A stretch of DNA of 64,000 nt from positions 2,170,001 to 2,234,000 of the forward strand of contig CM030337.1 of the NCBI GenBank assembly GCA_017654855.1, in the 5' to 3' direction. The first letter of the stretch is position 1; every line of letters begins with the position of its first letter. Shown piece after piece: positions 1-64,000 of this stretch. Position numbers and translations under genes: made by a program. The DNA comes from Podospora anserina (taxonomy: Eukaryota). The notes below the pieces were generated by a model. It had not been told where the DNA came from, searched no databases, and saw only the letters and a program-made list of their open reading frames with translations.

Positions 1-569
1 GGATCTGGCGAGGAGGAAGCCCGAGTTGATTTTTGAGGATGGGAGGCCGTATGAAATATCGTGAGGGTGGCTTCTGGGGTTTGATTCGGCTTGGTTATCT
101 CTCTTGTTCTTCTTCTTTTCGGATAGCATTGGGCATTGGTGACTGGTTATCATATCATTCAGAGGCAGCTGTGATGGCTGGAGTCTTGTATACCTTGGCT
201 ACTTTCTCGACTCGTAAGAAATGACGATATTATTCTCCCGACGCACAACAGCAGGGTTATGGAATTCAGCGGTACGTTGGAAACAAATTCGAGCTGGCGT
301 CTGCCGTTTGCGACCATGAGAGGGGCTGAAGGAAAGCTGATGGTCATGTCAGATCACCTCGGTCAGCCTGACCATCAAGGTACCCATGAAGAAGAGGGAA
401 ATGTGCTCGGGAACGACAACAGAAGCCGCTGCCAACATGTATTCGCGGGCAGTGTGATGAGTTGGTGAGAAAAACAAAGTAATTAATTTTACTGTTCGTT
501 TATCATTACTCCTCCCTGTTCCCTTTCCACTCAGACAAGCCTTCATCAATTCAGCGTAACGCCCCCCTT

Positions 570-1154
570 CTAGCCCGTCATATCAACATCCCCATCATCA
601 TTCCCCCCCCTCCTCGCAACAACCGCCTCCGCCTCAGCCTCCAACTGCGCATTCGGATCCCCAGCATCACTCATGCTCAAAATCCTGCTCCGTTGAACTC
701 CCCCATCCGGCGAACTCCCAGCCCCATTGGCAGCGACCTTGTGTTTCTTCCCATTGGGCATCCCCCCCTCAGGCTGATCCCCACTCGGTTTATCCCCGCC
801 CTTGACCCTCGTTCTGGCAGCAGCGGCTTTGCCTTTGACGTCCTTGTAGGAGGTCGTCTTGGGGACCACGTCCTCGAGGAATTCCAAGTTGTCCTGGTGG
901 GCGACGGCGTTGGCAATGTCTTTGTACTGGATGTTTCGGCGGGGTTTCCGTTCGAGTTTTGTTTTCTCCTGGGCTTGTTCGGCGAGGTACTGGACGAACA
1001 TTTCGGTCGCGAGGGTGATGACGAAGGCTGCGTTGTTGGAGCAGACTTGGATGTCGGGGTCTTGGGCGATGATTTTTTTGACGCGGGTGAGGGGGAGCTG
1101 GGTTTGGCCGGTGACTTCCTTGCGGGGGGGGATGGCGGTGGTGTTGTAGGGCAT
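570..1154 (-). CDS. Histone-fold protein (Dpb3/Dls1/POLE4/CHRAC-type, CBFD_NFYB_HMF family)
   Basis: Intronless 194-aa ORF. LPLTRVKKIIAQDPDIQVCSNNAAFVITLATEMFVQYLAE...RRNIQYKDIANAV...NLEFLEDVVP is the H2A-like histone fold typical of Dpb3/Dls1/NF-YC-like proteins, followed by a disordered tail. Confidence 0.85.
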   Translation of the reverse strand: MPYNTTAIPPRKEVTGQTQLPLTRVKKIIAQDPDIQVCSNNAAFVITLATEMFVQYLAEQAQEKTKLERKPRRNIQYKDIANAVAHQDNLEFLEDVVPKTTSYKDVKGKAAAARTRVKGGDKPSGDQPEGGMPNGKKHKVAANGAGSSPDGGVQRSRILSMSDAGDPNAQLEAEAEAVVARRGGNDDGDVDMTG

Positions 1155-1655
1155 CTTGATGAGATGGGGAGTGAGGGTTGGCGAGATGGAGGATTCGGTG
1201 TGGTGAGGGTGGTTACTTCTCTTGAACTGTGTCTCTGAAAAGAAGCATTGGCGCTTCGGGTGAAGCTGGTATGAATCGGCCGTCGTTGCTGATCAGACTG
1301 ATACCTGATGATGTGAATGAGGCTGTCGTCAAGTCAAAAGATCAAGACACGGCGCGTGAGACGCGATCAAAGGGTCCATGGCGCGCGCATCCAATCAAAT
1401 CCACAGGCCTCAAAGAGAGGCGTCGTTGAGAACCCCACCGAAAGCTGCCAGGGACGAACGAGTTGAATTAGCGGCTGAGCCAAGCCTTTTTCCAGGCGGG
1501 GGGGACCCCTCTGATTGAGAGCCGCCGAGTCCACCACACCACATGTCATCAGCCTTGTAGCGACGCAATCGCGATCACCAGCCTCCTCTTGATTTCCAAG
1601 TCAACCACCTAATGACCCAAAGACCGCCAGCGACAAACAGGTGGCCCGGGGCGCC

Positions 1656-4459
1656 ATGAATCCGCAATCACGATCGACGTCCTACTCGTCGACCCTAGCA
1701 CCACGAGCAGTGCGACGCCCGTCCGTCAGCTCGAGACTGTCCTTTGCGGTTTCCAACGCCGAGAGGGGGGAGAACAGTAATGGCCAGGGGATGGCGGTGC
1801 AACACCAGATAGAGGAGGAGATAGCAAAGATCAAGCGCTACGAGGTTGGTGGTCCTCTCCTCGTTCACGTTCGTGGACCATTAGCTAACATCTTCTTGTG
1901 TGCTTAGGATTTCACAACCATCGGTATGCTCCTCCCAACCCTCATGACCATGGGCGCATTGCCAGCACTGACCAAACTCGGAAAACAGACTGGGTGCAAG
2001 ACGCCGCCCGCGAACAACTACGCAGAAAGTCACGAAGGAAACGAACCGCGGGTCTCTACGACACAGGCCGATTCGACTGGAAGCAGAGGATACTAGAGTC
2101 TTACGAGGCAGCACAGGGATGGATCGTCGTAACCATCATCGGCGCCGCTATCGGCCTCAACGCCGCCCTTCTCAACATCATCACCGAATGGCTTTCCGAC
2201 ATCAAGCTTGGGTATTGCAAGACGGGGTTCTACCTGAACGAAAACTTTTGCTGTTGGGGGGAAGACAACGGGTGCGCCGACTGGCATAGGTGGACGGGGT
2301 TTGAGCCAGTGAATTATGTTATTTATATCATATTTGCGGTTGGTGTTGACGGGATGCCTTTGTGCTCTGAAATTATGCTGACTGGGGGACAGATTTGTTT
2401 CTCTTTTACGGCAGCGACGCTTGTCAAGTCATACGCCCCCTACGCGGCTGGATCGGGCATCTCAGAGATCAAATGCATCATCGCAGGCTTTGTCATGAAG
2501 GGCTTTCTTGGTTTCTGGACCCTCCTCATCAAATCCATCGCCTTACCTCTCGCCATCGGTTCTGGTCTCTCGGTTGGAAAAGAAGGGCCCAGCGTCCACT
2601 ACGCCGTCTGCACGGGCAACGTCATCTCGAGAATGTTTACCAAGTACAGACGAAACGCCTCCAAAACCAGGGAGATCCTCAGCGCGTGCGCCGCGGCAGG
2701 TGTGGCGGTTGCTTTTGGCAGTCCCATCGGAGGTGTGCTCTTCTCTCTTGAAGAGATGTCTAGTTACTTCCCCCTCAAGACAATGTGGCGCAGTTACTTT
2801 TGCGCTCTGGTCGCGACGGCTGTTCTCGCGGCCATGAACCCTTTTCGTACTGGACAGCTGGTTATGTTCCAGGTCAAGTACGACAGGACGTGGCACTTTT
2901 TCGAGGTGGTGTTTTACATCATCATTGGGATCTTTGGGGGGTTGTATGGTGCTTTTGTCATGAAGTGGAACCTGAGAGTGCAGGCGTTTCGGAAGAAGTA
3001 CCTGTCCAACTACGCCATCTTGGAGGCGACACTGCTGGCGGCCGCGACGGCGATTGTCTGCTACCCCAACGCGTTTCTGAGGATTGAGATGACGGAGAGC
3101 ATGGAGATTTTGTTTTTGGAGTGTGAAGGCGCGGAGGATTACCACGGGTTGTGCGAGCCGGATCATCGGCTGAGGAACGTGGTTTCGTTGTTGGTGGCTA
3201 CGGTGGTGAGGGTTTTCTTTGTTATTATCTCGTATGGGTGCAAGGTGCCGGCTGGGATATTTGTGCCGAGCATGGCGATTGGGGCGTCGTTTGGGAGGAC
3301 GGTGGGGATTATCGTGCAGGCGTTGCATGAGGCGAATCCGGGGAGCGTGTTCTTTTCGACGTGCCAGCCGGATGTGCCGTGCATCACGCCGGGAACGTAT
3401 GCGTTTTTGGGGGCGGCGGCAGCATTGAGCGGGATCATGCATATCACTGTTTCGGTGGTGGTTATTATGTTTGAGCTTACGGGGGCGCTGACTTACATCC
3501 TTCCGACGATGATTGTCGTCGGGGTGACCAAGGCAGTCAGCGAGTTGTTTGGGAAGGGGGGGATAGCGGATAGGATGATTTGGTTCAGCGGGTTTCCCTA
3601 TCTTGACAACAAGGAGGACCACAATTTTGGGGTGCCCGTGTCCCACGCTATGATTGCGGATGTGGTGTCGATCCCTTCGACGGGTCTCACGCTCAAGGCG
3701 GTGGAGCGACTCCTCTCCAAGGACTCTTACCAAGGTTTCCCAATTGTGGACGACGAAAACAACAAGATCCTGCTAGGTTACATTGGCCGGACGGAGCTCT
3801 GCTACGCGGCTGAGCGCGCGAGGAAAGAGAGGACCCTTTCGCCTCTGGCAAAGTGCACCTTTGCTCCTCGGACTAACATCGAACCAATCCCGACAATCTA
3901 CGCCCCGGCCACCCCTTCTTCGTCTTCCGCTCCATATGGGGAGCAACACGAACCAGACTACAGCACCTCGACCCAGACGACGATTGATTTCTCGCCTTAT
4001 ATCGACCTCACGCCCTTGTCGGTCCACCCTAGGTTGCCGTTGGAGACGGTGATGGAGCTGTTTCGAAAGATTGGCCCGAGGGTGGTGCTGATCGAGCATA
4101 GGGGGCGCCTGATGGGGTTGGTCACGGTGAAGGACTGTCTGAAGTATCAGTTCAAGGCTGAGGCGGCAGAGCATGGGGAGCGGGAGAGGGAGATGCTGGG
4201 GATTGAGGAGGAGGGGCAGGAGAGGGTTTGGGAGGTTATGAGGGGGGTTGCGGGGTGGGTCAGTGACAGGGTGTCGGGGTGGAGTGGGGGGAGGGTTAGG
4301 TTGAGGGATAGCTGGGAGGGGAGTAGGAGGCAGGAGGCAGGGGGGATATTGGAGGGGACGGAGATGGAGCTTGATGAGGGGGGTGGGGGGTTGGAGCAGG
4401 ATGGTGAGGATGATGATGGTGGTGGGGGAACGAGGCGGAGGGGGAGTACAAGGAGGTGA
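1656..4459 (+). CDS. CLC family chloride/proton exchanger (Gef1/ClC-3-like) with CBS domains
   Basis: Exons 1656-1844, 1908-1923, 1989-2338, 2393-4459. GT..AG introns with CTAAC/CTGAC branch sites restore YEDFTTIDWVQD. Motifs GSGISE, GKEGP (gating Glu), LFSLEE (proton Glu), GIFVPS, and C-terminal CBS-like segments (YQGFPIVD, TPLSVHPRLPLETVMELFRKIG). Confidence 0.95.
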
Positions 4460-5915
4460 TGTGCGGTTATGAATCTAGAAGAGATGTGTGTATGATGTAT
4501 GTGTAAGGCGTTTTGGGAAACGGGGTGGGTTTTTTGGGTTATCACAACAAATATTGTGTTTGGGTAATGGGAGGTGCGGGAGATGGGATGGGGGTGTATT
4601 TAGCGCTTTATTTTGCGCAATGGAAGATAGAAATCTAGTCGCACTGTCAAAGTGCGTTGTTACACAAGGACGGACCCATTTGTTTGGCGGAAAAGGGGGG
4701 CCCGGGGGGGAGCGGATGCGGGACCGGAACGGAACCGCGCCCGGTGGTAGCCGCCACTTGCCCCCCCTAGAGCACGGCATGAGATTGTGGTCCAATCATT
4801 TGGTTCGGGGAAGACGGAGGTTCGACAAGGGGTTTCAACATGGCATAGAGATTTCTACCCTTGCTCCCTGCTGGGGAGCTTGATTGTAGGTAGAGACATC
4901 ACTGAAACCTCTGACGCCGTTTCGATTTCAGCCATCCTACCGTCCCTTTGCCTATCACTCGCTGTCTCACCGACGAGTGGCAGAGATGAAGATGTTCGTG
5001 ACCGTATCTTGTGTTCAGCCAGTCGGCCTGTGCTTTGCATTGGCGTCGTGTTGGCTGGATGCAAGACGAACCTTGACGGTGCATGGAAACTCTAGGTGGA
5101 AAAGGTCGTACAGCTGACCAAATGTAGTTTTTCAGGGTCTCCTTGCGAGACGTTACCCAACACCATCTGCCTATCGTAAAGACCTGCATGTTTTCGTGGT
5201 GTTCATCTGAACAATGGCCTTGTCAAGACCCGTTCGGACCATGGTGAACACATCAAGCGATCAACGGGTATTGGACAGAAGGTCCGTGCCACCTTCAAAG
5301 ACTCCAACGCCGGCCCACCCGATTGATAGAGTGACGACACCAACATTCTTGAAGTTGGTCCTCCAACTTGCTTCCACCTCCCATGCCACCCTTAATACCA
5401 TCGCGAAACCACCAGAAATCCAACACGAACAAGGTTTCGGCTGTGGTTTTCGTTTTCTGACGCTGGCTGCTGTATCCGACGATATTTGGGCTCTCCGACT
5501 TGGAATAACGTAAAGAAACGGGTCACATGGTCTGGTTAGCCGTGCCACCCCTCCAGATGACCCACCGAGATCGGTGCCAACCGGCAGGATAGCGCCGCTG
5601 TGGTTCAACCACCCCCGGGGTGACTGCCTCCCAGTTGGAAGTCCCTTCCACCGCCATTTTGTCCTTTTCAACATCCTCAAACCCCATCCTTTATCCTATC
5701 TATCGACCCTCAAGACTCCTCTGAACAACCACAAGACATCAACAACATCCTTATTGATTGTTGACCATCCTTTGGACTATCATCCCCTCTGTGAATCTTA
5801 TTGCCGGCCATCCCGTTGAGCTCCACACCAACGGACAGTATCGGAGCCCTTCCAACCCGTCAACCATCTTGCAACGTGTTCCTCCCAAGTCGCAGTCCGC
5901 TTCGCAATCTTCAGT

Positions 5916-6656
5916 ATGGCGGTTGGTATCGTTCAGACTGTCCGCCCTGGCACCCTGGCTGCCTTTGAGTGCAGCCTCAATGTCGACGTGAACCGCTTCG
6001 ACAGGCTGGTCCTGGCACTCAAGGAAGCTCTAGGACCATCATCTGGTCTGACGTCGGACGATGTGGACGTCGAGTTCCTGACCAAGCTGATGAAGGACTA
6101 CAAGTCCGACGAGAGGGAATGGGCCAAGTTCGCCATGGGCGACGCTAGCAGAGGATACACTAGGAACCTAGTGGACGAAGGCAACGGCAAGAGCAACTTG
6201 GTATGTCTCCCCGCCCAGTGTTGACCCCTGACGGGAGGGTTTGTTTACTTGCCCCTGAGCAATTGACTGATTGGACGAAAACAGCTTGTTCTCGTGTGGT
6301 CTCCTGGAAAGGGGAGCCCCATCCATGACCACGGCAACGCGCATTGCCTGATGAAAATCCTCCGCGGCGACTTGACAGAAACGAGATATGCCTTTCCCGA
6401 GGCGGGTGAGGAGGAGGAGAAGCCAATGAAGGTGATATCGGAGAAGGTGTACAAGGAGAACCAGGTAGCATACATGGCCGATGAGCTCGGTGTACACAGG
6501 GTCTGGAACAGAAGCAGCGACTTCGCTGTCTCACTTCACTTGTACACGCCACCAAATGTTGCGAAGGGGGGTTGCCATATCTTCAATGAAGAGACAGGGA
6601 AGAAAAGCCACATCAAGAACTGCGGGTACTACTCGGCGTATGGAAAGAAGTTGTGA
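5916..6656 (+). CDS. CDO1: Cysteine dioxygenase
   Basis: Exons 5916-6200 and 6285-6656 (intron GTATGT..ACAG). Motifs [42 protein letters not shown] and SLHLYTPP supply the 3-His iron site, the Cys/Tyr cross-link residues and the substrate Arg. Confidence 0.95.
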
Positions 6657-8346
6657 GAAAGGGGAGGCTGTTGTTGTCATGGGAATAATAAGGGAAGCCG
6701 GCGTTTGGTTGTCAGCACTTGCTGCTCGGAGTTGGAGGGATTTGCTTTTGGATAATGATCATGACCACACCAAGTAGCGTAGTGATAATGCAGACTGATT
6801 TGACAATGAGAGATGTACTTCCCTATGAACTGAACATTGTTGTTGTTGTCCTCGACTGTTGAAGCGTGCCATCGTGATGTGGATAATGGTCCAAAGGAGG
6901 AAGTGGCTCTCGGGGTACTGGTTGTCAAATGCTGGATGAGTGTCGCATCGCAACAAAAGGGGTACCGATGGAATACAGGGGAAAGGGAGACATCTCCAGG
7001 CGGTCGCAGGTGCTGTAGAGAAGAGGAAATAGGGAGAAAAGGAGGAGAAAGGGTCGATGTCGTCGACACCTCAAGGCCATGCTCTTACAACCCATCCATT
7101 TTGGGACTAGCGCGGATTGCACCATCGATTGCCAATGAGAAACAGACCCACTCTGGGGCACCCTTCACCGTGGGCTGTCACGGGACTCGGCACGTGTTTC
7201 CTTCGAGGCATCTGTCATTCACCGTTCAGTCCTGAGCGGCTTCTTTGAGGAATCCATGGCCTCAGCACAGTCTGTTGAATCAGTATGCATATGCCCCTCC
7301 CGTGGATTCATCATAGCCACGACCGTGGTGACGATGTCTTCTTCGTCGTCTACTCTCGGGATCTTCGGCTTAACTCGGGGGGAACGACTTGCTCAGCGTC
7401 GCAGGATCAGTTCTTATAGATCCTTCTAATGCGATGCTACGCACTTCGAAATGAACCAGCAAGTCTTCCAGCATGCACGGTTCTCGAGTCCGATTGTTCA
7501 CCAGCGCAAACTTCTCCTCGTGAGCCGGAGGGAATGAAGCCGGTCCAGGGCTCCCGTCTTTCTTACCTTCCTATCTGACCGGGTTGTGTAACCCATCACC
7601 AAGTACCGATCTGTGCCGTCCGATGTGCCTGACTTCGGATGTTGCTGTCTCGTTTTATCTGACACTTGCGTTACCCACAAACGGTTTCTCCCACGTTTAC
7701 CAGCTACGCAGGAGTACAGACTACGCCAATCAAGCCGCGTTCAAACAAAGCCTTGTTCCTGGTGGCTGGTTACCTGGCAATAAAACAGGTCCTGGGCCCT
7801 GTGGAAGCTAATGTTCCGCGTGTCACTCCAAGTCGAGACACCGCCATGCTTTTGAACGAAACAGTGGATTTCATTCTCACTTGAGCGGTCTGGAGCAAGG
7901 CTCTTTCTGGATCCTCTCCAAGAAGTGATCGCTGGTGGACAACTTGGGGATGGTTGACTGAGGCACAGCACTTTGCGTCAACCAGTCGGACAGCCCTTAG
8001 ATTTCTGCAACCCGACGCAGCCTACCTTATTTTCGCACTTGTCTGTTTGCATGACACCTTTGCCGCAGAGACGCAGCGGCGATCGTGAGGAAATCGTCCA
8101 AGAGCCCATCGTTCATCCCGAAGCGCCGCAGCCGGGGCCCCTCTGCTCAGCATAGCACCCGTGGCACCCGGACCGGCAGTGTGTAATCTGACATATGTCC
8201 ATACTTGAACGGACTTGCTTCTACATTGTTCGTTGACAGCCACATTTACACAACTATTTGTTCCTGACCCACATGCTTCCGCCTCGTTCTGGTGTGTCAC
8301 TTCAAACTTGGCGATGAGGATATTGGGCATATCTTGAGACTTCAAG

Positions 8347-9793
8347 ATGGCGGCAGAGGATCCCCATGCTCCGGAGAACGAGATCGACAGCCTGACCCCT
8401 CTACCGCTGGATCACCGTCGAGGTCTCTGGGGTGTTTCCGTCCTGGCCGGCCTGTCGTTTGTTTCTTCTACGGTTCTCCTCGTGTATCTCACCGTCAAGC
8501 TCGTGCGATGGCACCTCAAGCAATGGAGATTGGAACGGCAACAGTCTACAGACGCTCAGGCACCTTCGTCGATCGATCTCACGCTTGGGCTTGCAGAGCG
8601 ACATTTCTTTCCACCGTGCAGGAGGAACAACAGCCGCGGCAGAGAGAATGCCGAGTCGACACCACGCAAGAAGGCATACCCAAACCAGTTCCTCGTCTTG
8701 GTTTATAACCTTCTCCTGGCCGATATCCACCAAGCCAGCGCTTTTTTGCTGAACGCAGTCTGGTTAGGAAGAGATGGTATCATCGTTCACACTCCCGCGT
8801 GCTGGGCTCAGGGATGGCTTGTTTCCACCGGCGACCTCTCGTCAAGCTGCTTCATCACCGCCATCGCCGTCCACACCTATCTGGCAGTAGTCCGGAACTA
8901 CACCCCTCCGCAACGCGCAGTTTACGCCACCGTTATTGGGCTCTGGGTGTTCAACTACCTCGTGGCGGGTCTGGGGGTTATCATCACCAGGAACGGAGCA
9001 GACGGCGGGGGGTTGTACGTTAGAGCCGCAGCCTGGGTAATGCCTCCCTGCCTTCCCTCCCCTTTTAATCGTCATACTAACAACCCGCCAGTGCTGGATC
9101 AACATCCACTACGAAACCCACCGCCTGGTCCTCCACTACCTCTGGATCTTTGTCTCTCTATTCCTCACCTCGGCGCTTTACATTTCTGTCTTTTTATCTC
9201 TGCGTGCAAAATCCCACACCGAAAGTAGACTAACCCGCTCCCAGCCAAAACCCCTGCCATCCAACCAGCAACAAAAAGCGTTTTTGCTTTATCCCCTAAT
9301 CTACATAATCTGCACCCTGCCCCTCGCTCTCGGGAGGATAGCCACCATGGCTGGGGCTCATGTCCCAATATCGTATTTTTGTACGGCGGGGGCCTTGATT
9401 GCGAGTAATGGATGGTTGGATGTGCTACTTTGGGGGGTGACGAGGCATAGGTTGATTTTTACCGAGGGGGGGATAGATTCGGAGGAGTCGGGGATTGGGA
9501 GTTTCGGGGTGCCCGAGTTGGGGATGGGGGGGTGGAGGGGGAGCGGGATTATTAGGACGCCGGTGGGGAGGAGGTTTGGGAATCTGGTTTGGGTGCATGC
9601 TGCTGCTGGGAAGGGGGAGGAGGGGAGGGGGAGGGGGAAGGGGAGGGGGAGGAATAAGAGTGATAGTCAGGAGACGTTGACTGGGATGATGGGGGGTGGG
9701 GATGGGGGGAGGGGGGAGAGGGGGGGGATAAAGATGGATACGGTTACTAGTGTTACTGTTGTTGATGTTGGGGAGAGGGGGAAGGGGTTGTAG
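8347..9793 (+). CDS. Git3/Gpr1-like seven-transmembrane G-protein-coupled receptor
   Basis: Exons 8347-9036 and 9092-9793 (intron GTAATG..CTAAC..CAG restores AAAW-CWI). Multiple hydrophobic helices; motifs NQFLVLVYNLLLAD, CWAQGW, IAVHTY, LYPLIYIICTLPL and NGWLDVLLW are typical of fungal Git3-type receptors. Confidence 0.8.
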
Positions 9794-12700
9794 AGAGTGA
9801 GGGGAGTGAATGAAGATGACTTTGTACGGATGAAAATCGCCTCAAAGGTTGAAGAGCTTTCCAACTTTTGTACCCACAACTGCCGAGTAGCCTCTGTGGT
9901 TCTTGCCGTGTTTGTGAGTTGGATTAAGTGATCCTCCTTGGCGACTGCGCGGTCAGCTCGCAAGGTTTTACAACGTCCTTCCAACTTGGATATCAGCCCG
10001 ACTAGAGTACCTCTCCTTTATCCACGACAGGAAGCGGCCGGCGACAACACCGACGTAGACAGCCAACCAACACCCCTTTCCAGCCTCCGTCTTCGACATC
10101 ACCATTGATATCCCACTTCCCATTCTAAAACCGAACCCCGCCGGGCAGCAACCGTCACCCTCACTCCCAAGACAAGACCAACCTGTCTTGCCATGTCACT
10201 ATCACACCTCAATCTCGACTTTCCACCAACTTGATATTACACCAACCACCCTCGTCCTCATCCCTGCATCTCTCTCCACATATAGCTACAAACCCAACTC
10301 CCAACAACACACCACCCGTCCCTCCCAAAGAAACCAAAGTCCATCTCCTTCCCACCACCGAGACCCCTCATCCGCTCTACCGACACCAGAAACTCCTCAG
10401 GTAGTTTTGGGGGTCATAGGGGGTTGGGAATCATGTCAAGTATTGGAAGGGAAAACCGGGATGTCGGTGGGGGTCGTTAACGTTGCGTCACATGTCACCA
10501 GGAGGTGCAGTTGCGGTTGGAGTTGGTTGTTTCAAACTGGGGAACGTCGATATGGTACGGGCTGTTCTGATGTAGAAAAGGGTGAGAGGTTTGGTTTTTC
10601 AAGTCTGAATAGGCAAGGTTGCCGAGTTTCATCGAGGCCCATGTTATCTTTGACCATCTCTTGAGGCGTGGGCGGCATCATAATCTGCGTCAAGTCACCT
10701 TGGTGTGTCATGATTGTGTTGCTACTGGATTGAATTGAATAGGTGGGTGCTATAGACACCGGGCTAAGATTTTTGTGCCCGGTGCGAGACTGGTGTTTGA
10801 TATCCAGAGAAGGGCTCTGAGTTGTACAGTGAACTGACCAACGTGGATAAAGTCAACCATTTCCCACATAGATAAACCCACCTGTGTCGTGTCTTGGTTC
10901 AACCTTGCAATAGCCCATCAAGTGACGGGCAACAACACCTCGCAATACCCCTCAGCTTCCTATCCACAATCTCGTTAGAGCATATCCTCCCCAGCTGAAA
11001 TCAAAACCCCCCCCCAACTGCATCAAAAATTCCCTAATTTCTCCCTCTCACGATAGTTTTTTTGCTTCCCTCCAACTTCGTGTTTGCATTCCCAGCTGAC
11101 GTCGTTGCGGCTGTGTAGCCACTAGAACCTTTGCCACCACACCAAGTCGAGGCATATCGTCACTCGCCAAGTCTTCAAGACACAACAGCCCGTGGTTCCG
11201 ATAGGACCGGCAGACCAGGAGAGCAGGAGCTGGCCCCTCATATGTACCTGTATGCAGGTGCTCAACTGACGATAGTTGCTTCAACTTTGGTTTTGCCGAT
11301 CTTATCCGCCGCGGGAAGCCCATTGCCCTGAATACCGAAACCTGAAGGTGTGAAGAGACTGCGCCGCTATGCTGCAGCAGTTAGTTTTCGAACCGGTGCG
11401 TGGCTCATACCAAGCCCACCCACCAACCCAACCCGAAGTGGTGTTGCTACAAAGCTGAAAGGTTATAGTCTCAGGATGTGAGCCACGCGAGTTTCCAGAA
11501 TAGCGGTTAGATTGCCGATCCTTTCTCGAATGTCACGTCTAGAATGAAACCCTCGATGGCCAAATGCGGGTGAGCTGGAAGTGACCATTGCTTGGTTTCA
11601 AGCTCGAGACATATGGGCGGTGCCGCAGTGCTGCTGTTGCATATGGTACCATAAGCAGTATAGATTGGACGAGATGGCGGTGAGTCGGTGCTCAGTGGGT
11701 TTTATTTTCTCTTGTCTGTTGTTTTTTTGACTGCGCCGTTGAGGAAATACAACGCCTACACAAGGTCCCTGCTGGGAATGAAGCTTTGGCCAAGGAAGAG
11801 ACAACAAGTGGGATGGGGTTGGAGATGGTGAGGAACCAACGAGATAGATGGTTGCCCATTTTTGTCCGTTCTTGCTGCGCTGGCAAACATGCATAGACTG
11901 CGCCATGGGGTCGCGCAAGATTCGGCCAGTGGCCGGAATGACGATGTGGAATGACATAGCGAGATGTTGACGAGAAAACGGGCGATTCTTTGGATGAGTT
12001 GTCTGATTGAAGAAGTCCTTATCGTGTAAGTGATAAGGGTGGGGTTAGGGTTGGCGACAGGAAGACCAACCCGCATGAAATGGGCTGCTGCATGAGAAGG
12101 TCTCTTGCTCATCACGCTCGGTCTGGGTTCTCCGGGAGTTTTGTTGATGTACTCGCTCGAACCATTCCTAGGTTCATCCATGCTGTCTACAACTTTTACA
12201 GTTCATGCCGGACGGGATGTCGTTGTTGCAGAAAGAGCTGTTTGAGCTGGCCCCCAGATGCTATGCCCTGGCGATCAGTCGGTAGCGACCGCCGTCTGAG
12301 AGACCCTCTTCCCATCCGTTGTCAGCAAAATCTGGAGAAGGAGCTCGGCAAGCGTCAGATGCGAGAAGGCGGCGCTGCTCGAGCTCATGATGTGAAGTCG
12401 TACAAGCTCCGAGGTGTTCGGAGGAGGGACGGGAGGGGTGCAGGGTGGATCCTCAGAGTGAAACAAGAGATATGCCCCTCTCATCTTCCAAAAATATCAG
12501 ATGCTAGCGGCATTCACACCAGACTATCACACTGTATCTACATCATTATTTTCACCGAAAAGACATCAAAGCCTTTTTGAATCAGAGTCACGAGATGCAC
12601 CATCTCGCCCCACTGCAACTTCAAGGGTAGCTTACTTCTTCAGCTGCTGCACCGCTGCCAGGAATTTTTAAGGGTTCTCATGGCGGCTTCCTGCACGATC

Positions 12701-13650
12701 TGCCTCTCTTCCAAGGCCTGTGCAGGCCTGCTTCCCAGCCGTGCATGCTGAGGCGAGGCGCGGACCACCATCTGACGGATCTTATAAGCGGCTGAAGAGT
12801 TGAGATGCTCCCATGATCGGCAACAGGGTAATAATTAGATACTGAAAAGAGAGAGAGAGAAAGAGAGATCATAGATATCTTCACACTTCATCCCGTCGTT
12901 CTGGACATTGGGTTTGGCTAGGCAATTGGGACTGCAGGATCCGGCCGCTTCACCGACACCACCCGGCAGTAGCGAGAAGTGACCAAGACCAACAAATCTC
13001 GAGGCGTCCCCAATCACGCGTCAACGCCCCGAAGCTGCGCGCTGAGGACCACCGAACACGACCCAGTGCCGTGCGCGCCGCGGCGGCGAAGGGCAGCTCT
13101 GACCCAATGACCGATATCCTCGCACTCAGGTCATAAACAGACACCAAAACATCGACTTGGCTGTAGAAGTTCTGTGAGCTGTCCCACGTGGAAATAACGG
13201 TTGATATCAAAACAGCCACAGCCAATAACCTGATCCTTCACAGCACCTTTTCAAACAGATCTGGTGTTGTCAACAACGATACCCGGCATCTGAAGAAAGT
13301 GTGTGCCAGACTTATCAAGGTCCCGACACCCTCCAATCTCACCTCACATAATAAGTCCTGTTCCAATTCTCACCCCGAGCGGGAGACCAACAGCGCCGTC
13401 TTTACTTAATTCCTGGAGATATCAAGGCTCATGCACCCCTGGCTTGGTCAAACCGACGCTGTGACGATCTAACGCGGCCTTGCCCGCATCCCGCCATCCC
13501 CACCTCCGCAGTCCAACTTGGCTTATTCGAAAGCGCGGAAATCGTCAGTTGCGAGAAGGCCAGAGATATTAATAAATGCTACGGACAGAACAGCCCAGGC
13601 AGAGGGATTTCAAGAGGAGAACTGGGGCTGTGGGAAGGACATCAGATACT

Positions 13651-16176
13651 ATGCCTATGATGTGGGACAGGTTGAAGCTCCCTCAAAAGCAGGACGAGGA
13701 GGGGCTGAGATTAGGTCTGGGATACAGCAACCATAATGCGCCAAAAAGCCGAGGGTACAGCTACTCGATCAAGGGAGGTCCGCCTCCCCCACGGCCGCCT
13801 CGAGAATTTCTGGAGTCTCACCTGTGAGTTGCTGCTTGCTCTCCCATCATCTCACCTCCCTCTTCCTTCCAACCCAAGTCAGGCGGGGGTCACATTCGAG
13901 TTGCTGAGTGCCTGCCGTGTTGCTGTTTTGTGGGCTCGGCTGCAGCGAGCTTTTTTTGGGCAACTACAGCGCCTCATGCTTACCTACACACGAACCCAGT
14001 CGGGCGGCTTGACTTCACCTGGACACCTATTTTCAATTACTTCTTCCTTCATTCCAGTCTCTTGCCATCCACCGCAGCTGACTGCATCCGACTTCGCTTC
14101 CCCATTGCTAACAGAGTCACGTTGTGCTGCAGTGAGACATCTGCTCCCCGCGCAGCAATACAAGAGCCACCTCCCCGCAACCCAGCTCGAATCAAGGTCC
14201 GCACCTCCACCTACCGACCACCGTCGTCTGTGTATTCTCAAGACGCACAGGCACCACCGCCAGCCTCGAACTACACAGTAACCGTGGCTACCAAGTACGG
14301 CTACCGCTACGGCGGCGGCGGCGGCGGGGCGGAGGAGATCTCCCCGCCAAGTTCTCCGGAGCCCGACTCTGAGGGCGTGAAGCGCTTCTTGCCCGGCGAT
14401 GTCTCCCCAATAGAGGAGGACGATCACGCAGCAGCTCTTCTCCAGCAGCACCCGGCTTTCCGCAACAACGGTGCTCAGAATGACCACTCGAGACGGGAGC
14501 AGACGCCCACCCCCGAGACAGGCAGGCAGTCGCCTCGCCGGGCTCCCAACAGCCGTGGCGGTGGTGCTACCAGCATTCCCATGATGCGTAGGGAACGGAG
14601 GAAGCAGTCAGGTACCGTCATGCGCGAGCCAAACTCTACTAATCGGGACCACCCACCACGTCAAGAACCAACCCGCTGGAATCGGCTGACAGGTGAACCG
14701 ACGGCGGCTGACCGTGCTCGGCCGTCTCAAGGGCCTCCTGCCGAATGTTCTCAAGGTCTGGGAATTACAGCAACTGCCTGGGCATCCCCGCAGACCAGTC
14801 CTACACAAGCGCCTCCATCTTTCGCTGACAGAGTGCGGAGGATTGCCAAGGCTGCTGCTGGCCGGGAGAGAGAGCCTCAGCATGACACAGATCCCGCTGC
14901 GGGCGCCTTCACATCAAACCGCCCTGGTTGGCGAGGTGCGAGCGGCCGAACTGCCATCGTTGAGCCCGTCCACGACACTCCTGAAGTTGCACCCCTGAGG
15001 ATCCCCGAGAAGAGCAGCAGGAGAACTCTTACACCAGTACAAGCAGACAAACCAAGGCCTGGCATCTCACTAGGGGGTGTGCCACGGCGAGGACAAACCC
15101 CACCCATCAGCCCTCCCGCAACTGAAACGTCCACAGTCAGGGCCGGCTTGCGGGAGACGTCGCACAATGTCGTGCACACTCCGTCCCAGCTGACTCCCCC
15201 GACGGCCTACCTCCATTCAGAGAATGCGCAGAGCTACCCGAGCCCGCCGCTTTCGAGCACTCCGCTCAGCGGGGGGGATGCACCAGCCATGGCTGCCAGA
15301 CAGCTCTCCAGGGATGTCGTCCCCAGCATGGCCGCACTCCCCAGCCCCGAGTTTAACAGCCCGCACGAGTCCAACGTGATTCGCAGAAAGCCACCTCCGG
15401 TACATACTCACCATCAACACCAAGACTCGGTCTCCTCTGTCTACTCGCAACCACCTCGAGGACCACTGCACACTTCCCCGCTCACTATTCCTGATATTGC
15501 CCCGCCGGCTACCCTAGCGGCCAACAACGACACCTACGTCCAGCCTCCCTCTCGCTTCAGCATAACCACATACGCCACCAGCCACACGGGTACAACCCGG
15601 GACGACGGCGACGAGCTAGTTGACGAGGACCAGCCACCTGTCCCCTCACTCCCAGTCGGCCTCCACCACGGCGGCAAGATCGGCCCGTCCTCTGACAACA
15701 GCCCGGTGACGTCTCCGATCGACCAGTTCATGACGTCGCCTTTTACCACCCATACGGAGCAGTTGAGGATGGTAAACCCAGCTGTTGCCCGTGCGCAGGC
15801 CATTGAACGCCCCAGTTCTCGTGCTTCAGACATCAACAAGTCTCTCCCTCCAGCACCACCCGAGGGTGAAGCCCAGGATCGTGTCGGGTTGCTGAATGCC
15901 CAGTTGAGAGCGTTGGCAAACAGGCGAATCAACATCAACAGGTCCATTACCCAGATGACGGAGATGATGCCGACGGACAAGCTGATGAACAGCGAGGAGG
16001 TGATTAGAAAGAGGGAAATCGAAAAGAAGAAGGTAGAGGCGCTGAAGCAGGAGTTGTCTGAGGTGCAGAGGGAGGAGTATGAACTGGGCTTGAAGCTGCA
16101 CCGGGCTTACAAGAGGCTGGATAGGGATAACGAGTTTGAGCCGACGGGGTTGTGGGTGAGGAGAGTTACGAACTAG
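13651..16176 (+). CDS. Hypothetical Pro/Ser-rich protein with C-terminal coiled coil
   Basis: Proposed exon 1 is 13651-13823 (MPMMWDRLKL...; an upstream ATG at 13576 is also in frame). Intron GTGAGT 13824 to TGCAG 14132 with a GCTAAC branch; exon 2 is 14133-16176 within the long ORF. The C-terminus KKKVEALKQELSEVQREEYELGLKLHRAYKRLD..PTGLWVRRVT is coiled-coil-like. Confidence 0.7.
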
Positions 16177-17204
16177 GATGGTATTTTTGAGGGAGAGGGG
16201 ATTGCGGTACGGGTTTTTGTTGGAACGGGACAGGATCTTTAGCGCAGGAGTTTTGTCATGGGTGTTATGGATACTTGTTATTTATTTGATGGGGAGACGG
16301 ATTGTTAGCAGCATGTTTGGCGTTGATTTGTTCATTTTAGCTTGAGCTTGCTTTGGCTGTTTTGCTAGTTTTGGAAGGATTTTGGGGGGTGGGTTGTGAT
16401 ATGGAAAGAAATAAAAGGATATCAAAAGGGGTGGGCTGGGGGAGGAGAAGGGTATGTGTATGGGGATTGATTGGGGAGGATAGCACGTATATAAGTGTAC
16501 AGAAATACATATTGTTAACTGTAGATGTCTGTGTACAGGGGAAAGGATGTCATGTCAGTTGTGAATAGCATACACAATGAAGGTATGAAAGGGGGGCCTG
16601 CTGCGCACACGTGTGTAAGTCCACGGAGATGGATTGTCTAGGTCTGAGAAGACCGAACACCCAAGCAAAGAGGGCAGGAACCAGTTACCAGAGTAAATAG
16701 AGCAACACAAACAGCCATTCATGAAGATGTCTTGTCGATTTTTGTATGAACAGTTCCTCAATTAATATACCCATCTTTTGCAGGAAAAGTAAAAAATAAA
16801 AAAAAATAAAAAAAGAATACCCTGTCTCGCCTATCGCCTGCCTGCCACGCTATGCCATGCATGAAAAAAGAGAACAAATAACCTACCCCCAGCCACACCA
16901 ACCAACCAATCAACCAACCAACCAACCTTTTTCACCCTCTGATAAACCTATACCACCCACCCATTGCTTTTTCCTCTTCCTTCCTTCCCAAACTTTCTAC
17001 TTAAAAGCCAGACCAGATATAGAATGAGTAGCGAAAAAGAAAAGCTGATGATGATGATGATGTTGATGATGATGGGTGTTATATCAAAGGCTTGCAAGGT
17101 CGTGGTTGAGTAGGTATATATATGTGCAAAAGAAGCAAGAAAAAGGGAATATATGTAAAACAATAGTTTGGTACAGATAGTTTTCTTTGTTGGCCATGGT
17201 CAGG

Positions 17205-20200
17205 TTATCCAGGAGTCATCGACGCCGTGGAGCCAGCTCTACTCCCCGTCTTGCCAGCCGCCGACGCCCCCAGGCTGTTCCTCACGTGGGCGGGCAACGT
17301 AGAAGGGATATCCTCGTCATCACCCGACGAGTCCGAGTCGTCATCACCATCGTCGATAGCGATGGGTTGCTTGGAGCTGTTCCCATTCTGGCCATTCAGC
17401 GCAGCCGTCGCGGCAGCGGCTTGCGCTGCGAGGTCGGCGTGATTGGGGGGTTTTCCAAGCGCGGGATAAGGATTGCCGGTGTTCTGAACACCTGAACCAC
17501 CTGCCCCATCAAAGCTGGCCGAGACCTTGCGGGTGGGTGTATCCTCCACCCCAGTCCTATAGGGCGTCTGATACCCCCCATTCGTGTCCGTCCTCCTCCT
17601 CTTCGCATCGTGCTCCTCCTCCTCGGCAGCACCAGGATTTGGCCTTGGCGTATTGGCAGCCACCCACCCAGCTGCCGGTGGCCCAACAGGCATAGGCGGA
17701 ACAACAGGCACAGGGACATCGCTAATGACCACTGGCCTATCCTCTGTCTTGCCAGCAGGCCCCATGGACGCCCTCGCTTGGTCCTTTTCAGCCTGCTTGA
17801 TGCCCAGACGCTCCCTCTCAGCCTGAATCTCCGCCTTGGTGCGTCGTTCACGCAGCCTGACTCCGTACTTCTTCCGGATCATCGATTGCTTGGTGCCGAA
17901 GCTGTTCCTGAGACCCTCGACTCTCAGGCGTCTTTCGTTTTCATCAGGGATGGCTTCCGCCTCGGCAAATCTTGGTCGGTATTTGATCTCGGCCTCGTGA
18001 AGCTCCTCGTTCATCGCTTGGAATTGTTCAGGTGTGAGGTGAGCATATGGATCGCCCGGGATGGGTGAGGCTGTCGGCGTTCCTGCCAATGCGCGATTCA
18101 CGAGCTGGGATCGCGCTGGAGTTGACAAGGAAGCGTTAGGGGTCCCGTTTGGCGCCAATGAGGCAATCGGTACGGGGCTAGCATGCTGAACGGGAGCAGC
18201 TCTTGGGGGTCGACCAGGCCCACGAGGAAGTTTGACCGTATCAAAATGACCGCAAACTCTACCGTTGAGGTGGCCATTCAGATCTACTAGTTCTGTGAAG
18301 CCCTGACCGCAGTATGGGCATGAGTGCTTGAATCCAGCCGAGGTGGGTGGTAATATAGTGCAAATGCTGTATGCAGTGTGCTACACATAGCAGGTCAGCA
18401 CGCTATTTCTTTGTCAAAACCGGCATGTACTCACATATTCAAAAGCCGAAGTCTGAGCAAAAGTACGGAAGCACCTAGCACACTGAAGCATTGGATGTTG
18501 CGACGACGGGGGAGCAGACGGAGCAGGAGGATAGCCAGCCGCCGGTTGGGTAGGGTGAGCTTGGTGGCCATTAGGAGCAGCGGCAGCCGGATGAGCTTGG
18601 CCCTGTTGTTGTTCTGGGATCACATCGCCCAGCTCATACCCCAGCCGTTCAGCTTTCGCGAGAGCATTGGTCAGTGGAGCGGCCTCGATGGTCAAAAGTC
18701 GCTTTTCCAGACATTTGTCGAGGAAGTTGTCGCTGGCCTTGTCGATAATCATGTCGGCGACCTTGTCGATATCCGCGGTAGTAAAGTGGTTCATGATGTC
18801 GACAATGGAGTCGGCCACCATCTTGGCTCCAAAGTCGCGGACGGCACGTTGTGTGACGGACGGGACCGCATGATGAATAGAAGCATTGAGCTGTTGAGCT
18901 GTTAGTGGGAACGGCACCGGACCACATTTGTTATGCGAAGTCGGGACAATGGTCGAGCCGGGCGGAGGACGGTATGGCGATTCGGGCATGGCTGTGTGAG
19001 AGGGAGGAGGGAGGTGAGATGAAAATCAGATCAAAGGTAGAATGAGACGTATCATAGATACGAGGGTATAAAGAAAGCAGCTGGTGGCAGGCAAAGAACA
19101 AGCAAGCCATCCACTCTTGCCCTGCAACTGACCAGAGTATCTTTCCACAGCTCCCCACCGGCAAGAGCAACTCTGCCCATTACAGGGAGCAAGCGCGAGG
19201 ACAAGAGGCGAGGGCGAGGGCATGGATGCTCGGGATGGGGGCGCGTCAAAAGAATAGATGAATGAATGCGGGTAAAGTGTGGAAATACCGAGACATAAAG
19301 AGGGTAATTAATATGAGATATGCAACTTACGATGAAAGCTTGATGAAACTCTGTGCCCAACAGGCACTTTTCCCAGTGGTCCCGCACAATGCGTCGGACG
19401 GCCTCGGGAAGACTCTGCTGGATCGCATAAGTCATGCGCGTGCAGTCGTCCACAAACTTGGGGTTGGCGCTGGCATGGTCCAGCGTCGGCGACGTGAAGC
19501 CTCCTGAGGTTTGCGCCGGCATATGGCTGGTCCTCCGAGCAGGCGGGTCCATGATCACGGGCCGGTCAGTCATGGACCGCCGGGGAAGCGGCTGCGATGG
19601 CAAAGTATGCTGGGGATAATGATGGGGCTGTGGCTGGTGATGGTGCTGGGGCTGCTGGTGCGCGTGGTGAACTGCCGGTGGGTGATGGGCAGATGGTGGT
19701 GGATGGCTGGGCGCGGTCCAACGGTGCCAATGTTGGGGTTGCGACTGAGGTTGCGACTGTGGTGGTTGTGGCGGCGGCGGCGGAGGAATTTGTTCACGCG
19801 TTTGTGGAGATACGGCACGCACTGAAGGGTGAAATTGGGGTGGGTGCACAAGGTGCGCTTGATGCGATGGCGGCTGCGCTTGCCCAGGATGCGCAAGAGG
19901 TTGCGAAGGCAGGAACGGGGCCGGGTGATGATTTTGTGCTGCCGGAGTCGGTCTTGGTGGTGGCAGTGGTTGTTGTTGCGGTGGTGGAGGCTGAGAATGT
20001 TGCTGTTGCGAGGGTTGTTGCGGAGGTGGAAGTTGTGGGGCCGGGCCGGTGGGAGCGGGACCTTGGGCAGGCACTGAGACGGAAGCTGGGGCTGGAGCTG
20101 GAGCTGGAGCTGGGGCCGCAGGTGGAGGGGCTGATGAGAGGACTGGTGGTGCTGTTGCTGGTGCTGTTGCTGGTGCTGGTGCTGGTGCTGGCGCTGGTGC

Positions 20201-20581
20201 TGGTGCTGGTGCTGGTGCTGGCGCCGGCGCTGGAGCTGTTGTGGAGGTTTGAACCTCCTCACCGTCCGGCTTTACCACTGGTGGCTCGTTCACACTACTT
20301 CCAGGCCGGCCGATGGCCTCTGATATCGAGGCCACAAGCCCATTTACTGTTCCTGGTTCCCGGGGATGGGAGAAGGGGTTTTCGGAACGCGTCTCCGAAC
20401 TGGCCGGTTGAGCACCGACCACGGGCACGGCATTTTTAGTCGTCCGTGACGGTGTTTGTTGCTGGATACTGGGGACCACCGGACTGGACTCTGCCGGCGG
20501 ATTTTCGTGTTGCCCCGTGGACGGTGAGCTTGTCACTGCCGCTGCTGCTGCTGCTGATGGTTCTTGTCCATGAGCCTCCAT
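17205..20581 (-). CDS. Large low-complexity nuclear-type protein with C2H2-like zinc fingers
   Basis: Exons 20581-19331, 18890-18435, 18380-17205 (donors GTAAGT and GTGAGT; acceptors CAG and TAG with CTAAC/CTGAC), frames verified. The spliced product has CARCFRTFAQTSAFEYH and CPYCGQGFTELVDLNGHL, a helical block (LPEAVRRIVRDHWEKCLLGTEFHQAFI-LNASIHHA), an AT-hook-like PRGPGRP and an NLS-like AKRRR. Confidence 0.8.
20148..20236 (-). repeat. Coding hexanucleotide repeat encoding (AP)n
   Basis: (GGTGCT)n-like array on the + strand; encodes TAPAPAPAPAPAPAPAPAPAPAPATAPATAP in the zinc-finger gene. Confidence 0.9.
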
Positions 20582-20837
20582 GGTTTTTACTGTCTGTTTG
20601 GCTGTGGCTTCCTGGTTCTGTGGTTGCTGCAAGTGGCTTTCATGTAACTGTGTTGCGAGCCGAAAGCATCCAAAATGCTCCTTCATGACCCTAGGACCTT
20701 CCACCCTTCACAGATGCAGCTCAGTGATGTTTCTTGGCTGTCTAGATCTGCATCGAGTTTGAGCTTCCAGCCAATTGCTGTAAAGTGCAGGACGGGCTTG
20801 GACGCGGCAGAGGTACCCGCAGTGCTGCTGCTCAGCA

Positions 20838-20882
<45 letters not shown>
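20838..20882. repeat. Compound microsatellite (CA)n(GA)n
   Basis: About 8 CA units followed directly by about 14 GA units, upstream of the zinc-finger gene. Confidence 0.95.
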
Positions 20883-20885
<3 letters not shown>

Positions 20886-21936
20886 CGGTACTGTGCAATG
20901 TGTCACACTGCCAACCAAAAATTGTGAAGCAGAGAAGGGAGGATGGTGATGGTGATGGTGTGTGGTGGTGATGTCTGCGGACCGCAGGGTAAAAGTAAAA
21001 CGTTACTGAGGGGGGCGCTATGGCCGTCCCCTTTGCTTTAATCAAGAAAAGTTTTTCCCTCGTTTGAGAGTAGCTTCCTTCGGTTAAAAGGGGAGGCCCA
21101 TCGTGTTTAATAGATAATTAACAACTTAATTAACTTTGTACAGCCAATCCAGCTAGCTTCCGGCGAGAATTATATTTGCTAACCAGTACATAACGCTACT
21201 TGGAGCCCTGGCCGTGCACGGGCAACACACAAACTTTTTCCCACGGTTCCACTTCAACCATCAATTGCGTCCAGGGATCCCGTCGTCTCACGCGTTTGCT
21301 TAAAACATCATGATCCATTCCTTGTATCCAAGTCATCATATCATGTATTGTTGCTTTTTTTTTCCTCCCTCCTCTCGTCTTGCTGCAATGCTTCGGCTTT
21401 GAGCTCAGCTTCATGTTGTCACCCCCAAGCGACTCGGGCTTACCTAACAAAAAAAATATTTCAACCATCATCGTAGATTTACCCGCAATCTGTGTCAAAT
21501 TGTACCCGTCTCATATGCTGAAACACAAAACGCTGAGAGTAATCCCACGGGAGAGCTGTGACAGGTTGCATCAATTCTGGCTTTGTCATAGCTCGAGTCT
21601 AGGGGTCAGGAGTACTCTGCCGTTGAGAAGGGTCCTTCGAGATCATCTGGTGGGGAGGTACTATTGGGGTTACATGTCTGCGTTGGTGGTATATGCATGT
21701 ACCCATCGTCATTATGCAGTCTGTTCGCTTTCATGGCACAGCCAATATTGTGACATCTTTTCGTTAGCTATTCCCGTTTGTTCTCACTCTGGAAAAGCCA
21801 CCGACAAAATAGTATTGAGGTTGTGCTTAAAGCCCGTCATGCGCCAACGCTGAGCTCATGCATATTGAGGGTATAAAATAGCAAATTGGTATCATTACAT
21901 GTCTGGCTAGAAAATAAGTAAACCGCCCGACTACGC

Positions 21937-23508
21937 TTAAACAGCCTCGCCAAGACAGGCGAGCAACAGCCTCTCATAATCACCACTGGTTTCACCCCTG
22001 ACTCTGCTAACGAGACTTCTGTGATATCTCTTCTCGTAGGCACCGCGCACGTTCTGCATGTGAGTGCGGTCCCAGTGATATCTGATAATGCGGCTGGTCA
22101 AAAGGTGGTCCTTGGTCCCAGCGCCAGCCATAGCATCCTCAAGGAGCGCAGCATGATGCATGTACTTGTCGAGTCCCTGCCGAAGCTGGAAAAGAAGAGC
22201 ATCTTCCATGTGTCCAGAGAATTCCTGCAATATTGACGTCAGTAAACAACCAAAAAAAAAAAAAAAAAAAACAAGAACATATGGTATGGCAAAACTTACC
22301 CTGCGAATAACATCCTCCAAACTCCTAGCATACTTCTGCTGGTACTCATACGCAATAGCCCGAATCTGGTTGTCGTTCCTCGTGCTCAAAATACTGCACA
22401 CCTTCATCTCATCCGTCCCGACCTTGCCCTCGGTCGCATTATAAAGATCATTCACATCCCTATCAATCTCCATCTTCACCACCGGCGCCGAGTCCTCCGC
22501 CCTCGTCGCCCCCAGCACAATCATGAAATGCCTCTCCGTCTTCATGCTCAAATCACCCTTGACATCATCCTCAAGACGCCTTCTAAACACGCGGTGATAT
22601 TCACTCTTGATGGCGTTCATATCGGCGTTTGACCTGCCAAGCAAGACATCGTTCAGAACCGCCTCCTTTGTGCCAATACCAGCCATGGCATCGCGCAAAA
22701 GGTGGACATCGTGAAGGAGAGGGCCGCGGACGATGGAGATGAGGCCCGTCTCGAACCAACCGGAAACTTCACTCTTGATGTCCTTTTCGAGATCGCGACG
22801 GTGGATTCGGCTGTAGGCGTCGCGGAGGGTGCGGATCTGGTGGGGATCCTTGTTGGCGAGGATGCGGATTAGAGCTCTTTCATCTGTGCCAAAGCCCTTC
22901 ATGGCGGCCCGCAAGCCCTGAGCGTCGGCATCGGGGCTCCAAGCGATGATTTGAGGGGGGCCATAGCCTGGCGAGGCAGGTGTCGGGGGATATTGGTGGC
23001 CGTACTGTGTGTACTGGGCAGGAGGTTGACCGTAAGCGCCTTGAGGTGGTGGGGGTTGACCGTATCCTTGCTGGGGAGGAGGAGCGCCGTAAGCACCTTG
23101 AGCAGGGTATTGGTGAGCCGGGGAGGGCGCGCCGTACGGTTGCGGAGGAGGAGCGCCGTACGGTTGGCCCGGGGGAGGAGCGCCGTACGGTTGGGCAGGT
23201 GGAGGAGCACCGTATGGCTGGGCGGGTGGGGGAGCGCCGTATGGTTGTGGTGATGGCGCGCCATATGGCTGGGGCGAGGGGGCACCGTATGGTTGAGGCG
23301 GGGGAGGCTGTCCGTAGCCCTGGGGAGGGGGCTGTTGATAGTACTGGCCTTGAGGAGGAGGAGCGCCGTATTGCTGGCCGGGCGGTGGTTGCTGGTAGTA
23401 ACCCCCTTGTTGCGGAGGGGGTTCTTGGTTTCGTGAGTAATGCGCCATGATGCTCTGGGAGTCAGTCTCGAACTTACGGCCGTACGGAGGGTATCCTGAG
23501 TAAGACAT
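21937..23508 (-). CDS. Annexin with long Gln/Pro/Tyr/Gly-rich N-terminal tail (ANXA7/A11-like fungal annexin)
   Basis: Exons 23508-23478, 23423-22300, 22224-21937. Annexin repeats AMKGFGTDERALIRIL, AMAGIGTKEAVL, EGKVGTDEMKVCSIL, AMAGAGTKD and GETSGDYERLL; N-terminal QPYGAPPP repeats. Confidence 0.95.
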   Translation of the reverse strand: MSYSGYPPYGRKFETDSQSIMAHYSRNQEPPPQQGGYYQQPPPGQQYGAPPPQGQYYQQPPPQGYGQPPPPQPYGAPSPQPYGAPSPQPYGAPPPAQPYGAPPPAQPYGAPPPGQPYGAPPPQPYGAPSPAHQYPAQGAYGAPPPQQGYGQPPPPQGAYGQPPAQYTQYGHQYPPTPASPGYGPPQIIAWSPDADAQGLRAAMKGFGTDERALIRILANKDPHQIRTLRDAYSRIHRRDLEKDIKSEVSGWFETGLISIVRGPLLHDVHLLRDAMAGIGTKEAVLNDVLLGRSNADMNAIKSEYHRVFRRRLEDDVKGDLSMKTERHFMIVLGATRAEDSAPVVKMEIDRDVNDLYNATEGKVGTDEMKVCSILSTRNDNQIRAIAYEYQQKYARSLEDVIRRVSFAIPYVLVFFFFFFGCLLTSILQEFSGHMEDALLFQLRQGLDKYMHHAALLEDAMAGAGTKDHLLTSRIIRYHWDRTHMQNVRGAYEKRYHRSLVSRVRGETSGDYERLLLACLGEAV

Positions 23509-24160
23509 TTGTCCTTGTTTGCAAATGCGCGAGATCTTTGTTGGCTCTGGCAAACAAGAAATGGATTCGTAGAGGGTAGCGGTTAGGTGGTTGGCAGCAG
23601 AGGAGCAGCCAAGAAGCAACAAATTTTCAAGGTGGATGCAAGTGGAAGGAAGGACAGGAACAGGAGAATGGTTGCTTATCCATGGTTATATACTATATTC
23701 TACATACCTATCTCCCAAACTAGATGTGACCTGCAGATCAATGGCCATCAGCGCGAGGCACCAGGCCCGGCTGCCTCTGAGCCTCTCTGCCCCTCACCCC
23801 GCATCGCACAGCCATGAACTGCTGAGAGCCTGCCCAGAACTATTGCGTCAATGTGTGGCTCAGCAGCAGCTTGCTGGTTGCCAAGCGGCTCAGCCCAACG
23901 AACATCTTCCCGAGCTTCGGCCACCATGTAGACGGCTATAAAGAAGCGCTGCCTCGCGATGCAATGTTAGCAGATTGTGCCTAATTGCTACTCCTCGCTC
24001 GCGTGGTCTGGACAGTGACAGCCAAAAAGTGAAAATGTCCAACCTTGGAACTCTTGTTAGGGTTGCCCCTCCATCTGTACCCCGAGCGGCATCTGCGCCA
24101 CACCCGAATCCCGTTTGTCACACTCAATACCAGCCTCCCCCGGGTGTCGTCGGCACCTCT

Positions 24161-24162
<2 letters not shown>

Positions 24163-24188
<26 letters not shown>
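24163..24188. repeat. (CT)n microsatellite
   Basis: Run of about 13 CT units in the intergenic region. Confidence 0.9.
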
Positions 24189-24191
<3 letters not shown>

Positions 24192-24719
24192 GTCTGACAA
24201 TACTATTGTCTCGGTATGGAGTACAAAAGCAGCCCACATCTAAAACTAGTTTCACACAGTCAGTGACAGTCTCTGCTCCTCGATAAGACTTTTCATCTCA
24301 TCTTTTCTCTTCCTCCCCTGCCCATCAAAGGTGGCTGGGGGTGTGTGGTCGTGGAGGGGTACGTTAGCGCTCCCGAGCGGGCGGGTTAGGTGGGGCAATG
24401 CAGGGGTGGAGCTTCAACCTCCTCAATTTCCAAATCAAGCACTCCCCGTCGCCCAAAACACTTTCTCTTTCAGCACACAAGAGCCTGTGACTGTGACTGA
24501 AGCCAGCCATCTGAATTATCATGGCCTTTCCTCAACTAAATAATCCTGCACCATGAGTGCTTTCTCAGGTTTGTTCCGCTTCTCTCCTTCTCTACTGTCT
24601 GCCGTTCCTTGAAACGCATTCCTGTCTGCTGCAGCTTTCCAGCATCTCGCTCTGGCTGCTGTGCGCCTTGCCTTCGGCCATTTGCATCTTGACACATCAG
24701 ACACATCAGTGCCTTCAAG

Positions 24720-25472
24720 ATGCATTCCAACCGAGCAACTCTATTTCTTTCAGCATCCTACGCTCTCTTTCTTCCTTGTTTCTCTCTGCCGCTCCATGAG
24801 TCGCCGTTGCAACAACCAGCAGCCCTAGAGCCCAGGGCGACCTATGCGGTAGTCAATATCGATGGAGGAGGTTCCGGCACGACTCCGGGTGGGTCTCCGG
24901 GAGGGTCCCCAGGAGGAGGGATCGGCGCTGGCAGCCCCGGCACTTCCGGCCCCGGTGGTTCAGGGGGCTCAGGGGGGTCCGGTACCGGCAATCAGCCCGC
25001 CCCGAACCCCGTGACCATCACCGTGGTACAGACGCCTCCTACCAAGACAGCTGTTCAAACAGTTTTTATGACGTCGCCCGCAGTCACAAATCGTATCACA
25101 GACACTGTCGTCGTGACGAAAACGGTTCAGATTGTCAATATCGAGCCCACATCCACGCCTGCAACTAGCACGGCTCATCCTCTCCCGACATCGTCGGCCC
25201 AACCAGTGCTACCCATCGAACCCTCACACTTGACGTCAACACTGGTGTCGATCTCGTCCTTTTTGAGCTCGTCAACAGCGACACCAACTTCAGTCCTACC
25301 CTCAACCACCGATGTCATAGTCGTCACTGCGATTGCTGCTGTCCCCGAACCAAGTTTGAGCAGCAGCACGACATACGATGACGGAAAATGGCACACCACA
25401 TATCCAGCTTGGAACGGGACCTTGGACCGCCGGTCCAATCGTTCTCGGTTCCGGCAACGGGCTGCCCCCTGA
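24720..25472 (+). CDS. Putative secreted Gly/Ser/Thr-rich protein
   Basis: Intronless 250-aa ORF: signal-peptide-like N-terminus (MHSNRATLFLSASYALFLPCFSLP), LEPR-ATYAVVNIDGG, Gly-rich then Thr/Ser/Val-rich stalk, and a C-terminal aromatic motif YDDGKWHTTYPAWN. Confidence 0.7.
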   Translation: MHSNRATLFLSASYALFLPCFSLPLHESPLQQPAALEPRATYAVVNIDGGGSGTTPGGSPGGSPGGGIGAGSPGTSGPGGSGGSGGSGTGNQPAPNPVTITVVQTPPTKTAVQTVFMTSPAVTNRITDTVVVTKTVQIVNIEPTSTPATSTAHPLPTSSAQPVLPIEPSHLTSTLVSISSFLSSSTATPTSVLPSTTDVIVVTAIAAVPEPSLSSSTTYDDGKWHTTYPAWNGTLDRRSNRSRFRQRAAP

Positions 25473-27274
25473 GCGCGGCATGTTTTTGGCCAGCATGGCA
25501 CCGATGCTGCACGAGAGGGCGTTTTTGACGGACACGGCGATGCGGTATGTTTTGATGAGCCACGACGTAATGTATGAGGCACGCAATATATGAGAAGGAT
25601 AAGGAGGGGGGGTTGGGGGGTTGATCTTAGACTATCGTGGACCAAGAGCTGGAACACGTATGGCAGGCACGGCCAGGGGTAACTCTGCTTTCTTTTGGTC
25701 TTCGGCTGGAGTATCCGGTACGTCATGTCATGTAGGATAGCTGCGAGTTGATCGAGTCAGGACACGAAGAGAATGTTGATATTGCACCCAAGGTCGGCCG
25801 CTGCGTTATGCCTCATGCCTTAGCTTGTTGTTCCCCAGAACCCGGATGGCGGGTGTGGCTTTGACAGAAGACACGACGGCTCCAAGTCCGAATCACGACA
25901 CCTGCCGTCACGGCTTTTGATGGTTGGCGTGACTTGAAGCTTATCATCAGCCGCGGGACGCGGACGACAAGAACACGACATCACGACAGGTAGCGATAAT
26001 AGGCGCCTTGGAGAGGCATCTCGATGACATGTCTCTCCATCTCGATGATAACCGTCGCTCAAGGGTGATGGTGTGTATCCAGACTCTCAAGCTCGAGTAG
26101 CCGGTCGCCTGCCAAAACGGTTGCACGTGCATCTTGGTACTGCATCGTTACTCGATTGCCTTGACTGCCACGATGATGCCTACGGCAATCTGCAGTCGAG
26201 GGTCATTCTTTCCCCAGCTTGACAGCTGTCACATCTTGATTCCTGTACCATGCTGATGATGGGAGTCTCAGATATGTTTGCCTGAATGGCATGCGCGTTT
26301 TACGAGAATGCCATCTGACGATACCACATACACACTTTAACGACGAGCGAAACACCTTAAAGGAGGATGGCACCAGGGTAAAAACGCTGTCTGGCTGTGG
26401 TACCTTGTCAACGGGCAACGCCATTTGAGTTCTGACAGTTATCATGCTTCCCACCACCGGTGCGAACCAACCTCATCTCTGTGGTCAAGGACACCACGAC
26501 GACCCTAGTGAGGGATCAGGTACACCCGGCAGAAGGAGGGGACAGAACCGATTGAGAATTTGGGCGGGGGGCTTTGGGACGAAGGGGCGCAAAGAATACC
26601 ATTGCGACCTGCTGTCCTCGCGACCTGCTGTCCCACTTCTTGGCTCGCAAAGCTTTTTCGGCCACAGCCTCTCCCCTTGGCTCGTTGGCTTAGTTTTGCA
26701 CCACTGAGGGCGTGTATCACCAACTCACAAAGGCAGAGCCTGCCATGCCAGGATTGGTACCGGCGGCCCATTGACACAAATCCGGGGAGGTACCTGGATA
26801 GGTCATCCTATGTACATACAGTTCGCGGCCAGTCCGATCACGGTGGTCTCGCAACATGTCTCTTTTTTTCCCGCTCATGGTCCGCACGAATGCGGCTCAG
26901 AAACCGTTGATTCAGTTCAACGTAACGACGCGGGATATTTCCCCCCCTGTTGTTGTTGTTGTTGTCCCGGCAGGTTTAGACGAGTTTCCCTCTTTCCGAT
27001 TTTCAAGGTTACGCTGCCACACACATCGACATTCACATGGAGATCCAACCAAATTCGGAGGTGGTCCCCAAACCCCCTGTGAGTCCTTTTGTTGTACCCG
27101 ACTGGGGTTTGGTTTGGGGTTGCTGATTTTCGAGACAGGCGACAAGAGTTCAGGTACTTGTGCCTACGAGATGGGTACAAGACTTTTGATCTACCTCGAT
27201 TACCACACCGCCGCCTAGCCCGAAAAGGCGCCGACTCGCCCCAAGTGTCTGTCAGTCGCTGTCAGGCACATAGA

Positions 27275-27280
27275 TATAAA
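27275..27280 (+). promoter_or_regulatory. Candidate TATA box of the EFE-like gene
   Basis: TATAAA about 170 nt upstream of ATG 27446, followed by a C/T-rich leader. Confidence 0.4.
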
Positions 27281-27445
27281 GCATAAAAACAAGAGATCTC
27301 TCCTCCCTCCCTGATCTGATCTCGAGCAACAACCACCGCTTTCATCTCAAACACCACTTCAGCCTGAAGCCACAATATCAATACGGGACCCTTTGGTCTT
27401 ACATCTTTGTCTATCACACACCTTCTTCTTACCTACCTTTTCAAC

Positions 27446-28947
27446 ATGAAGATCTCGGTCCGCACCACGGGTCTTCCCCTCTGCCGGGCTGCTCTACCCG
27501 GCAGAGCCGTCAGAACAATGGCCACAGCCGCCGTTGCCGCCGCCACCCATGTCTCCTCAAGGTCGTCGTCACCCATGAGCATGCCACCACGCTTGTTCAA
27601 CGTCCGAGCCGCACAAAACACCAGACTCCCTGTTCAACCTGCCTCACCCCCACGCCAGCCCACCACCACCACCACCACCACCACCACCACCCCCCAAAGT
27701 CAAACCCACCCCCTCATGCCCCCGGGCTACATCGCCACAACAGCCACCCTCCCCACCTTTACCATCCCCAGCGTCATCCTCCCCACCCCATCCCACCACC
27801 TCCTCGCAAAATCCATCATCTCGGCCTTCCGACGAGACGGCATAATTCAAATAGCCCAATCCCCCCTCCAACAACGCCTCTGCAAAGAAGCAATGGCAGC
27901 CTCAAAGCAGTTCTTTGCACTCCCGCCCGAGAAAAAGGCGGCTTGCGTGGATGAACGGTCGTATGGGGGTTACATCGCCTCCGGGGAGGAGGTCACCGAC
28001 GGCATAGCCGACTACAGCGAGATATTCACCATCACCCGTGATTTCGCCAAGACTGACTCGAGGGTCAAGGCGGGGTGGCCTTGTCATGGACCTGTTCCCT
28101 GGCCTGAGGATGGGGGAATGAGGGAGACGATGATGAGGTATAAGACCGAGCTAGGGGAGGAAGGGAAGAGGTTGGTGAGGTTGGTGGAGATGGGGTTGGG
28201 GCTTGAGGAGGGGGAGCTGGGGCGGTGGATTGGTGATGATGGGAAACAGGGGGAGGGGGGGTGGCATCACGCACGGGTCTTGCGGTTTCCTCCCAGGAAC
28301 AAGACTAATGGGAAGGGGAAGGAGGGGAGGGGGATTGGCTCGCACACGGATTATGGGCTGCTGGTTATCTCGGCGCAGGATGAGGTTGGGGGGTTGTTTA
28401 TTCGGCGGCCGAGTCGGGAGGAGAGGTTTGCGAATTGGGAGGAGAGTGCTGCGGGCTTGAGGGAGGAGGAGGAGGGGTGGGTTTTTGTCCCGCCTGTTGG
28501 GGGGACACATACGGTTATTCTTGGTGAGTTTTTTTTTTTTTTTGACTCCTTTTCTTCTACAACCTGGAGGATGATTGGACTAATGAGGGGAAAATAGGGG
28601 ATATGATGCAGTACTTGACGAGAAACTACCTCACCGCCACGCCTCACAAGGTCGGCCTGAACACACGAGAGAGGTTCGCGTTTGCGTATTTTCACGAGCC
28701 GAGCTTTCAGGCTGTGTTGAAGCCCCTGAATGGTGGTGTCATCCCAACAGACCTAGACGACCGCAGAAAAAACGACAAGGGGGTGCACTATGGGACGCAT
28801 TTCACGAATATGTTTATCAGGAATTATCCCGAGAGGATCACGACGAAGAGGTTGCTGGCCGAGGGGCGGTATGGGTTGTTGGAGAGGCCTGAGTTGAGGA
28901 CTATTGGGGCGGTTCCTACTACCACCACTGTCGAGAAGTCGGTATGA
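27446..28947 (+). CDS. efe: 2-oxoglutarate-dependent ethylene/succinate-forming enzyme (EFE)-like dioxygenase with N-terminal extension
   Basis: Exons 27446-28523 and 28598-28947 (intron GTGAGT..CTAAT..TAG). Motifs match bacterial EFE: YGGYIASGEEVT, KAGWPCHGPVPWP, GWHHARVLRFP, GIGSHTDYGLL (HxD), TPHKV (distal His), ERFAFAYFHEP and HYGTHFTNMFIRNYPERITT. Confidence 0.92.
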
Positions 28948-31605
28948 CTCGGAGATGATGAGTTGTCAAAGAGGTGGTGGCGTTGGGGTGATGGTGCGTC
29001 ATGCTTGTCTTGGACACAGCAGCAGGTGGGGTGATATCGGAGTCTGGAGTGGTGGTCAGGGGTGAGGGGGTGAGGGAGTAGTGCATGTACATCATATTGT
29101 TTTTTGGGAGTTTGGGGGGGAGTTGACATGGTACGATAGCTTGATTTAGATATGTGGGTTTGGAGTCCTGGGTATTTGCTTTTGGTAATATTTCTTTGGC
29201 TGGTAAAGGGGGGGCGGGGGGAGCAAAACCAGGAGTTTATTTTTGCTTTTTGTCTATTTTTCTTTAATGTAGTTTTCTTTTGCAGATATTTTACGATACC
29301 TAAGTAATCATCATCTTACCTATCTATTATCATCTTCAATCCCACCCGGTCAAAGATCTTTGACTTGACTGTCTTGTTGTTCGTTTGACATTACTGAGTT
29401 TGATGTCTAAGGCTGGACAGCAAAAAAGAGATCCACAATTATTGGAATGTTACCAGGTTGGCCTTGGATGGTGACAACTTGACGGCCGTTTCGGAAGGAG
29501 TTTCCCTTCTCAAACCCCGAGCATTTACCTTTCGGATTCAGGTTGCCGGATCTGCTTACCTACCTTAACTTGGCTGGCCAAAAATTCAAGACATCCAGAC
29601 TACGTTGGCTTAAGCACTGAGACATTGGTGTGGTGGTGCAGCAGCAGGAGCGTTCCATCAAACGCACGCAACTGTCCGGCTGCTGTGCATCTGAAATGTC
29701 TGAGATTGGATATTGGTTTTGGGGTTGGGATCCACAGGTGGTGTTGGGTCAGGTAAGTTGAGATCTGAGATTGTTGCGATGAGAGTCAGGTTTTGAGATG
29801 GGCGATCACATATTGGTTTCAGATCTGAGGACGGGAGGGGGGTGGCTTGTGTGGTTGACTGAGGGTGGGAGGTTGGGTTGTTTGAGGCGGTGAGTTTCAT
29901 GTCTGGGCTTGATTGAGGGTATCAGTTTGACAATCATGTGGCTTGATCTTGAAAGGAAGTGAAAATCGTTGAACAGCCTCATCCGTAGTTTTCTTAGACC
30001 ACACGTTGTCATTATCAAACTTGACCGCAAACCCAACTTGTCCTGGATGCTTGGATAGGTGAGTACCAACTCGAGATTTCAAATGTTCAACAACCCACCT
30101 CCACCCACACCCCCTTCCCACACCCTCCATTCAACCGTTACGTCCGTTGACAACACACAGACACAACACATTGGAACTCCCACAGACACCTAACCCATCC
30201 CCTTATCTCCCACAACATCACCACCCAGCCCGGGCACATCGGACATGAAAGCGGTAAGCTTCCCCCCGTCACCATCCATGTACAGCTCAAACTGATCCCC
30301 TTCCCAGTCGTCCAAAACCGGTCCCGACCAGCTAACTACCGATCCGAAACCCCTCAACCAAGCCTCCTTAAACCCGTTAAACACGCAGTCCAACCTGAAA
30401 CCATTTGCCCATCTTTGCGGGGAAACCTCACCTATTTTGGGATGATCCTTGGGCCCACCATCAGATCTAAGACATTGGGCGCGCTGATATGACCTGTCGG
30501 AGTCGGACCGCATCTGATGGTTGTGGGAGTCGGGTAGTTGCGGGGAAAGGAGATCGGGGTTACCTGCTTTTGGCTGATATAAGGTAAGATGAGGTGTACA
30601 CAGAGTGATAACCGAGTTGGGGGTTGTGGAACGAGAGAAAAAGGTTGGAGTAGTAGGTTACTAGCCTTGTGTCAGGGCTTTTTGATCTAGGCCAGAGGTT
30701 GAAAGACATTGTGATGTTGGGGACTTTGGAGGAGATTGCGGTTGGTGAAGGTAGGATGCCTATCTTTGATTCTGATTTGAATGCATGAATGCTCTTGCCT
30801 GACCATCGGCCCTTGATGGTCGCTCCTGCCTACTGAACAGATTGATATGTGGTTGCCTTGGTGTTGATAAGATTTCAAGGAAGGTGTGGGCCAGGTCATC
30901 GAGTGATGGGTTTAGCTGGAATTCACTGAAAGCAGGGCCATCATCAAAAAATACCTTGCTCTCGCCCATAGAAAGGATGGCAATGCACCCCATAAGAGGC
31001 TCCTTGGATTTGGCAAATTCTTAATCAACACACTCCCATGGACTGGTATTGTTGTTACAGTCATTAAAGTCCTTGGGTGTCGGGGCTTAGGGATGTTTGA
31101 AATTGTGCCTCTTCGCATAGACGAGCTCTGGTATATTGAAGATACGCAAAGGGAGTAAAAGCTGCGAGTGAACTGGTTAGGGGAGAAACGTGACTTTTTC
31201 GTGTTGTTAGAATGAAAGCCAGCTATTGCCTGTACCTTTAAATTCCAGGCTTCGATGAAATACTACCAGGTACCTACCTTATTAGGGTTGTTCAAGTCCG
31301 GAGGAACTAGAGGGGTGGCTTGAAAGGCCTGTTGCCATATTCCACTAATAGACAAGAAGCTGCTGACACTGGTCTCGAGGAGATTTGGGGGTTTGGCCTT
31401 GGGGTTGGTGCCAAACTCCTGATGAATAATGTCACATAAAAGCCAGAGCACTGGCCTCTGATGATGTCATTAGAGTTTAAGAAATTTGACAACTCTATCA
31501 ATTGGTTCTGCTAATAGGGTACCTTATTCTTCCGATCAACATTGAAGACCGGCAAGCCAAAAATGCAGTGTGCTTTCGCATCCAGAGATGCCGGCGCCGG
31601 GCCAT

Positions 31606-32205
31606 TTAGACACACATCTGTGCCCCCCGAAAAGCTCCGCTCCGAACAGCCAGCTGTCCTCTTCCAGAAAGTTCAAAAAAGAAACAAGGTGCCCGCCAAA
31701 ATGGTCCACACTCCCCTTCGTCTATCACAAGCCGTCTCGCTGATTGCCCTCCAACAGTGCCTCCTCCTGAACCTATCTCTCCTGCTCCAATCGCCGACAT
31801 CATCCTTGCCATCGTCACTTGATGCCCCGAATACCGCCCCAAACTCTCTTGCTTCCGCCTACTCCCAGATATCTCGCACTCCGATCCCAATCGCCCCTCA
31901 CACCACTGCTTCAATGTTTTCTTGCACCGCTTTTTGATATCCTTGGCATTTTTCAAAGCCTCTTCGGCTAAATTCATGTCCTCTTTTGCATCATTCATGG
32001 CCCACTCCGCATCCAGCTCCTCCTTGCAGGCCGTGAGTTCCTTGCCGTCCAAGTCTGCTAGTTCCTTTGCTGAAACACCTCTTTCTTTGGCTTTTTTGCG
32101 GCGTTCTTTGGCTATTTCGTGGGCCTTTCTCTTGGTTTCAAAATCTTCTTTGCATTTCTCGTGGTGTTCAACTGCTTCGTCATAGTCCTCTTGGAAGTTG
32201 GTCAT
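31606..32205 (-). CDS. Hypothetical protein with charged coiled-coil N-terminal half
   Basis: About 200-codon ORF with ATG in good context (CACAATG). E/K/A-rich heptad-like region EDYDEAVEHHEKCKEDFETKRKAHEIAKERRKKAKE...NLAEEALKNAKDIKK; no recognised family. Confidence 0.45.
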   Translation of the reverse strand: MTNFQEDYDEAVEHHEKCKEDFETKRKAHEIAKERRKKAKERGVSAKELADLDGKELTACKEELDAEWAMNDAKEDMNLAEEALKNAKDIKKRCKKTLKQWCEGRLGSECEISGSRRKQESLGRYSGHQVTMARMMSAIGAGEIGSGGGTVGGQSARRLVIDEGECGPFWRAPCFFFELSGRGQLAVRSGAFRGAQMCV

Positions 32206-33237
32206 TGTGGGCGAGGGCAAAGGTGTGAATTTGTGCGAGTTCGATGAAGGTAGTTGAGCTTGGGGGTTGCTATGGGGGTTTGAGTGGTAGTGGAGGTGAG
32301 TTGCTTCTGTGTGAGTGTGTGTCTCTGGCTGTCTGTTCGATGGCTCAAGGTACCGAGGACCCAGGGTGTTTGTAGTAGAGGGAACGGTGTTGAGGACCTC
32401 GGCGTTTGAACTATCGAAAGTAGCTGAGTGCGTTTGACGCTATCATGGGTTGCGGGAGAGGCACGCATGCTGCTGAAAGTCGTACGGCAATTTATCAGAT
32501 GATGCTTCATGAGCTTGTTGGTTGTTCAAAGACATGACACTTGACGTGAGAGTTTGGATATGGAACGGTCGCGGCCCCAACAGGCCAACGAGCTACGTAA
32601 CAGGCTGTTTAGACAAAGCTTCATATGGCTGCTAGGCACGGCACCTGCTTTGAAGGTTCGGGTATGGAACGCGTCTGTCTAGCCACACCGGTCTATGATT
32701 GAGAAGATACGAACTGATATACAAGGCCTGAGAGTGATGTTGTCAGAGTGGCAACCTGTAATCATGAAACCTCGCCGATTGAGGGGGGTTACTCGGTCAA
32801 ACGCCGTTACAAACACCAAAGCGGTTCTAGAACACGTACCACTTGTTAATGAGATTATAAATGTATCGCTATTGAGAGGCCTAAAGATCAACTAGATCCT
32901 TCCTTCCCATCTAACAAGGTTTCATCATTGCTTGGTGACGCATGACTTGGCCTCGGCGTGTAGCGGCAACTTCCCATTCACATACATTCAACTTCTTTAT
33001 TACACATCGGCTCTCATTGACCTTTGCGTTGCAAAACTGCCTCGAGACTGCCCTTTTCCCAGCTGACCTTTCTGATTCTGCAAAGTCCAGCATCAGCAGT
33101 TACTCGTCGTCCCACAAAGAACTCAAATTATCAACACAAAGGATGACCTGCGTAAACTTGGATAACCAGCACAAGCACGGATAATCAACACAAACACAGA
33201 CAACCACACAAACCGCCTCTCCCGCTCATCAGCCAGT

Positions 33238-34117
33238 CTAGCACTTGAACTATTTTTCCGTCAGTATCTCCAAGATCATCTCCAAAAACTATGAAACAAA
33301 GGCAAAAAGACTTACCACCGCAGGTCCAGGAACCTGATAGTTGGCCATGCTACCGCTGTAGATCTATTCCCCCCCCCCATCTATGTCAGCATCTCCCCGA
33401 TTCGAACCAAATCAGCAATAAAGACTCACGTTAACATTATACCCCGGATCAGTACTCTTGAACGCCCCTGGAATCAACGCCGTAGGACTCGGGTTCGTAC
33501 TCCCCCCATTCGTGACCTTGACCTGCGCACAGCTAATGTAAAACTGCGGCGGCGCTCCCGGGTTGTGAAGACCGAGCTGCTGGATGCGGAGGAGGTACTC
33601 CCCGTCGGGGATGCATCTTGGGATATTCGAAGTGTACGAAACTAGGTATTCCCTTAATAAACCATCCAACCCTTTATCACATCTCTACTCCCAAAAAAAC
33701 ATTAGGGGACTTACTCCTCATCGGCCAAGAATTCCCACTCGGTCCCCAATCATAAATCTTGAACCACTGCCCACTCCCGTCATAATCCTTGACCAAGCCC
33801 GGCGCCTTGCTCATGTACAACGACACCGGTCCGGCGTGGTAGACCGCCGTGTCGAGCGTGAAAGTGAACTCATCCCCCGCCTTCATGGTCACAGTCTCGG
33901 TCCCGTTGCTCACCTGCCCTCCGACATTGCACCGGAGATCGGTCGAGGAGAGGTCTGTGACAGGGCCGTTTTGGAGCCAGGCTGGGTTGGAGTTTTTGCG
34001 GACGTACTTCCAGGCGGCGTGCTTGGTGCCGCTGGAGGTGAATTGTTGGAAGATGTAGTGAGCCTGCACGCCGGTGGTGGCCAGCAAGGCTGTAGTAAGC
34101 GCAAGGATGGACTTCAT
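33238..34117 (-). CDS. AA9 lytic polysaccharide monooxygenase (no CBM)
   Basis: Exons 34117-33715, 33641-33430, 33363-33316, 33249-33238. Signal peptide ends VQA before His1 (HYIFQ); second His in [34 protein letters not shown] carries the axial Tyr; C-terminus [11 protein letters not shown]. Confidence 0.95.
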
Positions 34118-34830
34118 CTTGATGGGATTGAGTGGTGGTGGTGATACCGGGCTAAGACAAAAGAACTAGACTGACGAGAGACGGCACGGTAGTGGAAGCA
34201 TAAGATGCAGGCGAGTTCTTGGGGGGTTGAGTTGGGTTTATATCAATCAACACCGCCCCCACCCCCCCCCCTCGGCTGCCTCTCACCGAATTCCTTCGAT
34301 GGTACTCCTTCCATGAGCTTCCCGGAATTCATCGCTTCTTGCTCCGTTGTTTGGTGGTTTGTGGGGTAGATGCCCGCTGGAGGGTTAATTTGTATAAATT
34401 GAGTCTGGGGTTGGAGGGACGGGGGACTTGACTCCGTCGCGCGTTGCCGGAGGAGGAAGTGTTCGGTCGTTCCAAAGCACTTTGGGAGGCCGAGAGGTAA
34501 ATATGGTCGAATCGGGTCCTCGGACTGCAACAATAGGTCAAGGAAAGAAGTCCATTGTCGACGGGTGATTCGTCTTCCACCTATGGGTTTAGTTGCGATG
34601 TTTCCTGTCGCCGTGTAAGTCGAGTCGCTTGTTTGGGAACGCAAGGGAGCAACGAGTGGCACCTGTCTCAGAATAGGTGAACTAGAAATGGACCTTCGGT
34701 TTTCCCTCAAGGGAACAAAATTGCTTGGTGATGTTGTCGCGATGAGTTGGCGTCGACTTTACCAAGGTGTACAAAATACCTAGCATATACTTTGTTTTCA
34801 ACCCACAAAATCATCAACCAACAACCGGAT

Positions 34831-34927
34831 GGCGAAGTGGCCGAGTGGTTAAGGCGCTGTGTTTAGGTAATCAGATTACCCGAAACCGCAGTGGGAAACC
34901 TCGCGAGTTCGAATCTCGTCTTCGTCA
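34831..34927 (+). tRNA. tRNA-Leu(UAG) with 18-nt intron
   Basis: Acceptor stem GGCGAAG/CTTCGTC plus discriminator A; D-arm TGGCCGAGTGGTTAAGGC; anticodon stem CTGTG/CGCAG with TAG at 34864-34866; intron 34868-34885; variable arm GGGAAACC; T-loop GTTCGAATC; downstream T-runs as Pol III terminator. Confidence 0.93.
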
Positions 34928-35406
34928 ACTATCTTTTGTCATTTTTGCACCTGACACATAGCCACCGCCAAAAAAAGCCAAGGTAGTAGTAAAGCTTCTG
35001 CTTTTTAGTGTACCAAACAACAAGTCAAAAAGAAATCCCTCTCGCTGCACGCAGAATGGTGAAAAGATATGGTTATACAGCTCGATTGACTGACAGGAAT
35101 ACAGCTAACGAGATACATTCATTATACAGCACACTAAAGATATTACAACAATCGTTCAAAACACTCAACCCAAAGCAGCTCAAGATAACACCAGTACCAA
35201 AGAAAACCCAAACAGACGAAAAGACCAAGCGGGTGACAGCAAAGAAAGGTTCGTCGCGATGACGTTGCCCACCCAACAAGCCCCAAGCCCAGCGCCCCTG
35301 TAACCCCTGAACCGAACCCATTTTCCCATCAACATCAATCACCATTAACCCTTCATCGACCCATACAACATACCACTCATTACATCCAACCCATCATCAA
35401 TCACAT

Positions 35407-38400
35407 TCAGAACAACCACGACCGCCTGGCAACATTAACATGATCAACCCCACTCCACCTCTTCCCCCCCTTCATCTCCACACTTCCCCCCTCCTGCTCC
35501 CCCCCACCAAAATACTTTGCAAACGAATCCCCATCCAACCTCCAATCCTTCTCTCTCGGACCAACATAAACCCCAATCAAATCATCCTGCTTCCCCTCCT
35601 TCCTCTCCCTCGCCCACGTCTCCGGCTTTGGCGCCTTCAACACACAGACATCCTTCTTGCTGTCACCCGCCGCTTTGAGCAGCCTCTGCTGCAAGAGCTC
35701 GCAAAGCGCGGCGAATTCTTGTTCGTGCTCATCCTTGACGAACCCGCCCTGTCGGTAGTAAGCCCGTTTCAACAGTTCAAGCTGCCAGGTGGCCGTCTTG
35801 GCGAGGGTTTCCGGTTGGAGAGAAGGCTGTCCGCACAATTGAGGTTGCTGCTTCTTCTCCACATACGGCTGTCCACATGTCGCGCCGCCGACCTGGGCCT
35901 TCTTCCCCTCAAGGTAGGGTTGGCCGCAGGTTGGTTGGGAGTATAACCTGACGGGGCGGGACTCGTCCTGATCGTAGTCGCGAAGGGCAGCCTCGATTTC
36001 GCGGAGGATTTGCTCGTGGATCGTCATGCACCGGTCTACACGCTGGTTGGTGGTGTACAGCTCCGCCAGCATCCTCTGCATCTCGACAGTAACCGGGTCG
36101 AGAACGCCACGGGACCGACGGAGGTTGTAGCACATTGTCTCGCAGAGGTCGATGGCGGCAGAGACGTGTTTCGCGGCAACGTGAGCGTGAACCAACATCT
36201 TACCCACTGCCAGCACTCTTTCGGCGTTCCAGTTCTTTTGCACCTCGCGCGACTTCCAGAGCTTGAGGAGGAGGGACTCCAGCTCGACAAAATTCTGCTG
36301 GCTGCCAAGGAGTCTGACGATGCCGCTGATGTCCTCGTACTTGAGGCGGATGAGCTCAATGTTCTTGTCCTTGAGGATGGCGAACGCTTCCTTGGTCATC
36401 TCTCGTGAGAGGCGGAGGTATTCCTCCCAGAGTTTGGCGTCGTTGGGCCGAGGGACGTCGATGCCGGCCATGTACTCCGCCAGCTTGTAGGCGTAGTGCA
36501 CACGGGTCAAGTCGCTGTAGTAGCCCTGCCTGTGGGCAAAGTAGAAGGTGCACCGAGCCACTTCGAGTGCCTTCTTCCACTCGCCCGCCTTGAGCAAAGA
36601 GGCGACCTCGTCGTTACCGGCTTTGCAAGCAACGGCGTCAAAGTCAATCTTCTTGAGATCTTGCTGAAGGTAGGCGAGCACGGCGAGGTAATAGATGCGA
36701 GTGAAGTCGTCGTGGGTGGTGATGAAGCCTCCAAACTTGGTCTTGAAGATGTGGAAGAGCCTCTGGTCGAGGACAGCGCACATGTGTTCTTGCTTCTGCT
36801 CGATCCAGAAAGCGCGGAGCTTGGCGCCGTACTCGAGGACAAAGGTGGTCCTGCTGGTCTTGGACTCCGTCTCCCGCTTGTAGGCCTCGTAGAGGGTGAT
36901 CTCACAAAGTGCCATGGCCATCAGCTCGGTGAAGGTCAAGGCGTTGTTGTCGGTGAGGCTGTGCTGGAAGGCAAGGAGAAAGACGAGGGCGGTCTTGCTG
37001 ATGGTCTTGTTGTACTTGACGACGATTTCGACGCTGCCCTCGAACTCATACCCGCCAAAGATGGCGAGGTGGCGGAGCTGTCGGACCAGCTTGAAGCCGT
37101 GCTGGATGATCTTGGCGGTGACAAAGATGGAGGAGAGGGTCACGGCGGCATAGTACAAGTCAGCAGACTTGCACTCTTTCTCGGAGATGATCTCAACGAA
37201 GGCGATTTGGAGCAGCTCCAGGATCCTCCCATGCAACTTCTCACCACCAAGCCTCAAGTAGAGAACGATAACATCCTTCAGCTTGAGCAATGTCTCCTGG
37301 TGCCAGCAGCCGAGCGTGAGCTTGAGGTGGCGGTACGCCTCATAACACAGCTCAATGGCCCTGTCAAGAGTGGTGGTTGTAGTGGCACCGCCAGAAGTGA
37401 TGATCGTAACATAGACCTTTGAAAGGCGCTTCTTGACTGTGGTGACGGTCGTCTCCGTCTCTGTCACGGTGGTTGTCTTGGTGGTCTTGATCCGTGTGAT
37501 GACCTCCTCGTAAATCGTGACAGCCTCATGGTGATGCTTGTGGTTCTTCTCGCAAACCTTGGCCAAAGCAATCATTGCTGTGATGATGATGTAGGCTTCG
37601 GTCCCAAAACAGACTGTGACAACCTCACGAAACTTGACCGAGATCTCATAGAGGATGGACCACTCGACTTTGGCATGAAACTCCAGCACGTGCATGTAAG
37701 CCTCATAAACCAGAATGAGTGTCTCTTGCTCGAAGCGGATCTCCTTGTGGCAGTGGACAATCGTCTCCCAGAGGACGCAGCAAATCTGCTGAAGCTCAGC
37801 CCATCGCTGTCTCTCCTTGTAGAAGTGGATCAGGATCACAGCAGCCTTGATGGCATCGTGATGGCAGTGTTTCCGGCCCTTGTTAAGGATGGCGACAATC
37901 TCAATGTAGATGTCATAGCCCTCCTTGCGTCCCAGAAGCATGTAGTGGGCTGCCAAGGAGTACATGATCTTGATGGTGAGACGATGAGTGTGGCCGAGGT
38001 GCTTGCGGTACTTGGCAAGAATCTCGATGAACAGCTCAATGATCTTCTCATGGCGGTGGTGCTCCTCGTAGAAGCAGATGAGCACGGCGAGAGACTCCTC
38101 GGTCCTCACATCTTCCATTTGAAGGGAGATCAAGCAAGCGCGGAAAATGCGCAAGTAGATGGCTTCAGCCTTCTCAAAGAGGTACTGACGGTGGTAGCAG
38201 ACAGCAAGGCGTCTGGCAACCAAGATGCACTCTGTGACAAAGCGCTCCGACAGCTTGATGGTGACCTCTGCGGTCAGGATAGCCTTCCAGGTGATCTCAA
38301 GCGACTGCGTGATGATGACCTCTGCCTTGGACCAGTGTCCAATCTTGATGTAGAGATTAATGAGCGCCAAGCAAGACTTGAAGAACGCCTCATCCACCTT

Positions 38401-41400
38401 ACCTCCTTTGCATCGCTCGTAGTGCGCGACAAAGACCTCCCGGATGATGGTCTCAGTGACCTCAGTCGTAGTTGTGGTTGTGGTCTTGGTGGTGGTCGTG
38501 GTCTCGGTGATCTCCTCGACAACCTCGGTGATGAGGATGGTAGTCTCGTGTGCATCCTTGTGGTCACACTTGCCCTTGCCCTTGAACCACCCCCAGACCT
38601 TTCCAAACACCGAGATGGCAATCTGAAGAAGACCACACGCCTTGAAGAGCACCCCAATCTCCTTGAGAAGGACAATGATGGCCAACTCCTCAAACTTGTG
38701 GTGCTCATACTCCACCCACAAGCAGATGAGAATGTTTGAGGCCTCCTCATACCGACCAATTCTCCTGAGGAACTTGACATACTTGATGGCAATCTCGAGC
38801 TTGCTGATGTGCAGCTCAATGGTGGTGTGGACGCGGCAGAGCTCAGTGATGCGCCTCCAGAGAGTGATGTAGGTTCTCTCGGCCCAGAACCACTCCTCCT
38901 GAGACTCGTAGAAGAAGGCCAACTGAATGAGGATCGAGATACACCGGTGATCGTCGACTCGGAAGCCGTCGGCGGTTTCGAGATACCAGCCAACGTATGA
39001 GCTGATTTCCTTCTCCTTGACCTGACCCTTGAACTCAATCTCCAAGCCGCCAATGTATTCGGCCAGCTCTCTCGTCTTGGGGTGGTTCTTTCCAAAACGG
39101 CCAATGTAAATCTCCCAGATCTCCTTCTGAATGACTCTCGTCCGTGTGGTATCCTTGATGTCAATGTACAGCTTGGCCAACACCTCGAGCCACCGGATAA
39201 CAGTGTCGCTGGTGGCTCCGTGCTTGCCTTTGCAGATCTGGATCATGAGAATGATCATCTCCTCACGCCATGTGACAATCTCTGTGCGCTCCGTGATGGT
39301 GATGGTCTCGGTATACTTGAGAAAGTAGTGTGTGCATGTTACAACGACAGAGCTGGAGGTGGAAAGGATAACCTTCCCAAGCGAGACAGCTCTGTAGAAG
39401 AATTTGGCACCGGCCAATGCATCAGAAGCCTCAACATGGATATTGCCGAGGATGATGAAGGTCTGCAGGACACTGATGTGACGCTCGCCGAAGCAGGCCT
39501 CTTGAACCCTCAAAGAAAACTCATGGTGCTTGACGTGGACTGAGACGGGCTCGCCATAGAGGTAAGCCGACCTCTCCAGCAGACCAAAGTGGCAAGAAGT
39601 TGGGAAGTACTCGACAAAGTCCTTGCCCAAAACCAGCTCCCCATCAGCATAGAGGCTGGATGCCCGGAAGTGGGCTTGCCAGTGCCTGACGGCATAGTAA
39701 AGCAGGGAGTGTGTCTCAAAGTACCCGTCCACAAATCCATCATCAAGGCCTTCAAAAGAGGGCTCTGAGCCATCGGTAAGGCTGAGCTTCGAGTACAAGA
39801 GTAATGCCAAGGTCAGGTTCCGATGAGCATCTCGAACTGAGGGCAGCACCTTGCCATCCAACAGGGTCTGCATGTAGGAGCGGATGGACTTGCTCTTGAA
39901 GTGAACACTGCCGTTTTGGATAACGACAATGTCTCCGCAGGTTGACCTGATGCGTGCCACGACATCGATGGGGCCTCCAAGCTGACAGGTCTTGGTCTCA
40001 ATGCGCAAGAGCTCGCCCAACTCATTCACGCCGAGGGGTCTGTCGGCAGCAAGAACAAACGACAACAATGTCTGTGTGGTCTCATGCTTGAGGGAGGTCT
40101 TCGACACAAGCTTCTTGACGAGCTCGTCCAACGTGCCGTTGATGCCTTGGGCGGCCTTGACAAAGGCGTCAGGAGACTGTGTTGGCGCATCCTTGGCAAG
40201 CAGCCGCACGGCAATGTAAGCCCACAAGAACGAAGCCTTGGCCTTCTGTGTCAAGTCGTGGACTGTTCTCTCCTGAACCTCGGGACTCAGCTGAGTGAAG
40301 CCGGGAAACTTGGAGAAAGACTGGCGGAGGTAGCGCTTGATGTCACCATGGAGGTGCTGAGAGGTGATGGTGAAATGAGCGCATCCCTCGCTCAGATGTG
40401 AGATGGCACGCGACAAAGTAATGATGCGGACGTTCCTGTACTTGGCAACGCAAGTCCTGAGTTTGCCATGGAACTCAAGCGGGCTGATACTGCCAGTGAC
40501 ATCCTGGAAACCGTCGACAACGACGGCCACGTTGGTGCGACGATCGTCAAGTGACCGCAGACCCGATTCCAGGGCGGCCCAGAGAGAAGTCTCGAGCTTG
40601 GAAGAGCTGCGGTGCTGATCATACGACTCAAAAGCGCTCATCAGCTGCTCGTACAGCCCGACATTGCCCACGTTCTTCTCAAGAAGCTGGAAGAGGATGC
40701 TCTTGAGGAAAGCAAGAACTGTGCACCTGGAAGGGTAGTCATAGGCTAGAAGATTGGTCAGTTATCAGATCTTGTGTGGAAAGCAAGGCTCAAACTTACG
40801 GAAGCTGTAGGTAAGCGTAGTGTACTGTGTGTGATCCAAGGGTCTTTGAAGACGCTCCTTCATCCAACCGGCAAGAACTGTCTTGCCCGATCCAGCCTCA
40901 CCAGTAATAGTCAAAGCCTTCTCCTTGCCCCTGAGAAAGTTGACAAGAGGTGTTTTGACCCATTCACATGTGTCTTCGGCCCGCTTGACATTCTCAGACA
41001 CTTGGTCGTAAAAGGCCCCTGTGGCAGACCGATCGTTCTGAAGCCGCCTGCGAACAGCATCGACGCCAAGACTGTGAGTCCTGTTGCCCAACTTCAGCGA
41101 CCACATCTTGGCAATGATGGAATCTCTCCTCCTCCAGATGCCAGACACGTGCTGGCCAAATTCCGTCTCAAAGTTGATAACGACAGACTTGTGAGTGTTC
41201 TGTCCAAGGCTGCTGATCTTTTCTCTGTAAAGGATCGAGATCCGTCCAACCAGGTCAACGAGATCACAGTACAGATGAGCAAGGCTCTCCTTAACCTCCT
41301 GAGAGGCATAGAAGATATCTTGAATCTGGCTGACATTGGTGATCAGGATGGCGAGCTCGTAAAGTGCCTCAAAGGTTGGCACAAGGGCCTGAGCCTGCTG

Positions 41401-42133
41401 ATGTCCGATCTGTGATAGTCATTAGCGTTTGACCAAAGCTGCACATGTAATGACATACCTCGAGAAGAATCTGAGTGCTTCCCAAAGCGGTGATGGAAGC
41501 CTGATGAGCTCCAAAGCAGAAGTCTCCGACATTGGCTCCGAGGCCCCAGAGTTGAAGCCCAAAGAACTGAGCGGATTTGAGAACGCGGTCCCAATCACTA
41601 CCCCGACGGGGCATGTGGATGAGACGCTCATCGGAGATGTACTCGAGATAGGACTCGATATCGACATGCTTGAAGTAAGTCTCAGTGTAGTCACCAAACT
41701 TGTAAATGCGTCTCCGGATCTCTTTGCTGGTCTCGAGAACGCGAGTCAACTGTACGGTGACGGTAGACAGTTGACTCTGGGCGACGGTTGAGGTCGCGGA
41801 AAATGTCTCGTCGGCGAGGGAGGCAGTTCTCTCCGAATCGCTGTGCTCGCCGTCCGAGATCGGTGTGACTTTCACAGTCATAGGAGCATCGAGAGGCTTG
41901 CTCTTGACTGTGAGTCCACTGACGGACTCTTGGAGTCCGGCGCGAATGGTGTCCATGGCTGAGCGGTTCGAAGTCTCTGCTGGTTCTTCGTCAATGGTGT
42001 CGGAAACAAAAGATGATGCTGAGCTGCGCTTCCGAAGTCTTTTGCCTGGAGCGGGTCAAGGTCAGAGACTGGCTGGGGTTGCGAGTAAAGAAAAGCCCGG
42101 CATACCTGCAAATGTTTTTCTCAACCCCAACAT
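35407..42133 (-). CDS. Very large NACHT-domain protein with TPR-like helical repeats (fungal NLR-like)
   Basis: Exons 42133-42106, 42045-41459, 41409-40800, 40745-35407 (all GT..AG, frames verified), about 2,190 aa. TCEWV precedes Walker A GEAGSGKT; Walker B VAVVVDGFQD; ITLSR; ASFLWA; RPLGVNEL; LLYYAVRHWQAH; then helical repeats (WAERTYITLWR, YEEASNIL, FEKAEAIYLRIF, LGHTHRLT, LGCWHQETL). Confidence 0.9.
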
Positions 42134-43650
42134 AGTCGACGTTTATAGCATGGAAGACGGCACTGCTAGAGGAAGCTAGCCAAGTTCTTGTGTAGTAGCC
42201 AACAACGCCAAGAAGGATGTCGGGTCAGTACCTGAGTGGCTGCCCAAGCATGAAAAGGGAGCGTATTGTGACTGAGCTTGACGCCTGAAGAGACTCTTCT
42301 GCGGTTTGCCGTGCTCCTGAAAGGGACACAGGAGAGGAGCTCGGGGGGTTGGGCAGCATAGTATATGTAGTGGAAAGCAGCAAGCGTCTCCTGGATCCAG
42401 ACTTCCATGGACACAAGCCACCACAAGGTGTTTAGGGGCCACATTTGGAATCAGACCTCGCCTTGCCACTCTCGAGCTAGATCCTGGATCAAATGATCAG
42501 TATATTGTGTAGCTGAAGCGGGTGACAGTGGCTGCCGCGGTAGATGGAATCCGGAAATGACAATTTGGCCGTGGGATATTCGTCCAGGCAGCCCAAATCA
42601 ATGTAGTACAGACTCTCTGTATGATGTAGACATCACAGACCATGTCCGTTATCAGACGCATTTGGCCAATTGTTCGTGTCTATCGAGGTCGAGATCATTT
42701 GAAGTGGCGTCATGTCCAATCCCATGCTGTTGATAGCTTCTACGCTTCTGCAGGAACAAATGTCCCGGGTCTTCAGCTTTCGTGGGGAAAATTCCCTGTC
42801 TGGCGATTCCAGCCTGCTGGTTCTCGATAGTCATCGTCTTTCAGGTGACAAAAGCCGTTCCCGCAAGCCACGTTCTAACCGTGTTCGGCCCGTCGACAGG
42901 GGGTCTGCTGCACGGGGACATCCGAAGACAGCGGGATAAAATCAATATCGATGTCTAGACCTTTCCGTCTGGCCTCAGGTGCAATGCGAACTGGTAACAT
43001 TGGGCCAAGTTCCTGATAGGGATGCTAGCGTCGATCATTGACGAGCAGCTGAACTGGTCAAGCGCGCAGGCCGTGTTGATCACCCGCATCCCGCTCAGCA
43101 CACAGCCCCACTGCCCACGCGAGGTCAAGGAGTCGCCTGAAACCTGTTTCGCAGACTCCTCTGAATGTCGAATGGCGACATGAAGCTGATTTTTAGGATT
43201 CTTATGATGTTTGAGGAGGCTGTACAGCTGAGACGACAGTCATGTCAGGAGAACATCTTGAAACAAGGAACTTTCAGGCTGAGATGGGATTGAATAGCAC
43301 GAACCTCTGGTAGATGAGTCAGGGTAAGTGTTGGAGGGTCGAAGTTGGGATGGAATCAAATACCCTCAAGTTGAAGAAGACAAGAAAGAAAAAATCAACG
43401 AAAGAAATGCAGGTCTCTTCCTTCTAGAAGAAGTGGAGCAGTGCACGGCTGCAAACACCTGACAATCTGCTCTGGATGACGAACGGGAGGCACGATGGAA
43501 TAGTCAATGTCGGATTTTGATTATTGACAGATTACCTAAATATTGATGTTGTTTCCTCATCTCATCATCTCCCATATAAACTATCTACTTGTAAATATAC
43601 ATGCCAGGTTCTCGTTCCTCCCATCCCACCACCCTTTCTCCCCCAACAGC

Positions 43651-45625
43651 TCAAGCAATCGTCTTGCCATGATTCTTCCGCAAAATCTCGGCCGCAATCT
43701 TCTCAGCCAGGACATAGACCGTGCTCTGAGGATGCCCCGGCGGCAACAACGCAAAGCTACTCGCATCTACCACCCTCAGCCCATCCACACCAATCACCTT
43801 GGCTTCCTTGTCCACAACCGCCCAACGGTCATCCCTCTTCCCCATCCGGCACGTGCAAGAGGCATGCCAAATTGTCTGCACCGTATTCCGAATCACAGCC
43901 AAGATCTGTGCATCCGTCTTGACGTCCGGGCCAGGGAAGTACTCCTTTGTATCCGCCAACACGCCCTTCATAGCCTTTGACGCAAACGCCTGACGCAGAC
44001 GCTTGTACAGCGCGACAGCTACCTCCTGATCGGTCGGGTCGGTAAGCCACTTGGGATCGATGAGTGGGAGGTCCTTGGTATCGGCTGACTTGAGCGTGAC
44101 GGTGCCCCTCGACATCGGAGCAACAAGACCACCAAGGATAGTCGCGTACATGTACCCGTCCTTTGGCTGAGTGGTGAACAAGTTGGAGAAGTCACCAACG
44201 TAACCCGGGGCAGTCAAGTACTCAACCTCAGGCCAGTCAGGTGGGAACTGCCCATCCAGAATCGTCGAAGTATCCTTCGGGATCAGCCCACGTGGTACCT
44301 TCTCCCAGCCCAGGAAATCACAAACGGGATTGGTCAACGGGCCTTGCTTCTTGAACGTATAAGGCCCCGCAAACTCTCCCAACACAAACAATGGATCATT
44401 GGCAATCCTCGTCAGCGTCTCGACCTTGACCCTCCAGCTCGGCCCAAAGAAGACATGATCTTGAATCCCCTGTCCAACTCCAGGTCTATCCGCGATGAGT
44501 GGAATCTTGTGCTTCGCCAGCTCGACCATAGGGCCAACACCAGAAACCATCAGCAACTGCGGGCTTTGGAAAGCGCCGGCCGAGACGATAACCTCCCTCC
44601 TCGCCTTGAGAGTGTACTCGAACAGTCCAAAAGGCCTGCTCTCCACCACAACCCCGGTCGCCCGTTTCTTCTCATCAAAGACAATCTTCTTCGCCCGCGT
44701 CGTCATGTAAACCTTGAGATTTCCCCTCCCGGATGCCTCTCGCAAGAAAGAAGTCTGACTCGAGTCACGAGTCTGGGTCTCAGGCCGGATAGTCGAAGCA
44801 CAATACTGCGCGCCCATCAAACTCCCGCTGTTGAAGTCTTGCGTAGGTCCGATACCGATCTCGTTCAGCGCAGGTTCCATCCATGTGCTAAAAGAGTTGG
44901 CGTAGTTGGCATAAGACACTTGAAGGGGCCCTCCGCCAGTGGTGGAGAAGGCATTGATGTTGAACTCGGCCGAGGCATTCTTGAACCGGAGGTCCTCTCT
45001 GGGAGGTGTGAAGCTGACACTCCTCTTGAAGTGCGGCTGCAGCGCCTCCCAGGAGTAGCTCTCGTCACCGACGGCCTCTGCCCATTTCTGGTAGGACTGG
45101 ACGGTACCCCGCTGGTAGATCATGAAGTTTCTTGCTGAGCTGCACCGTCATTAACCACTTTTTCGATATCCCAAGATCACCGAGGTGCGTAACATACCTC
45201 CCACCAAGACACTTTCCCCTGGCATAATGAATCTTCCTCCCATTCGCACCCCTCTGGGGCTCGGTGACAAAGTTCCAATCAACCAAGGGGTTGGTGTCGC
45301 TTGGATCCGACCCGACAAACAAGACATCACCCACTGGCGTCTTTCCCAGCAAAGGGTTGGTGATCTGGTAAAAGCTCCCCGCTTCGACAACAGCGACAGA
45401 GATGCTCGGGTCCTCGCTCAGCCTGTTGGCAAGAGTCAAGCCGGCGGTGCCACCGCCGACAATGACATAGTCGAATTCCTTGGAGATGCCAAACTCCCCT
45501 TCGAGGTTCCTCGGCAGCGCCTGTTCGTGTGCTTGCTCAGCCTCGATGGGAACACCGTAGACGAGGTTTGTCGTCGCAACAACAACGAAAAGGGACAGAA
45601 TCCTATTGGTGCTAAGGAGATGCAT
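43651..45625 (-). CDS. Secreted GMC oxidoreductase (CAZy AA3_2-like)
   Basis: Exons 45625-45198 and 45139-43651. Signal peptide; FAD motif DYVIVGGGTAGL; YARGKCLGGS-SARNFMIYQRG; EVIVSAGAFQSPQLLMVSGVG; catalytic IWHASCTCRMG and PPGHPQST. Confidence 0.95.
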
Positions 45626-46359
45626 CTTCACGGGTCTGAGGGGATCAAGGGGGAAGATGGGGAGGGAGGAGGAAGGAGGGAGAGGGGGCCTGGAACCCGG
45701 AAAAAGGTCACATCACTGCAACACGCCTGCTGCTCCCCAGGTCCTTTATACCTACAATCCTACCCCCCGACCAACACACCGGAACCTGAACGACAAATCC
45801 AGACCAACTCGGCGATCTTGATGTTAGTTGCGGAGACGTCAACTCCGTCCTCCCCACGATCTCACTGCCCGCCCAGGCGCTAACGTCCTAAAACCCGGTT
45901 TCATTGGATTTGTTCGTCGTGATCGACACTGACTAGAGAAGCAGACGGTGGACCACTCTGTTGACCACAATCAGAATTGGGGAAGCTGGCACTGGCAAGA
46001 GTGCAGAATCTTGGTCACGACAACCAGAAAACTCACCTCTCTGGGTCCATCCCTTCTGCCCTAAATATGCACCGAACCACCCGCTAACAATCCCACGCTA
46101 AGCACCCTGACACCTCGGCCCAACAGTTGACGTTCAAGGGGGTGTCACTGTCAAGCTGTAAGGACCACCTAGGTTATTGGATCCATAACCACCAATAAAA
46201 TCATCATCCATCGCCGATCTTTGCTGCGAATAGAGTTCAATCGATCAATTCCAACATGTATCTACCCTAACTCCCCAGCCGTATTCGTACCTGCATTATG
46301 ATCATCTTGACTTCCCCCCCCCCAAAAAAAAAACCTCGGCTGTTCTAACCATACCTTCA

Positions 46360-48217
46360 TCAGCCCTTTATCCCCCCATCCCCCGTACTATCAACAACAA
46401 TGTCATCACGCTCAGTCGGTCGCCGTTGAGCCTTCACAACCCCCGCCTTCCCAATAACCCCGGACCCCCGAAAAGCTACCAAAACAACCACAAATGCCGC
46501 ACACCCCAACGCAAAATTCCACCACTCCGCTGCTCGCAGACCCGCGAGCGAAGCCGAGTCCCAAGGAATCACCGGCCCAGCCTCCTCGACATCAACCCCT
46601 CTATCATGCGCCATAACAGCCGTCTGAATCGCCGTCGCGACAGCCAAACCGATAGCCCTTCCCACCTGACCCATGGCATTAACCAAAGCCCCCCCCAAAG
46701 CCTGATCCGACTGAGGTAACGAATGGCTCGTAAACAAAATCAAAGACGGCCACGTAGTATCAGCTCCAAAAACCGACAAGACCATAGCCGGGAACCCATA
46801 AGCCCAATACGTCGTCTCTGGCGGAATCGGAGCAGCAAAGAGTATCGACGATATCGACACGCAAAACGTCCCCACCGCCAAAAGCAGGTAAGTCGGCACC
46901 CGCGCCAAAAGCTGGCTGACAACCAGCGCGGTGATGACCCCCATGATCCCCGTCGGCAGAAACCTCAAGGTCGTCTGCAACGTCGACAGGCCCTGAAAGT
47001 CCTGGTAAAAATACGTGGCATAAACCAGCAACCCATTGAAACTGCTGAAAAAGAGCGCCATGATCGCCATGGCAGCGCTGAATTTCGTGCTGTGAAAGAC
47101 CGAAACCTTCATGATCGGCGCGCGTTTCTTCGTCTTTTCCAGATGTCTCTGCCAAAACACAAACAACGTTACCAAGATAACCGAAACCACAATCAACACC
47201 GGTATCCACGGCGTCCTCCACCCAACTACATTTCCTTGTGTCAAGGCAAAAAGCAACGCCAGCAAGCCCACGGTAACCAACCCAGCCCCCAACCAGTCAA
47301 CCGAATTCTTCACCGTGACCCCCTCATCATGCAAAGTGTGATTCGGCGCCGGCAGGATAAAAAACGCCGCCACAGTCACAATGACAGCCAACAAACCCAT
47401 AATGACAAAAACCCATTTCCATGAGGTGTACTCCGAGACAAAGCCCGCGAGCAAATTCCCAAACACCGCTCCCACAGGGGCACCTGCTGAGTAACAACTA
47501 AAAGCATAGTTTTTCGCTTTGCCAGGTCGAAAGGTAGTTCCTAGGATTCCAATCGCCGTTGGAACGTTGGCTGCCGCACCCTGTAGACAAATGTTAGCAT
47601 GACTAGGCGGTAATTTCACCCATTGTTCAACCTACAAGCCCAGAAAGACCACGAAACAAATCAAAGGCGATTTCGTTTGGTAAAAAGGGATTCACCAGCA
47701 TGGTCATGGCGAACCAGGCCGAGCCAAAGATGAACATCCTTCTCTTGCCGTAGATGTCAGCTATCCTGCCCCAGAGGAGGAGGAAGCAGCCAAAGGTGAG
47801 GGAGTAGGCCGAGACGATCCATTGGAGGCGGGTGTCGGGGATGGAAAGGTCGCGGCCTATGGTTGGGAGGATGATGACCACTGCTTGGCCGGAGAGGGTC
47901 TATTTTAGTCGTTAGTTGTCAAGTCTGTGCATAGGTAGTGAAGGGAAGACGCGTACGTTGAGAAAACTCGCGCCTGTGACGGTAGCCACGAGGGCGATAC
48001 ATCGCGCTTTTGAGAACGGCAAGTCCGATTTGGGCGGTTCATCGTCGTCGTGTGGTATTTCTTGGGCGACGTTGGTGGTGTCGGTGAGCTCATCGCTTAA
48101 CTCCGAGTCATCCCCTTCCGATCTCGCTTGGATTCTCTCACGGGCCGACGATGCTGATGCTGACGCCGACTGCCGGTGCGGAGAGATCTTGTCATGGTCA
48201 ACTGCCGGTGTTGCCAT
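46360..48217 (-). CDS. MFS drug/metabolite:H+ antiporter (DHA2/Atr1-like)
   Basis: Exons 48217-47957, 47899-47636, 47580-46360. WIVSAYSLTFGCFLLLWGRIADIYGKRRMF (MFS motif A), WKWVF, VDWLGAGL and many hydrophobic helices. Confidence 0.92.
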
Positions 48218-49587
48218 TGTTACGCAGGCGGCTCACACTCCAATTTTTTATTTTTATTTTTGGGTGGAAAGGAAAAGCAACAATGGTGTTGTGATGAAGC
48301 GGATGGAAATATTTATTTTTTGAATTTGAGTTGAGGTAAACGATATCCTGCCGGCCCCACCGGCTCGGTTGGGGATAGCGCGGGTGTATGGGCCATCACG
48401 ACATAAGGTAAGGTACGGTACATGGCTCCTTCCCGAGTAGTAGTAAGATTTGGTCTGTGGGTTTGGAGGGGACGGGAGGAGGGAAAAGATGGGCGGCGGA
48501 ATGTGGGACTCCGGAAATATCTTGGTGATGCCGGAACTGGGAGTGTCAGTGTGGCATGGGGATTTGACATGTTTTGGGTGAACTTGGCATGCAGGTAGGT
48601 CTCAGTCAGAAGATTCTGCTTATGATCGCTACCTTCCCTTGCTTGGAGTTGTAGCGAGGCTTTGAAATGAGATGAAGGGGTGGGGGCTGCTTTTCATGAT
48701 GTTTCTTTCTCGACTTTCTTCGCTGTGATGACCTTGCAATGATAGATAATTCGGTACTTTGCAAAAACAGCTTGATTTGATGGTCTCATCAAAAGGCCCA
48801 GTAAGATCATATCAATCGCTATGTTTCTATTGCTGACATGCTTGATTCTCTCGAGTCATTATTGTCATGCAGCACACCTACTCAAGAATGCAATGACTTT
48901 ACAAAACCACCATTGCATCGATGAGTTGTTTATTGCAACTATGATATTTGACCAACCACAGCCATATGACTTGCACACTGCTTTTAATCTCTTTGTACCT
49001 AGTCAGAGCAACCTGAAAAGTTGCAGTCTCTCACTCAAGTCAAACAAACGTTTGGTCAGACCAAGCTGCTGAGTCCAGCCCATTGTAACAGACAGAGCCT
49101 TTGTCAATTCACAAGACATCAACGTAAAAACAATGACTGGTCTTGGTCACCAAGGAAAATAACAAGAGCCCCTTGGAAGCGCGTCGCAATGTTGACAACC
49201 ACTATGCTTCTTTGTGTCCTTCATCAGTCAACAAGCTGGCAGTGCCTCAAGGGGCAGTTTGGCTTTCAAAGGACACTGTAGGCCCGACAGCGTCAAGCAA
49301 GCGCACACCCAAATGCTGAAATATTTGGACATATATAAGCTTGCTTGACACATAGCCATCCCATCACCAAAATTTCATCCCTTATCGGTTCTACTTTACT
49401 CGACAAGCTCACATCAGGAACTGTTTTGCCTCATCCTGACTCGATCCATCCCGCCTGTCTTCATACTCGTCGTCACTCTTCACTCCAGCCAACTTCATAG
49501 GTACTTCATCTCACTCCAGCCCACTTTATACTCCATCTCACTCCAAGCATAGTCTTAGGTTTGACATCAGTCTTGAACTCAGTCAAC

Positions 49588-52266
49588 ATGTCTTCCTCAG
49601 AGAATAATCATGTCTCTCGGACTCCAGACACCGAAGGAGACTTCAGCTCTCCCAACTCGTTTGTCTATGTCCGTACACCTATGGCGACAATCAGCAACAA
49701 CACAGGGCTCAAGTCAACAGTCCACACTACCTCCGTTGACGAGAAGGACTCTTCCCATCAAGAGGGTCAGCAACGCCAGTACCAAGAACAGCGTCAACAT
49801 CAGTATCAACAGCAGTATCAACCGCGGTATCGCCAGTCCAGCTATGCCAGCAGTCGCAGCAGTCTTGCCAATGAAGTCATCTTCGACCATGAAGACTCCC
49901 CTCCTCCGCTGAAAGACAACAACGGTCCCTTTCACCCTGCTAGCCCCTATGCCAAAGATGATCAAAGCCATGGCCTGGGCATCAACGCCGAAGAAAGCTG
50001 CCTGCATCAAGAACAGCGAGGCACACGAACAGTCTCCAGCCCAGTAGGCACAAGCGGCAAGTACGGCAAGACCACAGAACAACCCCTCGCTGGGGTGAAC
50101 TGGCGAGACCGCAGCGTGAGCTATGGTGACAGCTACGGGGGACGGTGGTCTTCCAACCTACGGGGGTCAGCTGCCAGTGAGAGCTATGGCCCAAACAGGT
50201 TCTACCCCCCCGGTTACTACTTCTCTCCTGCGAACCGTTGGAATCCAAGCTTCCGCTCTTACAAGTCGTCAGCGAGCACCGATCTTCTTGCCAGCCTCAC
50301 AAGCAACGCCAGAAAAGCCCCTTTCGCTGCACAACCTTCTTTGACAAACCGATTCAACGTGTTCCAGACGTTGAACAACAATAACAACAACAACAACAAC
50401 AACAACAATAACAACAACAACAACAACCAGACCGACGAGAACGACGAAAAGATGTCGCACTGTGACAACAAGTCCGAAACCTTCGGCGTTGTCGGAGACG
50501 GCCGCTTCGGCGCCAGACCCACTCCCGCTGCCCCCGCCCCGCCTGTCCTCACCTCCATCGGCGCCTCCGGCTTTGCCTCAGGCAGGATGATGAGTCACCC
50601 CGGCGGGAACGACTCTGGAATCCCGGGCTTTGCCCAACACCCACCCTCCGGCCCCGCCTACCACCCGGACGCCCTCTCCTCCCAGCTCCGGTCCTTGTCC
50701 TTCCACTCCGGCGCCGCCACCGCCGTCCAAGCTCCTGGCCCCTTTTCCGCTGCCCAGCAGCACCCCTTCCCGGGCCAGCAGCGCCCCTTTTTCCCTCAGC
50801 CTGCCGCCGCCCCCTTGTTTCCCGCTGGCTTTCGCCCCCTCGCGTCCGTCCCCGAGACCGCCGTCGTCCGAGCTGGTCCCTCCTCCTCCAGTGCCCTCGT
50901 CCCAGCCCCTGGGCAGCCCTTTTTCTTCCGGCCGATGGAGTGCCGCACCCACCGCCGCCTGACCGAACTCGAGTCTTACGACTTGATGATCAAGGGGTTC
51001 AGCCCCAACTACAAGGGGAACCCGGACCTGGACCGGAACCGGAGCGCGACCATCCCCGAGGACATGAACTGTTCTCTCTTCCTGGTGGGCTTGCCCGCCG
51101 ATGTGACGACCCACGAGCTGCTTGCTGGGGTGAGGAACGTGGGGCGGGTGTACGCCACCCACATCAACCCCCCTGAGCCGGAGAAGGGCCACGAGCAGAG
51201 CGCGGCCAAGATTGTGTTTTTTGAGAGGAGTGCTGCCGGTACGTGTTCATTCCCTTCCCCTTTTCTTCATATGCATCCGAGCATTCCCACCACGCCTCAG
51301 AAAGTTCTGAGTAGGCCTTCCAAAAGTTTGGATGGGCCTGTTGACCATCTTTTTATGCCTTTTGAGCTATCGAATAGGCATATCATGCTGTCAAATAGGC
51401 CTTCCAAACTCTTGGATATGCCTTCAAGATATCTTCAGACCCCTTCCCACTATCCTGAGACGCCTCTTGGCCATCTTTTTCGGCCTATTGAACTCTCGAA
51501 TAGGCGTAAAAGATGAGTTGGCACGCCTTCAAAACTCTTTGACAGGCCTCTCAAACCCCTTTTGACGCATGCAACGTTCTTCTAAACGCATGAAATCAGA
51601 AAGCTAACCCACCCTTCCCACCAGAACGCTTCTTCCGCCAAACCACAACCCAGGGCTTCCGCATCCCAACCCGCGCTCCTCCCCACAACCCAGCCCGCGT
51701 GACCTGGAACCGCATCCGGTCCGCCGAAGTCGACATCAACGGCTCAAAGTCTCGCGTCCTCCTCATCTCCGGACCCCCCCACATCGTCAACGAGCAGCAC
51801 CTCCGCGAGTACTTCGACAACAAGCTCATCTACCAAGTCGACGAGATCATCGTCCACCACCCCGGCGCCGTCCCTGCCGCCTTGCCCGCTCCCCCCGGTT
51901 CCTCTGCTGCCAATCCCTCGACAGGCAACCTCTCTAGCTCTGGTGGTCCCCGCACCCCAGCCGGCCTATTGGCCTATAACGACGTCCCTTCCGGCGCTCC
52001 CGTTGCCAGCCACAGCAACACCTCTTCCAGCTCGGGCGGTGTTCCCACCGGTTATAACAATAACAATTCTTCTTCCTCCTCGGGTCTCGCCCCCAATGTC
52101 AATGTTGCCGGCCACAGCAACATCCCCCTCGCCGCCGGTCCTCTCATCCTCGGCAACAACGACAACAACGACAACAACGACAACAACGACAACAACGACA
52201 ACAACGACAACAACGACAACAACGACAACAACGACAACAACGACAACAACGACAACAACGACAACG

Positions 52267-52305
<39 letters not shown>

Positions 52306-52859
52306 GTGGCGCCAGCGGCTTCAGCCCCGGCCACTCCAAGTCCGCCTCCAGCATCAGCTCCGGAGGCCACAGACCCAGCTCTCTCCTGGGCCAGCTCAAG
52401 GGCGATAGAGCCCTCATCGAGTTCCGCTTCGGCAGTTACCGCTGCCAGTCCGAGGCCGCCCGCATGGCTCTCGTGAGAGAGTTTAGGGAGTTTGGGGTCT
52501 TGTGCGAGTTTGGGAGGGATCCTTGTGATCGTGTGGAGGAGAAGGAGGAAGGAAACGGGAAGGGGAGAGAGGAGGAGCAGCAGGTGGAGGTTTATTTGGG
52601 TGGTGGTGGAGATGGTTGTGAGGACCACCACCCTTTCTGGAGGGGAGGAGAAGCTGGGATGGGTGGTGGTGCGTTTGCCGGCGGTGCTGGTGTTGGGGGT
52701 GATGCGTTTGCTGGCGGCGAGGGTGGCTTCGGCTCCGTGTTCACTCCGGGTGCGGGCGCGCACCTGTCCGCGACGACCTCGGCTGGGAGTTACTTCCAGT
52801 CGCGGGCTCAGAGCGACAGCGTGCGCGCCCTGTGGGGTGATGCTCGTGAGGGGGCGTGA
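49588..52859 (+). CDS. RRM-like RNA-binding protein with Asn-rich low-complexity regions
   Basis: Exons 49588-51238 and 51625-52859 (GTACGT..GCTAAC..CAG). RRM-like segment [57 protein letters not shown], then a second fold [34 protein letters not shown]. Confidence 0.8.
50374..50427 (+). repeat. Coding (AAC/AAT)18 poly-Asn tract
   Basis: 18 consecutive Asn codons in exon 1 of the RRM-like gene. Confidence 0.95.
51271..51606. repeat. Degenerate 21-nt tandem repeat (~16 units) inside the intron
   Basis: Units start every 21 nt with an ANGC(C/A)T-like hexamer: atgcat 51271, acgcct 51292, aggcct 51313, gggcct 51334, atgcct 51355, aggcat 51376, aggcct 51397, atgcct 51418, acccct 51439, acgcct 51460, cggcct 51481, aggcgt 51502, acgcct 51523, aggcct 51544, acgcat 51565, acgcat 51586. 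Confidence 0.85.
52155..52304 (+). repeat. Coding (AACAACGAC)12 + (AAC)n repeat encoding (NND)12-ND-N12
   Basis: Perfect 9-nt tandem array followed by an AAC run in exon 2 of the RRM-like gene. Confidence 0.95.
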
Positions 52860-54181
52860 GGGGAAGTTTGAGTTTTCGGGGAGGATTCTGTTTCGGGTTT
52901 TTTTTTGTTTGGGTTTTTTTGTTTGTTTTTTTCTTCTCTGCGATGGCAGACGGCTTCCTGAGTTTGGAGTTGGGGTGAGAAAATGGTCGGGGGGGTTTTG
53001 TGGTCTCGCCGGGAAATACTAATGTTGCGCCAATTGGCGCGTTAATATCTTTTTGTTTTTTCCTTTTGTTCATGAAGAATGGCATCTGGAGATGGGGTCA
53101 GGAAATAAATAGCATTGCAACTGTGGGAATACCAAGACTTTTCGGACATCAAGAATATGGACTGCTGTGACTGTGGTTTGTGATGGTCGTGATGTTCGTG
53201 ATGCTCTTCAACATGCAATGTTCTATTACGGCATTGAGAACAACTGACAGAATATGACCCGTCCACATACATTATGATCAGGTTGCATTGACACTGAAGC
53301 AGACATATTGCGGATGGTGATACTGCGATATTGATGGAGCATTGCACAGATGAAGTCTCATCAACCCTAACCCAGCAGCAATAAGGCAGTACAGGGTGGG
53401 GCATGGCGTTCCAGATCTTCGGGAGTGATCTTGGCACAGTGACGTCATGGGTCTTTCATGATGCCATCACCCAACTAAAGGATGGTATCTCGCGAGACGC
53501 GGGTTCATTGATGGCAGCTCGTTGGTCCAACGTGGAAGAGAGTCAAGTAAATCCTCTGATATTGTGTCACCGGGGCCAATCACAGGCAGCCACTGCCCTC
53601 AAACACACGCGTTCTGTTGGCGAGCAGCCACGGCAACCCCCCACCTCGACGCCGGTGAACGACGACAGCCATTCGCCCCTCCCCTTGTAGCCTTCATTAC
53701 GTCACAGCGGAGAAATATGTCCTTCAACGGCGGCACTGGGCGGCCAGCATGTGAGAATTCCTTTCCCACTCATGTCGGTACGAGGTGAGCAGCTACTTCC
53801 AGCTGATTCTTTGAGCAGCCAGCAGTAACTCCCAGTGTCCCCAGCTGGCAGATCATTGCTCCCCTGCCAAAAAAAACAAGCAAAGGTAAAACCCACTTAA
53901 AGCTAGATTAGGTAGCAGTGACGTCTTGGACTCTTTCTTTCACAGACCCACAAACAAACCAACAGTGAACGTCTGGAACCGACCCTCCAACGTCCGCCAA
54001 TATACTGCGCTTTGCACCTTCAACTTCCTCCTTCTCTCCTCTTCCTCTCCATACCAATTTGATACCCAACCCCCATCACCAACCGCGATATTTTCCTCAG
54101 CCAGCAAAGAGGCATCTCCTTTCCCGCCTTACACATCCTACAACTACAACATCTTGCTGAAGAAAAAATAACACCATCATC

Positions 54182-55931
54182 ATGAGGATCGCCAAAGCGC
54201 TCCTATCGTTGGCCCTCGTGGCTGACGCAGCTATCGCTAGCTCTTGGTTTTCCAATGCTGGTAAGCCATGACTTGTGTTTTTTCTCGACTTCTCCAGCTC
54301 ATTATTAACAAGATCTGCAGCCTACAACAAGTGGCACGAGACTGAGCTTGAGCGTTGGCTCTCCGACCACGATGTCCCCTATCCCACTCCTGCCGACCGC
54401 AAGGATCTCGAGAAGCTTGTCCAGAAGAACTGGGAGTCACATGTCGTAACACCATACAACAGCTGGGACGCTGCCCAGCTTGATAGCTATCTCAAGCAGA
54501 AGGGTGTCGAGACCAAGGATTCCGCCCAGGCCAGCCGCGATTCTCTCGTCAGCCAGGTGAAGGGCTACTGGTACGAGACGGAGGACAAGGCTCAAACCGC
54601 CTGGACCAATGTCAAGGACTGGATTCTGGACAGCTGGACCGACAGCCAGCTCAAGGCCTTCTGCGATCGTCATGGTATTCCTGGTAAGTTGACATGACGC
54701 CATGTCTTGAATGTTTGAGGCGTCGACTAACACCGCCATAGTTCCCCAACCCCGCACCCGTGATACTCTCCTTCAGAAGGCTAGGGTCGCTTACGAAACC
54801 GCTGCTCAAAAGGCCGGTGAGACTGCTGCCTACCCTGGCAACTGGTTGTACGAGACCTGGTCCGATTCTGATCTCAAGGAGTGGCTTGATACCCATGGCA
54901 TCCCGGCTCCTCAACCTACCACCCGCGACAAGCTCATTGCCTCTGTCCGCCGCAACTCTCGACTTGCCTCGCTTCGAATGCAGGAGCAGAAGGCTGCTGC
55001 TCAGAAGAAGGCTCAGGAAGCTTATGCCACCCTCACTGACAAGGTTATTGACGCCTGGAGCGAGTCTCAGCTGAAGGAGTTCTGCGACAAGAATAGCATC
55101 CCCGTTCCTCAAGGTACCAAGCTCAACCAGCTCCGCTCTCTTGTCCGCAAGCACCGCGCTGAGATCATGGGTGACACTGTTGCCTCAACCGCTGCCTCCG
55201 CCTATGGCGCTGCTACTTCCAACGTTGGCGAGAACGTTGCCAAGGCTACTGATGCCACTTCCCAGGCCGCTCTGGATGCCTTCAACGCTGCCGTCAACAC
55301 CTGGTCTGAGAGCCGTCTCAAGGGCTACCTTGACGCCCGTGGAGTCCCCGTTCCTCAGGGATCCAAGACTGATGAGCTTCGTGCGCTCGTACGCAAGCAT
55401 GCCCACAAGGCTGCTACCGGCTGGAGCGCCTGGACCTGGGACGATCTGACCCTCGACAACCTCAAGGCCTACCTCGCTTCCTCTGGAGACGCTGCGGCGA
55501 AGAAGGCTGGTGAGAAGGCTGGCGCTACTCGCGAGGAGCTTGTCCAGGCTGCCAACGCTGCCTACGCCTCTGCTTCTTCTGCCGGTGGTAACTCCTTTGC
55601 CTCTGCTACTAGCTACCTTTCTCATGCCACCGACAATGCCAAGGCTGCTACCTTTGATACCTGGAGCGAGAGTGATCTCAAGGCCTACTTGGACAGCTAT
55701 GGCATTCCCGTCCCTCAGGGTTCAACTCTCAATGAGATCCGTGCCCTTGCTCGTCGCCAGTGGACTTACTACAAGTACGGCACCTCGTCTCCTTCCGAGA
55801 CCATCTTCGCTAAGATCAAGGAAAACGTCTTGAGCGGCTGGGACTGGGTCACCGGTCAGGTCATGGCTGGCTCTGATGCCGCCAAGAAGAAGGCTGAGGA
55901 GGGCCGTGCCAAGGCGCATAAGGAGCTCTAA
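54182..55931 (+). CDS. ish1: Ish1/Msc1-family stress-responsive nuclear envelope/ER lumen protein
   Basis: Exons 54182-54260, 54321-54683, 54742-55931. Signal peptide; many Ish1 repeats (WHETELERWLSDHDVP, WTDSQLKAFCDRHGIP, WSDSDLKEWLDTHGIP, WSESQLKEFCDKNSIP, WSESRLKGYLDARGVP, WSESDLKAYLDSYGIP); KDEL-like C-terminal HKEL; strong codon bias. Confidence 0.9.
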
Positions 55932-56700
55932 GCTGGCTTCCCTCAACCTACATCACATCACGACAAGGAACTCTGTCAAGGCCGTGCATTCTGATCGGGA
56001 TTGACGCCGAGTTTCATCTCTGTACAACATTTCTTAGGGTGGATACTCTTTGACCATCACACATGATGGCATTGACACGGCACAAAACTGGCTTGGAGGG
56101 TTACGAGTGGTTATCATTCAGGGGCTGCGGGTTTTTTGCAGCAAATGTTAATACTCGGGGTTATGTCTGGAGTTGGTCGTTGTTTTCTTTTTAGGTAGTT
56201 TCGTCTATCGGCCTCCATAGCAGGGGGTAATGAAACTTTGTGAAAATGTTTGGTTCCTTGGTGGTGAATGATGGGCCATACTAATATTGTGTCCGGTGCT
56301 ATGTTACACAACCCAGTTCTCTTCCAGATCTACTGGCCCTGGCCAATGAACAGCAAGACATACCTTTGACGGTATCTTGTAAACCCTCCTCGTGGAGGTC
56401 ATGGTACAACTCATGATCGTGGTTGCTGAGAATCCTTCATCGAGGTAAGAGCTTCTTCTGTTCTTGCATGATGAATATAGTAGGTATCATGGTTGTTCCA
56501 TGAGAGCTGAAAAAAGGTGAGCCTTGGCGAATTATGAATTATGTGTGGCAGGGCTGTGTGCACAGAAACAGGAAGCAAGCGTGTGTGTTGGTGTATTGAA
56601 TGGGTTGATGGCGGATGGAAATGGAGTTTACGTAAAGGTTATTTGGGAATTGGGGTGTTTGAGACTGTGTGGTTGAGGGTGAGTGAAGAAGTGTGAGAGG

Positions 56701-56970
56701 ATTAGTAGGAGTATAAGGTTATCTGTTTACTGCTTAAAAGTACCGAAAATCTAAGGCATTTATATCTTGGAAAAGGCTTAGACTAAAGATGTACAAAGGT
56801 TGGATTAAGTCTAGGAATTCGACATATAAGGCTCGGATTTAGCTCAGATTAAGTCCATAAGGAGCTTGGATTATACGATGAGTTTTAAAAGGGGATCCTA
56901 AGGATGGCTAGACATTGTAAAGTGAGAGGTTTATGTGTTTTTGCTTAAGGAGCCTCTCTCTTTACTATCC
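56701..56970. other. TpA-rich tract, possible RIP-mutated repeat relic
   Basis: Hand count gives roughly 30 TpA versus about 6 CpA in 270 nt; no ORF; internal degenerate GCTYRGAYT units. Confidence 0.4.
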
Positions 56971-58036
56971 AGTAGGGGGATGGCGGTATGTGGGACCTGG
57001 GCATTTCGAAGGTTGAAACTAGCCGGGTATTATCAATGACCATCATGGGGCAGGAGCAGCGCATATGCTGTTAGAAATTGTACGGCAGATATCAGATGAC
57101 GGTTCATGTTTGTCACAAGATAACACACCGGGTTTGGAAGGTTCGGATATGGAGTCTCGGCGATTGATGGGTTGTTTATTTGGTTATCGCGCTTGCGACG
57201 GAATCTTGTTTCAGAACTTGCAGTCCAAGAGGTGATTTGCTTATGATGAACCACTCTCCGAGAGGTTTAACATCAACTACCGCCCTCCATCCCATCCAGT
57301 TTAGTACCGTGCCACCATCACTCGGCAATGCGTGACTTGACCCGGGCAGCGAATTCATTCTCACACTTGAAAGTTCAGGTAGGCAGGTAGGTATGCAACC
57401 GCGCACTTATCATCTTGGTACGGTCTGGGTATAATTATTAGGTATTATTGCGCTACTAAAGAACCAGTCGACCAGATCGCACCGTGTTCTCAAATGTTCG
57501 TGTCGCTAGATAAGGCAAATTCCCAAACTCAAGTAAGGTACGGAGTTGCCGGGTGCCAAAATTCCCATGTCCCCAGTCCCAAAGTGTCGAGGGAAACTCG
57601 CGCTCAAGTCCCAACCCCCAGGCCCCAGTTAGGTCTCTAGCCTCAAGTCCCAAACCACGAATCCCATAGAAAACACTGTCTCCCTTTCCCAAAGCCCAAA
57701 TTCCGAATGCCACAAGCTGGGTAAACCGCAGGAGTAGTTACCAATCCATTATGCAGTCATAGATAGAACTAAGCACCCCATTGATACTCTCCCAACACCA
57801 GCCTTCACAAAGTCCTCCCTTGTCTCCATCCCAAAGGCATCCCACAGAAAAGGCAACGTCCGCGCCAACCTCAAGTAGCTAGATATGCTTAGGTGAGTAG
57901 CGGTATGCGGAAAGAAACCTCGAAGCTTCAGAACCTAAGCCCCCAGAGCCCCATGGGCCAGTATTCCTGGCCTCTGTACCCCCTCCGCGACCAATTATCC
58001 CCCACCTGATGGCACTTCCCCCCCCATGGGCCCATC

Positions 58037-59342
58037 TTATCCCCTCCAGGCCTCAACCCCCCACTGCTGCCACAATGACCAGAAGGCGACCATCTCCAAC
58101 CCAGGCAGCTGCTTCATCACGCCCTCGCTCGTGAATCTCATCGCTTCTTTAACCGCTTTCTCCTCAAAAATTAGCATCGCTGTTCCTTTTCAGATCCCGA
58201 TTTCCAGATCTGGCTAAAACCGGGAAGTCAATAAGGGGAAAAGCGACTCTCTTCAAGTTGGGAATATCCGACGGCGGAGAAACGAGATAAGCAACGGCAT
58301 CCTGCGCATTCTCCCAGCTGTCGGCTCCGCTGGGGGGAATTGTAATCCGAGTCGTCAAAGATGGCGAGCCACTCAATGACCTCGCTGATAGCTTTGTTCT
58401 CCTTGACAACGTGATGAAGGATGTCGGCAGTGGAAATGACCGGCGCGTCCATGACGAAGGCGCCAGAAGAGATGAACAAGCGCTTCAGAGCGCGCTGCGA
58501 GGCCAAAGGTTTGGAAGATGGAAACAAGAGCCTCGTCTTCGGACGGGCGAGAACCGCGGATCATGTCAAGAGTACCAGGGGTTGGGTGGGCTGGGTCGAG
58601 AGCGCGGAGCAGAAAGGCAGCGATCAGCTTGCCGTATGTTCCGGGGTCGTAGCCTTGCTCCCTGATGCCGTATTCCGAAAAGTTGAAACAGAGATTCTTC
58701 GGTGTGACGAGCTGATTGAGCTTCTTGGCCGGGAGTAGACTGGTGATGTGGTCGAGTTGTTGGCGGTTCAAGTTCCGAAGGTCAAAAGAGAGACCCTGTA
58801 GGTGGAGTGCGTTGGAGGAAAAAAAAAAGACACAGTCTCGTCACCAAGCTGGAGCGGCTTGGATAAGTCTCGCTCCCGAACAGAGGAACTGTCCTCTCCT
58901 TTTAGCACAACATTCAAGGTTCTGTTTGAGGAAGGAGAAGGGGTTAGCCGTGTTTGCCATGAAAAGAGGGGGAAAAACGGTAGCGAAACTATTCAGCTGA
59001 GTCTTTGTCGGCCTCGCCCCAGCGCGCTGATGAGCTTAAGCCAGTCGCGCCCCAGCGCTATGCTGACGTATACAGTGGACGGAGAACTTAGTTGGTCTCG
59101 TGGATAAAAGGGCGGCTGGCATGAGGCCCCTTCATCTCGTTCTCGGCGAGTCTCATCAAAGACCAGAGACCTTTCATCAACTCCGCATCTCTGCCGCGTG
59201 AATAGAAGGACTTCCAAACGGTGCTCCGAAACCAATGATAGAAGTGCTTGGATGTTCGACTGACACTGATGGCGTCTCTTTTGGCAAGGTATCCCCCAAC
59301 AAGGAAATAGAGCTCAGGTGGCAAATCGTAAAAAGCTCGCAT
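58037..59342 (-). pseudogene. F-box protein pseudogene
   Basis: N-terminal F-box-like FYDLPPELYFLVGGYLAKRDAISVSRTSKHF. The apparent intron 59091-58922 has a CT instead of GT donor. Downstream protein-like segments lie in several frames (T10 run at 58819-58828 and further shifts), ending MKQLPGLEMVAFWSLWQQWGVEAWRG. Confidence 0.6.
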
Positions 59343-60480
59343 GCTTGTTTCTGTTACAAGGATACATATGTTAGTAAAATCTTCAAGGTCGAGCTGGCTT
59401 GGTCAATGAAGCTGTAGAGTGCCAAGTTAGATAAGGTGAGTAAAGGTCTAACCTTAGACGAAGCTGTAGGTGGAAATACTTAAGGGACAGCTTGGTGGCT
59501 TTGTGTAAGCCTGGGTGAGCTGACTGATAGTAGCCCACGTTCTGTTTCGTGATGTCTGGTGGAAAAGAGAAGAGGAATTCAGTAAGCCAGACACCCTCTT
59601 TATATCTTCTCCCCCCACCCCGTCGGCTTGCCAGGCCCACTTACATGGCCAGATTCACCTCATCTGCTATTGTCATCGCCCTCCTATATTCACTTCTTCC
59701 GATGTGCGACCCACAGAGCAGATTCACTTGCTTTCAGAGGTGGGTCAAGAGCAAAGATAAGGTGAATTATCGCGATGGAGCTGCCCAGAAACGTTGCTCT
59801 TCCAGACAGAACTCGGACAGAGGCTCAAGTGAATTTCACGAAATATTTTAGATATGCTTTCCATAATTCACTGCCCGCTTCACTGTAGAGGAAGTGAGAG
59901 TTGGTGGGAGCGGTCATCAATATAAGATGGAGCGAACCAAATTTCCTGCCATGAACCCTCTCATGATGACCAGTGGGACACCCAATCTATAGGTATACCT
60001 TAATGGTTTGGTGGCTTTAACCTAGCTTTTGCCTCATTAGTTTTCTTATGTTTTTTTTTAATTCTCTGCAGAAAGTATGATCAACATTGAGCACCCATCA
60101 CACAAATCGGTAACACGGAGTGTGGGGAAAAAAGTCCAGCCAGTGGGATGCCAGGTAGATGCATGCCCTCTACATAAACTACATAAACTAGGTGTGAACT
60201 GGCGATTGCCTCCTCGGTCACCACCAACCTGCAGTTTGCATTGATAAGTAAACTCTTCTGACAACATATCCCTATATTTGTGTCATGACACAATGATAAG
60301 CACCAAATGATTGTACTTTGGCATGGACAACCACCTCACCAGTCATACCTAAGGTACCCACCCAGATCAACAAACGATTGTCCTAGTACCCCCATCAAAC
60401 CCGCCCACGCTTACGCCCTCTCTCCCATTCAAGAATGATCACCTCCCAAATAAAAGCTGGAAAAACAAATCCCCGAAGCC

Positions 60481-60747
60481 ATGGCAGCCATCCCCAGGCT
60501 CGAGAAAACCGTGATAGAAAAGGATCAGACCGTTGAAACACCACGCAAGGAATACCTTCAACAAGTCCCGTTGCGAGCCAACATGACATCTACTTACACA
60601 GAGTACAAGCACCAACTCCTGCCATGTGATCAAGCATGGCAGACCGACAAAGCCCGGAGACAGAATGCTGATGACGATTTACAGGACACATTGTTGGATT
60701 TAAAGGGAGCTAAGAAGGAGTTGGAGAAGCTTCTTAAGGAAGGCTAA
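60481..60747 (+). CDS. Small coiled-coil hypothetical protein or gene fragment
   Basis: 88-aa ORF with ATG in good context (GCCATGG); heptad-like end DDDLQDTLLDLKGAKKELEKLLKEG. Confidence 0.3.
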   Translation: MAAIPRLEKTVIEKDQTVETPRKEYLQQVPLRANMTSTYTEYKHQLLPCDQAWQTDKARRQNADDDLQDTLLDLKGAKKELEKLLKEG

Positions 60748-61281
60748 GAGACGATGGGTAATCCGCTAATAGACCACTCGAATGGAGGTGGGCCAAGCGT
60801 TGGTGGTACATAGAACAGGTACGGGAGTTAGGGGAACTCGAATATGACGCAGCACAGGGGGGGCACCGCCAGTCGGGTCAATGGCGGCGGCGGTGACGAT
60901 GGTGTCAAGAGAGATGGGGGCAAGAGGAGGTGTCGCTAGGTAGCCACTGAGGGGGCCTGTGATGGATGGGGTATATGGCCCCAATCTTGGTGAGAGGTTT
61001 CTTTCTTTTTGTGATTTTGACAATAGGACAGCTGTGTTTGGGGAGTGTTGGATGGGGACATAGAGCACCCAGGGGTTTGATGCTAGGAGGGGTAGCCATG
61101 TTGGATGTGCTGTAGCCGGCATCTGTAGATCTGAGAGCTCGCTGCATTTTTGGCTTGACAATTTCTTTTCATAAGGTAGTTACCGAGAGAGTATTAACAA
61201 CATGGCTTGACATCGTATCTTTAATCCCATCATGAACAGCGCCAGGGGCGTTGCCACGTGTGATATCTGTATGCCTTTGGT

Positions 61282-62817
61282 CTAATAATAGTCCCACCGA
61301 CAAATAACCCCACCACCCACGTTGAACCAGGACGCTCCCTTGCCCTTTCGCCCCATGTAAGTACCCGTGCGAATCAGCTGTGCGTCATATGAAGTGTGCC
61401 CGTACAAGTTCCAGTTGCGTTTCATAATGGAAGCGCCAGCTGATTCACACTTGCCGCCTCCACGATCCACAGTCTCCGACTCCTGCTCGCTTTCCATTAG
61501 AAAACTTCCAATATCTTCATGCAGCCCCTTCGGCGGAGGCTTTCCGCAAGTCATATGGCCGCACGTCAAATAGGAGTCCAAGGCAAGTTGACTTCTCACA
61601 ACTTTGGCACTGCAAGGCCAGCACCAAGCCGCAAAATGTGACTTCTTATGTTCAGGATAACATGTCAGAAGCTCATCGCTGACAATTGGGTCCAGTTTCG
61701 AACTGCAAATCTGGCACGGTGCAAGTGACAGTAGAAGTTGGGACTTTGGAGTCAAGGCCACTGGTACAGTAGCAAGACTGCTCTGATTCCGGGTTTTTCG
61801 TCGATGCGTTGGGTTGTGGATGCCTTTTTTGAGTGCTGATGATGCTCCAAGATTATTCTGGAGCGGGTCTGGAGGGTGCTCAAAGTCGAAGCTTTTACCC
61901 ACTGCTACTCCAGCACGCAGGCTGAAGTCGAAGCTGCTGCTTATCCCGTCGAGAGGGCTGACAGTCAGTGCGGGGGTGACTTGTTTTCCAGTCGTAAGGG
62001 CAAGGGGCTTTCGGCTCCTGGGAACTAACACCTTTCTATTTGTTTGGATAAACTGAGTCCGATCCGTGGTAGCGAGCAAACCCAGTTCATATTGTAAGAT
62101 AACGGGATTCGAACACGGTCGGTTTCTGAAAGGCTTTCTCAGGGCTTTCCTAGAGGAAACCCAGACACTCATCATGAGAGGAAATCCAGCAAGGATGACC
62201 AAGGAGCCCGGAAAGGTATCGAATCTCTTGGTCACGGTCTGTTGAAGCATTCGTGCTTTCAATCTCATTCCGCTCAACGGTGGTGGCCCTAAAGATGTTG
62301 TTTTAATCTTATCACAACTATCCTCCTTATATCCAGTCTGCAAAACAGAGGAGCGTTAGCATGGGTTATTTCAACTCATCCCTTCGGGATCTGCCAAGTG
62401 ACTTGCAGAATGGCAATACTCAAAAAAGTCCTTCCTGGCCGTCCACTCCGCGAGGCTGACAGCTTTTCTACCATCTTCCATGGCGCGGATTGTTGACCAA
62501 AGCGCTATGCAAGCGATGAGGAATCCTCCAAGTGCAAAGACCATGTTGCCACTTTTAGCGCAGCGTCTTCTATCCCGCTGTAGGACACAGGTCGAAAATT
62601 GAAAATACCGAAACACGTTACAGACATATTTCGATTGTTTGACATAATGGAAGAGTGCTGAGGGTGATAGACAGGATGAGGCAGTACTGTGTTCCGATAC
62701 GGTTGATATTCTGTCGAATGAGGTTGTAGCCGTTTGGGTTGGGGTCGGGGTTGTAATGGACGCAGATGGCGGGGGTGCCTGAAGTCCAGTCACCATCGGC
62801 TGGACCACTTCTGGCAT
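61282..62817 (-). CDS. Hypothetical two-TM membrane protein with RING-like Cys/His domain
   Basis: Exon 1 runs from ATG 62817 (or 62877) to 62407, then a GC-AG intron 62406-62338 and exon 2 62337-61282. TM1 MVFALGGFLIACIALWSTI; loop LAEWTARKDFFEYCHS-TGYKEDSCDKIKTTSLGPPP; TM2 GSLVILAGFPLMMSVWV; CQIC..C..H..WCWPC..CGHMTC. Confidence 0.65.
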
Positions 62818-63133
62818 CCTCACTCCCTCACAACCTGATGCGATTGTTGCGGAGTATATAAAATGAGCGCTGGGCATAGAGAAAGTCGAGTTATTCAGCA
62901 CGTTAACGAAGTCATCTGGCTCGAGGTGACATGCGGTTGCCTTGCTGGTGGCGGTGCATTTTTACAGCTTACCTGCATAACGTGCGCCTACCTAGGTAGG
63001 TACCTAAAGTGGCGTGGGGGCTTGATCCTTTTGTACGCCAAAAGCTCGGATAGGATACGTCTAAAGCTTAGATTATAAAGACTAAAAGTTTGGACATATA
63101 ACCTCCCGCATTGAACAAGCTATCGAGCTCATT

Positions 63134-64000
63134 CTATCCTATAGTCTGGCCGCTAAGGAGAAAGCCTGGCTCAGTTTCAAGCTCTGCTTCTGGCTCGGCT
63201 TGGAGCTCGGCTTGGATGTCTGCTTCTGCCCCCCGGCCTGTTTCTGTCTCTGTTCCGGTCCCGGCCTCTAGCTCTGTTCCTTGTTCTGTTCCTTGCTTGT
63301 TCATTGCTCTGTTTCTGCTCTGCTTCTGGCTCCCGCTGTTTCGGGTTTTGTTTTGACCTCTTCTTCAAGCTCTGCTTTAGGCTTGGTAAATAGACCCGAA
63401 TGGTGGCTAAATATAGAGCTGTAGGCAGTATCCAACACCCACCCGAATTCCTCCTGTTGATCTGTCATATGGTCCCTGACTCTGAACCGCTGGGCCTAGT
63501 GAGCCCTTCCCTCTTTCTCCACCCTCCTCCAGTAACACAGAATCCCACCAATCTCATCTATCCAAGGCTCAACCATGCGCTTTTTGGATACATCATCAGG
63601 ATAGGGCGGCCCCCCGTGCTTTTCATCACCATTGTAGACAAAGTACATCCGATAGAGGAGAGATTCGACAACTTGATTGAAGTTCCTTTGCCATGAGATC
63701 TGTGTCAGGACAGTGTCGACTTCACCACCATCATCTGTTGTTTCCGCATTGATTCTGAGAATATCATTGATATGTAGGACCATACCATGAGGAGGACTGT
63801 CTACGCGCTGGTGAGAAAGCCCATAAAGAGCTTCATCAATGCATGACAAGCACCAAGAAACAAAGTAACAATTATTGTGATCCCAGGGATGTTCTGGTGG
63901 CTCATCAAAACCTAATTTCAGTGTGGCCTTGCAGATACGACAAGAGAACCCCGGCAGAGGAGTTGATGCTTGGATTAACGGCAGGTCCGATGGCCAGATT
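63134..64000 (-). pseudogene. 3' part of a gene with a RING-like motif related to the adjacent gene; in-frame TAG and frameshifted E/T/G/A-rich tail
   Basis: The frame is open from the window edge: ...PGFSCRICKATLKLGFDEPPEHPWDHNNCYFVSWCLSCIDEALYG...EGRAH*(TAG 63498-63496)AQRFRVRDH...KPKAELEEEVKTKPE. The acidic repeat tail (GTEQGTELEAGTGTETETG..AELQAEPEAELETEP) continues in another frame. The 5' end lies outside the window. Confidence 0.55.

Follow-up and report, generated by a model that had tools for sequence, protein, structure and literature searches.

A phased 21-bp palindromic array in a Podospora anserina intron is homologous to the interiors of three families of miniature inverted-repeat elements

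An intron of the filamentous fungus Podospora anserina, located at positions 51239-51624 of the window (the whole stretch of 64,000 nucleotides that was analysed), is filled by an array of 21-bp quasi-palindromic units homologous to the interiors of miniature inverted-repeat elements (MITEs) dispersed in the same genome. The array is best explained, with a rough probability of 0.52, as an old, end-less copy of a transposon-borne array of binding sites, that is, one carrying no terminal repeats. What had the appearance of a one-off coding oddity proves to be part of a repeat system that extends through the genome of a model fungus.

The intron has a length of 386 nt with GT..AG boundaries, and its removal fuses the flanking exons in frame to yield an ORF of 961 amino acids (Table 1). 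An earlier reading made from the letters of the window (the sequence-only reading) held that it splits an RRM-like domain. A conserved region is indeed split at this point, whereas the RRM label derives from sub-threshold matches (RRM_7, E 0.088; Dead-end RRM, E 0.12) and from the UniRef names of orthologs. The closest named orthologs of the host gene came from Cercophora samala and Triangularia verruculosa, at 97% and 92% respectively across the conserved region. Among 73 homologs, 25 were selected as running off at the intron codon, one of them doubtful. Six homologs read through in frame at this codon for merely 16-35 codons, which suggests that orthologs possess short introns at the same site. 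Judged from these protein comparisons, the position of the intron is old; one paralog of the host gene in the P. anserina genome has no intron at the equivalent place.

Table 1. Features of the host gene and of the intron array, in positions of the window.
Feature	Positions	Strand	Evidence
Exon 1, coding part: long low-complexity N-terminus and start of the conserved RRM-like region	49588..51238	+	ORF, spliced translation, 73 homologs
Phase-1 spliceosomal intron, 386 nt, at a position common to Sordariales orthologs	51239..51624	+	GT..AG, spliced joint in X16, ortholog read-through
5' splice donor GTACGT	51239..51244	+	sequence, spliced joint
Acceptor CAG, preceded by a branch-site-like GCTAAC (51603-51608) that overlaps the last unit	51603..51624	+	branch use putative
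Exon 2, coding part: remainder of the conserved region, Asn-rich insertions	51625..52859	+	
Array of 16 in-phase 21-bp quasi-palindromic units, core A[GCT]GC[CGA]T	51271..51606	.	21-nt period, core pattern
Additional degenerate unit slot	51250..51270		
Two-unit block, first copy of the 126-nt higher-order duplication	51334..51375	+	
Two-unit block, second copy of the 126-nt higher-order duplication	51460..51501	+	
Best match to the interior of the M1 profile, without the terminal-repeat part	51379..51493	-	E 7.8e-7
Longest hairpin predicted, with 27-nt arms of 78% complementarity, as a by-product of the palindromic units	51319..51416	+	
Read-through frame on intron retention, 92 codons, TGA at 51514-51516	51238..51516	+	

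In 500 dinucleotide shuffles, identity at a lag of 21 nt was 0.26; within the intron it was 0.474 (z 8.8), and the top seven autocorrelation lags were all multiples of 21. No shuffle gave a z above 4.2, so that the periodicity withstood the comparison with shuffled sequence that had been proposed for it. Sixteen units in which the core can be recognised follow one another in strict phase with zero indels, and the claim that a 21-nt array fills the intron without change of phase was upheld. The units are quasi-palindromes in which dyads are spaced at 10.5 nt. Their near-invariant core, which reads AGGCCT or a variant of it, is itself palindromic and recurs at every second helical turn. Over the 17 slots of the intron, the core columns A, G, C and T were occupied in 14, 15, 17 and 17 cases respectively, while agreement in spacer columns was approximately 50%. 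Core position 2 was variable in 9 of 16 units and position 3 in 1 of 16 (p 0.006). The dyad every 10.5 nt, the near-invariant core and the dispersed family described below had been overlooked by the sequence-only reading.

The higher-order structure reported earlier, a recurrence at 126 nt together with a likeness between the units at 51313, 51397 and 51523, was confirmed by the identities of the units concerned (51334/51460, 17/21; 51355/51481, 16/21; 51313/51397, 18/21; 51397/51523, 17/21; 51313/51523, 14/21). A pattern of three cores gave ten matches in the window, all inside the intron, where 0.07 were expected. Tandem Repeats Finder, recommended as a check on the period, reported a weak 22-mer at 51518-51562 and otherwise missed the array. 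The head-to-tail arrangement of units of 10-60 bp is that of a minisatellite, but the units are not homogenised, since most pairs have 6-13 of 21 bases in common. No indel was seen across the four runs considered below, and the tail in protein P0001 is equally long.

A BLAST-type search of the 35.96-Mb P. anserina genome with the intron as query returned the self-match only. A dispersed family emerged only with patterns of phased cores. Four cores in 21-bp phase yielded 66 + 49 matches (reversed-pattern control, 0), and a five-core pattern with one mismatch tolerated yielded 87 + 77 (control, 1). Locus L069, a Thr-Pro mucin-like repeat, was excluded from the array set as probably unrelated.

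Many of the arrays lie inside MITEs, of which three families were distinguished (M1, M2 and M3), all with the same 21-bp unit. Elements of 130-460 bp, with median lengths of 231, 232 and 362 bp respectively, are non-coding, occur in tens of copies and possess terminal inverted repeats and target duplications. M1 starts with CACCCT and measured 152-278 bp in the 20 copies examined; its end motif gave 49 + 49 matches (control, 0). A 5-bp target duplication with a G+C content of 58% was exact in 11 of these 20 copies and present with no more than one mismatch in 15, compared with 0.26% in a cross-pair control. M2 starts with CACGT (end motif, 22 + 23 matches) and likewise showed a 5-bp duplication, exact in 7 of 18 copies and with at most one mismatch in 11 of 18. 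M3 starts with GAGAG (24 + 25 matches) and is associated with a duplication of approximately 8 bp for which support is weaker (exact in 2 of 8, at most two mismatches in 4 of 8). Because two end types with different duplication lengths bear the array, the module is not tied to one transposase, which counts against the explanation preferred here.

In their size, non-coding content, terminal inverted repeats, target duplications and copy number, M1-M3 resemble known MITEs and other non-autonomous TIR transposons. They differ from MITEs with subterminal repeats in that the interior is almost entirely a single phased 21-bp palindromic array. They also differ in that the same array is common to end types with 5-bp and approximately 8-bp duplications, and in that many arrays, including the intron copy, are end-less and abut exons. 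A 457-bp copy of M1 (L092) carries a long array between intact ends, and five loci at which partial M2 ends are left (L061, L084, L091, L153 and L154) represent a decay series. For 18 M2 copies chosen by their ends, identity to the consensus was 81.5% at core positions 1, 3, 4 and 6, a figure inflated by the cores anchoring the alignment, 67.1% in spacers and 60.7% in the arms. The RIP index (TpA/ApT) ranged from 0.95 to 1.96 in MITE spacers, which are RIP-marked, and was 0.25 in the intron and 0.56 in 138 end-less spacers, both unmarked. Unpaired ends (L074, L097, L104, L108, L122 and others) were considered as possible long elements and rejected, the flanking DNA being ordinary. A metagenome scan with the M1 end produced a single chance match, on a bacterial-looking contig.

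The intron matched the profiles of M1, M2 and M3 with E values of 7.8e-7, 4.2e-6 and 5.9e-7, always in the interior part. With the cores removed, the 15 intron spacers alone scored better against the M1 spacer matrix than 5000 of 5000 shuffles. The units of the intron are homologous to MITE interiors, and the array is in this respect a relative of a dispersed short element. It resembles a MITE interior yet fails a search for terminal repeats: near the intron, the best matches to those of all three families were 13-15/28, which is the level of chance, and there is no end to which a target duplication could be anchored. Because no terminal-repeat remnant lies near the intron, insertion at this site is, like protein docking and any function, something that we infer. 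Of the three options that had been put forward for the array, the best fit is given by phased binding sites, at the level of DNA and as part of a transposon-associated family, the binding sites themselves being putative. As a precursor of structured or small RNA, the intron found no support in Rfam (no match at threshold) or in covariation (p 0.11).

Each unit, comprising a palindromic core and a GATAG-type spacer, would constitute a putative docking site for protein at every two helical turns, and bound proteins would align on one face of the DNA. Subterminal repeats align bound transposases, and a role in transposase binding is known in En/Spm, hAT and Foldback-type elements. Selection on mobile copies may have preserved core and phase while the spacers drifted, which would account for heavy substitution without indels. 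One element would have entered a pre-existing short intron before the split from C. samala and T. verruculosa. Block duplication would then have added units to the intronic copy, which would have shed its ends and escaped detection by RIP. It would now be an old passenger that is removed by splicing, and the heptad peptide and hairpins would be by-products of the DNA repeat.

The age of the array can be approached through the orthologs. In the gene models of C. samala (P0002) and T. verruculosa (P0003), exon 1 extends into the array by 39 and 42 codons respectively, in the same frame as in the window. When the extensions were compared with the tail encoded in the window, 0 of 1000 shuffles were as good for P0002 and 3 of 1000 for P0003; of 16 other orthologs, two reached p<0.05 (0.036 and 0.011). 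On this comparison of protein read-through, the array is common to the three species and predates them.

Evidence on splicing came from four runs, consisting of assembled contigs and guessed to be RNA, although DNA may be included. One contig of run X16 omits exactly the 386 nt, corresponding to the canonical splice joint, and this was the only type of joint among the contigs. Splicing was thus evident in one of the four runs. Unspliced contigs were present in all four and were the sole assembled form in X15 and X17.

Retention of the intron, or use of an internal donor, could give rise to a selected isoform in which a 7-residue xP repeat replaces, or is inserted in, the RRM-like region, the first of the three options. 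The plus-strand frame is open for 92 codons in frame with exon 1, exactly as had been described, and the run of twelve open units has a p of 0.037 by spacer shuffling. Frame and stop are retained in P0001, the gene models of both related species enter the array in the same frame, in-frame GT dinucleotides at 51311 and 51506 are candidate internal donors, and unspliced contigs occur in all four runs, so that retention itself may take place, subject to the doubt about the nature of the runs. In 212 sister units, however, the same frame is interrupted by 68 stops on one strand and 54 on the other, a total of 122, and the sole joint seen is the canonical one. The tail differs from that of P0001 at 5 of 92 residues, compared with 13 of 540 in the mostly low-complexity exon 1 (p 0.16), and has therefore changed at least as much as the exon. 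Over 18-35 residues, the tails of orthologs show only approximately 30-60% similarity, and the T. verruculosa model seemingly exits the xP frame at the sixth unit, as far as can be judged from its protein letters. Two protein searches returned P0001, a near-identical read-through, and nothing else. With neither codon-level constraint nor homologs beyond this protein, a coding heptad tail is unlikely, and as a selected isoform the option has very little in its favour. The xP heptad arises because the DNA core ANG CCT translates to xP in every unit. Open stretches of 7-10 units on one strand occur in several of the sister arrays as well.

On the minus strand the units do read as charged heptads broken by stops, and this had raised the second option, that of an intronised or antisense relic of a heptad-repeat (coiled-coil) gene. 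Stops interrupt all three minus-strand frames, however, and the units are homologous to MITE interiors that are non-coding. No protein family or homolog of the heptads was found in the protein searches, which gave P0001 alone, and a relic of this kind is scarcely credible.

Alternatively, the array may act as RNA. Hairpins could slow splicing, whereupon retention with a premature stop 92 codons into the frame would turn the gene down, or they could serve as a substrate for Dicer or A-to-I editing. The intron folds at -111.5 kcal/mol (z -6.7), and swapping of spacer halves weakens the fold (z -2.5, 3/150). The unspliced contigs, exclusive in two runs, and a single A>G difference at 51429 would be consistent with such action, but the runs may hold DNA and the difference was observed in one X16 contig at a depth of 4.2. 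The opposite strand folds better (-114.5 vs -101.5), and shuffling of unit order barely matters (z -1.7). A register-free test gave no significant unit-specific covariation, with p values of 0.11 for the intron and 0.88 for 138 sister spacers, and neither the intron (best E 2) nor five sister loci matched Rfam at threshold. An RNA-level role is improbable on this evidence.

The location of end-less arrays relative to genes is less readily reconciled with a passive relic. Some are flush with stop or start codons, leaving no room for a terminal repeat, and their polarity depends on position; passive decay predicts neither. Seven of 25 end-less arrays are located either inside a long ORF or at most 30 nt from its stop codon, whereas the same is true of 1 in 46 MITEs (post hoc p 0.002); L084 and L091, which have partial ends, are omitted from this comparison. 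The baseline for such proximity to a stop is 0.5% of non-ORF positions. Five of the seven resemble gene ends, three of them with Pfam support, but the remaining two are the stop of an intron read-through (L072) and a coding array (L065). At several boundary arrays the stop codon overlaps or touches a core. On the sense strand, AGGC[GA]T outnumbers A[CT]GCCT by 29 to 1 in the six 3' arrays, whereas in the three 5' arrays the respective counts are 1 and 14. Two genes (L071; L070/L151) have arrays at both ends in mirror orientation. Five further loci served to check the pattern. Two proved to be M2 copies whose ends had decayed, a third was the second half of an array that a pogo element had split, a fourth was intergenic, and the fifth ended approximately 15 nt before the ATG of UTP10, in the NOC3-UTP10 divergent promoter, with the predicted polarity. 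Two of the three newly examined end-less arrays were accordingly without clear gene abutment. The polarity may also reflect local G/C skew, which is +0.105 after stops generally, or orientation of insertion.

This boundary pattern hints at use of the end-less arrays by the host. They may be DNA elements used by the host, either derived from MITEs or older than these, in which case two unrelated end types would have captured them. At gene boundaries and in introns, the 21/10.5-bp pattern would be read by a host protein or a positioned nucleosome; selection would maintain the cores and their phase, and deletions would remove the DNA between array and exon. Retention of the array in the orthologous intron of three species, as judged by protein read-through, would fit such use, as would the greater variability of core position 2 than of position 3 in the intron, although variants at position 2 are already present in MITE units. 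A 10.5-bp periodicity is seen for AA/TT/TA and, with the phase reversed, for G/C dinucleotides; this alternation of weak and strong bases follows from the palindromic nature of the 21-mer and hence provides no independent signal. The end-less arrays were, in addition, detected by patterns that require intact cores. Host use is the main rival explanation, possible but not probable at present.

A more specific proposal would make the 21-bp array a DNA module read by the host and placed on either side of genes with mirror polarity, in the 5' region, in introns and in the first bases past the stop, several of the host genes being concerned with ribosome biogenesis. It would be the shared payload of two unrelated transposon end types, and the families with CAC ends and 5-bp duplications would have been left by a Transib-like transposase active in an ascomycete. 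This combination is speculative and rather doubtful. Two further array-host genes encode AAA ATPases, which we take to be AFG2-like and RIX7-like.

The likeness to Transib lies in the CAC first bases of M1 and M2 and their 5-bp target duplications. According to the part of PMC1131882 that was available, 5-bp duplications are unique to Transib among eukaryotic DNA transposons, its further criteria being a CACAATG heptamer, a spaced A-rich nonamer and GC-rich targets. In fungi, the same part of that paper gives soybean rust alone, and the available part of PMC5751038 gives Transib as absent from fungi. By eye, the consensus agreed with the heptamer at 4/7 positions in M1 and 5/7 in M2, and the nonamer was weak. 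A heptamer/nonamer layout is not clear in M1 and M2 by this comparison, and their membership is not established.

Three MULE and two hAT loci were located in the genome, none with the ends of M1-M3. The transposase of L155 was considered as a partner and rejected, as it belongs to a pogo-type element with 44-bp ends of its own that is inserted into an array. A genome search for RAG1-like proteins (PF12940) gave no match, its control being likewise silent, and searches for Transposase_21, Plavaka and KDZ were blank and uninformative. No autonomous partner of M1-M3 was found in the P. anserina genome, where blank family searches do not show absence.

Periodic arrays with anti-silencing or positioning roles are known as PATCs in Caenorhabditis elegans. 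PATCs resemble the present arrays as helically phased short motifs located in introns and near genes, but the unit of the intron array is a palindrome of 21 bp with a G/C core, and its partner protein is putative. The introner-like elements and sister stwintrons of the Hypoxylaceae are likewise symmetric, hairpin-forming repeats in fungal introns and, in the available part of PMC8469720, are described as creating new intron positions without target duplications. They were rejected as an identity for the array, as the intron position here is old and most members of the array family are not introns. Marsu was also set aside as a Podospora repeat, being a Fusarium retroelement in the literature found. 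No description of the array family was found in the literature, including the parts available of PMC2441463, PMC10787394, PMC10936905, PMC8092012 and one preprint, and the family may be new. Among the entries of the P. anserina repeat library are 16 families labelled 'Unknown' and 3 labelled 'DNA' without further class; judged by names and base counts only, the size of some could fit M1-M3 (PMC10787394, in part), and repeat libraries may already hold M1-M3 under such entries.

If the intron array is passive, one internal module has moved between transposon end types, short diverged copies escape RIP, and this genome contains CAC ends with a 5-bp duplication, features characteristic of a superfamily that is reported to be missing in fungi. 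If the boundary pattern holds, the arrays offer a testable case of a transposon-linked, helically phased array used by its host, in which the cores of one intron or promoter could be altered with the protein unaffected. For annotation, caution is warranted, as gene predictors take such introns for exons encoding xP repeats.

The intron-filling array of phased 21-bp quasi-palindromic units recurs at other loci of the same genome (L-numbers), and at one of these, L155, it has been split in two by a pogo-type transposon, now broken. Since the transposon sits inside the array and divides it, the array is the older of the two.

Among copies of M1, one of the three MITE families with an array interior, a donor-like GTRRGT lies 21-70 nt inward of each end in 15 of 20 (e.g. 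L033:1410-1666), and a motif resembling a branch point plus acceptor is present in four of the 20. Judged from these motifs, copies that carry them might be removed from transcripts by splicing. A 505-bp element with M1 ends (L093:1009-1513) has an interior that is mostly non-array and partly very AT-rich, and window 10650-10715 matches an M1 arm marginally (E 0.043). The MULE transposase locus at L146:3258-6470, which has perfect 47-bp terminal repeats, is unrelated to M1, M2 or M3.

Arrays devoid of terminal repeats also occur at gene boundaries. The UTP10 ATG lies approximately 15 nt beyond the end of one such array, and two genes (at L071 and L151) are flanked 5' and 3' by arrays in mirror orientation.

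Within coding sequence, 5-7 phased cores at L065:1485-1631 occupy the linker of a double-AAA ATPase and translate to xP heptads; an exonised array and convergence in place are both candidate explanations. Three further pattern matches look like coding heptad repeats unrelated to the arrays.

Of the two microsatellites in the host gene, the upstream one is shorter in the near-identical homolog P0001. In a paralog of the host gene (L027, around 1501-1737) a TAG falls within the conserved match, for which an intron, a broken gene or editing are candidates. A single contig assembled from X16, a sequence run of possibly RNA origin, carried A>G at window 51429 (depth 4.2), potentially an error, a strain difference or editing.

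Coordinates of array-related loci and of features around the host gene
Feature	Position	Strand	Details
Broken pogo-type transposon	L155:813-2773		HTH_psq, HTH_Tnp_Tc5, DDE_1; 44-bp ends; TA at both borders
End-less array	L157:1538-1727 = G000:C8, about 1237440-1237630		Divergent NOC3-UTP10 promoter
Mirror-oriented array pair	L071:1508-1700 + 4023-4290		Both ends of one gene
Mirror-oriented array pair	L151:330-400 + 2050-2350		Both ends of one gene
Phased-core pattern matches	L069:1416-1583; G000:C1:516196-516304; G000:C6:1154307-1154415		Resemble coding heptad repeats
Asn-codon microsatellites	window 50374-50427 and 52154-52304		In host gene
27-bp tandem duplication	window 49480-49545		Directly upstream of host gene
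MFS transporter gene	window 46360-48232	-	Host-gene neighbour
Ish1-domain gene	window 54180-55931	+	Host-gene neighbour
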